Shown piece after piece: positions 1-64,000 of a DNA stretch of 64,000 nucleotides. The stretch is from Deltaproteobacteria bacterium. Its GTDB lineage: Bacteria > Bdellovibrionota > Bdellovibrionia > Bdellovibrionales > Bdellovibrionaceae. Position 1 is the stretch's first letter, and the number at the start of each line of letters is the position of its first letter. The stretch is taken from contig JABDFK010000001.1 of NCBI GenBank assembly GCA_013286585.1, positions 30,977-94,976 of the forward strand, in the 5' to 3' direction. The position numbers were made by a program, and so were the translations under genes. The notes under the pieces are model-generated. The model had not been told where the DNA came from, made no database searches, and saw nothing but the letters and a program-made list of their open reading frames with translations.

Positions 1-769
1 ACAGGAGATACAAAAAAGCATGGCACAAGTAGCGAGCGGCAGCCGCATCACTAAAGCCGCCGACGACGCTGCTGGTTTAGGAATCAGCGAGATGTTAAAG
101 TCGCAAATTCGCAGCTACGCACAAGCTAGCCGCAATGCCAACGACGGTATCTCTATGGTGCAAGTGGCAGAGGGCGGCCTGGGTGAAACTTCCAATATCC
201 TAACTCGTATGCGTGAACTAGCGATCCAAGCGTCATCTGACACCGTCGGTGACACTGAACGCGGATACATCAATAAAGAGGTCACACAGCTTCACGAAGA
301 GATTGAGCGAATTTCAAAAACGAATCGTTATGGGAAAACCAATCTCCTGGATGGCAGTGCTCAGAACTTTGACATCCAAGTCGGAGTCAACAACACACAA
401 AGCGAAGATCGGATCTCTTTTAAAGCCAGTGAATTGGACGCCACCACTGCAAATCTTGGAATCGCCGATTTGGATTTCTCGACCAAAGAAGGTGCTCAAG
501 GGGTGTTAATGACCCTCGATGCTGCACAAGAAAAGGTGAACTCCTACCGCGCGAACATCGGTGCACTTCAAAACCGATTGCAATCAGCAACAGACAATTT
601 GGGTGTACAACATGAGAACTTGTCAGCCGCTAACGCTCGAATCCGAGATTGCGACGTCGCACAGTCCTCTGCCGAACTGGCCCGTAACCAAGTGTTGTTG
701 CAGGCTTCAGTGTCGACAGCCGCACAAGCCAATGCACAACCCCAACTGGCAATGAAACTTTTGGGTTGA
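1..769 (+). CDS. fliC: Flagellin (FliC family), 5' end cut by window edge
   Basis: Frame is open from nt 2 (QEIQKS precedes the tracked Met). N-terminal flagellin signature 'SGSRITKAADDAAGLGISE...NANDGISMVQVAEGGL'. C-terminal 'ANIGALQNRLQSA...NLSAANARIRDCDVAQSSAELARNQVLLQAS'. Confidence 0.9.
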   Translation, partial: QEIQKSMAQVASGSRITKAADDAAGLGISEMLKSQIRSYAQASRNANDGISMVQVAEGGLGETSNILTRMRELAIQASSDTVGDTERGYINKEVTQLHEEIERISKTNRYGKTNLLDGSAQNFDIQVGVNNTQSEDRISFKASELDATTANLGIADLDFSTKEGAQGVLMTLDAAQEKVNSYRANIGALQNRLQSATDNLGVQHENLSAANARIRDCDVAQSSAELARNQVLLQASVSTAAQANAQPQLAMKLLG

Positions 770-854
770 GTTTATCAAATAATAAAACTCTTCCAATGGA
801 AGGAGCGGTCAGGATGATCGCTCTAGAGGATGGAAGGGACTATTTTAGCGAACA

Positions 855-2099
855 TCAATAGGCCCAGAATGGGCCTGTTCCTATTGGTGTTCCCGCCGAT
901 TCAAAACCGACATAAATTGTTCGGCCCAAAAAGAACGGCAAACCCCAATCAAACTCTCCAGTAAATGGTCCCGCCAGATTGTTGAAAACATTGTACGAGT
1001 TTGAACTGCTCAGTGCGATGTCCGCATTTTGGACAGCAAATTGAATGGTCTGCGAAGGCGTACCAGAAATTCCAGTTTGAGTCGCACTCAACACCGGCGG
1101 ATTTGCCGGACAGAAAAATCCCGGCAAATCGGCGCACACCGTAAGATTGCTGGGTGTCGGAAAGTACAACCCGTTAGAACCACTATCAATGAAGGCCGGG
1201 TATGTGGTTGAATTAAAAATCGTGAGAAAATCCCCGGTGGAAGTGCTGGCCGGAAATGTCACCACTCCCGTCGGCGGAACATTGTTCGCCTGTGTACCAA
1301 TGCCAAACACCAACCAACCCGTCACAGTTCCGGCACCCACGCCCGGAATCGCCGGAAGTTGAAGAATGACCCCGTTGTTGTCCACAGGAAATGCCGCCAC
1401 CGGATTTTTCAGCTGATAGCTGAGCGGAACAGCGATCGAAGTATTGCAACTGGAACTACCAGCGGCACAATGAAAATAAGTGCGATTATTCGCATGAGCG
1501 GAGCAGAGCGTACCGCAGTCGTACTGAAGTTGCCCGACTCCCAAAATGCCATTGAATCCAGAGCTCAAAGGATCGGTGTCCAGATCCTTGCAGTCACTGG
1601 GCGCCGATCCAAAGCTAGAGTCGATCGACTGAATGGGAATGTTTGAAGCCGTTTCTCCTCCCAAAATCACGTCCGCGCGCACCAGCGGCCCCCAATCCGA
1701 GCTGCCATCGGCATAGGACTGACACTCGGCCAACCCACTTCCGGAAGCATCCTTTTCTTGAGCCAGTCCCAGCGACGAGAGTGTTGAAGAAAACAGTCGC
1801 AGACCGTAACTGCCAGTGTCCAAAAGTACGTTGCCGATGCTGACGCAGGTACTGGTTCCAGGCTTACAAACAATCACCGTCACACAAGGTTCGTTCGCAT
1901 ATTGACAGCCAACGCTGATCGACAAAATATTGGCTTCATTCCCCACGATCGTGAGCCCCGGCGCATTCGCTGAAATGGAAACCTCGGGAATGACCTGCGA
2001 CAAGCCGGAGGAATTACTTTGACTGCAATTGTTAAAAAACAGAATTGATAGTGAAACCAACAATGCAGATAGCAAGCCCTTGCGATTTTTCGTCATCAT
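855..2099 (-). CDS. Secreted/possibly lipid-anchored protein with two pepsin-like D[TS]GS motifs (DUF3443-like, putative bilobed aspartic peptidase)
   Basis: ORF 855..2141; the likely start is MMTKNRK (about 2099), followed by a hydrophobic signal and Cys ('SILFFNNCSQ'). Motifs: 'VLLDTGSYGLRLF', 'FNGILGVGQ', 'AFIDSGSNGLYFP', C-terminal 'WGLPFFLGRTIYVGFE'. Confidence 0.6.
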   Translation of the reverse strand: MMTKNRKGLLSALLVSLSILFFNNCSQSNSSGLSQVIPEVSISANAPGLTIVGNEANILSISVGCQYANEPCVTVIVCKPGTSTCVSIGNVLLDTGSYGLRLFSSTLSSLGLAQEKDASGSGLAECQSYADGSSDWGPLVRADVILGGETASNIPIQSIDSSFGSAPSDCKDLDTDPLSSGFNGILGVGQLQYDCGTLCSAHANNRTYFHCAAGSSSCNTSIAVPLSYQLKNPVAAFPVDNNGVILQLPAIPGVGAGTVTGWLVFGIGTQANNVPPTGVVTFPASTSTGDFLTIFNSTTYPAFIDSGSNGLYFPTPSNLTVCADLPGFFCPANPPVLSATQTGISGTPSQTIQFAVQNADIALSSSNSYNVFNNLAGPFTGEFDWGLPFFLGRTIYVGFESAGTPIGTGPFWAY

Positions 2100-2176
2100 T
2101 CGCTCTTCGGTGGAATCCATTGTGTGCTGAACGGATCTCAAGTATAAACCAGTCAGTGGACTAGGAGAGAAAAACC

Positions 2177-3130
2177 ATGGCGCAAGAATCCAATTTCAAA
2201 AAGCCCTCGACCAATGAATTGAAAAAAATTCTGACTCCGCAGCAGTACTCCTGCACTCAAGAAGACGGCACCGAAGCACCTTTCAAAAATCCCTACTGGG
2301 ATCATCACGAAGAGGGTATCTATGTCGACGTCGTCAGCGGTGAGCCTCTGTTCAGTTCATTGGACAAATTTGACTCTGGCACGGGCTGGCCCAGCTTCAC
2401 CAGGCCCATCGAATCCCAAGTGGTCAAAGCCCGCGAGGATCACAACCTAGGAGTGCCGCGCACAGAGCTGCGCTCGAGGCTAGCCGACTCCCATCTGGGA
2501 CATGTTTTCGACGATGGTCCAGCCCCCGGTGGAAAAAGATTTTGCATCAACTCTGCGGCGCTGAAATTCATCCCTCTTTCACAAATGCATGAACTTGGAT
2601 ACGGACACCACCTCTTCACTTTCGCCGCCCAACGCCAATGGCAGATCGCCACACTAGCCGGAGGCTGTTTCTGGGGAATGGAAGATCTACTACGAAAAAT
2701 TCCAGGCGTCCTCGAAGTGCAAGTGGGCTACACCGGCGGCCGAGTGGCACACGCCAAATACGAAGACGTAAAAACCGGCCACACGGGTCACGCCGAAAGC
2801 GTGCAAATTCTGTTCGATCCCAAAAAATTAAAATACGAAGATATTTTACTGCAGTTTTTCAAATTGCACGACCCCACCACGGAAAACCGCCAAGGCAATG
2901 ACATCGGCACTCAATATCGCTCGGTGATTTTTTTTGCCAACGAAGAACAAAAAAAGACGGCTGAAAAAATAAAAAAACGAGTGGATGACTCTGGAAAATG
3001 GGGAAAGCCTGTGATCACGCAGATCGTGCCCGCCACTGACTTCTGGCGCGCCGAAGAAGATCATCAGGATTACCTAGAAAAAAATCCTGGTGGTTACACC
3101 TGTCATTTCATTCGTAAAATCGATTTTTAA
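2177..3130 (+). CDS. Bifunctional peptide-methionine sulfoxide reductase, MsrB domain then MsrA domain
   Basis: N-terminal half is SelR/MsrB ('[10 protein letters not shown]', 'RFCINSAAL'). C-terminal half is MsrA ('[14 protein letters not shown]', '[12 protein letters not shown]', '[11 protein letters not shown]'). Confidence 0.9.
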
Positions 3131-3618
3131 TTCAACTGCAACTCAGTGATGAAAATTTCTTTGAGTTTTCCGCTGGTCAACTGGGCATTAATATCATCGC
3201 GCAGCTTGGCCTTAAACTTTTCTTTGCCCTCAGCACTAGACAGATCGTCGGCTGTCGCACTGCCCACGCTAATAATGATGATGTCGCGAATTTTAGGTTT
3301 CAGTGCATCGAGCTCTTTTAATATTTGATCACCTTCACAGAGGGCTTCCAAACTTATGCGCGCTTCGCGGCGTCCGTCATCCCCAGCCAGATTGGTGACC
3401 AGACTTTCAAACTTCACCACTTTCCGAGTGAAGGAATCGTCGCTGGGCACGACCTCTTTCGACGCAGCCACTGGATGAGCCAAAGCTTCCGCCGCCGCCT
3501 TAGCTTTCTTTGCTTCTTCGTCCGCTTTGTGTTGCCGATAAAAATAAATGCCAAAGATCGACACGGCAATCATGTTGATCACCAAGACGGCGATAAGAAT
3601 GATGCTATTTCTGTTCAT
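3127..3618 (-). CDS. fliL: Flagellar basal-body-associated protein FliL
   Basis: Single N-terminal TM ('[21 protein letters not shown]'), then a FliL-type C-terminus ('[24 protein letters not shown]...[15 protein letters not shown]...[10 protein letters not shown]'). ORF extends to 3651; Met at 3618 is preferred. Its stop overlaps the msr stop (TTAA). Confidence 0.75.
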
Positions 3619-3711
3619 CTCATCCCGTCTTCTGCCATGACCTTGGTCCATTCCTCGGTAAAATTGAAAAAATCACTCCATCATCTTTACAGGTAAGTCC
3701 AAAATGAGCAA

Positions 3712-4296
3712 ATGGTTGAAAAGATATTTGGACTCGTATTTCTGGTCGCCGCCCTGTTTTTCGCCTGGAAATTCACATCAATGCCCAGCTCAACCCCCGC
3801 CAACAAGAAAAAATCAGCAGCTAGTTCCGCGCTGGCGCCTCCAAAAACTTCCACCAACACCATCACCGGCGAAGAAAATGAGGATCCCGACAGCCAGATC
3901 GTGGCCAATATAAAAAATTTATTGGACGATCAAGTGGAGCTTGTCGGCCTCAGCGAAAATATTCAAAGGATCAGTTTCAAAACCCATTTGAATAGCAAAA
4001 AACTGAACTCCAGCATTGCTCAATCGCTCAATAAAATCGCCAGCCAGTCGACCAACGCTCCTTACATGCTCGAGGCCGAGGTCTTCGACACAACGGGCCC
4101 CCAAGATCAGAGATCACGGAAATCTCTTCCAGATCCCATAGTTTTCCAATTCAGTGTGTATGATGTAAAAACCCAGAACAAAGTGGGAGAGTTCGGCGCC
4201 TCTTACCATCTGGACATCGTTGCGCCAGAATTGGCCGAACTGATTTTGGACAAAAAAAAACCCGATGAAACTCACGCTTCATCGGGTTCAAAATAG
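3712..4296 (+). CDS. Hypothetical membrane-anchored protein
   Basis: 194-aa ORF with an N-terminal TM ('IFGLVFLVAALFFAW'); no family recognised. The last ~15 codons read through the rRNA-operon terminator hairpin, and the stop lies 1 nt from the 5S 3' end. Confidence 0.5.
   Translation: MVEKIFGLVFLVAALFFAWKFTSMPSSTPANKKKSAASSALAPPKTSTNTITGEENEDPDSQIVANIKNLLDDQVELVGLSENIQRISFKTHLNSKKLNSSIAQSLNKIASQSTNAPYMLEAEVFDTTGPQDQRSRKSLPDPIVFQFSVYDVKTQNKVGEFGASYHLDIVAPELAELILDKKKPDETHASSGSK
4252..4286 (-). terminator. Intrinsic terminator of the rRNA operon
   Basis: On the minus strand: 'CCCGATGAAGCGTGAGTTTCATCGGG' (9-bp stem) followed by T9, 12 nt downstream of the 5S 3' end. Confidence 0.85.
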
Positions 4297-4297
4297 A

Positions 4298-4413
4298 GCT
4301 GGCATCGTGCTACTCTCTCACACGGTTTCCCGTGCAATACCATCGCCGCAGGCGGGCTTAACTGCTGAGTTCGGAATGGGATCAGGTGTGGCCCCGCCGC
4401 TAAAAACGCCAGC
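4298..4413 (-). rRNA. rrf: 5S ribosomal RNA
   Basis: Reverse complement reads 'GCTGGCGTTTTTAGCGGCGGGGCCACACCTGATCCCATTCCGAACTCAGCAGTTAAGCCCGCC...GAGAGTAGCACGATGCCAGC', a typical 5S sequence with paired ends. Confidence 0.9.
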
Positions 4414-4664
4414 AAATCTTTAATTAATCAAAACTTAATTAATAAAATAAATGCCGTCTGCTCTAGCAAACGTTTTTCTGAGTCATGAAATACAACAAAC
4501 GTACAACAATCACAACTCAGATTTATGCTTTCTGAAAACTGAACAATTGATTTAAATGATTTTTAGCAGGAGTTAACTCCATCATTGATTTTACTTTGAT
4601 CATCGGAACTTGCTGCTTACGCTGTTGCCAGCGACATTGCAAATTCCTTTGTCCGAATGAAAAT

Positions 4665-7610
<2,946 letters not shown>

Positions 7611-7659
7611 TTAAAATGGAGTTAACCTCGCTAAAAATCACTTAAATCAATCTATTCAA

Positions 7660-7672
7660 TTTTCAAAGAGCA
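7660..7672 (-). promoter_or_regulatory. boxA-like antitermination element in the 16S-23S spacer
   Basis: Minus strand reads 'TGCTCTTTGAAAA', close to the E. coli boxA 'TGCTCTTTAACAA'. Confidence 0.45.
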
Positions 7673-7715
7673 AAAACTAAAACTAAAAATCGCAAACCAG
7701 AGTTCTTGTAAAGCT

Positions 7716-7792
<77 letters not shown>

Positions 7793-7952
7793 CTCGATAG
7801 CGCACCAAACCTGGTTCGCTCTTTCAAAACTAAATAGCTAGATTGATTTTTGGGCACTTTATACGTTGAGGATTTGTACAAATCTTCTCAACGCCTGACC
7901 TAGGAATGTTCATTTTAAGTGAATCAGTGAAGATCCACGAAATTTGAAATTC

Positions 7953-9476
<1,524 letters not shown>

Positions 9477-9647
9477 TTCTGTCCCATCAACGCTAAGCTT
9501 ATTTACTTATTTCTAAGTTTGTTCACTTAGAATCATTGATTGGTTTGTTTAAAAAGAAATTGCTTTCGGACACTCTGTTTTCCTTCTTGCGAATTCCATC
9601 CAGAGTATCACAAGAGCCCAAAAATCAATTTTAATCTAGCTATTCAG

Positions 9648-9659
9648 TTTTCAAAGAGC
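9648..9659 (-). promoter_or_regulatory. boxA-like element in the 16S leader
   Basis: Minus strand reads 'GCTCTTTGAAAA'. It lies within the leader half (9616-9659) of the 16S processing stem, which is complementary to 7818-7856. Confidence 0.4.
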
Positions 9660-9679
9660 GATTTCAAACGAGAGAGCAA

Positions 9680-9708
9680 GGTTTAATGCTTGCGGTATCT
9701 CCCGTCAA
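9680..9708 (-). promoter_or_regulatory. Candidate sigma70 promoter for 16S, lying between tRNA-Ala and 16S
   Basis: Minus strand: -35 'TTGACG' (9708-9703), 17-nt spacer, -10 'TAAACC' (9685-9680), preceded by an A-rich UP-like tract. Read by eye only. Confidence 0.3.
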
Positions 9709-9780
9709 CACCTTTTTTTCGTTTTTTTTCGAATTTTTTAGGTTCGAAAAATCACTCATTTAGCGCCGCACGACTGCGTT

Positions 9781-9856
<76 letters not shown>

Positions 9857-10013
9857 GCTGCGCTAAATTCTAAAGTGGAGTGCTTTTCTACTATGGGGGA
9901 ACGTAGGTCAATACATTTTTGTAAAAATAGTTTTTTTGCTGAGAAAGTGTGCAGTCAAGCAAAGGCGAAGCTTTTGCTTTAGAGATCTTGATAGGAAGAT
10001 AAGCTATTGATTC

Positions 10014-10544
10014 TTAAGCGGAAGCTTTTGTTTTTGAAGGCATTAGGCGGCCCAACCAGCGGCGTTCGAACTGAAGCTCGAAACCGGCGGCTTCCCCACC
10101 TTGAATAATGGCGGCGTAGACTCTTTTGAGCACGTCGATTTCATATTCGGTGATGTCGTCGGAAGAAAGTCCTTCCTCGATGGCGGCAAACACGCTGACC
10201 AAATCTGGAGTCGTTACTACACGCGGAATTTTGCTCATATCAAGACCGTAAGTGTCTCGAGGCTTAAATCCCACGAGCGTATCTGTGAATAAAACTTTGT
10301 GTCCATTCACAAAATTAATTTGAATAAAATTTTTCCCGTCAGAGTCAGCTCTTTGCAATACTTCAGAGAGATCATTGGTTGAAAAATTAAAAACTTTCCC
10401 GTCCACAGACTGATGAATAGAAACTTTTTCGGTGCTCTTCTCTGCACGATCCACGTTGGATTTGAGTCCACTGGATTTGTCGACGAAAGAGAGAATCTCC
10501 TCGAGGAGCAGAGTTGGTTTTGGTGCTTTTTCTGACTCGCTCAA
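10014..10544 (-). CDS. Hypothetical protein (176 aa), TTG start
   Basis: ORF starts at TTG, with 'GGAGG' a few nt upstream. No signal peptide and no family recognised. Confidence 0.55.
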   Translation of the reverse strand: MSESEKAPKPTLLLEEILSFVDKSSGLKSNVDRAEKSTEKVSIHQSVDGKVFNFSTNDLSEVLQRADSDGKNFIQINFVNGHKVLFTDTLVGFKPRDTYGLDMSKIPRVVTTPDLVSVFAAIEEGLSSDDITEYEIDVLKRVYAAIIQGGEAAGFELQFERRWLGRLMPSKTKASA

Positions 10545-10670
10545 GGTGCCTCCGATCAGTCAGCGATTGTGTGGACAAGTCAGCGTACACAACAATATCG
10601 TCGGTTATTTGACGGGACTTAACGCCCCGGTAACAAATAAGTCAGTTCCGGTCTTGCCTCTAGGAACAAT

Positions 10671-10699
10671 GATTTAGAGTGAGACAACGACTGTATCAA
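10671..10699 (-). promoter_or_regulatory. Candidate sigma70 promoter for the 10014..10544 gene
   Basis: Minus strand: -35 'TTGATA' (10699-10694), 17-nt spacer, -10 'TAAATC' (10676-10671). It lies between repeat copy 1 and the gene. Confidence 0.3.
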
Positions 10700-10721
10700 A
10701 CTTCGACAATCCCCTTGTAAA

Positions 10722-10871
10722 CGTGGGTCAATGAAGAGGTGGGGTATTTTAATTCCGGGGCCCACCCCTCCGTGGGTTCACCTGAATTTTTCACTGGGTA
10801 CAGTGAAAAAACGCGTCACGCTTTCAGGAGCGCCCTCCATTAAAACACCCCACCTCTTCATTGACCCAGTT
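10722..10871 (-). repeat. Structured repeat element, copy 1 (sense strand inferred from G-T wobble bias)
   Basis: Outer stem of 22 perfect bp ('TGGGTCAATGAAGAGGTGGGGT'/'ACCCCACCTCTTCATTGACCCA') that continues with one A-C mismatch. Conserved core 'GGGGCCCACCCCTCCGTGGGTTCACCTGAA', central hairpin 'TTTTTCACTG-GGTA-CAGTGAAAAA', then 'ACGCGTCACGCTTTCAGGAGCGCCC'. Confidence 0.8.
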
Positions 10872-10962
10872 GTGAGCAGGACAATTGCCGAAAAATGAAT
10901 GGTAGTTCCGTGCTCAGCACGCAAAGAACATCAGTCCTAAAAATCATTGCGGACACTTCGTG

Positions 10963-11115
10963 AACTGGGTTCTTTGGAGGGTGTGGTGCTTGGGTGGAGG
11001 GCGCTCCTGAAAGCGTGACGCGTTTTGTTTGACTGTACTCAGTCGAACAAATTCAGGTGAACCCAGGATGGGTGGGCCCCGTAACCCAAGCACCATACCC
11101 TCCAAAGAACCCACG
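10963..11115 (+). repeat. Structured repeat element, copy 2 (inverted relative to copy 1)
   Basis: Same core in reverse complement ('GGAGGGCGCTCCTGAAAGCGTGACGCGTTTT...AAATTCAGGTGAACCCAGGATGGGTGGGCCCCG'). Different 29-bp outer stem ('GGGTTCTTTGGAGGGTGTGGTGCTTGGGT'/'ACCCAAGCACCATACCCTCCAAAGAACCC') with one G-T pair. Confidence 0.8.
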
Positions 11116-11195
11116 GTTACAAGAAGAGTCCAGCATTGACTTTTAGAACAGATGATTTCACAACTGTGGGAGAGAAAGTTTTTTGAGGTTCGACG

Positions 11196-11501
11196 ATGCT
11201 GATTTCAAGATGGCAAGCCCCTACAATTCCTAGTCGCGATCAAATCATGATGCTTTTGGATCAGGAAGGTCTTGAGGGCATTGAGGAGCGCTTTGTTAGC
11301 GGCAATAAAATCGGTGAACATCGTCATCCTTTCACTGAGGTGCGGATTTTAATCGAGGGCGAGATGCTCTTTAATGTGAGTGGCAATCAGTTTTTGATTC
11401 GAGCTGGGGATCGTCTAGAAATTCCTGCCAATACGAAGCACTGGTTTCAGGCGCATGGTGAGGCCGATTGCCTCTGCGTTTACGCACAACGAGTGGTCTA
11501 G
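11196..11501 (+). CDS. Cupin-domain protein (101 aa)
   Basis: 'GEHRHPFTEVRILIEGEMLFNVSGNQFLIRAGDRLEIPANTKHWFQA' matches the two-motif cupin pattern (HxH...E / ...H). Confidence 0.75.
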   Translation: MLISRWQAPTIPSRDQIMMLLDQEGLEGIEERFVSGNKIGEHRHPFTEVRILIEGEMLFNVSGNQFLIRAGDRLEIPANTKHWFQAHGEADCLCVYAQRVV

Positions 11502-11534
11502 GTACCACTCAGAAAACTGCTGCCCTGTAGGGCA

Positions 11535-12827
11535 TCAACTTTCTGAGGTGCGTTTCAGCCATGCGACGAATTCTTTGATTTGTTTTTCAAAACCTATTTC
11601 GTCGGGCTCGTAGAGTGGTTCTTTGAGATCAATGGAATCTGGTAGGTATTTTTGTTCCACCCAGTGCCTGGGATAGTTGTGGGCGTATTTGTAGCCCTCC
11701 CCGTAGCCCAATTTTTTCATTTCGCTGGTTTTGGCCGAACGTAGTTTCAGTGGCACTGGTGCTGAGCCCGTGGTCTCGACCAAGGCTTGCGCCTTTTGTA
11801 AAGCCAAATAACTGCGATTGGATTTGGGTGCGCTGGCCAAGTAGGTGGTGACCTGCGCCAGATTGATGGCGGCTTCGGGCAGTCCCACTAGCTCTACTGC
11901 TTGAGCGCCAGCAACCGCCACCTGCAATGCTCTTGGGTCCGCGTTGCCGACGTCTTCAGAGGCCGATATCACCAACCGCCGGGCAATGAAACTAACGTCT
12001 TCGCCGCCCTTGAGGAGCCGAGCTAAATAGTAAAGTGCCGCATCGGCATCACTACCGCGAATGGATTTGATCAGCGCCGACGCCAGATCATAGTGAGAGT
12101 CTGAGGCTTTGTCGTGACCGATCACCATGCGCCCCAAAATGCCTCTCACCTCTTCTGAGGAAATAGCTTTTCGCTCGGAAATTCGTTCGGCGAAACTCAT
12201 TGAAATTTCTTCGACGGCGGTCAGTAATTTTCGAGCGTCGCCATCGGACCAATTCACCAAAGCTTCTAAAGTTTCCTGAGAAAAAGCATCTTTGCACAAA
12301 GTTCGTTGCACCAGAATTTTTCCGTCCGCCACCGAGAGCGATTCAAAAACGATCAGACGACAGCGGCTAAGAATGGCTTTGTTCAATTCATAACTGGGAT
12401 TTTCTGTCGTGGCGCCGATGAGAGTGAGATCCCCTTTTTCAATGTACGGAAGCAAAACATCTTGCTGGCCCTTGTTGAAGCGATGGACCTCATCGACGAA
12501 CAAAATAGTGCGTGTGTGATTTTCCAGTCGCCGAGATTTGGCCTCTTCGCCAATCTGGCGCAGCTCTTTGGCACCAGAACTAGTGGCATTGACAGAGACC
12601 AAGTGTGAGCTGAAAGCCCGGCCCAGGGCTCCTGCCGCGGAGGTCTTTCCAGTGCCCGGAGGTCCCCAGAATATTAAATTGGGCAAATAATTGGATTTCA
12701 AATAGCTGGAAAGCTGTTCGCGGACTTTCTCTTGGCCGACGAAATCGTCCAGCTCTTTCGGTCGCATTTTTTCCGCAAGAGGTGTGCCTGGCAATGATTC
12801 TAGAGGAACTGAGTCGAAGAGATCCAT
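11535..12827 (-). CDS. rarA: Replication-associated recombination protein A (AAA+ ATPase RarA/MgsA)
   Basis: '[18 protein letters not shown]', Walker A 'GPPGTGKTS', '[16 protein letters not shown]', C-terminal MgsA domain '[28 protein letters not shown]'. Confidence 0.9.
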
Positions 12828-12872
12828 CGATCCGGGAAGCTAAGAGTTCTGCTTCCCGGTGTCAATACGTCG

Positions 12873-13499
12873 TTAGTTACCCTGATAGAAAAACGTCATC
12901 GTTTCGTACTTCACGATGGAGGTCAAATTGCCGCCTCCGCTGGGATAAGTGGCGTAAATCTCTACCTGAATGGCACCCGAACTGCTTTGTTTAGGATTGG
13001 TCATTGTGATGCCACCGCACTTGAACGGACAGCTAGAGACTGTCGCCGCTACGTCGCAAGTGGGAACATTCGGCGACGACGCTGTGATCGTCACATCCTG
13101 AGGTGCCACCACTGCTGGCCCGCAAACTTGCAAACCTGTGGTGGGATCCAGCACGTTCCATCTCTGCACCCATGCATTTAGAAGATCCGTACTGGCAATC
13201 ATGCAGGAAAAAGGCTGGCCGCCATTGATGGCAGGAGTCGTTGCGGAAAACTGAATCCACTGAATCGTCAGTGGAGGAGTCTTTGTCCAGGCCACCGACA
13301 TATTCTGTAGCGAAAAATAGACTCCGGCCACCGCTGTGTCGGGAGTGCCAGAGTTGATGCCCGCGCAGGAAGAACTAGAGGCATTGATCATGGTCACTTG
13401 ATTGGCACCCAAGGTGATCGTCAACCCTGTGCTATCGCTGGTTGCACTACAGGTCAAAATGCACGGAAGGCAAAGGAGCATCCAGAGTGTTTTGTTCAT
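12873..13499 (-). CDS. Secreted protein / possible lipoprotein downstream of pilQ
   Basis: ORF 12873..13544; preferred start MNKTLW (13499) with signal 'LWMLLCLPCILTCSATS'. Cys- and Thr/Ser-rich; no family recognised. Confidence 0.55.
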   Translation of the reverse strand: MNKTLWMLLCLPCILTCSATSDSTGLTITLGANQVTMINASSSSCAGINSGTPDTAVAGVYFSLQNMSVAWTKTPPLTIQWIQFSATTPAINGGQPFSCMIASTDLLNAWVQRWNVLDPTTGLQVCGPAVVAPQDVTITASSPNVPTCDVAATVSSCPFKCGGITMTNPKQSSSGAIQVEIYATYPSGGGNLTSIVKYETMTFFYQGN

Positions 13500-13536
13500 A
13501 GTGTATTTTAACTCCTTTTTGCCAAAAAAGCCCAAC

Positions 13537-15606
13537 CTATTCATTCAGCGCTCCCGCGCCAGGTTGCTGAGACGGAATCGCTTGGCTGTCTAGTTGGCCT
13601 AAAATTCTTGGGGTGACGAAAATCAACAGTTCATTTTTATTCTCAGTTTTAGAACTGCTCTTAAATAGCCATCCCAATATGGGAATCGTGCCCAGCCAAG
13701 GCACCCGACTTTCGCTTTCGGTGGAATCATCTTGGTAAATACCGCCGATCACCGCAGTCTGGCCATTTCTGACAAGAACCTTGGTGACAGCCGATCGCTC
13801 ATTGAAGGGACGAGCCCCCGAAGCCTTATCAACAATTTGTCCGACGAATTCGCGGGCCACATCGATTTTCATGAGTACAGATCCATCATTGGTGATATTC
13901 GGTGTCACTTTTAGACTCAGCTTGACCGGCTTGAATGTGACATTCGTAGAGACCACTCCGTTGGAAGCAGTGCTGTTGATCAAAGGCAGTTCTTGCGTTT
14001 GCGTGATGACCGCTTCTTCGTTGTGAAGTGTGACCACTCTTGGAGAAGATAGAACTTTGACCAAGCCCTCTTCTTCATCCAAGCTCAAAATCGCATTGAG
14101 GCTTCCTAGGACATCCAGGGTTCCCAATTGGAAATTAAGAGATCCGGTCACTGGACTGACTGTACTAGGAGTCACGTTGACTCCCATGGAGGCATTGACC
14201 GGTCCAGAAGAAGAATTGGAACCTGTGCTGACCGGCATTCCACCCCCGGTCCAATTGATTCCCACTTGTCGCGCAAAACTGTCTTGCGCTTCCACCACTT
14301 TTCCTTCGATGAGCACCTGTTGTGGCGGAATGTCCAAAGTCTGAATGAGCTTCGCCACACGGTCCACATTTTCCTGAATATCGGAAACCACAATGGCGCT
14401 GGTCCTTGGATCGCCGATGACTTTGCCTCTTTTTTCAGAGAGGAAAGGCTTCACTTGATCCATGATATCAGTGACCTTAGCGTAACTGAGCGGCATGACC
14501 TTCACCACCAACGGTGCAATGTCTTTTTTCGCATTGATCAGTTTCACCATGTCATCTTCTTCGGCACGAAGTTGGGCAATCGGTGCAATTCGCAGCACGT
14601 TCCCAGTGCGCGTGAAGCTCAGTTTTTTGGCCTTCATCACCATGACCAAGGCTTGATCCCAAGGCACTTGCTTCAGTTTCACGGCCATCGGACCTTTCAC
14701 GTCATCCGAAATCACCAAATTCACGCCGACCTCATCAGAGATCAGGCGAAAAAGATCCGCAACTTCAATGTTTCGCGATTCGATGGAAATTTTCTTGCCT
14801 GAATAAGTCATGTTTCCCGCCATGAACGCTTCTAGGCTGTCGTAGGAAAGTAATTTCACGTCGTCCTTGGGAGCCTCTGTGGGCGGCAAGTTGGCCACCA
14901 CCAAGAGCGAGCTGCCCTCGGCTTGAATCACTGGTTCCGGAGATCCAGGTTTCAAATGCACCACGACCCGGGAAACATTCGAGCCCGCGGTCTGATAGGC
15001 ATCGATAGCGCCGATAGGTCCGTCGAAATCTTTGGTGACCAAAGAGTGCTTTAATTTTTTAGGCAGAATGGAATTAGGAATGTCGACGATGAATTGTCCC
15101 GTAGAGACACTCATGCGGGTGCTGTAAGTCATTGGGCCATCGGCCTCGACCACCACGGTTCCCCCGTTGTCGTTGCCCTTGAAATCCAAAGATTTGAGGG
15201 TGACCAAACCCGACTGTGCTTGCGCTTCCGCTGGCGGCTCTGGTTTTGGCTCTGGCGGAATTTCATTCTGGGCATTGAATTCGGGAGCGGGCTCTGGAGG
15301 AGGAGGCTCTTGTTTGACCTCTGGCGGAGGAGGCTGCTCCGCCTGCGGGGGCGGAGCTTGTTCCGCAGGTTTCTCTTGATCAAATTGAGCGAACTCGTCC
15401 TCTTTGGGAGCAGCGGCATCGGCGGCGGGCTGATCTTTGCCCAAATCTGCTTCCAAGGAATTGTCGGGCGCGGCGCTGTTGTCCAAAGCCGAAAGATCTT
15501 CGGTGGGTGGCGCGCTGTTATCGGCATCGTCCGGTGATGTCGTCACGCAACTGGTGCAAATTAAAACCAAACTCATCGCCAGTGCTAAATTTCTGAGTCG
15601 CTTCAT
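13537..15606 (-). CDS. pilQ: Type IV pilus secretin PilQ
   Basis: Signal/lipobox 'LVLICTSC', a Pro/Glu-rich linker, an AMIN-like region, and a secretin C-terminus 'VPWLGTIPILGWLFKSSSKTENKNELLIFVTPRIL'. Position after pilMNOP. Confidence 0.9.
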   Translation of the reverse strand: MKRLRNLALAMSLVLICTSCVTTSPDDADNSAPPTEDLSALDNSAAPDNSLEADLGKDQPAADAAAPKEDEFAQFDQEKPAEQAPPPQAEQPPPPEVKQEPPPPEPAPEFNAQNEIPPEPKPEPPAEAQAQSGLVTLKSLDFKGNDNGGTVVVEADGPMTYSTRMSVSTGQFIVDIPNSILPKKLKHSLVTKDFDGPIGAIDAYQTAGSNVSRVVVHLKPGSPEPVIQAEGSSLLVVANLPPTEAPKDDVKLLSYDSLEAFMAGNMTYSGKKISIESRNIEVADLFRLISDEVGVNLVISDDVKGPMAVKLKQVPWDQALVMVMKAKKLSFTRTGNVLRIAPIAQLRAEEDDMVKLINAKKDIAPLVVKVMPLSYAKVTDIMDQVKPFLSEKRGKVIGDPRTSAIVVSDIQENVDRVAKLIQTLDIPPQQVLIEGKVVEAQDSFARQVGINWTGGGMPVSTGSNSSSGPVNASMGVNVTPSTVSPVTGSLNFQLGTLDVLGSLNAILSLDEEEGLVKVLSSPRVVTLHNEEAVITQTQELPLINSTASNGVVSTNVTFKPVKLSLKVTPNITNDGSVLMKIDVAREFVGQIVDKASGARPFNERSAVTKVLVRNGQTAVIGGIYQDDSTESESRVPWLGTIPILGWLFKSSSKTENKNELLIFVTPRILGQLDSQAIPSQQPGAGALNE

Positions 15607-15624
15607 GTGACTCCCCCCGTCTTA

Positions 15625-16359
15625 CTATTTTTGCAAAACCAACACTCGAGTGGTAGGAGTTTTGCCGTCGGGTGCTACTTCCACGACCACGACTTCCCCT
15701 TCGCGAATGGCGGCCACATAGCCGCTATTTCTTCCCACCTTCGTGTGCTTATGTACCATAAACAATTTTTTCGTCGGCCCTTCCAGCATGGCCTTCGGAT
15801 CGCCGACATCCCAAAGAATCGCCGCCACCGTCATTTGCGTGATATCAAAAGACTCCGGAGTTTCTGTCGGACCTTGGTCCGGCGACTGCAAGAGCGACGG
15901 AATGACCGAACGCTCGGGAGTGCGCTGTACAATGTTGGAGTTGAACTTCTTAGGAACGTAAATATAGGGTTTAAACGGATCACGTCTTCCAGTGGGATCA
16001 TAGACAAACTCTTGGCTGGTCAAAAACTTGAGTGTCGGGTCCAACTCTTGCGGAGTGGGCAACACCGCTGGCGGAGGCTCGGTAGAGACCGGCGGCACCG
16101 GTGTGATTCCCGCACCTTTGATATCCATGGGAAGTCCGCGCGGTGGCACCGGCAAAGCCTGCGTAGGAGCGCCTTTTGGCGCAGCCGCGCCGCTCAACAT
16201 TTCAGGAGGAATCGGCATGTCCGTCGGCCCTGGCAGTGCGCTCTTCGCAGGACTCTGAGCGTGCGCTCGAGGCATGAACTCCCATTGCAGTTTTTTTCCC
16301 AGAAAAATCACCGAGAGCAAACAAAAAATGGCAAAAGAGATGTGAATTTGCTTTCTCAC
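15625..16359 (-). CDS. pilP: Pilus assembly protein PilP-like
   Basis: Signal anchor, Pro-rich linker, 'GRRDPFKP' motif and a C-terminal beta domain. Position between pilO and pilQ. Confidence 0.7.
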   Translation of the reverse strand: MRKQIHISFAIFCLLSVIFLGKKLQWEFMPRAHAQSPAKSALPGPTDMPIPPEMLSGAAAPKGAPTQALPVPPRGLPMDIKGAGITPVPPVSTEPPPAVLPTPQELDPTLKFLTSQEFVYDPTGRRDPFKPYIYVPKKFNSNIVQRTPERSVIPSLLQSPDQGPTETPESFDITQMTVAAILWDVGDPKAMLEGPTKKLFMVHKHTKVGRNSGYVAAIREGEVVVVEVAPDGKTPTTRVLVLQK

Positions 16360-16970
16360 TTGATCACTCCTGCGGCGTCGGGTTTCTTGTTTGGATCTTC
16401 AATGTAGCGGTAACTCATGATTTCACCATCAAATTTCAGAGTTCCACCTTTGAGCGCCTGATCGTCGGCCTCGGGCACTTGCTCCATGGTGAAACCGCTG
16501 ACCCGAGTGATGCGCTCCATGATCGAAATGTAATAGAGGAACATGGTGAGTTCGGAATAGGTGCCCTGCAATTGCACGTGCAAAGGAATCCGCTCGACGA
16601 TTTCATCCTTGGTGGTGGGTCGGGGCTCTGCTGACTTGACTGTGACTCCGGCAGAGCGTGCTAGATTATCCACTGTTTTCAAAATTTCAGAACCCTTGAT
16701 GTCGGCGGGAAGCTGCGTGGATGCGACCTTAAATTGTTCATTCAAAGAGGCCACCGAAGCACGAATCTGCTCTAATTTTTTTAAGGCCTCATCGGACTCT
16801 TTCACTTTTTTCTGTTGTTCGTCGATTTGGACCTGAAGCTGAGCAGTGCTCTTGTCCAGAGCTTCACCAGAATCAAAAAATGAAAAATAGAATACCGCAC
16901 TGATCACCGCTGCCAGAATCAGGGACTGTTGAACTTTCATTTGCGATAGGCGCAGCAAAATCTTATTCAT
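16356..16970 (-). CDS. pilO: Type IV pilus alignment protein PilO
   Basis: N-terminal TM 'LILAAVISAVFYFSFF', a coiled-coil, then a ferredoxin-like C-terminal domain. 4-nt overlap with pilP; order pilM-N-O-P-Q. Confidence 0.75.
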   Translation of the reverse strand: MNKILLRLSQMKVQQSLILAAVISAVFYFSFFDSGEALDKSTAQLQVQIDEQQKKVKESDEALKKLEQIRASVASLNEQFKVASTQLPADIKGSEILKTVDNLARSAGVTVKSAEPRPTTKDEIVERIPLHVQLQGTYSELTMFLYYISIMERITRVSGFTMEQVPEADDQALKGGTLKFDGEIMSYRYIEDPNKKPDAAGVIK

Positions 16971-17596
16971 TAGCCCTTTCCCGGTGGTTTAAGTTCGTAA
17001 GTCGGGAACTGGCACTCCAGGGAAAAGCTTTCCAGCTTATTACCCTCGATCATCTCTTCATTGGTTTTTATCAGATTCACTTCTTTGAGGATGTTCGACT
17101 TGGTCAGTGAATCAACGAGCTGATTGCGCTCTAAGTTGGATCCTGCCACACCCTCTAGATGCATTTTATCGGTGGTCAAATCCACTTTAGAAATCCACAT
17201 GTGCTCTGGCATTTCCCGTTGAACCAAGTCTAAGAGCTTCACTTCTCTCTGGCGGTCGTGGCGTAAGGCTTCGATGACACCGATTTGCTGTTTGAGTTTG
17301 GCCTCTGCCTGTTCAAAGTTGGTCATCTCTGTCACGGCTGATGAAGCATCGTCATTTTTTTTCGTTAACTCTGCGAGCAGTTTTGTTTTGATGGCGAAGA
17401 GCCCCTCTTTTTCGGGGATGACCACCATGCTTGAATAAAGAAAAAGTGCAACGGGTCCGAGCGCTAAAATAACCAGACGAAGAACTGCTTGATTCCTTGC
17501 CTCCGGATCCATGGTCTCTGGGAAATTGGCATCGCCCGCCGGCGCACTGCTTGAATCCGATTTAACGCCACCTTTGGCCAGATTGATTTTAATCAT
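16970..17596 (-). CDS. pilN: Type IV pilus alignment protein PilN
   Basis: Starts 'MIKINL', single TM 'LVILALGPVALFLYSSMVVI', coiled-coil. 1-nt overlaps with pilM and pilO. Confidence 0.75.
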   Translation of the reverse strand: MIKINLAKGGVKSDSSSAPAGDANFPETMDPEARNQAVLRLVILALGPVALFLYSSMVVIPEKEGLFAIKTKLLAELTKKNDDASSAVTEMTNFEQAEAKLKQQIGVIEALRHDRQREVKLLDLVQREMPEHMWISKVDLTTDKMHLEGVAGSNLERNQLVDSLTKSNILKEVNLIKTNEEMIEGNKLESFSLECQFPTYELKPPGKG

Positions 17597-18639
17597 TAAT
17601 CATTCACCTTTCGCAGCCCAAGTCCCATCACGATTGTGGCAAACGGAGCGATCTGCTGAAGGTAGGCCGCGGAAAGCCCCCGTCCCGGTCTTATTTTTTG
17701 GAAGGGATTGATGGGCTGAAAATCAATGGCCGTGGCCTCTGAAATCTGCGCAATCAAACGCGGCGTTCCCGCAGCGCCACCGGTGTAAAAACACTTTCCA
17801 ATGTTAAAGCCCGCAGAGCTAGCGGTGAAAAAATCAAAACTGTTGCGAACCTCTTCGACCATCATAGCATTCACGGAACTGATGATGGTGTGCACCTGCT
17901 CGGGCACTTCGTTACCCGTGACCGCACTCAGTTTCAGTGCTTCGGCCTCTGAAATGGTGATGCCCATCTCTCTGTGAATTTCCATGGTGTAGTTACCGCC
18001 ACCGAAGGGAATGTCCCGTGAAAAAATGACCTCGCCATTATGAACCACGACACAGTTGGTGACGCTGGAACCAAAGTTAAGGAGCGCCACTGTTTGGCCC
18101 ATGGCCTTGCCATAGTTCAGTTCAAAAGCGTTGGCCAAGGCAAAGCCGCAGACATCCATCACTCCCACTTTAAGTCGGGCCTGGCCGACCACCTCGGAGT
18201 ACTGGCGCACCATCGAATTTTGCGCCGCCACCAGCAACACATCCATGGTGTCACCACCGGCGGGAAGCTTGATCACGTGAAAAGACAAACTGATCTCTGC
18301 CGGATCGAAGGGAATGTATTGTTCGGCTTCCCAACGAACTTGTTGGTCCATCAGTTTCTTTTCAATTTTCGGCATCGTTACTTTTTTTACAATGACCGAG
18401 GTGCCCCACATTCCCATAGAGACATATTTTCGCGAAGATTTGATGTGCTGGTGCAACGAGTGAACGATCTCTGCAACGGTTGTGGTATTGGCGATATCGC
18501 CGGCGCCAACAGCGCCCAGCGGAGTTGGTAAAAAACCAAATGACACTAACTGGGCACCGCCCCGCTGAAGATTGAGCTCTGCCATTTTGATCGTGCTTGA
18601 ACCAATATCAAGCCCGATGATTTTTTTTCCACCAAACAC
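17596..18639 (-). CDS. pilM: Type IV pilus assembly ATPase-like protein PilM (actin-like fold)
   Basis: 'IIGLDIGSSTIKMAEL', 'VMDVCGFALANAF', 'YTGGAAGTP'. GTG start with GGAG 9 nt upstream. Confidence 0.85.
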   Translation of the reverse strand: MFGGKKIIGLDIGSSTIKMAELNLQRGGAQLVSFGFLPTPLGAVGAGDIANTTTVAEIVHSLHQHIKSSRKYVSMGMWGTSVIVKKVTMPKIEKKLMDQQVRWEAEQYIPFDPAEISLSFHVIKLPAGGDTMDVLLVAAQNSMVRQYSEVVGQARLKVGVMDVCGFALANAFELNYGKAMGQTVALLNFGSSVTNCVVVHNGEVIFSRDIPFGGGNYTMEIHREMGITISEAEALKLSAVTGNEVPEQVHTIISSVNAMMVEEVRNSFDFFTASSAGFNIGKCFYTGGAAGTPRLIAQISEATAIDFQPINPFQKIRPGRGLSAAYLQQIAPFATIVMGLGLRKVND

Positions 18640-18800
18640 TACGGCCGCTCCTGTTGCTTCATCTTAAAGTCCTGATCACGACCAGGACTTTCTGCTGATT
18701 AGATCACATCTAATACTATCTAAAATTATTTAGGACGAACGGCAGGTTGTCAAACCAAGGGCCGGTTGGGGCAGACCTAGACCAAAGGCTAAAAATAAAA

Positions 18801-19571
18801 CTAAAGCTCTGGGATGAACCATCGAACATACTGAAATGCCCAGGATTCGGCACCACAGACGAATAGAAGACTTCCGAAAGCCAAATACGGACCAAAGGGG
18901 ATGACGGTCTTTAAACCTCGTTCATTTTTTTTGGCCAAAGCTAGACCTAAGGCCGAGCCCACCAGACTGGCGACGATGATGACGAACGGGATGGCCCGCC
19001 AACCAAGCACGGTTCCGATCCATCCGATGAGCTTGATATCACCGCCACCCATTCCTTCTTGTTTGCGCCAAACCTGATAAAAATAAGCGACCAACCATAG
19101 AAAACCAAAACCGAAGGCAAATCCCAGAAGTGAGTCGACAAAATTGCGCTCGGGATTCAGATAGGCGCCCAACAAACCGATGATGGTGCCAGGTATGGTG
19201 ATGACATCAGGTAAAAGAAAGTGATCGATGTCGATGAAGCTGGCTGTGACCAAGCCAAAAACCAAAATCAAATCTTCCAGCGTGGTCCACGTAAATCCAT
19301 GCACTAAGCCCACCAGCAAAAACAAGATCGCCATCAAAAATTCCACCAGCGCATATCGCGGTGAAATTTTTCCACCGCAATCACGGCAACGACCACGCAG
19401 TAGAAACCAACTCAAAATTGGAATATTGTCATAAAACCGCACCTGATGCTGGCAATGGGGGCAGCGACTGCCCGGAAAGACAATGCTTTCGTTTTTGGGC
19501 CAGCGGTAGATAACTACGTTGGCGAAACTTCCAAGGATGCTGCCCAGTAAAAATAGCGAAAGCTCAAACAA
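18801..19571 (-). CDS. pilD: Prepilin peptidase / N-methyltransferase PilD (A24 family)
   Basis: Zn-finger-like 'CPHCQHQVRFYDNIPILSWFLLRGRCRDCGGKISPRYALVE'; multi-TM; catalytic-Asp contexts 'SFIDIDHF' and 'GGGDIKL'. Confidence 0.9.
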   Translation of the reverse strand: MFELSLFLLGSILGSFANVVIYRWPKNESIVFPGSRCPHCQHQVRFYDNIPILSWFLLRGRCRDCGGKISPRYALVEFLMAILFLLVGLVHGFTWTTLEDLILVFGLVTASFIDIDHFLLPDVITIPGTIIGLLGAYLNPERNFVDSLLGFAFGFGFLWLVAYFYQVWRKQEGMGGGDIKLIGWIGTVLGWRAIPFVIIVASLVGSALGLALAKKNERGLKTVIPFGPYLAFGSLLFVCGAESWAFQYVRWFIPEL

Positions 19572-20319
19572 GGTCTTTTCTCCTGAAATTCCAAACGCCC
19601 AGCACTAACAAGAGAAGAATCCATCCCGCTGCGTGCAAAGTCACGGTCAAAAATTCCGTCGAAGAAATCAAATTGTTTTCCAAAAGATAGAAGGACTTCC
19701 AATCCGTGCGATACAGTTGCGGCACGATGGCGTGAATCACCTTGGACAACAGAATGTTGATTTCGATTTTTGATTTCTCGGCGAAATAAACCAGTTCGTT
19801 GAGCCAATGGCCCAAAATAAAAATTCCCATGGAGAAAAATAGGCTAATGGCGGAACGTAAAAACATCGAACTCCAAAAGGCCAACGCTAGCAAGATCAAG
19901 CTTTCGAAATAAATTCCTAGCCCCACTTTGCTGACCGTCCAAAATGAGTCTTTGACCCCTACCGCGAACCACAGAATCAAGGTCAGCGACACCACGATCA
20001 CAGCGTTGACGGCAGCGACACCCAACCATTTCCCTAAGTAAAATTGCAGACGATCGATGGGCCGCGTGAGCACAATCAGGCAGGTCTGTCGCTCAATTTC
20101 CCTTGGAATCGTGATCGACCCGACAAACAACGAAATACCCACCAGGGCCAACTGCACGGCAGAAAATCCAAAATGAAATAGGATTCGGTCTTCTTCGCCC
20201 AAACTTAAAGTCCCCGCCATGAAACTGACCGCCAAAATAAGTCCGGCAAGAAATAGGATTATGTGAACCAGTTTCTGTCGAAGCAATTCGCGAAACGTGC
20301 TCAGTCCAATGAGTATCAT
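19564..20319 (-). CDS. ABC-2-type transporter permease (position equivalent to M. xanthus pilI)
   Basis: Six predicted TM segments. Overlaps the upstream ATPase gene by 4 nt and pilD by 8 nt. Confidence 0.7.
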   Translation of the reverse strand: MILIGLSTFRELLRQKLVHIILFLAGLILAVSFMAGTLSLGEEDRILFHFGFSAVQLALVGISLFVGSITIPREIERQTCLIVLTRPIDRLQFYLGKWLGVAAVNAVIVVSLTLILWFAVGVKDSFWTVSKVGLGIYFESLILLALAFWSSMFLRSAISLFFSMGIFILGHWLNELVYFAEKSKIEINILLSKVIHAIVPQLYRTDWKSFYLLENNLISSTEFLTVTLHAAGWILLLLVLGVWNFRRKDLV

Positions 20320-21230
20320 GACGGACGTCCCGCGCTATTTCCGGCGGTCCACTCTCGGCGCATGAATACGCTTTCAATGGTGGTTTCTGTCGGTATCACT
20401 TTGAGGAGTTGTCCTTGCTGGGAAAAGATCTCTTGCAGCTTGGCCGGCAATTCATTGCGCGACACCTGAATTTGTTTCCTGGTCTTGTCGCGATCCAAGT
20501 AGACGACGACCGAGTCTTTGCTTTCGGCACGGGTAAAATCATCCACGGCTCCGGAAAAATAAATGCTGCCCTTATCGATGACCGCCAAATGCGAGCAGAG
20601 TTCATCCATGTCGGCCAGCAAATGACTGCTGAAAAAAACGGTGGCTCCGCGATTTTGCTCTTCCTTTAAAATATCTTTGACGATGCGCCGACCATCGGGA
20701 TCCAAGCCGGACATGGGTTCATCCAAAATAAGCAAGTCTGGCCGATGCAATAAAGCTTGAGCCAAACCAATTCGCTGCAACATTCCCTTGGAAAATTCCC
20801 GCAAGTACTTCTTTTCCACCCCTAAAAGATTGACCCGCGCTAAAGTCTTGAGGCAGGTATCGCTGGCACTCATCTGCGATTTCTGACCGCCGCCCAACTT
20901 CCAGTGTAGAGTCAGAAACTCCTCTGCGGTGAGCTGCTCCGGCAAGTAGGGCCGCTCGGGCAAGTAGCCGATTCTTCGCTTCACTTCGGGGGTGAATTCA
21001 GACTCTCCGAAAAATTGAATTTTTGAGTCTGCGTTTCCATCGGGAAAAATAAATCTTAGCAAGCATTTGATCGTGGTGGTTTTTCCCGCTCCGTTGACCC
21101 CGACGAACCCGGTGATCGAACCACTGGGCACCACGAAACTCACATCTTTCAAAATATTTTTCGGCGGCTTTAGCAGCCCCGAAGAGAAATTCTTGTTAAG
21201 ATGCTGCACAGAAAGAGCGGCGGTACTCAT
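20316..21230 (-). CDS. ABC transporter ATP-binding protein (position equivalent to M. xanthus pilH)
   Basis: Walker A 'GVNGAGKTT', signature 'FSKGMLQRIGLAQAL', Walker B 'LLILDEPMSGLD', H-loop 'FFSSHLL'. Confidence 0.9.
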   Translation of the reverse strand: MSTAALSVQHLNKNFSSGLLKPPKNILKDVSFVVPSGSITGFVGVNGAGKTTTIKCLLRFIFPDGNADSKIQFFGESEFTPEVKRRIGYLPERPYLPEQLTAEEFLTLHWKLGGGQKSQMSASDTCLKTLARVNLLGVEKKYLREFSKGMLQRIGLAQALLHRPDLLILDEPMSGLDPDGRRIVKDILKEEQNRGATVFFSSHLLADMDELCSHLAVIDKGSIYFSGAVDDFTRAESKDSVVVYLDRDKTRKQIQVSRNELPAKLQEIFSQQGQLLKVIPTETTIESVFMRREWTAGNSAGRPS

Positions 21231-22150
21231 TCAGCAGGCACTCCCAGCTCTTTGATCATCTCGCGAACCGGGTCGTACTGACGACTGGTGGCTGGCAGAA
21301 ATCCGCGAGCGCCGATCAGGGCGGCCACATCTTTGTTGTCCTTCAGTGTTTCCACGGCGTCGATGAGTTTGAACATCAGCGTGTGAACCACTTTGGGATA
21401 GTGATCATAAAATTCCTGGCGCACGCAAAATGGATCGTTGGGAATCGGATCACTCTGCCAAAGAATTCGAATTTTAGACGAACTGGGATCTTTCGCATAC
21501 TTGTTCCAAGCGCTGTATTTGCCTTCGCGGTCGTCACTAAAAACAGCGATGGCATCGGTCTGCCCCTGCTCCAACAGCTGCACCGAATCCGGATGACTGC
21601 CAGTGAATTTGACTTCCTTGAAATTCTTGTCCGTCCAGCCCAGTTTTTTAAACATCACCTGCGGATATAAGTACCCACTGGTGGATTTGGTGTCCACAAA
21701 AGCAATTCGATGCCCCTTCAAATCCGCAATCTTTTTTAACCCCGAATCTTTGCGGGCAATGATCACGGAATAATAGAAGGGCTCTGACCAAACCCGTTTC
21801 AAAAGCACCTGAATCTTGTTGTCTTTCTCTGCGGCGACGTAAGAAGCCGAAGTCAAAAATGCAAAATCCACCTTCTTTTCACCAATGGCCTTGATCAAAG
21901 ATCCATAAGACTTGGCCAAATAAATAGTGATCGGAATTCCAAGATCCGATTGCAATTTCTTCACCAAAGCAAAAGCGCCCTTTTTCAAAACCTCTTTCTC
22001 TCCGGAGGGAATAAACCCGATAGTGATCTCTTTCGGAGTCACTTCCGGCGCAACCGCAACAGCAGGAGGCTGCCCCTGAGCCAGAGCAAAAGACGCAACA
22101 AGCATAATTACAACAAAGGATCCAAGTGTGTTCATGGGTGTTCTTCTCAC
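21227..22150 (-). CDS. Periplasmic substrate-binding protein, PhnD/phosphonate-type fold (position equivalent to pilG)
   Basis: Signal peptide '[14 protein letters not shown]'. '[10 protein letters not shown]', '[12 protein letters not shown]', '[14 protein letters not shown]' resemble PhnD-like binding proteins. Confidence 0.65.
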
Positions 22151-25100
22151 ATTGGCTCCGTTGGTCTTAGTGGGTTTACCTCTGAAACACCTGATCTGGA
22201 ATGCGTCAGCGCTAGCAAAAAGGCCTCGGCAGCATCGCTTTCGGTGATGCAGGGAATTCCTAGATCTGTGCAGGCCCGGCGAATGTCAAAACTGGCATCG
22301 ATAGACATTCGGCCTTTTGCAGTGTTCACCACAAAAGCCACGTGACCGTCGCGAATGCGGTCCACACAGTGAGGCCGGCCCTCGTGCACTTTGCGTAAGG
22401 CCATCGCCTGAATTCCATTTTCTGCGAAGAAGCTGGCAGTCCCGCGCGTGCCGGAAACCGAATATCCCATCTTGATCAAATCTTTGGCCAAAGCCAACAG
22501 TTCCGATTTGTCTTTATCCCGAAGTGAAAAGAACACTTCGCCTTTGCTGGGAAATTTCACATGACTGGACAACAGGGCTTTCATCAAAGCTTCCGGATAG
22601 TCACGACCGATGCCCATACTTTCACCGGTGGATTTCATCTCTGGTCCCAAGAGTGAGTCCGCTTCCGGAAATTTACGGAAAGGAAAGACCACTCCTTTGA
22701 CACTGACTGCGGGTGAGTTTCTCCATTGAAAACGCTGCGGCTTTAAAACTTTTGCTAAAGTTCCCAATGCGGCTTCAACACCCAAATCCACCAACGGAAT
22801 TCCAGTCGCCTTAGAGACAAACGGCACCGAGCGGGAGCTGCGAGGATTGGCCTCTAAAATAAAAATCTCGTCGTTTTTGATGGCCAGCTGTAAATTCAAA
22901 TGTCCCAGAATTCCTAGCTTATCGGCCAATTTTCCACTGAGCTCTTCGATGCGCTCGCAGGTGGCATCTTTCAAGCGCTGTGGCGGTAGCACTCCCATGC
23001 TGTCGCCGGAGTGAACACCCGCGGCTTCAATGTGCTCGACAATGCCGCCGATCACGACCCAGTCTTGACCGCGCACCAGATCCACATCCACTTCCAAGGC
23101 ATTTTCCAAAAATTGATCCATCAGACACGGGCGTTCGGCAGAAATGGCCTCGGCGTGACGTTCGAAGTAGGATTGCAACTCTTTGATGTTTTCGATGACT
23201 TCCATACGCCGGCCACCCAAGACGTAACTTGGACGACAAATGACTGGATAACCGATCTCTAAGACTTTTTGTGAAGCCTGCTCGAACGAATGCACCATCG
23301 CCGCTTTGGGAATTTTGAAATCAAGCTCCTGACAAATTTTCGTGAAGAGGCCACGATCTTCGGCCAAATCGATGGCTTTCAAACTGGAACCAACCAGCTG
23401 ATAGCCCTGCGCCACTAGCTCGTGAGCTAAGCTGATCGGCGTCTGTCCTCCCAATTGGGCAACGAATCCTTGAGCCTTCGACCAGCGCAAAACTTCACCG
23501 ACGTGCTCTGTCGTCAAAGGTTCAAAAAATAAAATGTCCGAAGTGTCATAATCAGTAGAGACTGTTTCTGGATTGGAATTGATCATGATGACTTGATGAC
23601 CCTTGCGCTGAAGCGCTTTCACGCCGCGCACACAGCCATAATCAAATTCAATTCCCTGGCCGATTCGGTTGGGACCACTGCCAATCACCATCATCGGTGA
23701 TTTGAACTGAGCCGGGGCCGAGATCTTGGACCAATAGGTCGAATAAAAATACGGTGTTTGCGAAGCGAACTCTCCAGCACAGGTGTCCACTTGTTGATAA
23801 CTAGGGAAAATATTTTGAGCTTCTCGGGAAACACGAATGCCTTTGGAAGTTTGGCCACACAAGCGGCCAATCAAAGCATCAGACATACCGTGGCGCTTAG
23901 CTTTCAACAGCAAATCGGCGGACAGCTGCTTGGAGGCTTTAACTTCATTTTCCACAGCCACAACATCGAACAATTTTTCCAGGAAGTACGGATGAATCTG
24001 CGTTAAGTCCTGCAGCTCTTGCAAACTTTTTCCGTCGCGCACGGCTTGATAAAGATGAAAAAGCCTTTGGCTATTGGGGTAAGAGATTTTTTCGGTCTGA
24101 GCTTTAATTTCGGGAAAGCCCTCGGGATGAAATTCCAGCGCCTGCACGGCCTTCATCAGCGATTCTTGCAGAGTGCGACCGATACCCATGACTTCGCCCA
24201 CGCTTTTCATTTGCGTGGTCAGCAAATCTTTAGCGCCAGGGAATTTTTCAAAAGCAAATCGCGGAATTTTTGTGACGATGTAGTCCAATGCGGGCTCATA
24301 GCAGCTGGGTGTGACCTTGGTGATGTCATTTTTAATTTCATCCAGGGTATAACCCACAGCCAAGAGCGCTGCAATTTTAGCTATCGGAAAGCCTGTGGCT
24401 TTCGAGGCCAAAGCGCTCGAACGACTCACGCGGGGATTCATTTCGATCACCACTCGCTCACCGGTCTGTGGATGCGTGGCGAACTGGATATTGGCACCGC
24501 CAGTTTGCACTCCCACTTCGTTGAGGATTTTGCAGGCCTCATCGCGCATGCTTTGGTACTCACGATCACTCAAAGTCTGTTGCGGCGCTACAGTGATCGA
24601 GTCGCCCGTGTGCACACCGCAAGGATCAAAATTTTCGATGGTGCAGACGACCACGAAAGTTCCTGCGCGATCGCGCATCACTTCCAATTCGAATTCCTTC
24701 CAACCCAAGATGCTTTCTTCCACTAAGCATTCCGAGGTCGGGCTTTCATGCAGAGCTTGTGCGATCATGCGTTTGTACTCGTCGATCGAGTATGCCACTC
24801 CTCCGCCGCCGCCGCCCAAAGTGTAATTGGGGCGAAGGATCAGGGGGAAACCCAATTTTTCCGCGGCCAACAAACCTTGTTCGAAGGTCCGCACCATTTC
24901 TGATTTGGCATATTTTGCGCCCACTTTGTCCAAAATTCCGCGAAATTCTTCGCGGTCTTCAGCCGCGCGGATCACTTGTGGATCGGCCCCCAGCAATTGC
25001 ACCCGGTGTTTCTGTAATACTCCTTTTTGATGGAGTTCCAGCGCCAGATTCAATGCGGTTTGGCCACCCAAGGTGGGTATCAGCGCATCCGGCTTTTCTT

Positions 25101-25338
25101 TGGCGATGATTTTTTCTAGGAACTCCACCTTTAAAGGCTCTACGTAAACCCGGGTGGCGATCTCTGGATCGGTCATGATCGTGGCGGGGTTGGAGTTGAC
25201 CAGAATCACCTCAAGACCCTCGTTCATTAAGGCCTTGCAGGCCTGCGTGCCAGAGTAATCAAACTCGCAAGCTTGGCCAATGACGATAGGACCACTTCCG
25301 ACGATCAGAACTTTTTTGATGTCTTCACGTTTCGGCAA
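22147..25338 (-). CDS. carB: Carbamoyl-phosphate synthase large subunit
   Basis: 1063 aa with duplicated ATP-grasp halves ('[24 protein letters not shown]', '[21 protein letters not shown]') and an MGS-like C-terminal domain. Confidence 0.97.
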
Positions 25339-25354
25339 CTGACAACTCCACTGG

Positions 25355-26023
25355 TTAGACTTTACTTTCGTTCGAATAAATCATTTCGACTTTCACATGG
25401 CGATAGCGCTCGAATTTGTAGCGCATGCGCACCAGCCGCAACATCATGTCTTCGGGATTCAGATCCGCATCCTTACGATGTCGCTTCACTTCCGACAAAA
25501 TGAATTTGCGCGCTTCCTTCGGATGGAAACAAAATCCCTTGGTAAAAAGCCAACTGCCATTCACCGGGATCATGCGCGCCTCGAAGATTTCCTCGGATTC
25601 AAATCCATAAATCCATGGTGATTGCTTGACGATCATCTTTTCGTTTTTCAGCAGGTCCTTCAAATGCACATCGCCGTCTTTAATTTTCAAAAACTCAAAA
25701 AGGCTATGCCGATGGTTCTTCAAGTTTTCAATCAAGGCTAGCTCTTCGGCGGTAAAGCGCAGCTCTCGCGCGACGTGATAGCACTCCAGTGGAGTCTGTC
25801 CAATGCCCGCCAGCTCACGGGTGAAGAAATACCAGTCAAAAAATTGATTCATGCGCAGATCGTAGCTAGGTGAGTTCTCGTCTAGGATTCCGGCGTTGTC
25901 AAAAAACTGAATTTTTGCCATGCGGATCTCTTCTTTGAATTGAGCGCCAGCGAAATGATTCAATACCTTCTGAATCAAATCGGCGTAATTCGGAGCGCTG
26001 TCAGAAAGAGCTGTGGGGTTCAT
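25355..26023 (-). CDS. Hypothetical protein encoded between carA and carB
   Basis: 222-aa ORF. Its start overlaps the carA stop (ATGA) and its stop lies 16 nt before the carB start. No signal peptide, TM or family recognised. Confidence 0.6.
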
Positions 26024-27117
26024 GCCTTTCCCTTTCCAATCATATTGTTGACGAAAAAATCAAAAAGTCCGGAAGCATCGTGGGGACCGGGATGGCTCTC
26101 GGGATGATATTGAATGCCTAAGCAATTTTTGGCTTCACTGTAAAAACCGGCCACCGTTCCATCGTTCAAATTCGTGTGCGTCACTTTGGTGTGAGATGGC
26201 AAGCTGGATGGCTCAACGGCGTAGCCATGATTTTGACTGGTCATATAGACCTGCTGAAGCAAGGTGTCCTTGATGGGATGATTGCTGCCGCGATGACCAA
26301 ATTTCATCTTGTAGGTTTTTCCACCCAGCGCAATTCCAAGAATTTGATGTCCCATGCAGATTCCAAAGATGGGCTTCACTCCGATGAGCTCTCGCACGGT
26401 GCCTGGTGCCACTTGCACGTCACCGGGATCACCAGGACCGTTCGTGAGCATCAATCCGTCAACATTGGCGGACATAATCTCGCTGACAGAGGCACGCGAA
26501 GGAAAAATGACCAGCTCGGAGCATCTGGCTTCAAGCTCGCGAAAAATATTTTCCTTGGCTCCAAAATCAAGAACGCCGATGCGCGGACCATTCGATTTTT
26601 TTCCAGGTCGGACTTCTTTTTCTTTTCGACTGGCCAACCAGGCCCAGTCCATTTCAATTTTTCTTCTTTCGGCGATCAAAGCTTTGGCTTTTTGTAGAGC
26701 TTCGGCCTCTGATTTGGCACTAATCACTGCTCCCCAAGGTGTACCACCGCTGCGCAAGCGTAGAGTGATCTGACGAGTGTCGACTTCGCTGAGCAGTGGG
26801 ACTTGATTTTCGCTGAGGCGCTGTATCCAGGCGTGGTCTCTTTCGCTTTGGCTGACCTGCAGGCAAACGAATCCTTCGATCCAGATTTTTCGCGACTCCC
26901 AAAAAGAAGAGTCGACCCCGTAGTTTCCCTGCATGGGTGCGGTCATCATGACGATCTGTGAAAAATAAGAGGGGTCCGTGGCGATCTCTTCGTAGCCGGA
27001 ATGGGAAGTGTTGAACACCACCTCTCCCGCACGATCAATTCCACCGCTGCCGTGCCAGACGCCGCTGTATATTTCTCCAGTCTCTAGCACTAAATATCCT
27101 GTAGATTTTGAACTCAT
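26020..27117 (-). CDS. carA: Carbamoyl-phosphate synthase small (glutaminase) subunit
   Basis: 'GYLVLETGEIYSG', 'GYEEIATDPSY', GATase triad context 'PIFGICMGHQIL' and 'GIQYHPES'. Confidence 0.95.
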   Translation of the reverse strand: MSSKSTGYLVLETGEIYSGVWHGSGGIDRAGEVVFNTSHSGYEEIATDPSYFSQIVMMTAPMQGNYGVDSSFWESRKIWIEGFVCLQVSQSERDHAWIQRLSENQVPLLSEVDTRQITLRLRSGGTPWGAVISAKSEAEALQKAKALIAERRKIEMDWAWLASRKEKEVRPGKKSNGPRIGVLDFGAKENIFRELEARCSELVIFPSRASVSEIMSANVDGLMLTNGPGDPGDVQVAPGTVRELIGVKPIFGICMGHQILGIALGGKTYKMKFGHRGSNHPIKDTLLQQVYMTSQNHGYAVEPSSLPSHTKVTHTNLNDGTVAGFYSEAKNCLGIQYHPESHPGPHDASGLFDFFVNNMIGKGKA

Positions 27118-28043
27118 AGCAAAGAGCCCTCCACCGTCGACATCAAGGTCGAGCGTAAAATAGCTTCGCGGACAAACACGCCATTGCTCACTTGTTGTAA
27201 AACTCGGCAGCGTGGATCGGCCAAAACTTCGCTTTCCATTTCGATTCCATGATTGATAGGCCCCGGGTGCATGATCAGGCCCTGTGCCTTCAGATTTTTT
27301 AAACGTGCGGCGCTTAAGCCATAATTTCGACGATATTCTTCGGTAGAGAAAATTTTAAAGCCCGACTGATGCCGTTCAAACTGACAGCGCAGTACGATCA
27401 CCACGTCGGCCCATGAAAGTCCTTCATTCAGATCCAGAAAAGTTTTGGTGGGATTGGACTCTGGCTGAAATTCCGCCGGAGCACAAACCGCCACCTGAGT
27501 TTTAAGAGTTTTTGAAATTTCAAAGTGAGAGGCCGCCACACGACTGTGCCGAATATCGCCAACGAAAAGAATTTTTTTGCCTTCCATGACGCCAGACTCA
27601 AGACCCATGGTCTGCTGCATAGTGAACACATCCAGCAGAGCTTGCGTCGGATGTCCCTTCACTCCCCAACCGGCGTTCAGAATTCCGCAGGGAATATTGC
27701 GACTCATCTCTTCGAGATTCACAGAGTCTCCGCAGCGGATCACCAAAATGTGCGGATTCATCGCCGCCACATTGAGAATGGAGTCTTCCACTGATTCGCC
27801 TTTTTCCAGAGAACTACCGCCACCGTCCAACAGCAAGGGCGACAATCCAATGCGATGGGCTGCGGTTTCAAAACTGATGCGCGTGCGCGTGCTGGCCTCG
27901 AAAAACAAGAGGCCGATGGTCAAACCCGTCGGTTGGTAAGCCCTATTTTTAGTTTTGATTTCTTGGGCCAATGAAAACAGTCGGTGAATTTGAGAAGAGG
28001 AAAGAGACTTCAAATCCAGGAGCGAAGCACTTGGCTTAGACAT
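27114..28043 (-). CDS. pyrB: Aspartate carbamoyltransferase catalytic subunit
   Basis: 'FFEASTRTRISFE', 'KGHPTQALLD', 'GDIRHSRVA', 'HPGPINHGIE'. Confidence 0.95.
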   Translation of the reverse strand: MSKPSASLLDLKSLSSSQIHRLFSLAQEIKTKNRAYQPTGLTIGLLFFEASTRTRISFETAAHRIGLSPLLLDGGGSSLEKGESVEDSILNVAAMNPHILVIRCGDSVNLEEMSRNIPCGILNAGWGVKGHPTQALLDVFTMQQTMGLESGVMEGKKILFVGDIRHSRVAASHFEISKTLKTQVAVCAPAEFQPESNPTKTFLDLNEGLSWADVVIVLRCQFERHQSGFKIFSTEEYRRNYGLSAARLKNLKAQGLIMHPGPINHGIEMESEVLADPRCRVLQQVSNGVFVREAILRSTLMSTVEGSLL

Positions 28044-28089
28044 TGCTAAAAACGGTATAAAAAACAGCCCAAGCTGTCAATGGATCCCC

Positions 28090-28770
28090 TCATTTTATCA
28101 GAGAGAAAAGGCGATCTCGACGCACTTCTGGAAGACGATTGTCCGCCCATTTTTTAGCCCAATCCAAGGACAGCCAAATCAGCTGAACCCGGCCCTCCAC
28201 CCGATCTATCGGCACAGTGCCCCAGTAACGCGAATCATCACTGGCATCACGATTGTCACCCATCAAAAAAATTTCCTGCGGCGGGACAACCAGAGGCCCG
28301 AAGGACTTGGCGTGAGGCCCTTTTTTGCGCAAAATCGTACGGGGGCCTTCTTGGGCCTGCTCGGTCACTAGCTCAAATTCATCCGGAGTTTGCAGTCCCG
28401 CCACCTGTGCCTGCGCATATTCCATCTTCTTGCCATTGATGCTGAGTTCACCGTTGACGATCTCGATGCGGTCGCCCGGAAGACCGATGACTCTTTTGAC
28501 GTAATTGACGTTGGGCTGCTCTGGAAAAGTAAAAACCACGACCTCGCCTCGAAGCGGGGAATTCACCACCCACTTGCTTTGCGCCAGAGGCAGCTTGATC
28601 CCGTAAGGCAGGCGATAGGCGAAAATAAAATCACCAGGAAGAAGTGTGGGTGACATGGAACTGGTCGGCACTCGGTATCCGGTCCAAATAAATGTTCGAA
28701 CGAATAGCGCCAAGAAAATCGCTACCAAAATATTTTCGAAATAGTCCCGCCAGAGCTTTCTTTGAAGCAT
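28090..28770 (-). CDS. lepB: Signal peptidase I, paralog 4 of 4 in transcription order
   Basis: ORF extends to 28839; preferred start MLQRKLW (28770). Catalytic Ser box 'PTSSMSPTLLPGD', Lys box 'VKRVIGLPGD', 'GDNRDASDDSRYWG'. Confidence 0.85.
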   Translation of the reverse strand: MLQRKLWRDYFENILVAIFLALFVRTFIWTGYRVPTSSMSPTLLPGDFIFAYRLPYGIKLPLAQSKWVVNSPLRGEVVVFTFPEQPNVNYVKRVIGLPGDRIEIVNGELSINGKKMEYAQAQVAGLQTPDEFELVTEQAQEGPRTILRKKGPHAKSFGPLVVPPQEIFLMGDNRDASDDSRYWGTVPIDRVEGRVQLIWLSLDWAKKWADNRLPEVRRDRLFSLIK

Positions 28771-28787
28771 AGGCCTATCTTGTCTCT

Positions 28788-29468
28788 TTATCGAACTCCA
28801 AGCAAGAGGCGATTCCACCGAATTGTGCTGGGATCGCACAAAAAACTGGCGGAGGGCAAAGTTTTCTCACAAGCCAGCCACACCCGCTGCACCGATCCGA
28901 CAAAATTTTCCTCTGGCACAAATCCCCAAACCCGTGAATCGGAGGATTGATCGCGATTATCACCCATGGCGAAATACATTCCTTGTGGAACTTTGACACT
29001 CGCGTAAGAAGCGATTTCGTGATCTAAATAGCGCACCAGGTGTCCCGATTCTTTGAAATATTCAAAGCGATCGTCGGCATCGGACGGACGCTCCACTGGC
29101 TGCAACTCTTGCCGCTGCCCATTCACTGAAAGAATTCCGTGATCCAGTTGCAGCTCGTCGCCGGGAAGAGCGACAATGCGCTTCACAAAATACACTTCCG
29201 GGGTCTCTGGATAGCGAAAAACAGCAATGTCCCCACGTTTGGGATTCGACCAATGCAAAATCCATTTTTTTGAAAATGGCACATGAATTCCGTAGACCAT
29301 CTTATTGGCGATGATGTGATCGTGAATCAACAGCGTGGGAATCATGCTGCCAGAAGGCACGACGAAAGGTTCTATGATCAGCCAACGCACTCCGATCACC
29401 AATGCCAACGGCCCAAAAAACGTGAATAGCGCTTGAGGCCAAGTGGCGCGGAGATCTTTTTTCATCAA
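28788..29468 (-). CDS. lepB: Signal peptidase I, paralog 3 of 4
   Basis: 'PSGSMIPTLLIHD', 'VKRIVALPGD', 'GDNRDQSSDSRVWG'. ATGA overlap with the upstream paralog. Confidence 0.9.
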   Translation of the reverse strand: MMKKDLRATWPQALFTFFGPLALVIGVRWLIIEPFVVPSGSMIPTLLIHDHIIANKMVYGIHVPFSKKWILHWSNPKRGDIAVFRYPETPEVYFVKRIVALPGDELQLDHGILSVNGQRQELQPVERPSDADDRFEYFKESGHLVRYLDHEIASYASVKVPQGMYFAMGDNRDQSSDSRVWGFVPEENFVGSVQRVWLACEKTLPSASFLCDPSTIRWNRLLLGVR

Positions 29469-30241
29469 TTCACAGCGTTGAGCAATCGACCCCAGCGAAC
29501 CGTCAATGGATTGCAGAGCACACCCACCACAGGCAACATCTCATCACAGGACAGCCAGATCAGACTTGCCCGGCCCAAAATATTCTCTTTGGGCATATAG
29601 CCCCAATAGCGGCTGTCGTTGGAGTTATGCCGATTATCACCCATCATGAACAAATAGCCTTCGGGAACTTTCACAGGGCCAAAGTGATCATCCGCGACGC
29701 CCTGGCGAAGCAGGACGCTATGCTCTTTGATTCCGCCGGTGACTTGAAGTTTTTCGATAAAGTGATCGTAGTGCATGAGCGAATCGTGACCTTCCTTATC
29801 CTGCTTGAAATCATAGTCCCGAATCTTCATGAACACTTCATTCTTAGGATCAGGAGTTCGCTCTTGCGCCACATCGTTGATGTAGAGAGTACCGGCATCG
29901 AACGCGATCTTATCGCCAGGCACGCCCACCACTCGTTTGATCAGAAAAGTTCCCATTTCGTTCGGATGTTTGAAGACGATGATCTCTCCGCGTTCGGGCT
30001 CTTTGAATTTCACTAGCCAGTTTTCGCTGAAGGGAACTCGCAGTCCATAGACCAATTTGTTCACGAAGATATGATCGTTGATCAACAGCGATGGCAGCAT
30101 ACTGCCCGTGGGAATCACATAGGATTCAAACAGACCCCAGCGGATGGTGAGTGCCGCCAAGATCGCCAAGGCCAAACCACCCCAGCCGTCTTTCCAAAAT
30201 TCTCTGCTCTTGACGTTAAAGTTTGAGTAATTGTTGGCCAT
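29465..30241 (-). CDS. lepB: Signal peptidase I, paralog 2 of 4
   Basis: '[19 protein letters not shown]', '[10 protein letters not shown]', 'GDNRHNSNDSRYWG'. Confidence 0.9.
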   Translation of the reverse strand: MANNYSNFNVKSREFWKDGWGGLALAILAALTIRWGLFESYVIPTGSMLPSLLINDHIFVNKLVYGLRVPFSENWLVKFKEPERGEIIVFKHPNEMGTFLIKRVVGVPGDKIAFDAGTLYINDVAQERTPDPKNEVFMKIRDYDFKQDKEGHDSLMHYDHFIEKLQVTGGIKEHSVLLRQGVADDHFGPVKVPEGYLFMMGDNRHNSNDSRYWGYMPKENILGRASLIWLSCDEMLPVVGVLCNPLTVRWGRLLNAVN

Positions 30242-30249
30242 ATTCCCCC

Positions 30250-31002
30250 TTAATTAACCACATGTCCAAAACGCTTCCAACGAATGGTCGTTGGATTGCA
30301 GATCACACTGACAACAGGCAAAGTTTCTTCGCAAGAAAGCCAGACGAAGCTAGCCCGACCTAAAATATTTTGCTCTGGCAGAAATCCCCACACCCGGCTG
30401 TCGTGGGAGTTATTGCGATTGTCACCCATGACGAAAAGATGTCCTTCGGGAACGACCACCGGGCCGAATTTGTCGTAGATATCCCCACGACGAAGCAAGA
30501 TGCTATGGTCGATAGGGCCCGGCAATGTTTCGGTGAAGTGCACATAGTTTTCTTTGCTATCGTAGGCGTTCACTTCGCGCTGAAAGTCCGCATCCCGAAG
30601 CCACAGATAATCTTCGGAAGTGAGCGGAACTTTCTTTTCCATGGCCTGATCATTGACGAATAATGTGCCCTGTTCGTAGGCGATTTTATCGCCCGGCACA
30701 CCCACCACTCGTTTGATGAAAAAAGTGGACGGGTCGCGGGGATATTTAAACACCACGACTTCACCGCGCTTAGGATCAGAAAATTTGGCCAGCCATTTTT
30801 CGGTGAAGGGAACGCGCAAACCATAGACGAATTTGTTCACAAAGATATGGTCATGGATCAAGAGAGAGGGAAGCATGCTGCCCGACGGAATCACATAGGC
30901 TTCAAAGAAGGCCCAGCGAATGAACATGGCAAAAACGATCGCCACGGCCAGGGAGCCCCAGCCTTCGGTCCAAAATTTTTTCTCCCGCCAACCGTACTTC
31001 AA
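30250..31002 (-). CDS. lepB: Signal peptidase I, paralog 1 of 4
   Basis: '[19 protein letters not shown]', '[10 protein letters not shown]', '[14 protein letters not shown]'. Start overlaps the lepA stop (ATGA). Confidence 0.9.
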
Positions 31003-32801
31003 TCTTCCACCTTTAAAATCGCCAAGAAAGCTTCTTGCGGAACTTCGACGTTGCCCACGGCCTTCATGCGTTTTTTACCTTCTTTTTGTTTCTCTAGAAG
31101 TTTGCGTTTTCGAGAGATGTCCCCGCCGTAACACTTGGCGGTCACGTCTTTACGAAGGGCTCCGAGCGTTTCCCGCGCGATAATTTTGGCGCCAATAGCG
31201 GCTTGAATGGCGATTTGATATTGCTGCCGAGGGATCAGTTCTTTCATTTTCTCACAGAGCAAGCGTCCGCGCACGAGAGCCTTCGATCGATGCACCACCA
31301 ATGACAGGGCATCAATGGCATCACCATTGATCATGACGTCCATTTTGACCAGATCCGATTCTTCGAATCCCATGAGGTCGTACTCCATGGAGGCATAACC
31401 TTTGGTGATGGACTTCAGACGATCATAGAAATCCATGACGATTTCATTCATCGGTAATTTGTATTCGATGATGACTTTGCTCTCGCTGACGTAATCCATT
31501 TTAATCTGAGTGCCGCGTTTATCTTCGCACAATTTCAACAGCACGCCGATGAATTCGGAGGGCGCATGCAGGGTCACCTTCACATAAGGCTCTTCCAGTT
31601 TTGTGATCTTCACTTCTGCTGGCATCTGCGAAGGATTGTCCAGTTCTTTCACCGTGCCGTCAGTCAGGGTCACACGATAGACGACCGTAGGGGCCGTGGT
31701 GATCAGGTTCAGATTGAACTCACGCTCCAAGCGTTCTTGCACGATTTCCATATGCAACAAACCCAAGAAGCCGCAGCGATAACCAAAGCCCAACGCTTCG
31801 GATTTTTCTTTTTCGAAGGTGAGCGAGGAATCATTCAGCGCCAATTTTGCCAACGCGTCTTTTAAATTATCAAATTCAGTGGCGTCGATGGGATAAATCC
31901 CCGCAAAGACCATGGACTTCATTCTCTGGAATCCCGGCAATGGTTCCAGCGCCGGATTTTTTGCCGCTGTGACAGTGTCGCCAACTTTGACGTCGCGAAT
32001 GTCTTTAATACCACAGATGAGAAAACCCACCTCGCCGGCTTCTAAGGATTCGACGCCCACAGGAAATGGCGCATTTTTTCCCAATCTTAAAACTTCGTAA
32101 TCACGGCTAGTGGCCATGAAGCGAATTTTGTCTCCCTTTTTAACCTGCCCGTCTTTCAAGCGCACCAGAACGATCACGCCCTGGTAAGCATCAAACCATG
32201 AATCAAAAATCAACGCTCGTAAAGTGAGAGCACGATCGGCCACTGGCGGTGGTACACGTTTAACGATGGCTTCTAAAATTTCATTGATGCCTTTGCGTTC
32301 TTTGGCGGAAGCATGAATGATGCCCTCGCAATTCAAGCCGACGGTGTCTTCGATCTGCTTGCGGACACCCTCTGGATCCGCTGACGGCAGGTCGACTTTG
32401 TTGAGCACTGGCACCACTTCCAAATTATTTTCCATCGCCAAGTAAACGTTGGCTAAAGTCTGAGCCTCAACTCCCTGAGCCGCATCAACCACCAACAGTG
32501 CGCCTTCGCAGGCAGCCAGAGAGCGAGAGACTTCGTAACTGAAATCCACGTGCCCCGGGGTATCAATCAAGTTGAACTGATATTCATGTCCATCGGGCGA
32601 TTTATAACTCAGGCAAACAGACTGAGCTTTGATGGTGATACCACGCTCACGCTCGAGCTCCATGTTGTCTAGAAATTGCGCTTTTTCTTCGCGCGCGGAA
32701 AGCGAACCCGTCGCATGCATTAGCGCATCGGCCAAGGTGGATTTACCGTGGTCGATGTGGGCAATGATGGAAAAATTACGGATGTACTTAGGATCTACCA
32801 T
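30999..32801 (-). CDS. lepA: Translation elongation factor 4 (LepA)
   Basis: '[19 protein letters not shown]', 'DTPGHVDF', 'NKVDL', LepA C-terminal domain. Preferred start MVDPKY at 32801, overlapping the metK stop (TGATG). ORF extends to 32855. Confidence 0.95.
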
Positions 32802-33964
32802 CAGATGGTTTTGGCCAATTCCTTCACTGCAGATACTTTGTCTAATTTCTCCCAAGAGAAACCTTCGCGACCGAAGTGACCGTAAGCCGCAGTGTCGCTG
32901 TAAATCGGTTTGAGCAAATCGAAATCTTTGATGATTTTAGCAGGCTTCAAAGACCAAAGCTGGCGCACGATTTTTTCCAGTTTTTCGCTGCCCAGTTTAC
33001 CAGTGCCGAAATCATTCACGCTGATAGAGACGGGCTCTGCCACGCCAATCGCATAAGCGACTTGCACCAGACATTTTTCAGCCACTCCGGCTGCCACTAA
33101 GTTTTTAGCCACGTGTCTGGCTGCATAGGCTGCGCTGCGATCCACTTTTGAAGGATCTTTCCCCGAGAAAGCGCCGCCGCCGTGAGCCCCGTGCCCACCG
33201 TAAGTGTCGACGATGATTTTTCGTCCCGTAAGGCCGGCATCACCCATAGGGCCGCCGACAACAAAGCGTCCGGTGGGATTGATATAAAATTTTGTTTTTG
33301 CATCCATGTACTGAGCGGGAATTTGTTTTTTGATCAGCTCTTCCATGACGAATTCTTTGATGCTGCCAAGACCAGCGGCCTCAGAATGCTGAGTGGAAAT
33401 TACGATAGCGTCGATGCGTTTGATTTTGCCCTCGTTGTATTCCACGGTGACCTGCGATTTGCTGTCAGGTCGCAACCAGTCCACCTTGTTGCTCTTACGA
33501 AGTTTTGCGAGCTCAAACATCAGTTTGTGCGAAAGGGAAATCGACAGCGGCATGTACTCTGGAGTTTCGTTGACCGCGTAACCGAACATCAGACCCTGAT
33601 CGCCGGCACCTTGATCGTCCGACAGAGTTTCTTTCACTCCCATAGCGATATCGCCGGATTGTTGACCGACGGAAACTACCACACCGCAAGTTTTGTAATC
33701 GAAGCCCTTGTCGGTGTCATCGTAACCAATTTTTTGAATGGTTTGACGAGCGATTTCGCCGATGTTGATTTTAGCGTTGGTGGTGATTTCGCCCGCGACG
33801 ACACACAAACCTGTGGTCATCAGAGTTTCGCAAGCGACACGGCCGCGAGTGTCCTGTGACAAAATCGCATCCAAAACGGCATCGCTGACTTGATCGCACA
33901 TTTTGTCTGGATGACCTTCGGAAACGGATTCACTGGTGAACAAATAGTTCTTGAGCTGGGACAT
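32801..33964 (-). CDS. metK: S-adenosylmethionine synthase
   Basis: '[25 protein letters not shown]', '[12 protein letters not shown]', '[28 protein letters not shown]'. Confidence 0.97.
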
Positions 33965-34053
33965 AAATTAACCTCCGGTATAAGCCCCGGAAAGCTAACA
34001 AATACTGAGAAGGATAGCAAGAGCGCGTCCGACGGACGGGCCAACAAACCGGT

Positions 34054-34434
34054 TCAGCTGGCGCGTTTGACGGGAAACGGAGTGCTGTCGAACTCAAGCT
34101 GTGGATTCACGCGCTTCAACCGACCCTGTTTCGAGCGCTCAGCCTTATGATGACTTTGATGTTTCTCTTTGAATTTTTTGAACTGTTTGCTCAGTTTTTC
34201 AGCAACATCGTCCATCGCGGAATAGAAGTTCGCGGCTTTGGCGGTGGCCTTAAAATGACCCCAAGGTGAGTTCACATCCACCTGAATTTGGCATTCGTGG
34301 CGGGTCGTTCGGTAGAAAACCTGGCAACTGGCATCGGTCAGAAGGAATCGGCTGGCTTTTTCCACCTCTTCACGGGTGTACTGCATCAGTGCTTGGGAGG
34401 GATCGACCTGGTGAAAATTGAACTTGAACTTCAT
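34054..34434 (-). CDS. hpf: Ribosome hibernation promoting factor / sigma-54 modulation protein family
   Basis: 126 aa with the HPF/RaiA pattern ('FYSAMDDVAEKLSKQFKKFKEK'), in the usual neighbourhood downstream of rpoN. Confidence 0.8.
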   Translation of the reverse strand: MKFKFNFHQVDPSQALMQYTREEVEKASRFLLTDASCQVFYRTTRHECQIQVDVNSPWGHFKATAKAANFYSAMDDVAEKLSKQFKKFKEKHQSHHKAERSKQGRLKRVNPQLEFDSTPFPVKRAS

Positions 34435-34774
34435 GGGGACTCCTTCGGCTCTGGCTGATTGTTTTGTCAGCCTTCATCACTCTTATCGGCCAAACTGGAC
34501 TTTGGAAGAGGGGCACCGCCCCGGTTTTTTGAAAAAAAATTCTCGAATTGAGACGCATCGCTGTGAAATCAGGGAGAGATGATTCAGATGAGAACAGCAA
34601 GGGCTGGTGATTCATTGCGTCGTTCTGTAGTCAGAATCCCGGTCTGAATTCCGCATACTGTATTCCGACCTGGATACTGCTGGCGTGGCATCAGAATAAA
34701 GGCGCAGGGCCGGAAATGAAAGCGCTCACCGAATTTCTCTTTGGGCAAGAAGGCCGGACGGATAAAATGAAAAA

Positions 34775-35830
34775 ATGCTGCTATTTCTCTTACTCAGCTT
34801 CGGAACCGCAACGGCCTACGATAAAATGGCTGATAAGGTCTACGATTGCTCTCTCAATGCCGCTAGAAAGGTGAGCAAAGTCACTGCCGAAGAAATCGTT
34901 GATGCCTGTAAAGATCAATTCTCTGCGAAGGGAGTCAGTGTGGACCGGGCCACGTCCGACGGCGATACCCAGTTTATCACCTTGAGTTGGACGGAAAATG
35001 GACAAAAAAATTCACGCAATTATATTTTTAACACGAAAACCGGAAAACCATGCAGTAGCTACGAAAAAATAAATTCTATCAAAAGCCTTAACGTTGATCT
35101 TCAGATATTCCTGAACCAGATCGGCAATACCTACGGTGACTTTACCTGCAAACAGAAATTTGGATTCAAACTTAAATCAGGTAAGTGCGAGAGAGCTTGC
35201 GGGCAGGGCCAATCTCTGATGACCACAATGCTGCCAATGGCACTTTCTGATTATTCCCTGCATCTGCTAAGCCACCCATGTAAGTTTTGTCCAGCCAATC
35301 GGTCGGCTAAATTCTCTGCGTACACGCAAACACACCCCGACTCCAACTCCTGCTTCGATAGGAATGGCTGCGAGGAGACGAAGACCGAGTTCAATCCTCT
35401 GTCTCAAAAGTGTGTTTACTCCTGTCCCGAGAATCAGGTCTTGGATAACAATACCGGTCATTGCAAACCAGACCCCAAAAAGAACTGTGAATATCTTCAA
35501 CTTGTGAAAAAAAATCTGCACCACATCGCCAACAAGACCCTGTCCCTATTGGATCAGGGAATGACTCTTGGGACTTGTGATTCGACCCAACTTCGTTCTG
35601 ACATTCAAAACTGGGTTTCAAGTGCGGAAGCAAGGTGGTCTTCAACAGATTGCTCGACCGTGGACCTTAGCTACAAAGCAGATCAATCAAATTTATACGA
35701 CTACTTTATGTCTCGACATCCTTCGCGCTGCTGGGCGGTGAAGGACATCTCCCACCCGATTGATCTCAATATCTATTATCTGTTTCAGCAGAATATTCTC
35801 TCGACCGAGGACCCCTTAGAAAATCTTTAA
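34775..35830 (+). CDS. Secreted cysteine-rich protein (17 Cys; CxxCP-type repeats), unknown function
   Basis: Hydrophobic N-terminus 'MLLFLLLSFGTATA'. Repeats 'CERACGQGQS', 'CKFCPANRS', 'CVYSCPENQVLDNNTGHC'. Opposite strand to all neighbours; its stop overlaps the rpoN stop. Confidence 0.6.
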   Translation: MLLFLLLSFGTATAYDKMADKVYDCSLNAARKVSKVTAEEIVDACKDQFSAKGVSVDRATSDGDTQFITLSWTENGQKNSRNYIFNTKTGKPCSSYEKINSIKSLNVDLQIFLNQIGNTYGDFTCKQKFGFKLKSGKCERACGQGQSLMTTMLPMALSDYSLHLLSHPCKFCPANRSAKFSAYTQTHPDSNSCFDRNGCEETKTEFNPLSQKCVYSCPENQVLDNNTGHCKPDPKKNCEYLQLVKKNLHHIANKTLSLLDQGMTLGTCDSTQLRSDIQNWVSSAEARWSSTDCSTVDLSYKADQSNLYDYFMSRHPSRCWAVKDISHPIDLNIYYLFQQNILSTEDPLENL

Positions 35831-37260
35831 AACATCTTCTTCCGGCGAGAGCTCGGAAGGATCTTCAACATCTCACGATATTTTGCCACCGTACGACGGG
35901 CGATTTGAATTCCATCTTTATCTAAAAGTTCGACGATCTTTTGATCCGACAATGGATCTTTGGGGCTTTCCTTCGATACCAATTCTTTGATCTTCATCTT
36001 CACCGATTCGCTGGCTAGCGATTCGCCATCGGACGTGCTGATACCAGAATTGAAAAAATATTTAAGCTCAAAAATTCCCTGCGGAGTGTGCATATACTTC
36101 GCCGTGGTTACGCGGGAAACCGTGGATTCATGCATGCCGATGTCGTTGGCGACGTCACGCAAAACCATGGGTCGCAAGAAGCTAGAACCCTTGTTCAGGA
36201 ATTCCTTTTGCTGCTTAACAATGGACTCTGCCACTTTGTAAATCGTGCGTTGGCGTTGATGAATGGACTTGATCAACCAAACTGCCGAGCGCAGCTTGTC
36301 TTGAATGTACTCTTGCGTTTTATCGCCGCCACCGCCGGTGGACTTCAAAACATTCTTATAAAAGTTGGAAATTTTCAGACGTGGAAGGCCATCTTCATTC
36401 AACGAGACCATGAAATCGTCGCCGACCTTGTAGACGTAGACGTCGGGCATGACGTACTGAGTGTCGGCAGGCGCATAGGCCCGGCCCGGTTTCGGGTCCA
36501 TGGTGTAAATGATTTTGCACAGATCTGCGACTTCGCGAACGTCGCGGCTCATGGCCCTAGCGATGGCTTCGTAGTTTTTCTTTTCTAAGTCTTTGAGGTG
36601 ATTGTTGATCAGATAAACCAAATCGTTGGTGTCTTCTTCCAGCACTTTCGCCTGGATCAGAAGACACTCTTTCAGATTGCGCGCGCCCACACCTGGGGGA
36701 TCGAACTCGTGGAAGAAACCAAGGACGTCTTCCATGTCTTTTAAATCCATTTTTTCGCTGCCGGCGATTTCTTCTAAAGGAGTAATGATGTATCCGTCGT
36801 CGTCGACGTAATCAATGAGCACTTCGGCGATTTTTAATTCCTCATCATTGAAACCGTACATTCTGGCTTGCCAGCTCAAATACTCGTGAAGCGACTGTTG
36901 TGTCGTCATCACGTTTTCGTAGTTCATAATTTCTTCGTTACCACCCTGGCCTTGGGTCGGTGGTTTGTATTGAGTCTCTAGATAATTTTCCCACTCGAAC
37001 TCGTCTTGTTTCTGCGGATCTTGAGTGCTGGCCTGCGCTTCGGTGCTGGCTTCGACTTCGCGCTCGGCGTCTTTAGTGCGCTGAAAGTCTTCCTCTTTTA
37101 GATCGGCAGTTTCTTCAAGGATGGGATTTTCTTCGATTTCATTGCGGACAGCGGTTTCTAATTCCATGCGCGAAAGTTGCAATAACTTAATCGCCTGCTG
37201 TAACTGCGGCGTCATCCGCAGTTGCTGACTTAAGTTCATTGACTGACTGAGCTTCGCCAT
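35827..37260 (-). CDS. rpoN: RNA polymerase sigma-54 factor
   Basis: N-terminal 'LSQQLRMTPQLQQAIKLLQLSRMELE', HTH region and RpoN box 'ARRTVAKYREML'. Confidence 0.97.
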   Translation of the reverse strand: MAKLSQSMNLSQQLRMTPQLQQAIKLLQLSRMELETAVRNEIEENPILEETADLKEEDFQRTKDAEREVEASTEAQASTQDPQKQDEFEWENYLETQYKPPTQGQGGNEEIMNYENVMTTQQSLHEYLSWQARMYGFNDEELKIAEVLIDYVDDDGYIITPLEEIAGSEKMDLKDMEDVLGFFHEFDPPGVGARNLKECLLIQAKVLEEDTNDLVYLINNHLKDLEKKNYEAIARAMSRDVREVADLCKIIYTMDPKPGRAYAPADTQYVMPDVYVYKVGDDFMVSLNEDGLPRLKISNFYKNVLKSTGGGGDKTQEYIQDKLRSAVWLIKSIHQRQRTIYKVAESIVKQQKEFLNKGSSFLRPMVLRDVANDIGMHESTVSRVTTAKYMHTPQGIFELKYFFNSGISTSDGESLASESVKMKIKELVSKESPKDPLSDQKIVELLDKDGIQIARRTVAKYREMLKILPSSRRKKMF

Positions 37261-37345
37261 ATTCCCCGCTTTTTAATAGCTTACACTAAATTGGTTCAAA
37301 CCTTGCATGTAAAGTTCGGAAACCGAACAATTAAGGGCTTTGCCC

Positions 37346-38068
37346 TTACAACTTAAAATTTTCGCCTAAATAAAATTGTTTGGCTAGGTCGTTGTTGGCA
37401 ATTTCTTGAGCTGTACCTTTGACCTGTATTTGACCATCTTTCAGAATGTAAGCCAGGTCACAGATGCCAAGAGTTTCTCGCACGTTGTGATCGGTGATTA
37501 GAATGCCTATTCCCTTGCTAGAGAGCTCGCGAATGATGCCTTGAATGTCGGCGACGGCGATGGGATCGATGCCCGCAAAGGGCTCATCCAGCAGAATAAA
37601 CTTAGGTGCACCCGCCAAGGCGCGAGCGATTTCCACTCGACGTCGTTCACCGCCGGAGAGTGCGTAACCATAAGAATCACGGATGTGTTGAATATGAAAC
37701 TCGTTCAGCAGTTCCTCTAGGCGTTCGCGCATGCGGGCCTCGGAATAACCGTGAGCTTCGAGCGCCACCGAGATATTTTCAGAGACAGAGAGCTTCCGAA
37801 AAATGCTGGGCTCCTGCGCCAGATAACTCAAGCCCACTCGGGCGCGGCGGTACATGGGCTCAAGCCCGATGGAAACTCCATCCAGCAAGATATCGCCTTT
37901 GTCGGGCTTCACAAGACCAACGACCATGTAAAAACTGGTGGTTTTTCCGGCGCCATTCGGCCCCAGCAAACCCACAATTTTTCCAGACTCAACGGAAAAA
38001 GAGACGTCCTTGACGACTTTGCGATTTTTGAAAGATTTTGAAATTCCGGAAACTGTCAGCAAACTCAC
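37346..38068 (-). CDS. lptB: LPS export ABC transporter ATP-binding protein LptB
   Basis: '[12 protein letters not shown]', '[15 protein letters not shown]', '[12 protein letters not shown]', '[10 protein letters not shown]'. Immediately upstream of rpoN. Confidence 0.93.
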
Positions 38069-38071
38069 GCT

Positions 38072-39049
38072 TTAATCCTCAAGTTTATCCACATGGGCCT
38101 TCATCTTTTCGACCTTCACCTTTTTGCCACCGTCGATCAAGATGATTTGATCACCAGTGATCTCATCGTTATTTTGTACGACCCGAGGCTTACCTTGCAA
38201 CGTGAATCGATTTTGCCCAGGGTCAAAGTTCACCAAATCTGAGGTGGCGTATTTGTCCAGATCGCTGACCTTCACACCCCCGGCGACAGAGACATTTTTC
38301 AAGAAATCACCCGGTTCACCGTATTCAAAATGAGCGTCAGGACCTTCCAATTTCATCGAGTCCATTTCAATCGAGACTTGATCAAAGAAGTGGACGCTGC
38401 GCCCAATCCCCGAGAATTCCGCCACTCCGCTTTTGATCGTGAAAAGCTTTCCGTCATTCAGTGTTTTCTGCGCCAAAACGTTGCGCTTGATCTGCATCAG
38501 ATTTTTGTCCACCAGCGCTTCCATCCAGTCGCCGGTGACTTGTATGCCCTTGCCGTTGCTGTCCAAGGGGCCCGTCATCTTGACCTTATCCACGCTTTTG
38601 ATCAGTCGATTTTCCGAGAGGTAATTGATGGTCTCTGTCTGAAAGCGATAACCATTTTGTGACTGCACTAAAACATTCCCAGAGATTTTCATGTCCCGGG
38701 TTTTGGCGTCGATTTTTCCGTTGGTACCGGTGACCGTGAACTCTGGCTTTTCACCGGAATAGAATAGGACTTTCACATTTTTCAGATCCCACTCACCGGA
38801 ACCTTCAGAGCCTTCGGCGGTTTCAGAAAAAAGTTCCCAATCGCGATTTCCCGAACGGCTTTCGACGTAATGCACGCCTTCCATATGTTTTTCAGCGGTG
38901 GATTTCGGCGCAATGTCCCCGGCCAGCGGAGCATAATCCGCCGTTCGTTCCAAATTCACGGGAAAACCCAGCCAAATCTCTAGAAATAGGACGATGAAAA
39001 AGAGGCTTAAAAAAAGGAGTCTCCACCTGTGGAGTGCAAATTGCATCAC
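38072..39049 (-). CDS. OstA-like LPS transport protein; apparent LptC-LptA fusion
   Basis: N-terminal TM anchor 'LLFLSLFFIVLFLEIWLG'. LptC-like half ('ISGNVLVQSQNGYRFQTETINYLSENRLIKSVDKVKMTG') and LptA-like half ('FTLQGKPRVVQNNDEITGDQIILIDGGKKVKVE'). It is the only ORF where lptC plus lptA are normally found. Confidence 0.65.
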   Translation of the reverse strand: MMQFALHRWRLLFLSLFFIVLFLEIWLGFPVNLERTADYAPLAGDIAPKSTAEKHMEGVHYVESRSGNRDWELFSETAEGSEGSGEWDLKNVKVLFYSGEKPEFTVTGTNGKIDAKTRDMKISGNVLVQSQNGYRFQTETINYLSENRLIKSVDKVKMTGPLDSNGKGIQVTGDWMEALVDKNLMQIKRNVLAQKTLNDGKLFTIKSGVAEFSGIGRSVHFFDQVSIEMDSMKLEGPDAHFEYGEPGDFLKNVSVAGGVKVSDLDKYATSDLVNFDPGQNRFTLQGKPRVVQNNDEITGDQIILIDGGKKVKVEKMKAHVDKLED

Positions 39050-39096
39050 ACACTCTTACTTCTTAGGAAAAAATATATCAAGGACGAGGGCAGGTC

Positions 39097-39678
39097 CTAT
39101 TGAGCTTTTTCTTTGGTTACGGCAAAGTTGATTTCTCCGGCGCCGGCTTCGGTCACCGTGTACATGACTTTCTTCAAGGTCAGGAAATCGATTCCCTTGT
39201 CGGCTTGAATAGTCACTTTGTTCCAAGGTGTCATATCGGGTTCTGGCTGCTTGTCCTTACCGGCTTCCACGACGGCCTTCAACTGATTCTGCAATTTCTT
39301 TTCAAACTCTTGCTTGGCCGTCTGCATGGCCTCTGACAGCTTGGCTGCCAAGGGTTGGACCATCCAGTCCTCTTGAGTCTTCAGCGCATCGTAAGTGATA
39401 ACACTGGTTCGATCCACCAAAACTTCTTTGTTGGAAATGGTCACCACCACCGCAGGCTTCAATTCTTTGATTTTTGCGGCCTTCGGTAAAACCACTTCTT
39501 TGGGAATATAAAGAACTTCCCCGGTGGAGTTATAATTCTGCAGTAGAAAAATCACAAGCACGGTGAACATGTCCACCATCGCTGTCAAACTTAGGATCGC
39601 TACCACTTCGCGCTTGCCACCCTTGCGGCTCAAGAGTCGATGATGGCGAAATTTTTGGCCCGGAGGATGTATCGGCAT
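39097..39678 (-). CDS. ExbD/TolR-family proton-channel subunit (AglS/AglQ-like)
   Basis: TM with the conserved Asp 'LTAMVDMFTVLVIFLL', plus a periplasmic ExbD-like domain. Confidence 0.8.
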   Translation of the reverse strand: MPIHPPGQKFRHHRLLSRKGGKREVVAILSLTAMVDMFTVLVIFLLQNYNSTGEVLYIPKEVVLPKAAKIKELKPAVVVTISNKEVLVDRTSVITYDALKTQEDWMVQPLAAKLSEAMQTAKQEFEKKLQNQLKAVVEAGKDKQPEPDMTPWNKVTIQADKGIDFLTLKKVMYTVTEAGAGEINFAVTKEKAQ

Positions 39679-40145
39679 TAGTAAGGCCCCCCTGTGAGCA
39701 CGCTCAGACTACCAAAACCATTTCTCAAAAATGCGTCCATGACGTGGATCAATCTTTCGTAAGGAAGTTCGTCCGCCATGGCAATACCGGCGTCGACTTT
39801 GTTTGGATATTGCTCTTTCACTTTTTGCAGCAGGTCCGACAGAGAAGCATCGTCAAAATCACCGTTTTTAAAAGGGATGGTGGTCTTGGTCTTTGCTACA
39901 GTGAGGGTATAACCTGTCGCCCGCACTTCCACTTTCAGCGCCACATCTGCATCCGGAGGAGGTTTCACCGGTGCAGCGTCAGTGCGCTTTCCGTAAATAG
40001 AACTGCCGATTTGAATCATAGACACCTGACTCCAGACGGCCGTGATCAACAAGAACGTGATGAGCACGCTCATCAAATCGATGAACGGAACTAGGTTCAG
40101 CTCTAAACTTGTTCTTCGGCCACTACCGGTCTGAATTTCAGACAT
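39678..40145 (-). CDS. ExbD/TolR-family proton-channel subunit (AglQ/AglS-like)
   Basis: 'LNLVPFIDLMSVLITFLLI' with the conserved Asp. 1-nt overlap with the next ExbD-like gene. Confidence 0.8.
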   Translation of the reverse strand: MSEIQTGSGRRTSLELNLVPFIDLMSVLITFLLITAVWSQVSMIQIGSSIYGKRTDAAPVKPPPDADVALKVEVRATGYTLTVAKTKTTIPFKNGDFDDASLSDLLQKVKEQYPNKVDAGIAMADELPYERLIHVMDAFLRNGFGSLSVLTGGPY

Positions 40146-40160
40146 ATTTGAACCTCATCC

Positions 40161-40814
40161 TTACTCGCGAATTTTGTCTCTGTTAGAGGCCACTAAATTA
40201 AGAACACTCATGCTGGCTTCCATCACTTCATTTTCAGCCCGCTGAATGCGCAGCTGAAAATATCCGTAAAACACGATAGAGATAATCGCCACCAAAAGAC
40301 CAAACGCCGTACAATTTAAGGCATGCGAAATACCTTCTGACAGGCGCTGCGCTTTTTCCGCAGGATCAGCTGCGGCCACCGCGCGGAACGAGGTGATCAT
40401 ACCAATGATGGTTCCTAGCAGTCCCGAAAGCACTGACACGTTACCCGTCACTGCCAGAAATGAAGTCCAACCCTCAAGTCTGGGAGTCTCTCTAAGAACG
40501 GCGGCATCCATGGCCACCTGAATTTCTTCATCGGGTCTTTTGTTCATCGCGTGAACCAAGCCCGCTTTCACCGTATTTGTCAGCGGTGTCGGTCGTGAAT
40601 CGCAATAAGCGATCGCTTGGCGAAGATCACCGCGCATGACCATGCCAAACAAACTGTCGGCAAACTCTTTGCGATCGATGGTCAAATTTTTGAGAGCCAT
40701 AAAGCGCTCTGCCACCAACAAGACGGTCACGATTCCCACCAATAAAATGATGTACATGACGGGGCCGCCCTCTGAAAAGGCCCTCACTATAAAAGGCATA
40801 TCTTGGTTGTTCAC
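40161..40814 (-). CDS. MotA/TolQ/ExbB-family proton channel (AglR-like)
   Basis: Three TM segments; 'LAVTGNVSVLSGLLGTIIGMITSF' and 'ALNCTAFGLLVAI' are typical of TolQ/ExbB. Confidence 0.85.
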   Translation of the reverse strand: MNNQDMPFIVRAFSEGGPVMYIILLVGIVTVLLVAERFMALKNLTIDRKEFADSLFGMVMRGDLRQAIAYCDSRPTPLTNTVKAGLVHAMNKRPDEEIQVAMDAAVLRETPRLEGWTSFLAVTGNVSVLSGLLGTIIGMITSFRAVAAADPAEKAQRLSEGISHALNCTAFGLLVAIISIVFYGYFQLRIQRAENEVMEASMSVLNLVASNRDKIRE

Positions 40815-40837
40815 GTTCTTCCTCCTGGTCTGTTGCT

Positions 40838-40860
40838 GGAGGTCGTCCTAGACGACCTCC
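40838..40860 (-). promoter_or_regulatory. Perfect 10-bp GC-rich hairpin between the FHA/TonB-like gene and the TolQ-like gene
   Basis: 'GGAGGTCGTC-CTA-GACGACCTCC'. No U-run follows on the minus strand; an AGGAGGA Shine-Dalgarno lies downstream. Confidence 0.4.
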
Positions 40861-40880
40861 CACATTATTTAAAACCTTAC

Positions 40881-42926
40881 TTAATTCTGTTTACTCATCA
40901 AGAACGGATAAGATACTTCGTAGTAACTTCCGCCCGGCGGCTCTGGGAACCGTTGCTCTTTAATTCTTCGCGCCACACATTCACCCACCGCTTGCAAATC
41001 GGCTGGCGCCTCTTTCACGTTCGACACAGTCACATGTCCTTGCTCGATCACCTTCCAATAGATGATGACTTTTCCTTCGAGGGAAGAGTTCGTCACCAAG
41101 GCACGGTCGAAGCAATTTTTAATCTGAGCCAAAATACTGCGAACCACTCGACGGACTTGCTCTTTATCCACCGTACCCACAAAGTCGGCACCACTGCCGC
41201 TGACTTCGATGGCGACGGAGCCTTTGCCGCCCACTCCGATATTTCCGTAGGAGGTCTGTCCCGAACTTCGACCGGAAGTTTTAATTCCAGCAATACCTTG
41301 TGTTGCTGTTCCATTGCCGCCGGCGCCAGTGTCTTTAAATTTTCCGCCCAGGTCATCGCCCGCTCGATTCGAGTTCATGCCGGACGAACCCGTGGCTTTA
41401 CTAGCATCACCCAGAAGTTCGCCCGTGCCGCTGTAGGCTTTGTCCAAAGATTGCTTGTTACCGCCGCCGCTAAAAGCGCTCAGCAGTCCCATGCTATTGA
41501 CATCTTTTTTCGACTCAGCGTTGGCTGCGGATTTATCCGTGGTCTTAACTGCGCCACCCTGCTTGATGGCCGAAGTGAATGTCTTACGATTGGATTTATT
41601 GTTGTTAGCCCGAACCTCTTCCGCTTTTGCGGGATGGTCTCTCAGTGCCGCTGATTTTTTCTTTTCATCGCCCTTCACTTGTTGGGCATTTTTAACCACT
41701 TCCACTTTTTTCAGTGGAGCTTGCTTCGGCGGCTCTGGTGGTTTTTGGACTGGCTCTGGCGGCTTCACCGGCGAAGGCACCTCTTTGGCGGTGTACACAA
41801 AGGTGGCCAAATGCAGCTGGTCCTCTTGCTTATCAGGATTTTGATCAGCGTTATTATAAATCGAAACATAAAGGGCCAAGAGCGCCACGACCACCAAAGA
41901 CACAATCAGTCCGGTGAGCTCGCCCGCCGTGAGATCAAATCCCAGCAGTGCGGGAGTCGCCGTACCGGGAACATGTCGAACAAAAATTTGCAGGGTGCCG
42001 TCACCCACGGTGATCGACAACAGTTCCCCTTGATCCAAACGCACGGACATTCCGCCCTTATCGCGGGACGCTTTACCAAGCGAAGTCATCATATCTGCGT
42101 CGTATTTCTTTTCAGACTGTTGGATTTCAGGAACCATATTGCTATTCAAAAATATTTTGGTGCCCTGACTCAGATCCGCAAATACCATTTGTTGCGGCAT
42201 AAAAACTGACGGCACGTCGACGTCGGCTTTTCCACCGCCACCGATCGTGATGGTTTTTTTATCAGTGAAGTGATGGCTAGAAATAATTCGCTCGTTCCAT
42301 GCCACCAGAATTTCGACCACAGGCCCCTTGGTCGGACGCAGATAACCGCGTAGCTCAGGGATTTGATTGGGTGGCGCAAAAGTCGAACGACCTCGGCGCG
42401 AGCTCTTCGAGGTTTTGCCGGCGGGCGAATGGGTCTTTTCTACTTTTCCGGTGTCGGGCAACTGCGGCCGCGATTTGCTGGCAGGAACAGCTTTCGGTAG
42501 ATCAAAAGATTTTCGCACGGAAGGCTCGGGAGGTGCTGCGGGTTTCGCTGCCGGAGGAGAAGGCGGTGCTGACGGAGGCGCCGCCGCACGAGGGGGCGTT
42601 GTCGCTGCCGGTGGATCTTTCGGTTTTGGTACTCCCACGAAAAAGTGCACTACGAATGCACCGATGCTGATCTGATCACCCGACGACAGGGCATCGTCCA
42701 ACACGGCCGCACCCTTTTTTATGGTTCCAGTGGAAGAGCCCAGATCCGCAATGTAATAACCCGAATCACGGAGCTCGATCAGACAATGAATCGGGGAGAC
42801 TCCACTGTCGGCAAGCTCGACATCGACGTCACCGCCATTGCCGAAGATGATCTGTTCCTTGTCGAATTGCTTCACTTCGACAAGCTGATTATTTTTGAAT
42901 ATTCGAAGAATAACTGGTGATCTCAA
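40881..42926 (-). CDS. FHA-domain / Pro-rich / TM / TonB-C-like protein (GltG/AgmX-like)
   Basis: N-terminal FHA ('IIFGNGGDVDVELADSGVSPIHCLIELRDSGYYIADLGSSTGTIKKG'). Pro/Ala-rich tract, TM 'LTGLIVSLVVVALLALYVSI', second Pro-rich tract 'PVKPPEPVQKPPEPPKQ'. C-terminal domain 'VRRVVRSILAQIKNCFDRAL...GKVIIYWKVIEQGHVTVSNV'. Confidence 0.75.
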   Translation of the reverse strand: MRSPVILRIFKNNQLVEVKQFDKEQIIFGNGGDVDVELADSGVSPIHCLIELRDSGYYIADLGSSTGTIKKGAAVLDDALSSGDQISIGAFVVHFFVGVPKPKDPPAATTPPRAAAPPSAPPSPPAAKPAAPPEPSVRKSFDLPKAVPASKSRPQLPDTGKVEKTHSPAGKTSKSSRRGRSTFAPPNQIPELRGYLRPTKGPVVEILVAWNERIISSHHFTDKKTITIGGGGKADVDVPSVFMPQQMVFADLSQGTKIFLNSNMVPEIQQSEKKYDADMMTSLGKASRDKGGMSVRLDQGELLSITVGDGTLQIFVRHVPGTATPALLGFDLTAGELTGLIVSLVVVALLALYVSIYNNADQNPDKQEDQLHLATFVYTAKEVPSPVKPPEPVQKPPEPPKQAPLKKVEVVKNAQQVKGDEKKKSAALRDHPAKAEEVRANNNKSNRKTFTSAIKQGGAVKTTDKSAANAESKKDVNSMGLLSAFSGGGNKQSLDKAYSGTGELLGDASKATGSSGMNSNRAGDDLGGKFKDTGAGGNGTATQGIAGIKTSGRSSGQTSYGNIGVGGKGSVAIEVSGSGADFVGTVDKEQVRRVVRSILAQIKNCFDRALVTNSSLEGKVIIYWKVIEQGHVTVSNVKEAPADLQAVGECVARRIKEQRFPEPPGGSYYEVSYPFLMSKQN

Positions 42927-43210
42927 TTGTTGCTCCGCCCGCGTTGCACATCTTCGGTTGATCGCTTCATTTCAGGAATAAAATCGTTTCTCAATTTCAT
43001 CATGCGCTTGAAATTGAAATTCTTTTTTTGAAAAAGATAAAAGAGATCTGGCTTTTGTGTCGAGCCTTCTACCAACTCATCTTCGAAGTTCAGAGTTTGT
43101 TTGCGCGGTTCCTTTTTGCTAGAGGTCTCTGCCGCAACAGAGAGTGCCGAGCTGAATATCATTAGCAGTGACAGCACAGACAGAATGAAAGAACGCTGAA
43201 AAAACATCAT
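42923..43210 (-). CDS. Small secreted protein (95 aa), in the GltF position
   Basis: Signal peptide 'ILSVLSLLMIFSSALSVAA'. 4-nt overlap with the downstream FHA/TonB-like gene. Assigned by position only. Confidence 0.5.
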   Translation of the reverse strand: MMFFQRSFILSVLSLLMIFSSALSVAAETSSKKEPRKQTLNFEDELVEGSTQKPDLFYLFQKKNFNFKRMMKLRNDFIPEMKRSTEDVQRGRSNN

Positions 43211-43227
43211 GTTGTAAACCCTAACTC

Positions 43228-44082
43228 CTATTTTAAACCAGCTTTTGCCTTAATTTCCAATTCCTTCTCTGTATTCTTCATACTTTCTGCTAGACCTATC
43301 AGCTTCAAATGGTCCAAAGTCTCGAGCCCATCTTTGTATTTCCCCTGAAAGTCGATCTGCAGAATAGCATAGTTAAACAATAATTCCCGGTTATTGGGCG
43401 AACTCTTTAAGGCCTCGCGATACAGACCTTCGGCTTGCTCGGTGTTTCCTTTCCAAGCACTGACGATGGCAAAGTTATTAAGGAATTTAATGTCCTTGTT
43501 TCTTGAGGGACTCAAGCTCAGAACATTGTAAGCCTTGGCGAACTCTCGATGTGCTAGGTAGATCGAACCCAGATTCACAGAGGCACTGGCATCCGACGGA
43601 TTGATTTCGATGGCCTTACGAAAATTGACGATGGCTTCATCTTCCTCTTTAGTGCTCAAGTAAGTCAGTCCGATGTTGGAATACAGCTCAGAACTTTTCG
43701 GCTGAATCGTGAGTGCCTTTCTAAAAAACAGCCGAGCGGCCAAAGGGCGGCCTTTTCGGTAGTGATAGAGTCCCATGGCATTCAAGGCTTTCACATCGTT
43801 CGGGTTTTGCATCAAACTAGCAGAGCCCGCATGAAAAATGCTGTCATCATTGCCAGAGCGGATAGCGTCTGCGAGCGCTGAAGCATTTCCCGCCTTAGCC
43901 GGCGTCGGAGCTGCGAAGGATTTGCTTTCAGCGGGTGCTGCGGTCTCGACTTCGGCCGAACCGCTGCCATCGTCGGTGGGCAAGTCCTTTTTTGGAGCAG
44001 AACTTGAACACGCCGTCAGCAGCATCGCCAGGATTAAAATTTTCGTCGCCAATGTTTGAGATTTCATCATTGCACCATCCAT
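43228..44082 (-). CDS. TPR-repeat lipoprotein (GltE/AglT-like)
   Basis: Lipobox 'AMLLTACSSS', then several TPR units ('ALNAMGLYHYRKGRPLAARLFFRKALTIQP', 'AIVNFRKAIEINP'). Confidence 0.7.
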   Translation of the reverse strand: MDGAMMKSQTLATKILILAMLLTACSSSAPKKDLPTDDGSGSAEVETAAPAESKSFAAPTPAKAGNASALADAIRSGNDDSIFHAGSASLMQNPNDVKALNAMGLYHYRKGRPLAARLFFRKALTIQPKSSELYSNIGLTYLSTKEEDEAIVNFRKAIEINPSDASASVNLGSIYLAHREFAKAYNVLSLSPSRNKDIKFLNNFAIVSAWKGNTEQAEGLYREALKSSPNNRELLFNYAILQIDFQGKYKDGLETLDHLKLIGLAESMKNTEKELEIKAKAGLK

Positions 44083-47000
44083 GAGCTGGAATGCATTTCC
44101 ATCGGAGCTTCTCCGTGATCCACCACCGAAGCCGGATCGATTTTTTTCATAGACTCACGAGCAGCATCCATCTCTTTACCATAGACTTCCAACTGCGAGC
44201 CCCGATCCAAAGATGCACGAAAGCTCTCTTTGGCTTTGGCAAAAAATGGGTCTGCCACCTTCTGCACGCCGTCTTTGTATTGCTTTAACTCTTCCGGCTT
44301 CAAGCCCGCTGGGATAGGCGCAGTCACAAAGGCTTCGCCCATATGTTCGTTAGAGCGTCCGATCAGATTCAGCGCGCCCACGATCTCTTCCGGAGAATCG
44401 TATTTGATGACCTCTGTCAGTCTTTGATTGAGATCATTCAAGCGTTCCAGTTTTTGCTGCACGGCTTTTTTCTGCTTGGAAGGATCTGCTGGGATTCGTA
44501 TGGCCTTCATTTCATAGAAAGCCATTGTGGATTCATCCAACAGCACTCTCGCCGCCCAGTGAGCACCAGGTCCTTTTTTGCTTGGACTTAACTTTCTTTG
44601 AGTGGACAGAACTCTGCGTTTCCAAATGTCGGTCTCACTGACTTTCTGTTGAGATTTGAAAAACTCATACATGCGGTAGGCTGATTCCACCGACTTTTCA
44701 TTATTGAGTCCGAAGTTGAAGTATTCTTTGTAGTGCTCTGCAGCCTCTTTGTGATTGCCGGCCCGGCGTTGAATCTCTGCCATGCTGAACACCACGTCGA
44801 CCCGGTCGGCTTTCTTATCTTTATCAAAATAAATTTGGAAATTTTGCATGGCCTCATGGTTGTGTCCCAAAGCCTCGTCCAAAATCGCCGCATTGTAGTA
44901 GAGATTGAGCGCCACTGGATCATTGCCCGCTTCGATGGCGGAATTTCTATAGGCTTTCGCAGCCTCTTCGATCATGCCGGCATCCTGATAAAGTTTGGCC
45001 AAAAGTCTTCGCGACTTGGGCTTGAGGGGCTCGGCCTCTTTGGTTCTAGAAGCAATCACAAGTCCGTGCTCATCAATGGCCTTAGCATTATTTCCCGCGC
45101 GCTCATAGTTGATCGCTGCATTGAAAGTGGCCGCGGTCGCCAATGTCGAAGTCGGATTTTGCTTAGCAAACTCTTCATACTGAGTGGCCGAACCCTGGTA
45201 GTCCTTGTTGACCTCAAGATCCTGCGCTTTTTTAAACTTCGCTTTTTCTAGTACGCTTCGAACTTCGGCGCCCTCTTTGGAATTGGCGATGGACGGCACT
45301 GACAATAGTTCTTGGCCCGTTTTTTCCAAGCCAGCGTAATCTTTTTTCAGATTGAAGATGTCCAGAAGCAAATTGGCCGAGTACTCGGCGTATTTAGTGT
45401 TCGGATAAGTTTGCACGATGTCTTTGAAGTAGGGAATAGCCCGATCAAATTGGTTGTGCTGATAGTACAGACGGCCGACCCGAAATTTGATCTCTGCGGT
45501 TTTCGCCGCCTTGGGAAATTTTCCCAAATACCATTGGGCCACCTGAACAAATTGACTGACCTTGGAACTAAATTCGACAGGATCCAAAGACTTGCCCACG
45601 GCTGCGGCGATCTCTTCATCCTTAGGAATGTTTTTCTCTAACGCCAGCACTATGTTCTCTGCAGCTTTACCGGCATATTTAGAGTTGGGTGCGTTGTCGA
45701 CGACCCAGCGGTATTGAATACCGGCCTCGTCGTATCTTTCCATGTCATACAAAAGTTCCGCGAAGAAGAAATGCAAGTCCGGTGTCGCGGCGCTGTTAGG
45801 AAACTCTTGCAGAAAAACCTTGTAACCCTCGTAAGCCAAACCTTGGCTGAATTTCGCGTGGGAATTCTGCGCTGTTTGATGCTGGGTCAAAACCCAGTTT
45901 TTCAAAGTGGTCTCTCGCAGCCGTGAAGAGCTTTCTATCAGTTCATTGTTGCCTTTGTTAGCCTGATACCAACGGCCCGAAGGTCCGAAGTCTTTCACCC
46001 ACGAATACAGCTCTTCGCGAAACTCTCGCGTTTTGGTCGCGGTAGAGAAAGCTAGGATGACTTGATATTTGTAATCGAAGGCTTTGGGGTTCAGCGGATC
46101 TTGCAAAATCATATAGTTGAAAAGTACGCGGGAACCTTCGCGGTTGCCTTTGTCCACATAGAGATAAGCTAACTTTTCTATGAATCCCTGAGCATCCTTG
46201 CCCGTCAGCCGAGTGAAATATTCTGGAGCTTTCTCTGGACTGCCTTGATCCGCGTAGAAGAGCACAATGTCCCGGAGTCCCTCTTTTTCCAGTCGCTGCT
46301 TAGACACCTTTTTGCCTTCAGCTGCGGCCTGCGCGTCCTCACGATTTTCGCGAATCAAGCGCTCCATGGCGTGCAGGGCATCCGCGGTTCTTCCGGTTCG
46401 GAAAAGGCACCAAGCTTCTTTATAGAGCGAAAATCCATACAGGCGATGGTGCTTGTGTTTGACCACTTCGGCGTAATGCTCTCCCGCCAATTTCCATTTT
46501 TCTTCTTCAAAATAAAATTCTGCCAAAGCGAAGTGCGATTCGGTGACAAAGGCGCTGTTGGGATGTTCGTGGGTTAAGCGTGTATAGTAGACTAGTCCCT
46601 TTTTGATCTCTTTAAGTTCAAAATAGTTATAGCCCAAGAAGAAGAGCGCCTGATCCATCTTTTCATCTTTAGGGAAATCTCGGATAAACCATTCATAGAG
46701 TTGAATGGCCTTCTTATTGTAATCATGGGCGTCGCTAATATCTAATTGCGGCCGCATCTTGCTGCGACCAGATTGGAAATCTTTGAGCTTAGTATCATAG
46801 TCGGTCTGCTTACGAAAATCGATGATGCCAGCTTTCTCTACGTAAAGTTCTGCCAACCTCAGCCAGAGCTCGCCACGGCGTGGGGAATTTTTAAATCTTT
46901 CAGTCAGCTTATAGAGCTCTTGAATTTGCTGATCGGTGATCTTCTCAAGTTTGGCTTTGTCATCATTGCCAGAGTCTTCCATAAAACTAGAAGTTCGTGG

Positions 47001-47357
47001 TGGCTTGACCTGCGACAAATCAAAATTGGATGGACGTGACGGAGTCTGCGCCTGCTGACTGATGGATGGCAGCGAGGTCTGCTTCTTCTGCCCCACTCCA
47101 AGAACCGAGCTATGATCGTGCTGTTTCAGAAGCTCACCAACGGTTTTTTTGGAAGTGGGCTTGGCGCTGGTTTTTACCGCCGGTTTGGTGGATTTTTTCG
47201 TGGATTTCTTTTTGGTCTTAGTCGCCGACGAACTGGAGTCAGAATCGTCATCCGCGGTGTATTTTGCCAAGGAGACACTCGACAACACAACCGAGGCAGT
47301 TATCAGGGCACAAGACAGCAATAGTGGGGTCCGTTTCATAGTCATTCTCACTCGCAA
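44067..47357 (-). CDS. Large TPR-repeat periplasmic protein (GltD/AgmU-like), 1096 aa
   Basis: Signal peptide, a Ser/Lys-rich linker, then TPR-like repeats throughout. Overlaps both neighbours. Confidence 0.7.
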   Translation of the reverse strand: MRVRMTMKRTPLLLSCALITASVVLSSVSLAKYTADDDSDSSSSATKTKKKSTKKSTKPAVKTSAKPTSKKTVGELLKQHDHSSVLGVGQKKQTSLPSISQQAQTPSRPSNFDLSQVKPPRTSSFMEDSGNDDKAKLEKITDQQIQELYKLTERFKNSPRRGELWLRLAELYVEKAGIIDFRKQTDYDTKLKDFQSGRSKMRPQLDISDAHDYNKKAIQLYEWFIRDFPKDEKMDQALFFLGYNYFELKEIKKGLVYYTRLTHEHPNSAFVTESHFALAEFYFEEEKWKLAGEHYAEVVKHKHHRLYGFSLYKEAWCLFRTGRTADALHAMERLIRENREDAQAAAEGKKVSKQRLEKEGLRDIVLFYADQGSPEKAPEYFTRLTGKDAQGFIEKLAYLYVDKGNREGSRVLFNYMILQDPLNPKAFDYKYQVILAFSTATKTREFREELYSWVKDFGPSGRWYQANKGNNELIESSSRLRETTLKNWVLTQHQTAQNSHAKFSQGLAYEGYKVFLQEFPNSAATPDLHFFFAELLYDMERYDEAGIQYRWVVDNAPNSKYAGKAAENIVLALEKNIPKDEEIAAAVGKSLDPVEFSSKVSQFVQVAQWYLGKFPKAAKTAEIKFRVGRLYYQHNQFDRAIPYFKDIVQTYPNTKYAEYSANLLLDIFNLKKDYAGLEKTGQELLSVPSIANSKEGAEVRSVLEKAKFKKAQDLEVNKDYQGSATQYEEFAKQNPTSTLATAATFNAAINYERAGNNAKAIDEHGLVIASRTKEAEPLKPKSRRLLAKLYQDAGMIEEAAKAYRNSAIEAGNDPVALNLYYNAAILDEALGHNHEAMQNFQIYFDKDKKADRVDVVFSMAEIQRRAGNHKEAAEHYKEYFNFGLNNEKSVESAYRMYEFFKSQQKVSETDIWKRRVLSTQRKLSPSKKGPGAHWAARVLLDESTMAFYEMKAIRIPADPSKQKKAVQQKLERLNDLNQRLTEVIKYDSPEEIVGALNLIGRSNEHMGEAFVTAPIPAGLKPEELKQYKDGVQKVADPFFAKAKESFRASLDRGSQLEVYGKEMDAARESMKKIDPASVVDHGEAPMEMHSSSWMVQ

Positions 47358-49078
47358 CTTTGGTTTCCAAGATAGTGATAATTTCCAATTTCATCCAACC
47401 AGTATTCGCCGTCAAACGGCCAATACTCATAACCATTTTGTGCATACACACTGCGATCGATATTATCGTTCAGCATCACCTTCGGAGCATCTTTTCCAGC
47501 GATGCGTTTTTTCAAGACTTCTTTTTCACCATTGATCATCTCATAGCGAATGAAGCTGGCTTGCTCGTATTGATCCTTGAGCTCGGCCCGCATCTCCAGA
47601 AGATGCGCTTTGGTCATCTCACCAATGAAGATCTTAGCGTTCTTATAGCGATTGCCCAGAATTTTTCGACCAACAGCTCCCATCGGCGAACGAGAGATGT
47701 TGGGCATAGAATCCAGTTTATTTTTTTCATCATTTAAAATTTTCAGATAGGCGAAGGCCCGTTTGACGTCACCCTCATGCAAAATCTGATTGTCCACTTT
47801 CAGTGGCAATTTCGTTCGACCAGGGCGACCCAAGCGAATATTATTCGCTTGATCCACTTCATTATAGAAAGCCACTGGATCCGAGTTATTGGACATAAAG
47901 CCACTCATCTGGGCCCGAATAGGCCCATAAGTTTTTTCAAACAGATCCAAAACTTTAGCCATCTCATCATATTTACATACATATAGATAGACGATGGATC
48001 TTAGCAGCAAGGACTCTGGCAAAAAGAAGTCTTCGTAATAGGCCGAATGCAAAGACTGAAAGTTACTGAGCGCACTACGAAATCGCGCCGCTCTGACCAG
48101 GGCCCAAGAAGATTCAAACAAGGCCTCATGCCAGAGCGGATGATCCCGCGGAATCTCCCGATAAGTGGCAATAGAATTTTCCCAGTCCGTGGCCTGATAA
48201 TAAGCCCGCGCCAAACCCAACTGGGCCACGACACGATTTGTATCGGTGACGTAAGCATTCGCCCGATATCCGACCAAAGCTTTGTAAGTAGAAATAGCCT
48301 CTTGAGGCTTCCCCTCTTCCAAAAGCGCCAAACCCTTGTTCACCCTAGAGAGGAAAAAGTAACGACTGCCTTCAGGCACCCGGCCAAATAAATCCAAAGC
48401 CTGAGACAACTGCCCAGCCTTCAGCTTGACCTCACCCAGGCGAAAATAAATCAAATCCTTACTAGCGGCAGGAATGTCCTCAATTTTTATGCGAGAAACC
48501 GCATAATTCAAAAGAGTATCATCACCCAACTGATCCGCAGCCAAAGACAATTTCTCAATGGCCTGACGAACATAGTGACTATTCCCATTCTTAATCACCT
48601 CAACAAACTGAAAAGCAGCAATCTGATTCAGCCCCAGATCCATCAAAGCCGATCCCAAAATATATTTGATCTGCATTTTCTCGCGCTCAAATTCCGACCG
48701 ACGAGAAAGCGAATAAAGAAGCGGAACAGCAGCCTGATACTGCCCACTCTGAACCATCTTCAAAGCCGAAGCCAACTGCGAAGCCGCCGCCGGCGAAAGC
48801 GAAGCGGCCGAAGGCACGCTCACCGGAGCCTGAGGAGCCACCTTAGTTTTCTTAGTAGTCTTATACTGGCCTTCCCCAAAAGAAGAACCGCAAATCAAAC
48901 CAAGAACTACAATTAATCCCAAAGAACGCCGCCCAAAGCAAAAAACGCGAAACAAAAGGCCCGCAGCCGAGGCGAGAGGAAGCGAACGCGGAGGCCTACT
49001 ACTGTAGGCCGCACAAGTGAGCGACCGAACAACGAAGGATCCGGGCATTTTGTTTTGTGTTTTTACTACGTTTATCAT
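47348..49078 (-). CDS. TPR-repeat protein (GltC-like), 576 aa
   Basis: ATGA overlap with the upstream beta-barrel gene. Hydrophobic segment 'LGLIVVLGLICGSS', then TPR-like repeats. The start is uncertain because the N-terminal region is Arg-rich. Confidence 0.6.
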   Translation of the reverse strand: MINVVKTQNKMPGSFVVRSLTCAAYSSRPPRSLPLASAAGLLFRVFCFGRRSLGLIVVLGLICGSSFGEGQYKTTKKTKVAPQAPVSVPSAASLSPAAASQLASALKMVQSGQYQAAVPLLYSLSRRSEFEREKMQIKYILGSALMDLGLNQIAAFQFVEVIKNGNSHYVRQAIEKLSLAADQLGDDTLLNYAVSRIKIEDIPAASKDLIYFRLGEVKLKAGQLSQALDLFGRVPEGSRYFFLSRVNKGLALLEEGKPQEAISTYKALVGYRANAYVTDTNRVVAQLGLARAYYQATDWENSIATYREIPRDHPLWHEALFESSWALVRAARFRSALSNFQSLHSAYYEDFFLPESLLLRSIVYLYVCKYDEMAKVLDLFEKTYGPIRAQMSGFMSNNSDPVAFYNEVDQANNIRLGRPGRTKLPLKVDNQILHEGDVKRAFAYLKILNDEKNKLDSMPNISRSPMGAVGRKILGNRYKNAKIFIGEMTKAHLLEMRAELKDQYEQASFIRYEMINGEKEVLKKRIAGKDAPKVMLNDNIDRSVYAQNGYEYWPFDGEYWLDEIGNYHYLGNQSCE

Positions 49079-49929
49079 CGGTATGAGGCCTCCGGAAAGT
49101 ACCAGTTTGCTCCTAGAGTCAGTAGAATATTATTCGTAGCACCAGTAGGTATCGTGTACGTATTCAAATTCAGATCCCAACGAAATCCCACCGAGCGGGT
49201 GATCGCATAAATCTGCCCAGTGGCCAAAGAAAGCCCAGAGGCCGTGCTCGGCACACCGAGAGTACTTCCCGATTGCGGCACAGAACTCAAACTGGTTTGC
49301 CCACCGCCCACGGAAAAATACATATCAAAAGGAACAATTTTTTTCGTCCCAAAACTCATCTTTCCATAAATCGGAGTCCAGGTCAGATAGCCGCCAGTGA
49401 AACCGGTGACATAACCCAAGCTTTGAGCATTGACATTGTTCTGCGAAAGCAAACCCTGGGCCGCCTGTGTAGGACTGGCACTTAAGGCATAGTAGGCCAC
49501 TTCAAGTCCCCAGGCTTCGGTGAAACTGTAGCCGGCTCTCACATTCAATCCCGCCGTGTTATTCCACGGATCATTAACCATGTCAGAGAGTCCGGCAAAA
49601 AGTTGGATGCGTCCTGATTTAGGCATGTATCGTCGCTGCAATACCGTCACTTCACTGAACGGCTGCAACTTGGACAGATCAGAGAGCGTATCAATTTTAA
49701 CTTCTGGTGGAACGTCCTTTTCGGCCGCACTCACATCTTTGCTAGAGTTCGCCGGATTCGAAGGAGCCACTGGTATAGGCACTGGTTTCGTTTCATTTTT
49801 TTTGATCTCGGCTTCGATTTGATCCAGATCGCGGTCATCGCTAGCATCACTGGACTGCGCCAACGCCCACTTGGCATTGAAAATAAAACCTGAAATAACA
49901 AGGAACCAAAGAAGTATATATCGCTGCAT
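49075..49929 (-). CDS. Outer-membrane beta-barrel protein (GltA/GltB-like)
   Basis: Signal peptide 'LLWFLVISGFIFNAKWALAQ', alternating-hydrophobicity strands rich in aromatic residues, and 'LTLGANWYF' near the C-terminus. Confidence 0.65.
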   Translation of the reverse strand: MQRYILLWFLVISGFIFNAKWALAQSSDASDDRDLDQIEAEIKKNETKPVPIPVAPSNPANSSKDVSAAEKDVPPEVKIDTLSDLSKLQPFSEVTVLQRRYMPKSGRIQLFAGLSDMVNDPWNNTAGLNVRAGYSFTEAWGLEVAYYALSASPTQAAQGLLSQNNVNAQSLGYVTGFTGGYLTWTPIYGKMSFGTKKIVPFDMYFSVGGGQTSLSSVPQSGSTLGVPSTASGLSLATGQIYAITRSVGFRWDLNLNTYTIPTGATNNILLTLGANWYFPEASYR

Positions 49930-50057
49930 GCTTTTCCTCGCAGCCTATAGACTATCGAAGGAACCGCCCTAGTTGTAGCAATGCACAACAAACTAGACCT
50001 TTACCCACACATAGAAATTATTTTTGAATTATGTTACTGCGGCCAATCGCAGAGTTT

Positions 50058-50780
50058 CTAAAATAAGGCGATCACACCAATATCAAAGATGCTGCCAATG
50101 GCATAAGTGTCTTGAAAAGAATTCTGAGAGGGAACGGCAGTGCCAGTCTTCAAAGCATTATTTCCCAAAAACGGAGACGGCTGTCCCGAGTACTGAAGTT
50201 TGAAGTCCGCGCGCAACGCCCAGCGAGACGAGAAATAAAACTTGGTGCCGATACCAGCAGTCACGCCAGGGTAGGACTTGTTCGTGTATGTGGTCATGCC
50301 GGCTCCAAAGATGGGGTACATGCTCATATTCGTGACCACTTGTTTGGTGAAACTAATTTTCCCGTAAAAAACATCCCACTCATAATTCAACCATGCGGAC
50401 GACTGAAGTTGCGGGGCCCGGGTGAAATCAAGCTGGTAGAGTTGCTGTAAAGTTGAAGTGTACAACGTATTTAGGCCCGCCTGCCACAAAGCATAGTTTA
50501 GAAATAGCGCGCTTGTTTCGTTCCAGTGATAGCCCAGATTAAAGCCCAGTTTGCTTTGATTCTCGATGGCCTCGGCAAAATTCCAGCCGTAGTAAACACC
50601 CAACTCAATCTTACGATCTAAAATCACATTGCGAGATTTCACCGTGGTGGAATTATCAAATCTTGGAACCACGGTTTCTTTGGCTAATTCTTCTTCTGGC
50701 AGTTCCACTTGCGCCCGAACCACCACACTAGTGAAAATCAACGCACTAAAAATCGCCCATAGACTTTGTCTAAAACTCAT
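50058..50780 (-). CDS. Outer-membrane beta-barrel protein (GltA/GltB-like)
   Basis: Signal peptide 'IFSALIFTSVVVRAQ', beta-strand periodicity, terminal 'DIGVIALF' (C-terminal Phe). Start overlaps the kdsC stop (ATGA). Confidence 0.65.
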   Translation of the reverse strand: MSFRQSLWAIFSALIFTSVVVRAQVELPEEELAKETVVPRFDNSTTVKSRNVILDRKIELGVYYGWNFAEAIENQSKLGFNLGYHWNETSALFLNYALWQAGLNTLYTSTLQQLYQLDFTRAPQLQSSAWLNYEWDVFYGKISFTKQVVTNMSMYPIFGAGMTTYTNKSYPGVTAGIGTKFYFSSRWALRADFKLQYSGQPSPFLGNNALKTGTAVPSQNSFQDTYAIGSIFDIGVIALF

Positions 50781-51295
50781 AGATGTTGCTCCGTCTTTGC
50801 TGAAAAGGCTCCGTACTTGATGATCATTTCACAAACTTCTCGAACCGCCCCATTGCCACCCGCTCTTTGAGTCGTGTATTGCACCGCTGGAAAAACTTCT
50901 TCCATGGCCTCGGGAACAGTGGCTGCGAATCCCGCTTCTTTCAAAACTGGAATATCGAAGACATCATCGCCCATGTAGGCCACTTCCTCGGCCTTCAAGC
51001 CAGAAGCGCGAAGTAGCTCGGTGAACTCGGTGATCTTGTCAAAATTTCCGTGATGAAAGTGATCGATCTTCAAAGTTTTTGCACGCTCTTTGATGTCCTG
51101 GGCTTTCGAAGCCGTGATGATGGCCGTTTTGTATCCCATCTCTTGTAAGCGAATAATGCCATAACCATCACGAATGGAAAAAAACCGACGCCACTCTCCG
51201 GAAGAGTCCATGAAAATACGACAATCGGTAAGAATGCCATCCACATCCAGCGCTAACATTTTGATTTTCCTCAAACGCGAGATCGTCGCCTGCAT
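50777..51295 (-). CDS. kdsC: 3-deoxy-D-manno-octulosonate 8-phosphate phosphatase (HAD IIIA, KdsC)
   Basis: 'KMLALDVDGILTD', 'SIRDGYGIIRL', 'TAIITASK', 'VAYMGDDVFDIPVLKEAGFAATVPEA'. Confidence 0.85.
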   Translation of the reverse strand: MQATISRLRKIKMLALDVDGILTDCRIFMDSSGEWRRFFSIRDGYGIIRLQEMGYKTAIITASKAQDIKERAKTLKIDHFHHGNFDKITEFTELLRASGLKAEEVAYMGDDVFDIPVLKEAGFAATVPEAMEEVFPAVQYTTQRAGGNGAVREVCEMIIKYGAFSAKTEQHL

Positions 51296-51364
51296 GCTTC
51301 TATTGTTGAGAGGATTAGGGGCTACGCCAACTTGATTCCTGAAAAACCAGTCTTTTAGCTAGCA

Positions 51365-51524
51365 CGTGGGTCCAATCGGGGGATGGGTAGATGTTCCGAG
51401 ACAGGGGCCCACCCCTCCGTGGGTTCACGCGGAATTTTTTAAATGAGTACATTTAAAAAAACGCGTCACGCTTTCCGGAGCCCCTGCCTCGGAACATCTA
51501 CCCATCCCCCGATTGGACACAGTT
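51365..51524 (-). repeat. Structured repeat element, copy 3
   Basis: 31-bp perfect outer stem ('GTCCAATCGGGGGATGGGTAGATGTTCCGAG'/'CTCGGAACATCTACCCATCCCCCGATTGGAC'). Same core 'GGGGCCCACCCCTCCGTGGGTTCAC', hairpin 'TTTTTTAAATG-AGTA-CATTTAAAAAA', then 'ACGCGTCACGCTTTCCGGAGCCCC'. Confidence 0.8.
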
Positions 51525-51564
51525 CTGTTTTAAAAAACTGGATTTATCTGGAACAAATTTATTT

Positions 51565-52386
51565 TCAAAATTTTGGTTCTGCGACTTGGAACCAGTCGAG
51601 ATCTAGACAGTAGAGTGTTTCGGATGGTGACGGATCTACCACTTTGTTTACTTGTTGGATGAACTGAATGATCTTTTCTCGAATCACGTCGACGTCTTTT
51701 TTGGACAGTGTCATTGGTGATGTGTAGTGCAAATTGTCCGGGCTCCAAGTGTCTAGTGACTGAATGGCTTTTTGCCTCCAGTTCATATGGTGGATCCTCA
51801 CCCAGGGGGAAGTGGACTCCACATGTGTGCTTGCTGGACCTACCACGAGAGTCTCGTTCGCTAATTTACAAAGTCCTGTCTTAAGAAGAAAGTCGAGCAC
51901 TTCTTGCGCTCGTTTTCTAGGAAGACCAAGATATTCACTGATCGAATTTAGTTCGCCAATGCCTGGCAATGCGACGGACTGGCGAACTGCTGAGTATGTC
52001 CAGTCCGAATAAAAGATCGCCTTCTGATCATCTGTCAATTTGGCGTTTGCAGTGATTCTTTTGGAAATACTTTGGGCCTGTGCTTTGAGTCTTGAAAGTT
52101 GCTTCAGATGAAGTTTGCGGATGGCTGAATTCCCTGAACGATCTAGCTGAACAAGAAGCACGAAGTATTCAGTCTCAAGATCATTGAGACCAAAAAAGTC
52201 TGCAACGAGCGCCGCCTGATCGACAGTGAGTTCTTTATGTTCTTTCAAAATTTGGCTCACCAAGGTCGAGTGGACACCAAGAAATTTGGCCAATTTGCTC
52301 ATTTGACCGTAGCCATTATTAGGCATTTCTTGAAGCCTCTTCTGCATAAATTTCCGATAGTTATCAAATTCAAAAACCGATACCAT
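51565..52386 (-). CDS. HTH-containing protein resembling the TIGR02147/DUF4423 family
   Basis: Preferred start MVSVFEF (52386); ORF extends to 52473. 'YRKFMQKRLQEMPNNGYGQMSKLAKFLGVHSTLVSQILKEHKELTVDQAALVADFFGL' matches the family's N-terminal HTH architecture as I recall it. Confidence 0.55.
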   Translation of the reverse strand: MVSVFEFDNYRKFMQKRLQEMPNNGYGQMSKLAKFLGVHSTLVSQILKEHKELTVDQAALVADFFGLNDLETEYFVLLVQLDRSGNSAIRKLHLKQLSRLKAQAQSISKRITANAKLTDDQKAIFYSDWTYSAVRQSVALPGIGELNSISEYLGLPRKRAQEVLDFLLKTGLCKLANETLVVGPASTHVESTSPWVRIHHMNWRQKAIQSLDTWSPDNLHYTSPMTLSKKDVDVIREKIIQFIQQVNKVVDPSPSETLYCLDLDWFQVAEPKF

Positions 52387-52401
52387 ATACTTTAAGTATA
52401 T
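52385..52401. promoter_or_regulatory. 17-bp perfect palindrome overlapping the start codon of the HTH gene (candidate operator)
   Basis: 'ATATACTT-T-AAGTATAT', in the divergent region between 51565..52386 (-) and 52502..53578 (+). A nearby direct repeat reads 'TTGCAG-ATA-TTGCAG'. Confidence 0.4.
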
Positions 52402-52501
52402 ATTAGTTAAGACTTTATACAACAAACATGTAGAGAAACTTCTCGTACTTGCAGATATTGCAGGTGTCAGCAAAACACAAAAAAGCTATAAAGGGGATTA
52501 T

Positions 52502-53578
52502 ATGAGAAGCTCTATCAAGTTCGCATCTGTTCACAAAATCGGTCTGGCCTTATTGGCATTGACCATCAGCTTATCTGCATACAGTGGCACTCGAGATGGT
52601 GGCGGAGGCGTGGCTGTTCGTTGCGCCGACCAACATGGTTCATCGCTTCAACTGCTGGACCTGTATGAAGGCAAAGCCAGGGGACTAACATTTGGAATGT
52701 CGCCAGCGACAGATTTGGAAATTGCCGATCTAACCGCTGATGTTTTGGCAACACATTACTGGAACCCATGGACCGTGCCCTTGCCTCAATATAAAGACTC
52801 CCTAAAATCAAGTTTCATTTTAGGCATCATCACAGGAAAAGGTTTTCACAACTATCAGACCAATAAATTTGTTTCTATCAGCTACGTTGATTCAGTGCCT
52901 TTATCCAATGACTACGGCAATTACTACATCCGGCCCAACTGCCATCTCGAGCAGGTGGCCTATTTTGACGATGTTCAAAGCACGATCATGATCGACAAAA
53001 AATTGTGGAATGAACTCGATGGCCTCGATAAAGCAGCACTTGTCATCCATGAAATTGGCTATTTTGAGTTCCGCTATATCGGTCTCGAATATGCCGGCAC
53101 AGGGGTTCAAGGAGTCATTTCTTCTGAGCGAAGTCGCCAATTCACCAGCTCTCTGTTGTCAACCCAAGGCCTAATGCCAAAGATATTTGGAGTGGATCCA
53201 CATTACTTTATGAGCTGCTATGGTGATAACCCTGATGGTCAGAAAGACACCGCTTTCTTTGCCTATGACTCTGACCAAGGCGAAGTGACCTTAGTGGTGT
53301 CTGATAACAATGGATTTTTCTCTCCGTATTCTGAGCGAGTAAAAATCCCGGGTATCTCAACAAATGATCTCCTTAGTCAGGCACCATCAAGTTTTCATCA
53401 AAAACAAAGGGTCTCTTTGGTGGGCGAAATTGATGCTCCGACGTTCAATCTTGAAATCACAAAGGTTTCGAACTCAGGCCCAACGGTTCTAATCACACGC
53501 ATGTTCGGGAACTATGAACTTCCCATCGGTGAAGCACAAACAATGAACTGCAACTTTAATCATCCAGCGAATCCGTAA
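52502..53578 (+). CDS. Secreted hypothetical protein (358 aa)
   Basis: Signal peptide 'IGLALLALTISLSAYSG' followed by 'TRDGGGG'. No family recognised. Followed by a clear intrinsic terminator. Confidence 0.6.
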   Translation: MRSSIKFASVHKIGLALLALTISLSAYSGTRDGGGGVAVRCADQHGSSLQLLDLYEGKARGLTFGMSPATDLEIADLTADVLATHYWNPWTVPLPQYKDSLKSSFILGIITGKGFHNYQTNKFVSISYVDSVPLSNDYGNYYIRPNCHLEQVAYFDDVQSTIMIDKKLWNELDGLDKAALVIHEIGYFEFRYIGLEYAGTGVQGVISSERSRQFTSSLLSTQGLMPKIFGVDPHYFMSCYGDNPDGQKDTAFFAYDSDQGEVTLVVSDNNGFFSPYSERVKIPGISTNDLLSQAPSSFHQKQRVSLVGEIDAPTFNLEITKVSNSGPTVLITRMFGNYELPIGEAQTMNCNFNHPANP

Positions 53579-53594
53579 AATTTCCGATTTAACC

Positions 53595-53627
53595 AGTGAG
53601 CGGCCATCTTTTGCCGCTCACTTTTTT
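53595..53627 (+). terminator. Intrinsic terminator of the 52502..53578 gene
   Basis: 'AGTGAGCGG-CCATCTTTTG-CCGCTCACT' (9-bp stem) followed by T5-6. Its tail overlaps the kdsD stop codon. Confidence 0.8.
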
Positions 53628-54625
53628 CAACGAACCTTGGCGCGAATCAAATCTTGTACGTGGATATAGCCGACTGGTTTTTTCGCCGACTCCGCCGACT
53701 TGTCAGTTACGAATAGCATATTGATACGAAACTGCTCCATCAGGAACAGCGCTTTTTCCGCGATTTCATTGGCGTCGATGGTGCGTGGATTTTTGGTCAT
53801 CAGATCGCCCGCCACTCCGTGCAGTGGATCTTCGGCGTTGTCCAGTTTCCGGCGAATGTCTCCGTCCGTGATGATGCCCACTAGATCTCCGCGATCATCG
53901 GTGACTCCGGCGGCTCCGCGCACTTCGCCTCGGGACATCACTGATAAAACTTCTTTGACGGGAGTGGACACCTTCAGCAGCGGCATCGCGCTTCCGGTGT
54001 GCATCAGATCTTTGATCCGTGCCAACTTGAAACCCAAACCTCCGCCTGGATGAAATTGAGCAAAATCATCGGCGTTAATGCCTTTCGCTTCGAGTGCTGC
54101 CATTGCTAGCGCATCACCCATTGCCAAAGTCGCAGTGCTAGATGCCGTGGGTGCTAATCCCAGTGGGCAAGCTTCGCGGCTGACTTTCACATCTAAGGCT
54201 GCGGCTGCCCTCTGTGCCAAATCACTGCTGATATTTCCCGTGATCGCGATCAATGGAATTCCCTTGCGAGTGATGTAACTCAAGATCGCCGCCAGTTCAG
54301 GTGTCTCACCGCCATAACTAATGGCGATGACCAAATCTGCCGCGGTCACCATTCCCATGTCACCATGAGAGCCTTCCGCCGGATGTAAAAACACCGACGG
54401 AGTTCCCGTCGAAGATAATGTTGCAGAAATTTTTCGCGCGATCAGGCCTGATTTTCCGATGCCTGTGAGCACGACTTTTCCCTGGCACTCGGTGATCAAT
54501 TTCACGGCGCGCTGGAAAGGCTCGCCCAGACGATCTTTCAGAGCTAAAATGGCTTGTGCTTCAACATCAAAAACTTTTCGAGCTAAATCTAGGGAATTTG
54601 GCGCAGCTTTGCTCATCACTATCAA
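53627..54625 (-). CDS. kdsD: Arabinose-5-phosphate isomerase (KpsF/GutQ/KdsD family: SIS plus 2 CBS domains)
   Basis: '[41 protein letters not shown]', 'ISYGGET', and C-terminal CBS pair. Confidence 0.9.
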
Positions 54626-56358
54626 CTTTCTAAGTAGGCTTGTGCGGCCTTATGTGCAGCTCGCACGCTGGAGCGGCCTTCGCTGGCCTCTTTGCGTTTC
54701 AAACTGGCTTTGACAAAATGGACGAACAACGGATGCGGAGCCAACGGTTTGGATTGAAACTCCGGATGAAACTGCACACCGATGAACCATGGATGATCCA
54801 CCAGCTCGACAATTTCGACCAAATCACGGTCCTTGTTCACGCCGACGCAATTCATGCCGCGTTTTTCGAACAGCGCCCGAAATTTGTTGTTGAACTCGAA
54901 GCGATGACGATGGCGTTCGCTAATGACACCCGACTTATACACCTGAAACGCTTTGCTGCGGGAATCAATCGCACAGGAGTAGGCACCCAGGCGCATAGTG
55001 CCGCCTTTGTTTTGAATGCCCCGCTGTTCATTCATAATATCAATCACGAAATTTCCCGTACGCTGCTTTTCATCGTGCCATTCACGCGAGGTCGCATCAC
55101 GAATGCCGCAAACATTGCGGGCAAATTCAATGGCCGCCAACTGCATGCCGTAACAAATTCCAAAAAATGGGATCTGGCGTTCACGGGCAAAGCGGATGGC
55201 CAACATTTTGCCTTCCACTCCCCGCTCGCCAAAGCCGCCTGGAACCAGGATACCGTGAACCTGCGACAACGCCTGGTTGATGTTTTTCTCATTTATCTTT
55301 TCAGAGTCCACATAGACAATTTCCACGTGCGACTGATTGGAAATTCCGCCGTGCACGATAGCTTCGTTCAAAGATTTGTAGGACTCTTTCAAATCGACGT
55401 ACTTGCCAACGATGGCGATACGAACTTCCTTTTGAGGTTTTTTTAATACTCGAACAATATTTTCCCAGCCACGCAGCTGTGGTCGCTCTGTTTTTAAGCC
55501 CAGTCGTTCGGCCACTAACTCATCCAAATGTTCACGATGAAGATTCAGTGGAACTTCATAAATGGTGGAAGCATCTTGGGCCGAAATCACTTGCTCGGGT
55601 TTTACTGAACAAAAAAGCGCCGTCTTTTTCTTGAAGGCGTTGTCGATGGGTCTTTCTGTGCGGCAGACCAAGAAGTCTGGCTGCAAACCGATTTCACGAA
55701 GCTCTTTCACTGAGTGCTGAGTGGGTTTTGATTTCAACTCGCCCGCGACGGCAATGTAGGGCACGTAGGTCACATGAATCAAAACTGAATTCTCAAGACC
55801 GACGTCGACCCGCATCTGGCGAATGGCCTCTAGAAATGGAAGACTCTCGATGTCGCCGACAGTTCCGCCAATTTCGATGATCGCCACTTCCGCTCCCTGC
55901 GAAGCCTCGTGAATGCGTGCCTTAATTTCATCGGTGATGTGCGGAATGACTTGAACTGTTCCGCCCAAATAATCACCGCGACGTTCGCGGGAAATGACCG
56001 CATCGTAGATTTGTCCAGTAGAAACGCTATTGCTACGAGCCAGCTTCAATGAGGTGAACCGCTCGTAGTGTCCCAAGTCCAAATCCGTTTCAGCACCGTC
56101 CTCGGTGACATAAACTTCCCCGTGCTGAAACGGAGACATAGTTCCCGGATCGACATTGATATAGGGATCGCACTTCATCAGCGTCACGCGAATTCCGCGG
56201 GCTTCCAACAGGGCGCCTAGGCTTGCGGCGGTAAGACCCTTGCCGATGGAACTGACCACGCCGCCAGTGACGAAAATAAATCTCTGGTTGAATCCTTTTT
56301 TAGTGGATTTTTTCGTGGAAATTTTTAGACGCTTCGCTTTCGATTTCATTTTAGCCAT
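54622..56358 (-). CDS. pyrG: CTP synthase, with a ~25-aa Lys-rich N-terminal extension
   Basis: '[16 protein letters not shown]', 'GGTVGDIES', GATase '[12 protein letters not shown]', 'GVQFHPEF'. N-terminal '[22 protein letters not shown]' precedes the conserved start. Confidence 0.95.
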
Positions 56359-57112
56359 TTTCGCCTCTGTTCTTTTCGCTACTTTTTTGCGCCAATAAAT
56401 TTTCTATTACAGCAATGTCTTCGGGAGTGTCCACTCCCCAACTGCGCTGCTCGGTGGTCACCACTTTGATTCGAGCTCCCATGTGGAGTGCGCGCAATTG
56501 TTCTAGGGATTCTGCCATTTCAATTTCTACGGGTGCGACTTGACAATAGCGTTTCAAAAAATCTCCGCGAAATGCGTACATCCCGATGTGCTTCAAAGCA
56601 CCGGTGGGATGATCTCCGCCGGATTTTCTAGAGTAAGGAATCGCATAACGACTAAAATAAAGTGCTTCCGAACGATGATTGACGACCACTTTCACCGAAT
56701 GCTCGGACATCAACTCGGTGGTCGAAATCGGATGAGCCAGTGTTGCCATCTCTAGCATCTGGTCCTTCAGCATAGGTTGAATCAATGAATCGATCAGGCC
56801 ACCGGTCACCAAAGGCTCGTCGCCTTGAATATTAAGCACGATTTCCACAGACTTGTCCTTGATGGCGGCCCACACCCGATCAGTTCCAGAGGGAATATCG
56901 GATGCAGTCATGGCGACTTCAGCACCTTCGCGCTGAGCAACGGCGGCGATTCGCTGATCGTCCGTCGCCACGATCACCTTGTCTAAAAGTCGGGAGGTCT
57001 TCGCCCCGCGAATCACCCAGGCGATCAGTTCTAGGCCTTGAATTTTCACCAGCGGCTTTCCAGGAAAGCGAGTCGATCCGAATCTGGCTGGTAGAACTCC
57101 CCACACCGACAT
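56351..57112 (-). CDS. kdsB: 3-deoxy-manno-octulosonate cytidylyltransferase (CMP-KDO synthetase)
   Basis: '[17 protein letters not shown]', 'IVATDD', 'NIQGDEPL', '[13 protein letters not shown]'. Preferred start at 57112 overlaps the engB stop (TAATG). ORF extends to 57142. Confidence 0.9.
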
Positions 57113-57702
57113 TATTTCTGTCCTTTGGGTGCCTTCACCCATTGCCGAAAAAAATATTCTTCCACTTCTTCAATTCCAGTTTCATTTTGCGCAGAGATCG
57201 ACCAGACATTTTGCACCCGCGCTTGCTTTTTAATGGCCTCACAACGTCGCTTAATCTCACCAGGCTTTAGCCGATCATCTTTGCTGAGCAGAATCATGGT
57301 TGGTCGACCCGAAGAATTCATGTAGCTCAACAAAGCCTCTTCATCTTCCGTCCAATCGCGCTTGATATCCATCAGAAGCAGTAAACCCACCAGATTTTCG
57401 CGGGTGGAAAGATAATTTTCCAGCATTTCTTGCCACTGCATCACTTCCGAACCCGAGCGCGAGGCAAATCCATACCCAGGCGTGTCCACCAGGCGATAAA
57501 AATCCCCTACATCGAAAAAATTCAGCAGCCGGGTCTTGCCAGGCTCTTGACTGACCTTAGCTATTTTGGACGTGGTCAACACATTGATGAACGAAGACTT
57601 CCCAGAATTAGAGCGGCCAGCGATGGCTACTTCGGGTCGTTTTTGATCGGGATAGTCGGCTGCCAGCACAGCACTTTTTAGAAATTTCACAGGGATTGGC
57701 AT
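57112..57702 (-). CDS. engB: Ribosome-biogenesis GTPase YihA/EngB
   Basis: '[19 protein letters not shown]', '[10 protein letters not shown]', 'ILLSKDD'. Preferred start MPIPVKF (57702); ORF extends to 57765. Confidence 0.85.
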
Positions 57703-57877
57703 GGAAGAGCATGCTACTGAATTCCAAGGGTTTGGACAAGCTTCCACTGATTCGGAAGGAATCATTTTCAGTGGCCGCCTTCAGATCGAAATTAGACGGC
57801 TTTCAGGCCAACCGGCGCCCTTGGCGAGGTCGGCACATATCTTGTTAACACCTGTGGACACAGATCGGGAGGGATCA

Positions 57878-59131
57878 ATGAATCACACACACAAAGCGTT
57901 CCTATTTTCACACCGTCATCCGAAATTGCCCATTGGCATTCCAGAGTTCATGCTTTTAGGCAAGGACCCCGCATGCTCTATCATTGTCGACTCGGAACAG
58001 GTTGCCGACCGTCATTGCAAAATCGAACGACGAAATCAGGGTTACAGCATCATCGACCTGCGAACTCCTGCCGGTACTTTTGTGAATTCCACCAAAATTG
58101 CGGAAGCTTTCCTGCAGGAAGGCGATGAAATCTGTGTCGGCGGAAATTACTTCACCTTCACGTTCAACGGTTACGGCCAAGACCAGCAAATCGGACTAAA
58201 AAGCAAAAATATGGTGTGGAGCCAACAACTATCGACACTCAAAAATATTGCTCAAACCCAGTTCCCAGTATTGATCCTAGGACCTTCTGGAACCGGTAAA
58301 GAGGTGCTCTCAGAAGCCATCCATAACAATTCACCCAGAGCCCACGGCCCTTTGATCAAAGTGAATTGTAGCGCCCTCACTGAAACGCTGGTGGAAAGCG
58401 AGCTCTTCGGACACATCAAAGGCAGTTTCACTGGTGCTATCGCCGATCGTAAAGGGGCCTTCGAAGCCGCCCGCGGAGGAACACTTTTCTTGGACGAGAT
58501 CGGCGATCTGCCACTGGGTCTTCAGGCTAAACTTTTGCGTGCCATTGAAAACGAAGAGATCCGTCCTGTTGGATCGGATCGCAGTGTTAAAACCGATTTG
58601 CGAATTTTAGCCGCCACTCACCAAAACTTGCGCTCGAAAATTCAAGCCGGTGAATTTCGCACGGACCTTTATTTTCGCCTAGGGGTCATCACTATAACGC
58701 CTCCGGCGTTGACTGCCAGAATGGAGGACTTCGAAGATTTGCTCTATGGTTTTGCCAAAAAAATGCGGGTGCGCTTCAGTTTTGGTGCTATCCAAAAAAT
58801 GAAGAAACACAGTTGGCCAGGCAACATCCGGGAATTGCGCAATTCCGTGGCACGGGCCTCTGCCTATTTCCCGAAAACTTCTATTGAAGAAGCTCATGTG
58901 GATAGCATCATCGATGGCAGCTCTTATGATCCGGCCTTGATCGCAGGAATTTCATCGGGCCAATTGCCGGTGATCAAGGAAATTGAAAAACAGATGATCT
59001 TAAAGCGTCTGGCCGCCAACAATGGCAATCAACGACAGACGGCCAACGATCTGGGAATTCCAAAGTCCACGCTGCACGACCGACTGCGAGCGTACAATAT
59101 CGACGCCCGACAATTCAATGAAAACGCCTAG
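57878..59131 (+). CDS. Sigma-54-dependent transcriptional activator with an N-terminal FHA domain
   Basis: Preferred start MNHTHK (57878), with GGGAGGG upstream. FHA ('[47 protein letters not shown]'). AAA+ '[12 protein letters not shown]', '[15 protein letters not shown]', 'LFLDEIGDL'. C-terminal Fis-type HTH '[19 protein letters not shown]'. Confidence 0.85.
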
Positions 59132-60141
59132 GGTTTGAGAATGATGGTGCTGATGTGCACGGCCTTCACGGTGCCTTTCGTGAGGGCCCGACTGATTTCT
59201 TTTTGCAAGCGATCGGTCATGTTAGCCTTGCCGTGATCAGTTTCCAGTTGTTCGTAAGTCATTTCGCTGATCACCTGTCGCATCAGATCTAAAATCAAAG
59301 ACTCTTTGTCTTTGATTTCAATGACCACGTCCGAACTCATTCCCTCGATATAAAATTCAAAGGCACCCATGGGATTTCCCGGCGCCTCCGGAGAGACCTT
59401 CAAGTTCACAAAGATTCTTTTCGTCAACAGCAGATTCAGGGCCGCCCGTGCGTTTTTCAAATAAGCTTCCTGTTCATTTTTATTCGCAGGATTATAGTCG
59501 TAGGCCTTAGTGGCGTGATCAGCCATACTGGCAATGAACAGTTCCTGCTGAGGAAAAATCAAGGGAAGAAGTTTACCACTAAGTCCCAGAATCCCTACCA
59601 CCACCGCAGTCACCATCAAGAGCAGCGAAGCAAAGAAAACAAGCCTAGCTTTCAAGCTCATTTTTTTGAATGTCTGGAGCGAGGTTTTGACGAGCGCTAA
59701 GAACTGGGTCATGCCCGTCTTGGCCTTAGAGAACGTCGCCGAACGGCCATCATTCAACAGATAGTGGACAAATTTCTTGGCGCGAGTCCACTGCTCAGTC
59801 CAGCGGTCCATACCTCTATACAGCCATCGGCGAATTTTCAGTGTGACCTTGGGCATGAACGGGGCGACTTTGTACAAAATTTTCAGTGGGCCCTTGAAGT
59901 TTTGCCACATGTCGACTTCGGCGTGATAAGCCGCAAGATCGTCATCGACGACGATTTGCTCAAGGGTTAAAGATTTGTCCGCCGCAATTCCAGAAACTTC
60001 TTTGAAAAACTCTGGGGATTCTTCCGCAAGATAAGCATCGACGTCCTCTACGGACATTTCCGGAACGTGTTCTTCCGGCTCCTTATCCTTTTCCTTAATT
60101 CTGGGCGGCGCTTTCGGATCAGACAATGATGGAACCTCCAA
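59128..60141 (-). CDS. Membrane protein with a FliL-like C-terminal domain and a long N-terminal extension
   Basis: TM '[21 protein letters not shown]'. C-terminal '[56 protein letters not shown]' resembles FliL. Stop overlaps the activator's stop (CTAG). Confidence 0.5.
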
Positions 60142-60254
60142 CCCGGTCGATGGTCGTGTTGATAAACTCTTCTCTCATCTAGTTTATGAACTTGATCCCC
60201 TCCCAGCAAGCACTTTTATTGTGACCCAGGAAAGCCTGGTTTAAAATATCTAGT

Positions 60255-60857
60255 ATGAGAACGAACCTCCTTCTGTTTTTATCGGGCGCGATGCTGTTGC
60301 AAATTTCTTGCGTCAATATGGAGCGCAGTCATGAAAGTGGCTATGCGCAGGCCTCGACCAAATCCACTGAATCTGGCTGGAAAAAAGTGGCCAAGAGTGA
60401 AGACTATCATCGCAAGGAAGAGGCTCCACCAGCAGACGCAAAAATTCGTCTGAAGCAACTGGAGAACAAAGTGGATGGCCGGCGCGAGCTTGAGCAGTAT
60501 TCCAAAGCCCTGCCCTGGTTCAAAGATGACGCCGAAAAAATTCAGTTCTTAGAGTTGGATGGATACGAGCCCCGACAGCAATGGTTGAGCAGTCAAGATT
60601 TCGTAGCTAGGGCTAAAAAGGTCGCAACACAAATGCAAGACATCGTCGAAGCCCAAGACATCGCGCTGGGAATGCCAGAAAATCTAGTCAAAAAATCCTG
60701 GGGGGAACCCGCCGAAGTGGAGGTTTCTGGATCGCCAGCCTTTCACAATCAGCGCTGGCGTTATCACAAATTTGTTTCATCTTCTGATGGCTACAAGTCC
60801 GAAAGAAAAACCGTCTATTTTGAGAGCGGCAAAGTGGTCGGCTGGGAAACGGAGTAG
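60255..60857 (+). CDS. Possible lipoprotein with a BamE (SmpA/OmlA)-like C-terminal domain
   Basis: Signal 'LLLFLSGAMLLQISC'. C-terminal 'IALGMPENLVKKSWGEPAEVEV...QRWRYH...KTVYFESGKVVGWE' fits the BamE-like pattern. Confidence 0.5.
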   Translation: MRTNLLLFLSGAMLLQISCVNMERSHESGYAQASTKSTESGWKKVAKSEDYHRKEEAPPADAKIRLKQLENKVDGRRELEQYSKALPWFKDDAEKIQFLELDGYEPRQQWLSSQDFVARAKKVATQMQDIVEAQDIALGMPENLVKKSWGEPAEVEVSGSPAFHNQRWRYHKFVSSSDGYKSERKTVYFESGKVVGWETE

Positions 60858-60887
60858 GCCCGCAGGGCCTGTGACCCGACCCCGTCC

Positions 60888-63467
60888 CTAGTGAGCCTCA
60901 TCCCAATTGTCCCCAATCGCAGCGTTGGCTTTGAGTGGAACCTTCAGAGTCGTGACGCCGGCCATGAGCTGGCAGATTTCACTTTGATGCGCTCTTAGCT
61001 CGTCTTCGCTTCCTTCGAAAATGAGTTCATCGTGCACCTGCAGAATCATCGGGATACGAATTTTTTCGGCCACCTTGATCATCGCCATTTTCACGATATC
61101 GGCGGCTGTGCCTTGAATGGGCGCATTGATGGCCGCGCGCTCTCCAAATTTTTTGATCATGGCAGACGCTGACTTAAGCTCCTGAATGTATCGACGACGG
61201 CCCAACAGAGTTTCAACAAATCCATCACGAGTGGCCTGCATGATCGTGTCATCGATGTAGCTGCGAACACCTGGGAAACGCGTGAAGTATTTCTTAATAA
61301 TGTCGGCGGACTCTGTCCTAGAGATTCCTAGATTTTCCGCCAAACCAAAAGCCCCCTGGCCATAGGCGATTCCAAAATTGACCGCCTTCGCAGCCCGGCG
61401 CATCTGATCGGTGACATCTTCCAGCTTCACGCCAAAAACCTCCGCAGCGGTGGCGGCATGAATATCGAGGTCTTTGAAAAATGCCTGGCACAGATTCACA
61501 TCCCCCGAGTAATGAGCCAGAATTCGGAGCTCGATCTGAGAATAATCCACTGATAAGAGTTTTTTCCCCGCCTCTGCGGAGAAAGCTCGTCGCACGCGTG
61601 CACCCCGTTCGGTGCGAATGGGAATATTTTGTAAGTTGGGATCCGTGGACGACAAGCGGCCCGTGGCCGTGTGCGCTTGGTTGAGCGTGGTGTGAATGCG
61701 CCCGTCCTCTTTCACCATGTTAGGTAGTGCGTCCACATAAGTGGACTTCAACTTAGTGAGTTCTCTATAACTTAAAACTGAATCAATGATCGGATGCTTT
61801 GATTTTAATTTTTCCAAAACATCATTGTCCGTGGAAAATCCAATTTTGGTTTTCTTTCCGGGCGGAAGTTTCAATTTATTAAATAAAATATTCCCCAGCT
61901 GTTTGGGACTGGCGATGTTGAAGGCCTCTCCGGCGGCGGCGGAAATTTTGCTTTCTAACCCTTGGATTTCCAGCGTCAGCTCTTGACCTTGAATGCGCAG
62001 CAATTCCTTGTCTAGATGAATGCCATCACATTCCATTTTAAAAAGCAGTGGCATCAAAGGCATGTCCACTTCATGAAATAATTTTTTCTCGGCCTGATTT
62101 TCCTGCAGGCGCTCTTGCAGGGTGGCTTGAAGCCGCAGATGTTGATCCAGCAAGTCCCCAGGATTTTGCAGATCACCCGGAGTTTCACCCAGGTAGCGAA
62201 AAAGGACCCGTTCCCAATCGGTGGATTCACCAGCATGCAACACATAGGACGCCAGCAAAGAGTCCCAACTGGCGCGCGGCAAAACATCGCGGAACTGAAT
62301 GACGTGCCAAAATGTCTTAAGATCAAACCCTTGCCAATTCAGATCCAGTTTCTGCAACTGGCGCGAAAACTCCGATAGGTCACCGCGCAAAACATAGACC
62401 GATTTTGCCGCCGCATCACCCAGATAAATTCCCTGCTGGTTGTGCAAGCCCCAGATATTTTGACCAGCCTTGATCTTGGAAGAAACTTCTTCCACCGATA
62501 GGTCCATCACCTGAAAGTGATGGGATGCCTTGCTGACCGACTGAACTTCCACAGCCGGCTTTTCCACGGGAGTCACCGCAGAAGTGCCAGAAGCAGCTAC
62601 TCCGAACTTAGGCAAATGGTCCAAAGTTTTTTCTAAGTTTTTAAAGTTGAGCTCGGATAAAAGTTTTCGAAGCTCTGGAAGATCAGGTTCGCGGGTGTGA
62701 TAAGATTCTAGATCTTTTGAAATGGGCACATCAGTTTCAATGGTGACCAGTTTCTGAGATAGAAAAGCATTGGCTTTTCCAAGCTTCAATTTTTCCTGAG
62801 TGGAGCCCTTCACGGAATCGATGTTTTTATATATACCTTCAAGGTCACCAAACTCTTCCAAAAGTTTCTGTGCACCTTTAGGCCCGATCCCGTGAACTCC
62901 CGGAACGTTGTCCGAGGCATCCCCCACCAGAGCTAGATAATCGATCATTTGCGTGGGTTGGACGCCCCATTTTTCCTTCACTCCGGCCGAATCGTACTTC
63001 ACGTCCTTCATGGTATCAAAAAGCCAAACATGAGGCGCCACCAATTGGCCAAAGTCTTTGTCGCCAGAAACTATGTAAACATCCAGCCCATGTTGGCGCG
63101 AAATTTTGGTCATGGCCCCAATCAAATCGTCGGCCTCAAACCGCGGCACTTCGAGCGACGGAATCCCGAATAGATCGGCAATTTTTTTGATGTACGGAAT
63201 TTGCGGAATCAGATCTTCCGGAGTCTCGCCACGATTGGCTTTGTAGTCGTCATAAATTTCTTTGCGAAAACTGGGCTCTTTGCGGTCGTAACAAAAAACG
63301 ATGTACTCGGGCTTTTCGTCTTTCAGAACTTTCGTGACCATGGCCAAAAATCCGTAGATCGCATTCGTCGGCAAACCGCTCGGTGAAGTCAGAGGGCGAA
63401 TTGCATAAAATGCACGAAAGAAAAGTGAGCTAGCATCAATGAGAAAAATTCTTTTAGCGACCGGCAT
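60888..63467 (-). CDS. polA: DNA polymerase I
   Basis: 5' nuclease domain ('IFLIDASSLFFRAFYA', 'VSGDKDFGQL'). Polymerase motif A 'LLSVDYSQIELRILAH', motif B 'RRAAKAVNFGIAYG', motif C 'LQVHDELIFE'. The central domain lacks the ExoI/II/III acidic motifs. Confidence 0.95.
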   Translation of the reverse strand: MPVAKRIFLIDASSLFFRAFYAIRPLTSPSGLPTNAIYGFLAMVTKVLKDEKPEYIVFCYDRKEPSFRKEIYDDYKANRGETPEDLIPQIPYIKKIADLFGIPSLEVPRFEADDLIGAMTKISRQHGLDVYIVSGDKDFGQLVAPHVWLFDTMKDVKYDSAGVKEKWGVQPTQMIDYLALVGDASDNVPGVHGIGPKGAQKLLEEFGDLEGIYKNIDSVKGSTQEKLKLGKANAFLSQKLVTIETDVPISKDLESYHTREPDLPELRKLLSELNFKNLEKTLDHLPKFGVAASGTSAVTPVEKPAVEVQSVSKASHHFQVMDLSVEEVSSKIKAGQNIWGLHNQQGIYLGDAAAKSVYVLRGDLSEFSRQLQKLDLNWQGFDLKTFWHVIQFRDVLPRASWDSLLASYVLHAGESTDWERVLFRYLGETPGDLQNPGDLLDQHLRLQATLQERLQENQAEKKLFHEVDMPLMPLLFKMECDGIHLDKELLRIQGQELTLEIQGLESKISAAAGEAFNIASPKQLGNILFNKLKLPPGKKTKIGFSTDNDVLEKLKSKHPIIDSVLSYRELTKLKSTYVDALPNMVKEDGRIHTTLNQAHTATGRLSSTDPNLQNIPIRTERGARVRRAFSAEAGKKLLSVDYSQIELRILAHYSGDVNLCQAFFKDLDIHAATAAEVFGVKLEDVTDQMRRAAKAVNFGIAYGQGAFGLAENLGISRTESADIIKKYFTRFPGVRSYIDDTIMQATRDGFVETLLGRRRYIQELKSASAMIKKFGERAAINAPIQGTAADIVKMAMIKVAEKIRIPMILQVHDELIFEGSEDELRAHQSEICQLMAGVTTLKVPLKANAAIGDNWDEAH

Positions 63468-63508
63468 CCGGCTGAATTAACACGACGAAGAAGGCCGCGT
63501 CTAGAAGC

Positions 63509-63808
63509 TTAATTTTTCTCGTAAAGCCGGCGTTTCACCACATCCGATGAAACCTGGGCCGAGTGAGTCTCTTCCAAAATGGACTCTGCCAACGGATTTT
63601 GAAAAATCTGATCCGCAGCAAATTCTGCCTGTTTTTCAAGCAGCATAAGAGTGTCGATATGAAGCTCAATCGCCGTCAAAACGGAGCTGCGAGAGGATTC
63701 CCAACTGCTGACCAAATCCGATTTACAATTGAGTTTTCGAGCCAATTCAGCCTGAGTCCAACCCAGTCGACAACGAAGTAATTTAATTTTATCTGAAGTC
63801 CATGTCAT
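63509..63808 (-). CDS. Small XRE-type helix-turn-helix protein
   Basis: 'IKLLRCRLGWTQAELARKLNCKSDLVSSWESS'. Preferred start MTWTSD (63808); ORF extends to 63847. Confidence 0.6.
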   Translation of the reverse strand: MTWTSDKIKLLRCRLGWTQAELARKLNCKSDLVSSWESSRSSVLTAIELHIDTLMLLEKQAEFAADQIFQNPLAESILEETHSAQVSSDVVKRRLYEKN

Positions 63809-64000
63809 ATCGTTTATAAGTATGAAATGATTCGGGTTTAAAAGCAAGTATAGAGCCTTTGCTCCATGTAAAATTTAGCCCTTTGACAACAAATTTTGCG
63901 TGGTTTTTTGTGCACAAACCAAAGGCCTAAAAACCACTCAATCATCCGAGAAGACGAAAACCAAGTCATTCTCATCAGCTAAATCATAGCGATCCATAGC

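Follow-up and report, generated by a model that had tools for sequence, protein, structure and literature searches.

A hairpin repeat with a conserved branched core and variable self-complementary arms in Bdellovibrionota: mobile element or structured RNA?

Two inverted copies of a structured repeat lie between divergent genes in a 64-kb stretch of Bdellovibrionota DNA (the whole of which we call the window), and a third copy lies elsewhere in it. What kind of element is this repeat, which we named R1? A first-pass annotation, made from the letters alone, had proposed a new non-coding RNA (ncRNA) or a mobile hairpin family. Our evidence leans towards the mobile, selfish side of this proposal, although sequence alone does not decide between the two. 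We give about an even chance to R1 being a lineage-restricted, non-autonomous mobile palindromic repeat of the REPIN/MITE kind, in which the conserved core is unusual. We favour this reading because the architecture is recurrent, the family is restricted to one lineage and absent from the syntenic site of relatives, transcription signals are lacking, and a sister element coincides with a disrupted gene.

Anatomy of the repeat

The three copies that had been claimed were all located: copy 1 at 10722-10871 on the plus strand, copy 2 inverted at 10963-11115 on the minus strand, and copy 3 at 51365-51524 on the plus strand. A covariance model built from these three copies themselves and run with filters off retrieved only them in the window, at 145-165 bits (164.5, 165.3 and 144.8 for copies 1, 2 and 3), the next match scoring at most 10 bits. 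Two core motifs also occur exactly three times each in the 64 kb. Copies 1 and 2 are separated by a spacer of 91 nt (10872-10962, unstranded), which occurs once in the window, as BLAST matches it only to itself. This pair had been described as head-to-head. Read in the copy-1 orientation, it is tail-to-tail, with the two 3' ends pointing at one another, and only the sense orientation inferred in the annotation makes it head-to-head.

The predicted fold of every copy is one long hairpin, branched at its apex. The predicted energies are -80.6, -87.7 and -104.6 kcal/mol for copies 1, 2 and 3, with z-scores of -10.2, -10.9 and -11.6 relative to 200 dinucleotide shuffles, none of which folds as well as the copies. 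The annotation rightly recognized that the ends and the core are conserved while the outer stems vary and remain self-complementary. In the model-fitted alignment, the terminal 7-8 nt (the ends being CGTGGGT and ACCCAGTT) are 93-100% identical among copies, and the outer arms show a mere 38-44% identity. The core of about 85 nt is 87-91% identical (BLAST). Within each copy the two arms are 95-97% complementary over 30-42 nt, i.e. there is one mismatch per 30-42 bp, and arm length varies between copies symmetrically on both sides. For example, the 30-nt 5' arm of copy 1 (10724-10753, plus strand) pairs with the 3' arm (10839-10868, plus strand) at 97% complementarity, and between them lies the branched core of the predicted fold (10757-10838, plus strand).

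The core has a first hairpin, CCCAC/GTGGG with the loop CCCTCC, and an inner helix that reads CCTGAA/TTCAGG, or CGGAA/TTCCG in copy 3. Inside this helix there is a central hairpin with a conserved loop, G/AGTA, on a stem that is different in every copy (10787-10810 with the loop GGTA in copy 1), and a mini-hairpin GCG-TCA-CGC (10813-10821 in copy 1). The core also carries the short DNA palindromes GGGCCC and ACGCGT. The repeat may have an unpaired 5' extension, a weak signal read from the sequence: CTTGTAAA in copy 1 (10714-10721, plus strand), its counterpart CTTGTAAC in copy 2 (11116-11123, minus strand) and CTTTTA..A in copy 3.

Pairing maintained in diverged arms

In the fitted alignment 96.3% of the cells are paired, against 82.3 +/- 2.2 in shuffles, and this value falls to 28-49% when the register is slid. 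Both partners changed in 20 of the 56 predicted pairs, against 7.3 in shuffles; these counts come from three sequences, hence they are not a formal covariation test. The double changes sit in the outer stem (18 pairs) and in the central hairpin (2 pairs). Compensatory change had been claimed for three helices, and we recover it in these two, while the inner-helix swap of copy 3 (CTGAA/TTCAG to CGGAA/TTCCG) is visible only after a one-base register shift. The self-complementarity of the arms, which are near saturation in their divergence, is unambiguous. Near-perfect pairing and symmetric changes of length suggest either strong selection on the hairpin or self-templating of one arm from the other, both of which account for them more easily than the ordinary drift of an RNA does; we count this in favour of a mobile element.

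The contrast between core and arms points the other way. A core far better conserved than its arms is the pattern of a functional RNA, not of a decaying selfish repeat. R1 could be a small family of structured ncRNA genes, or RNA modules co-transcribed with their neighbours, which is the main alternative and in our view less likely than a mobile element. The core would be the functional RNA, e.g. a module that binds a protein or mimics a Shine-Dalgarno or anti-Shine-Dalgarno sequence. The long perfect stem, free in sequence, would be a double-stranded processing or stabilizing element, e.g. a substrate of RNase III from which the core is released or by which it is protected. The conserved loops and junctions, together with three co-varying helices, agree with this possibility.

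So does the distribution of wobble pairs between strands. All four mismatches in the long helices of R1 are G-U on the strand opposite to the copy-1 orientation and A-C on the other. This G-U-tolerant strand is predicted to be more stable by 4-11 kcal/mol in every copy (-84.8, -98.3 and -111.5 kcal/mol for copies 1, 2 and 3). It runs co-directionally with the nearest downstream gene in all three copies, in line with the earlier claim that each copy points towards its neighbouring gene in the inferred sense orientation; this is expected of an RNA and speaks against a mobile element. In the first core hairpin it presents a loop with GGA, within CACGGAGGGGUG in copies 1 and 3 and CCAGGAUGG in copy 2, another feature that would suit an RNA; on the copy-1-orientation strand the same loop is CCCUCC. 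The four-out-of-four bias that the annotation reported holds in the long helices but not elsewhere. On the copy-1-orientation strand a conserved G-U closes the first core hairpin. Copy 2 has a possible extra G-U pair that lengthens a short GGG/CCC helix. The annotation took the bias to favour mildly a constraint at the level of RNA. The bias is real but weak (4/4, two-sided p about 0.125, a value that ignores the conserved G-U on the other strand), and we regard it as suggestive only. G-T is the best-tolerated mismatch in DNA hairpins.

Neighbouring genes and promoter-like sequences

Copies 1 and 2 occupy the divergent region between a gene for a hypothetical protein of 176 aa and a cupin gene. 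For copy 3 the neighbours, both on the minus strand, are a TIGR02147/DUF4423 gene, whose stop faces the repeat, and a gene for a KdsC-like HAD phosphatase, whose start does. A repeat in several copies that is strictly intergenic, occurs in both orientations and includes an inverted doublet is what one would expect of a mobile element. Positions near promoters and between operon genes, the low known copy number and the two palindromes of the core could also reflect a host signal acting in cis, as DNA or RNA, that is immobile and was duplicated a few times by ordinary recombination. Such a signal might bind a nucleoid or regulatory protein, act as an insulator by forming a cruciform, or stabilize mRNA 3' ends. 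We consider this improbable, as ordinary duplication leaves the near-saturated yet perfectly paired arms unexplained, the flanking genes of R1 have no functional theme in common, and the relatives described below show no conservation of the repeat.

The window is made of housekeeping DNA, with an rRNA operon, pilMNOPQ, carAB, lepA, metK, rpoN and polA, and it also encodes lpt and exbBD/tolQR-type genes. We found no transposase, RAYT, integrase, reverse transcriptase or Y1 enzyme encoded in its 64 kb, nor a parent insertion sequence or transposase with ends matching R1. Together with a number of known copies limited to three, this weighs against mobility. Four tandem paralogues of signal peptidase I (Peptidase_S26) are encoded on the minus strand at 28090-31002, just downstream of lepA.

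Consensus scans, which covered promoters of the sigma70 type only, revealed neither a promoter nor a terminator framing any copy. The sigma70-like boxes that had been placed between the copies and their genes were not called. Between copy 1 and the 176-aa gene, outside the repeat, there is a sigma28-like box, TAAGT-N12-CCGACGAT (10597-10623, minus strand), about 53 nt upstream of the TTG start. It is conserved in L028 and L033, two relatives whose RarA is 74% identical to that of the window. We take it to resemble a sigma28/FliA promoter, an assignment drawn from the known consensus. Because the box is located between copy 1 and the gene, this copy would lie upstream of a promoter-like element and outside the 5' UTR. 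For copy 1, this putative box agrees with the suggestion that the copies may sit upstream of promoters rather than in 5' UTRs. The lack of framing signals and the position of copy 1 are as expected of a mobile element and count against an ncRNA or a co-transcribed module.

Absence from relatives

Homologues of RarA assign the window to Bdellovibrionota: they are 74-77% identical to that of the window in the nearest relatives, and 55-60% in Pseudobdellovibrionaceae and Bdellovibrio. In two relatives with the gene order carB...pilQ-rarA-cupin-hypothetical-rRNA there is no R1 member, and the covariance model found none in the syntenic intergenic region. The region between the cupin and hypothetical genes measures 260 nt in L028 and 651 nt in the window, and this difference of 391 nt is close to the 394 nt of the block formed by the R1 pair. 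The alignment of these regions is good only in their promoter-proximal parts. It is too poor to read the exact ends of an insertion, which weakens the case for mobility. R1 is also absent from the contigs of relatives that carry orthologues of the DUF4423 gene. In total, the relatives supplied about 75 kb of unique DNA, in which the covariance model had no match; at the density of the window about 3.5 members would be expected there. The shorter syntenic site and the 75 kb lacking a member support a mobile element, and the same lack of conservation is hard to reconcile with an ncRNA family.

We then searched for the core more broadly. Scans with the exact pattern GGGCCCACCC-N35-60-ACGCGTCACGC and its variants returned 8, 13, 5 and 0 stretches from the GTDB genomes, JGI metagenomes and viral contigs. 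These are chance matches, in unrelated and mostly high-GC DNA. Because no member turned up in these collections, R1 is probably a young, lineage-specific family, as its sequence distribution points to, and this too argues for mobility. If the scanned GTDB collection includes the rest of the source genome, there is no further copy with an intact core in it; in that case the weight would shift towards an RNA gene. Contigs of the same organism in Logan break inside copies 2 and 3. We rejected the idea that these breaks reveal a high copy number, since the three known copies suffice to produce them.

None of the known families that we searched accounts for R1, in agreement with the earlier remark that the core belongs to no recognized RNA family. 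At gathering thresholds, cmscan of the window with Rfam 15 gave only rRNA and tRNA matches, which goes against an ncRNA, and Y-RNA, CsrB-like RNA and ribozymes were discarded, as no Rfam family of these kinds matches. With an E-value threshold, the best matches in the region 10600-11250 were plant miRNA precursors, at 26-31 bits against gathering thresholds of 120-130; they reflect generic long hairpins. Copy 1 had no BLAST match in plasmid and phage collections. A protein search with the concatenated six-frame translations of the three copies, aimed at spurious open reading frames called on other R1 copies, gave nothing at E <= 10. The arms, considered as candidate guides, match only themselves within the window. 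Our literature searches found no description of R1-like repeats in Bdellovibrionota.

A sister family in a related genome

L033 (ERZ12293588 scaffold_319) carries two hairpin elements, E1 and E2, that differ from R1 in sequence and are alike in build. E1 (L033:11523-11664) has arms of 39 nt that are 97% self-complementary and a predicted fold of -106 kcal/mol (z -10.8). E2 (L033:3714-3879) has arms of 52 nt that are 100% self-complementary and a predicted fold of -121 kcal/mol (z -15.4). The two cores measure 62-64 nt, show a clear relationship and have three hairpins with the loops AGGAG, AGGAT and AGGAA; the middle hairpin co-varies (TCGAAAGC/GCTTTCGA versus CTGGCC/GGCCAG). The arms of E1 and E2 have no sequence relation to each other. 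The combination of free, perfectly paired arms with a conserved branched core is thus a build that recurs in this clade.

The position of E1 is also informative. The cupin gene is intact in the window (11196-11501) and in L028, and is a pseudogene in L033 (11300-11510), where its N-terminal part of about 32 codons is replaced by an A10 run and the hairpin element. E1 sits where codons ~9-32, in the 5' third of the gene, are missing, and codons 33-101 are still 75-92% identical to those of orthologues. At the site of E2, most of the extra intergenic length of L033 relative to L028 is E2 itself. A sister family of like build with one member at a disrupted cupin gene favours a mobile element. Pairing that is perfect over 52 bp and a copy at a damaged gene are the behaviour of a selfish element, and argue against an RNA gene. 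The sister family has one arm mismatch, which adds no support of its own to the wobble bias, since the correspondence between its strand and that of R1 is uncertain.

The unrelated arms of E1 and E2 raise the question of whether the core alone is the element, the outer arms being an inverted duplication of host flanking DNA made at each insertion. By eye, one arm of E1 seemed similar to the missing cupin codons. When we aligned it locally with the cupin 5' region of L028 and of the window, 852 and 483 of 2000 shuffles scored at least as high, a match no better than shuffles, and we disfavour this origin of the arms. The R1 arms have no second match in the window, they keep residual similarity to each other, and the R1 termini outside them are conserved. 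The window also contains no core-less hairpin with R1 termini, a search designed to test insertion of the core into an older hairpin family. We therefore regard an origin of the arms from host flanks as very improbable.

A broader proposal is that R1 and E1/E2 represent an undescribed class of hairpin elements, with a cloverleaf-like core and hypervariable arms that are regenerated as perfect complements, distinct from REP/REPIN, MITE, attC and Rfam families. We think this unlikely. If true, it would imply either a new mode of single-strand mobilization with fold-back synthesis of the arms, or core RNAs excised from double-stranded stems that are free in sequence.

Comparison with known hairpin families

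REP palindromes are 20-40 nt long. REPINs are REP doublets that form hairpins and are mobilized by RAYT (TnpA-REP), a Y1 transposase. Like REPINs, R1 is a short, intergenic, non-coding repeat that would fold as single-stranded DNA or RNA into one long hairpin, and it occurs in singlets and inverted clusters; REPINs need no target-site duplication. In REPINs conservation is confined to the two REP arms, which carry a GTAG or CGTC tag, and the spacer at the apex is variable, whereas R1 has variable arms around a conserved, non-palindromic branched core of about 85 nt; the copy number of R1 may also be very low. We found neither tag at the R1 ends, i.e. no tagged conserved palindrome as in REPs, and no RAYT gene accompanies R1 in the window. 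The annotation had set R1 apart from classical MITEs, which have sequence-conserved terminal inverted repeats. This is right, as R1 copies share 7-8 terminal bases, yet REPINs are mobile hairpins that undergo compensatory changes. A conserved apex and 7-8 conserved terminal bases with free arms make R1 the reverse of REPINs and MITEs. REPIN hairpins often show compensatory changes (PMC3116915), a precedent for a mobile element that keeps its hairpin in the way R1 does.

Like the Correia/CREE MITEs of Neisseria, R1 is intergenic, has a length in the range of 100-160 nt and has inverted ends around a conserved core. The terminal inverted repeats of Correia elements have the same sequence in different copies, and a TA duplication is described on their flanks. 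R1 differs in having only its 7-8 terminal bases conserved, with diverged arms, and no visible duplication. The flanks of the copies (TTGTAAA and GTGAGCA, TTGTAAC and CACGAAG, CTAGCA and CTGTTTT) contain no direct repeat, the ends being those that are apparent rather than fixed by alignment with an empty site. The lack of a visible target-site duplication is a point against mobility. Correia elements can be co-transcribed as hairpins, which RNase III binds or cleaves, and can affect neighbouring genes (PMC2649163). Because elements of this type are both mobile and active as RNA hairpins (PMC2649163), a mobile R1 and an RNA-active R1 are compatible.

R1 shares with integron attC sites its short conserved ends and variable self-complementary arms. 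In attC sites these flank an apex that is sometimes branched, and the site acts as a folded single strand with a strand preference. The apex is variable in attC and conserved in R1. Unlike attC sites, R1 copies come with no integrase or cassette array, and are isolated or inverted 91 nt apart. We rejected an attC identity, as the R''/R' consensus RYYYAAC/GTTRRRY was found in neither orientation of any copy and no integrase domain was detected. The best candidates for such ends, TTGTAAC/GTTCACG and TGTAAAC/GTTGTGA, depart from this consensus, and their two halves do not complement each other. A retron ncRNA (msr-msd), which would sit directly upstream of a retron reverse transcriptase gene, was rejected as well, the neighbours being hypothetical, cupin, DUF4423 and KdsC-like genes with no reverse transcriptase in the window.

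The closest precedent for an RNA is given by the cuckoo RNAs of alphaproteobacteria, which occur in multiple copies and present conserved single-stranded CCUCCUCCC motifs on highly variable stems (PMC4615179). R1 resembles them in being multi-copy and in its conserved loop, CCCUCC on the copy-1-orientation strand. However, cuckoo RNAs consist of 2-4 adjacent hairpins and lack an enclosing stem of 30 bp, and R1 has no detected promoter or terminator and no Rfam match.

A candidate route of mobilization

If R1 is a mobile element, the unit of about 150 nt would spread, or would once have spread, within the genome. What we observe is the repeat, its fold, the covariation and the absence of R1 from the syntenic site and the surveyed DNA of relatives; mobility, a single-stranded intermediate and an enzyme are what we infer. 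The folded single strand would be what is kept, as DNA during mobilization and as RNA when co-transcribed. A trans-acting enzyme encoded elsewhere in the genome would recognize the branched core (about 85 nt) and the terminal 7-8 nt as its sequence-specific determinants, and the long outer stem would only juxtapose the termini. Because the stem need only bring the termini together, arm sequence would be free as long as the two arms remain complementary, either through compensatory change or with one arm as the template of the other.

The consequences differ between the readings. A mobile R1 would point to an unrecognized mechanism of recognition and mobilization in Bdellovibrionota, while an RNA would represent a new family of structured RNAs that carry their own double-stranded stem for processing. 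In either case the R1 elements of the window break short-read assemblies, and elements of this build can coincide with gene damage, as E1 does in the cupin gene of a relative. Both effects matter for annotation and for the quality of metagenome-assembled genomes in this group.

Other repeats in the same genomes

The presence of a second small palindromic repeat family in the genome fits with a mobile R1. This family is GC-rich and unrelated to R1, and has one copy at 48945-49055 and another at L034:1-70, about 330-400 nt past the right end of the window. The two copies share GCCCGCAGCCGAGGCG...GAACGCGGAGGC, and their central hairpin co-varies (GGCCTAC/GTAGGCC versus GGCGTGC/GCACGCC). The window copy lies between two minus-strand operon genes and has a fold z-score of -4.9.

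Two further resemblances concern the R1 and E1/E2 sequences. The central hairpin of copy 3, TTTTAAATGAGTACATTT (51437-51454), matches an E2 arm at L033:3733-3750 in 17 of 18 bases (with a small database, E 0.019); either chance in AT-rich sequence or a remnant of common descent would explain this. In another relative, an imperfect inverted repeat of about 160 nt with a weak fold (z -3.1) occupies an intergenic position at L035:3238-3396 (JGI 3300050235). It ends in CTTGTAAAG/CTTTACAAG, similar to the CTTGTAA(A/C) found next to copies 1 and 2, and it contains CTCTCCCCGCCGC, which is identical to the inner arm of E1.
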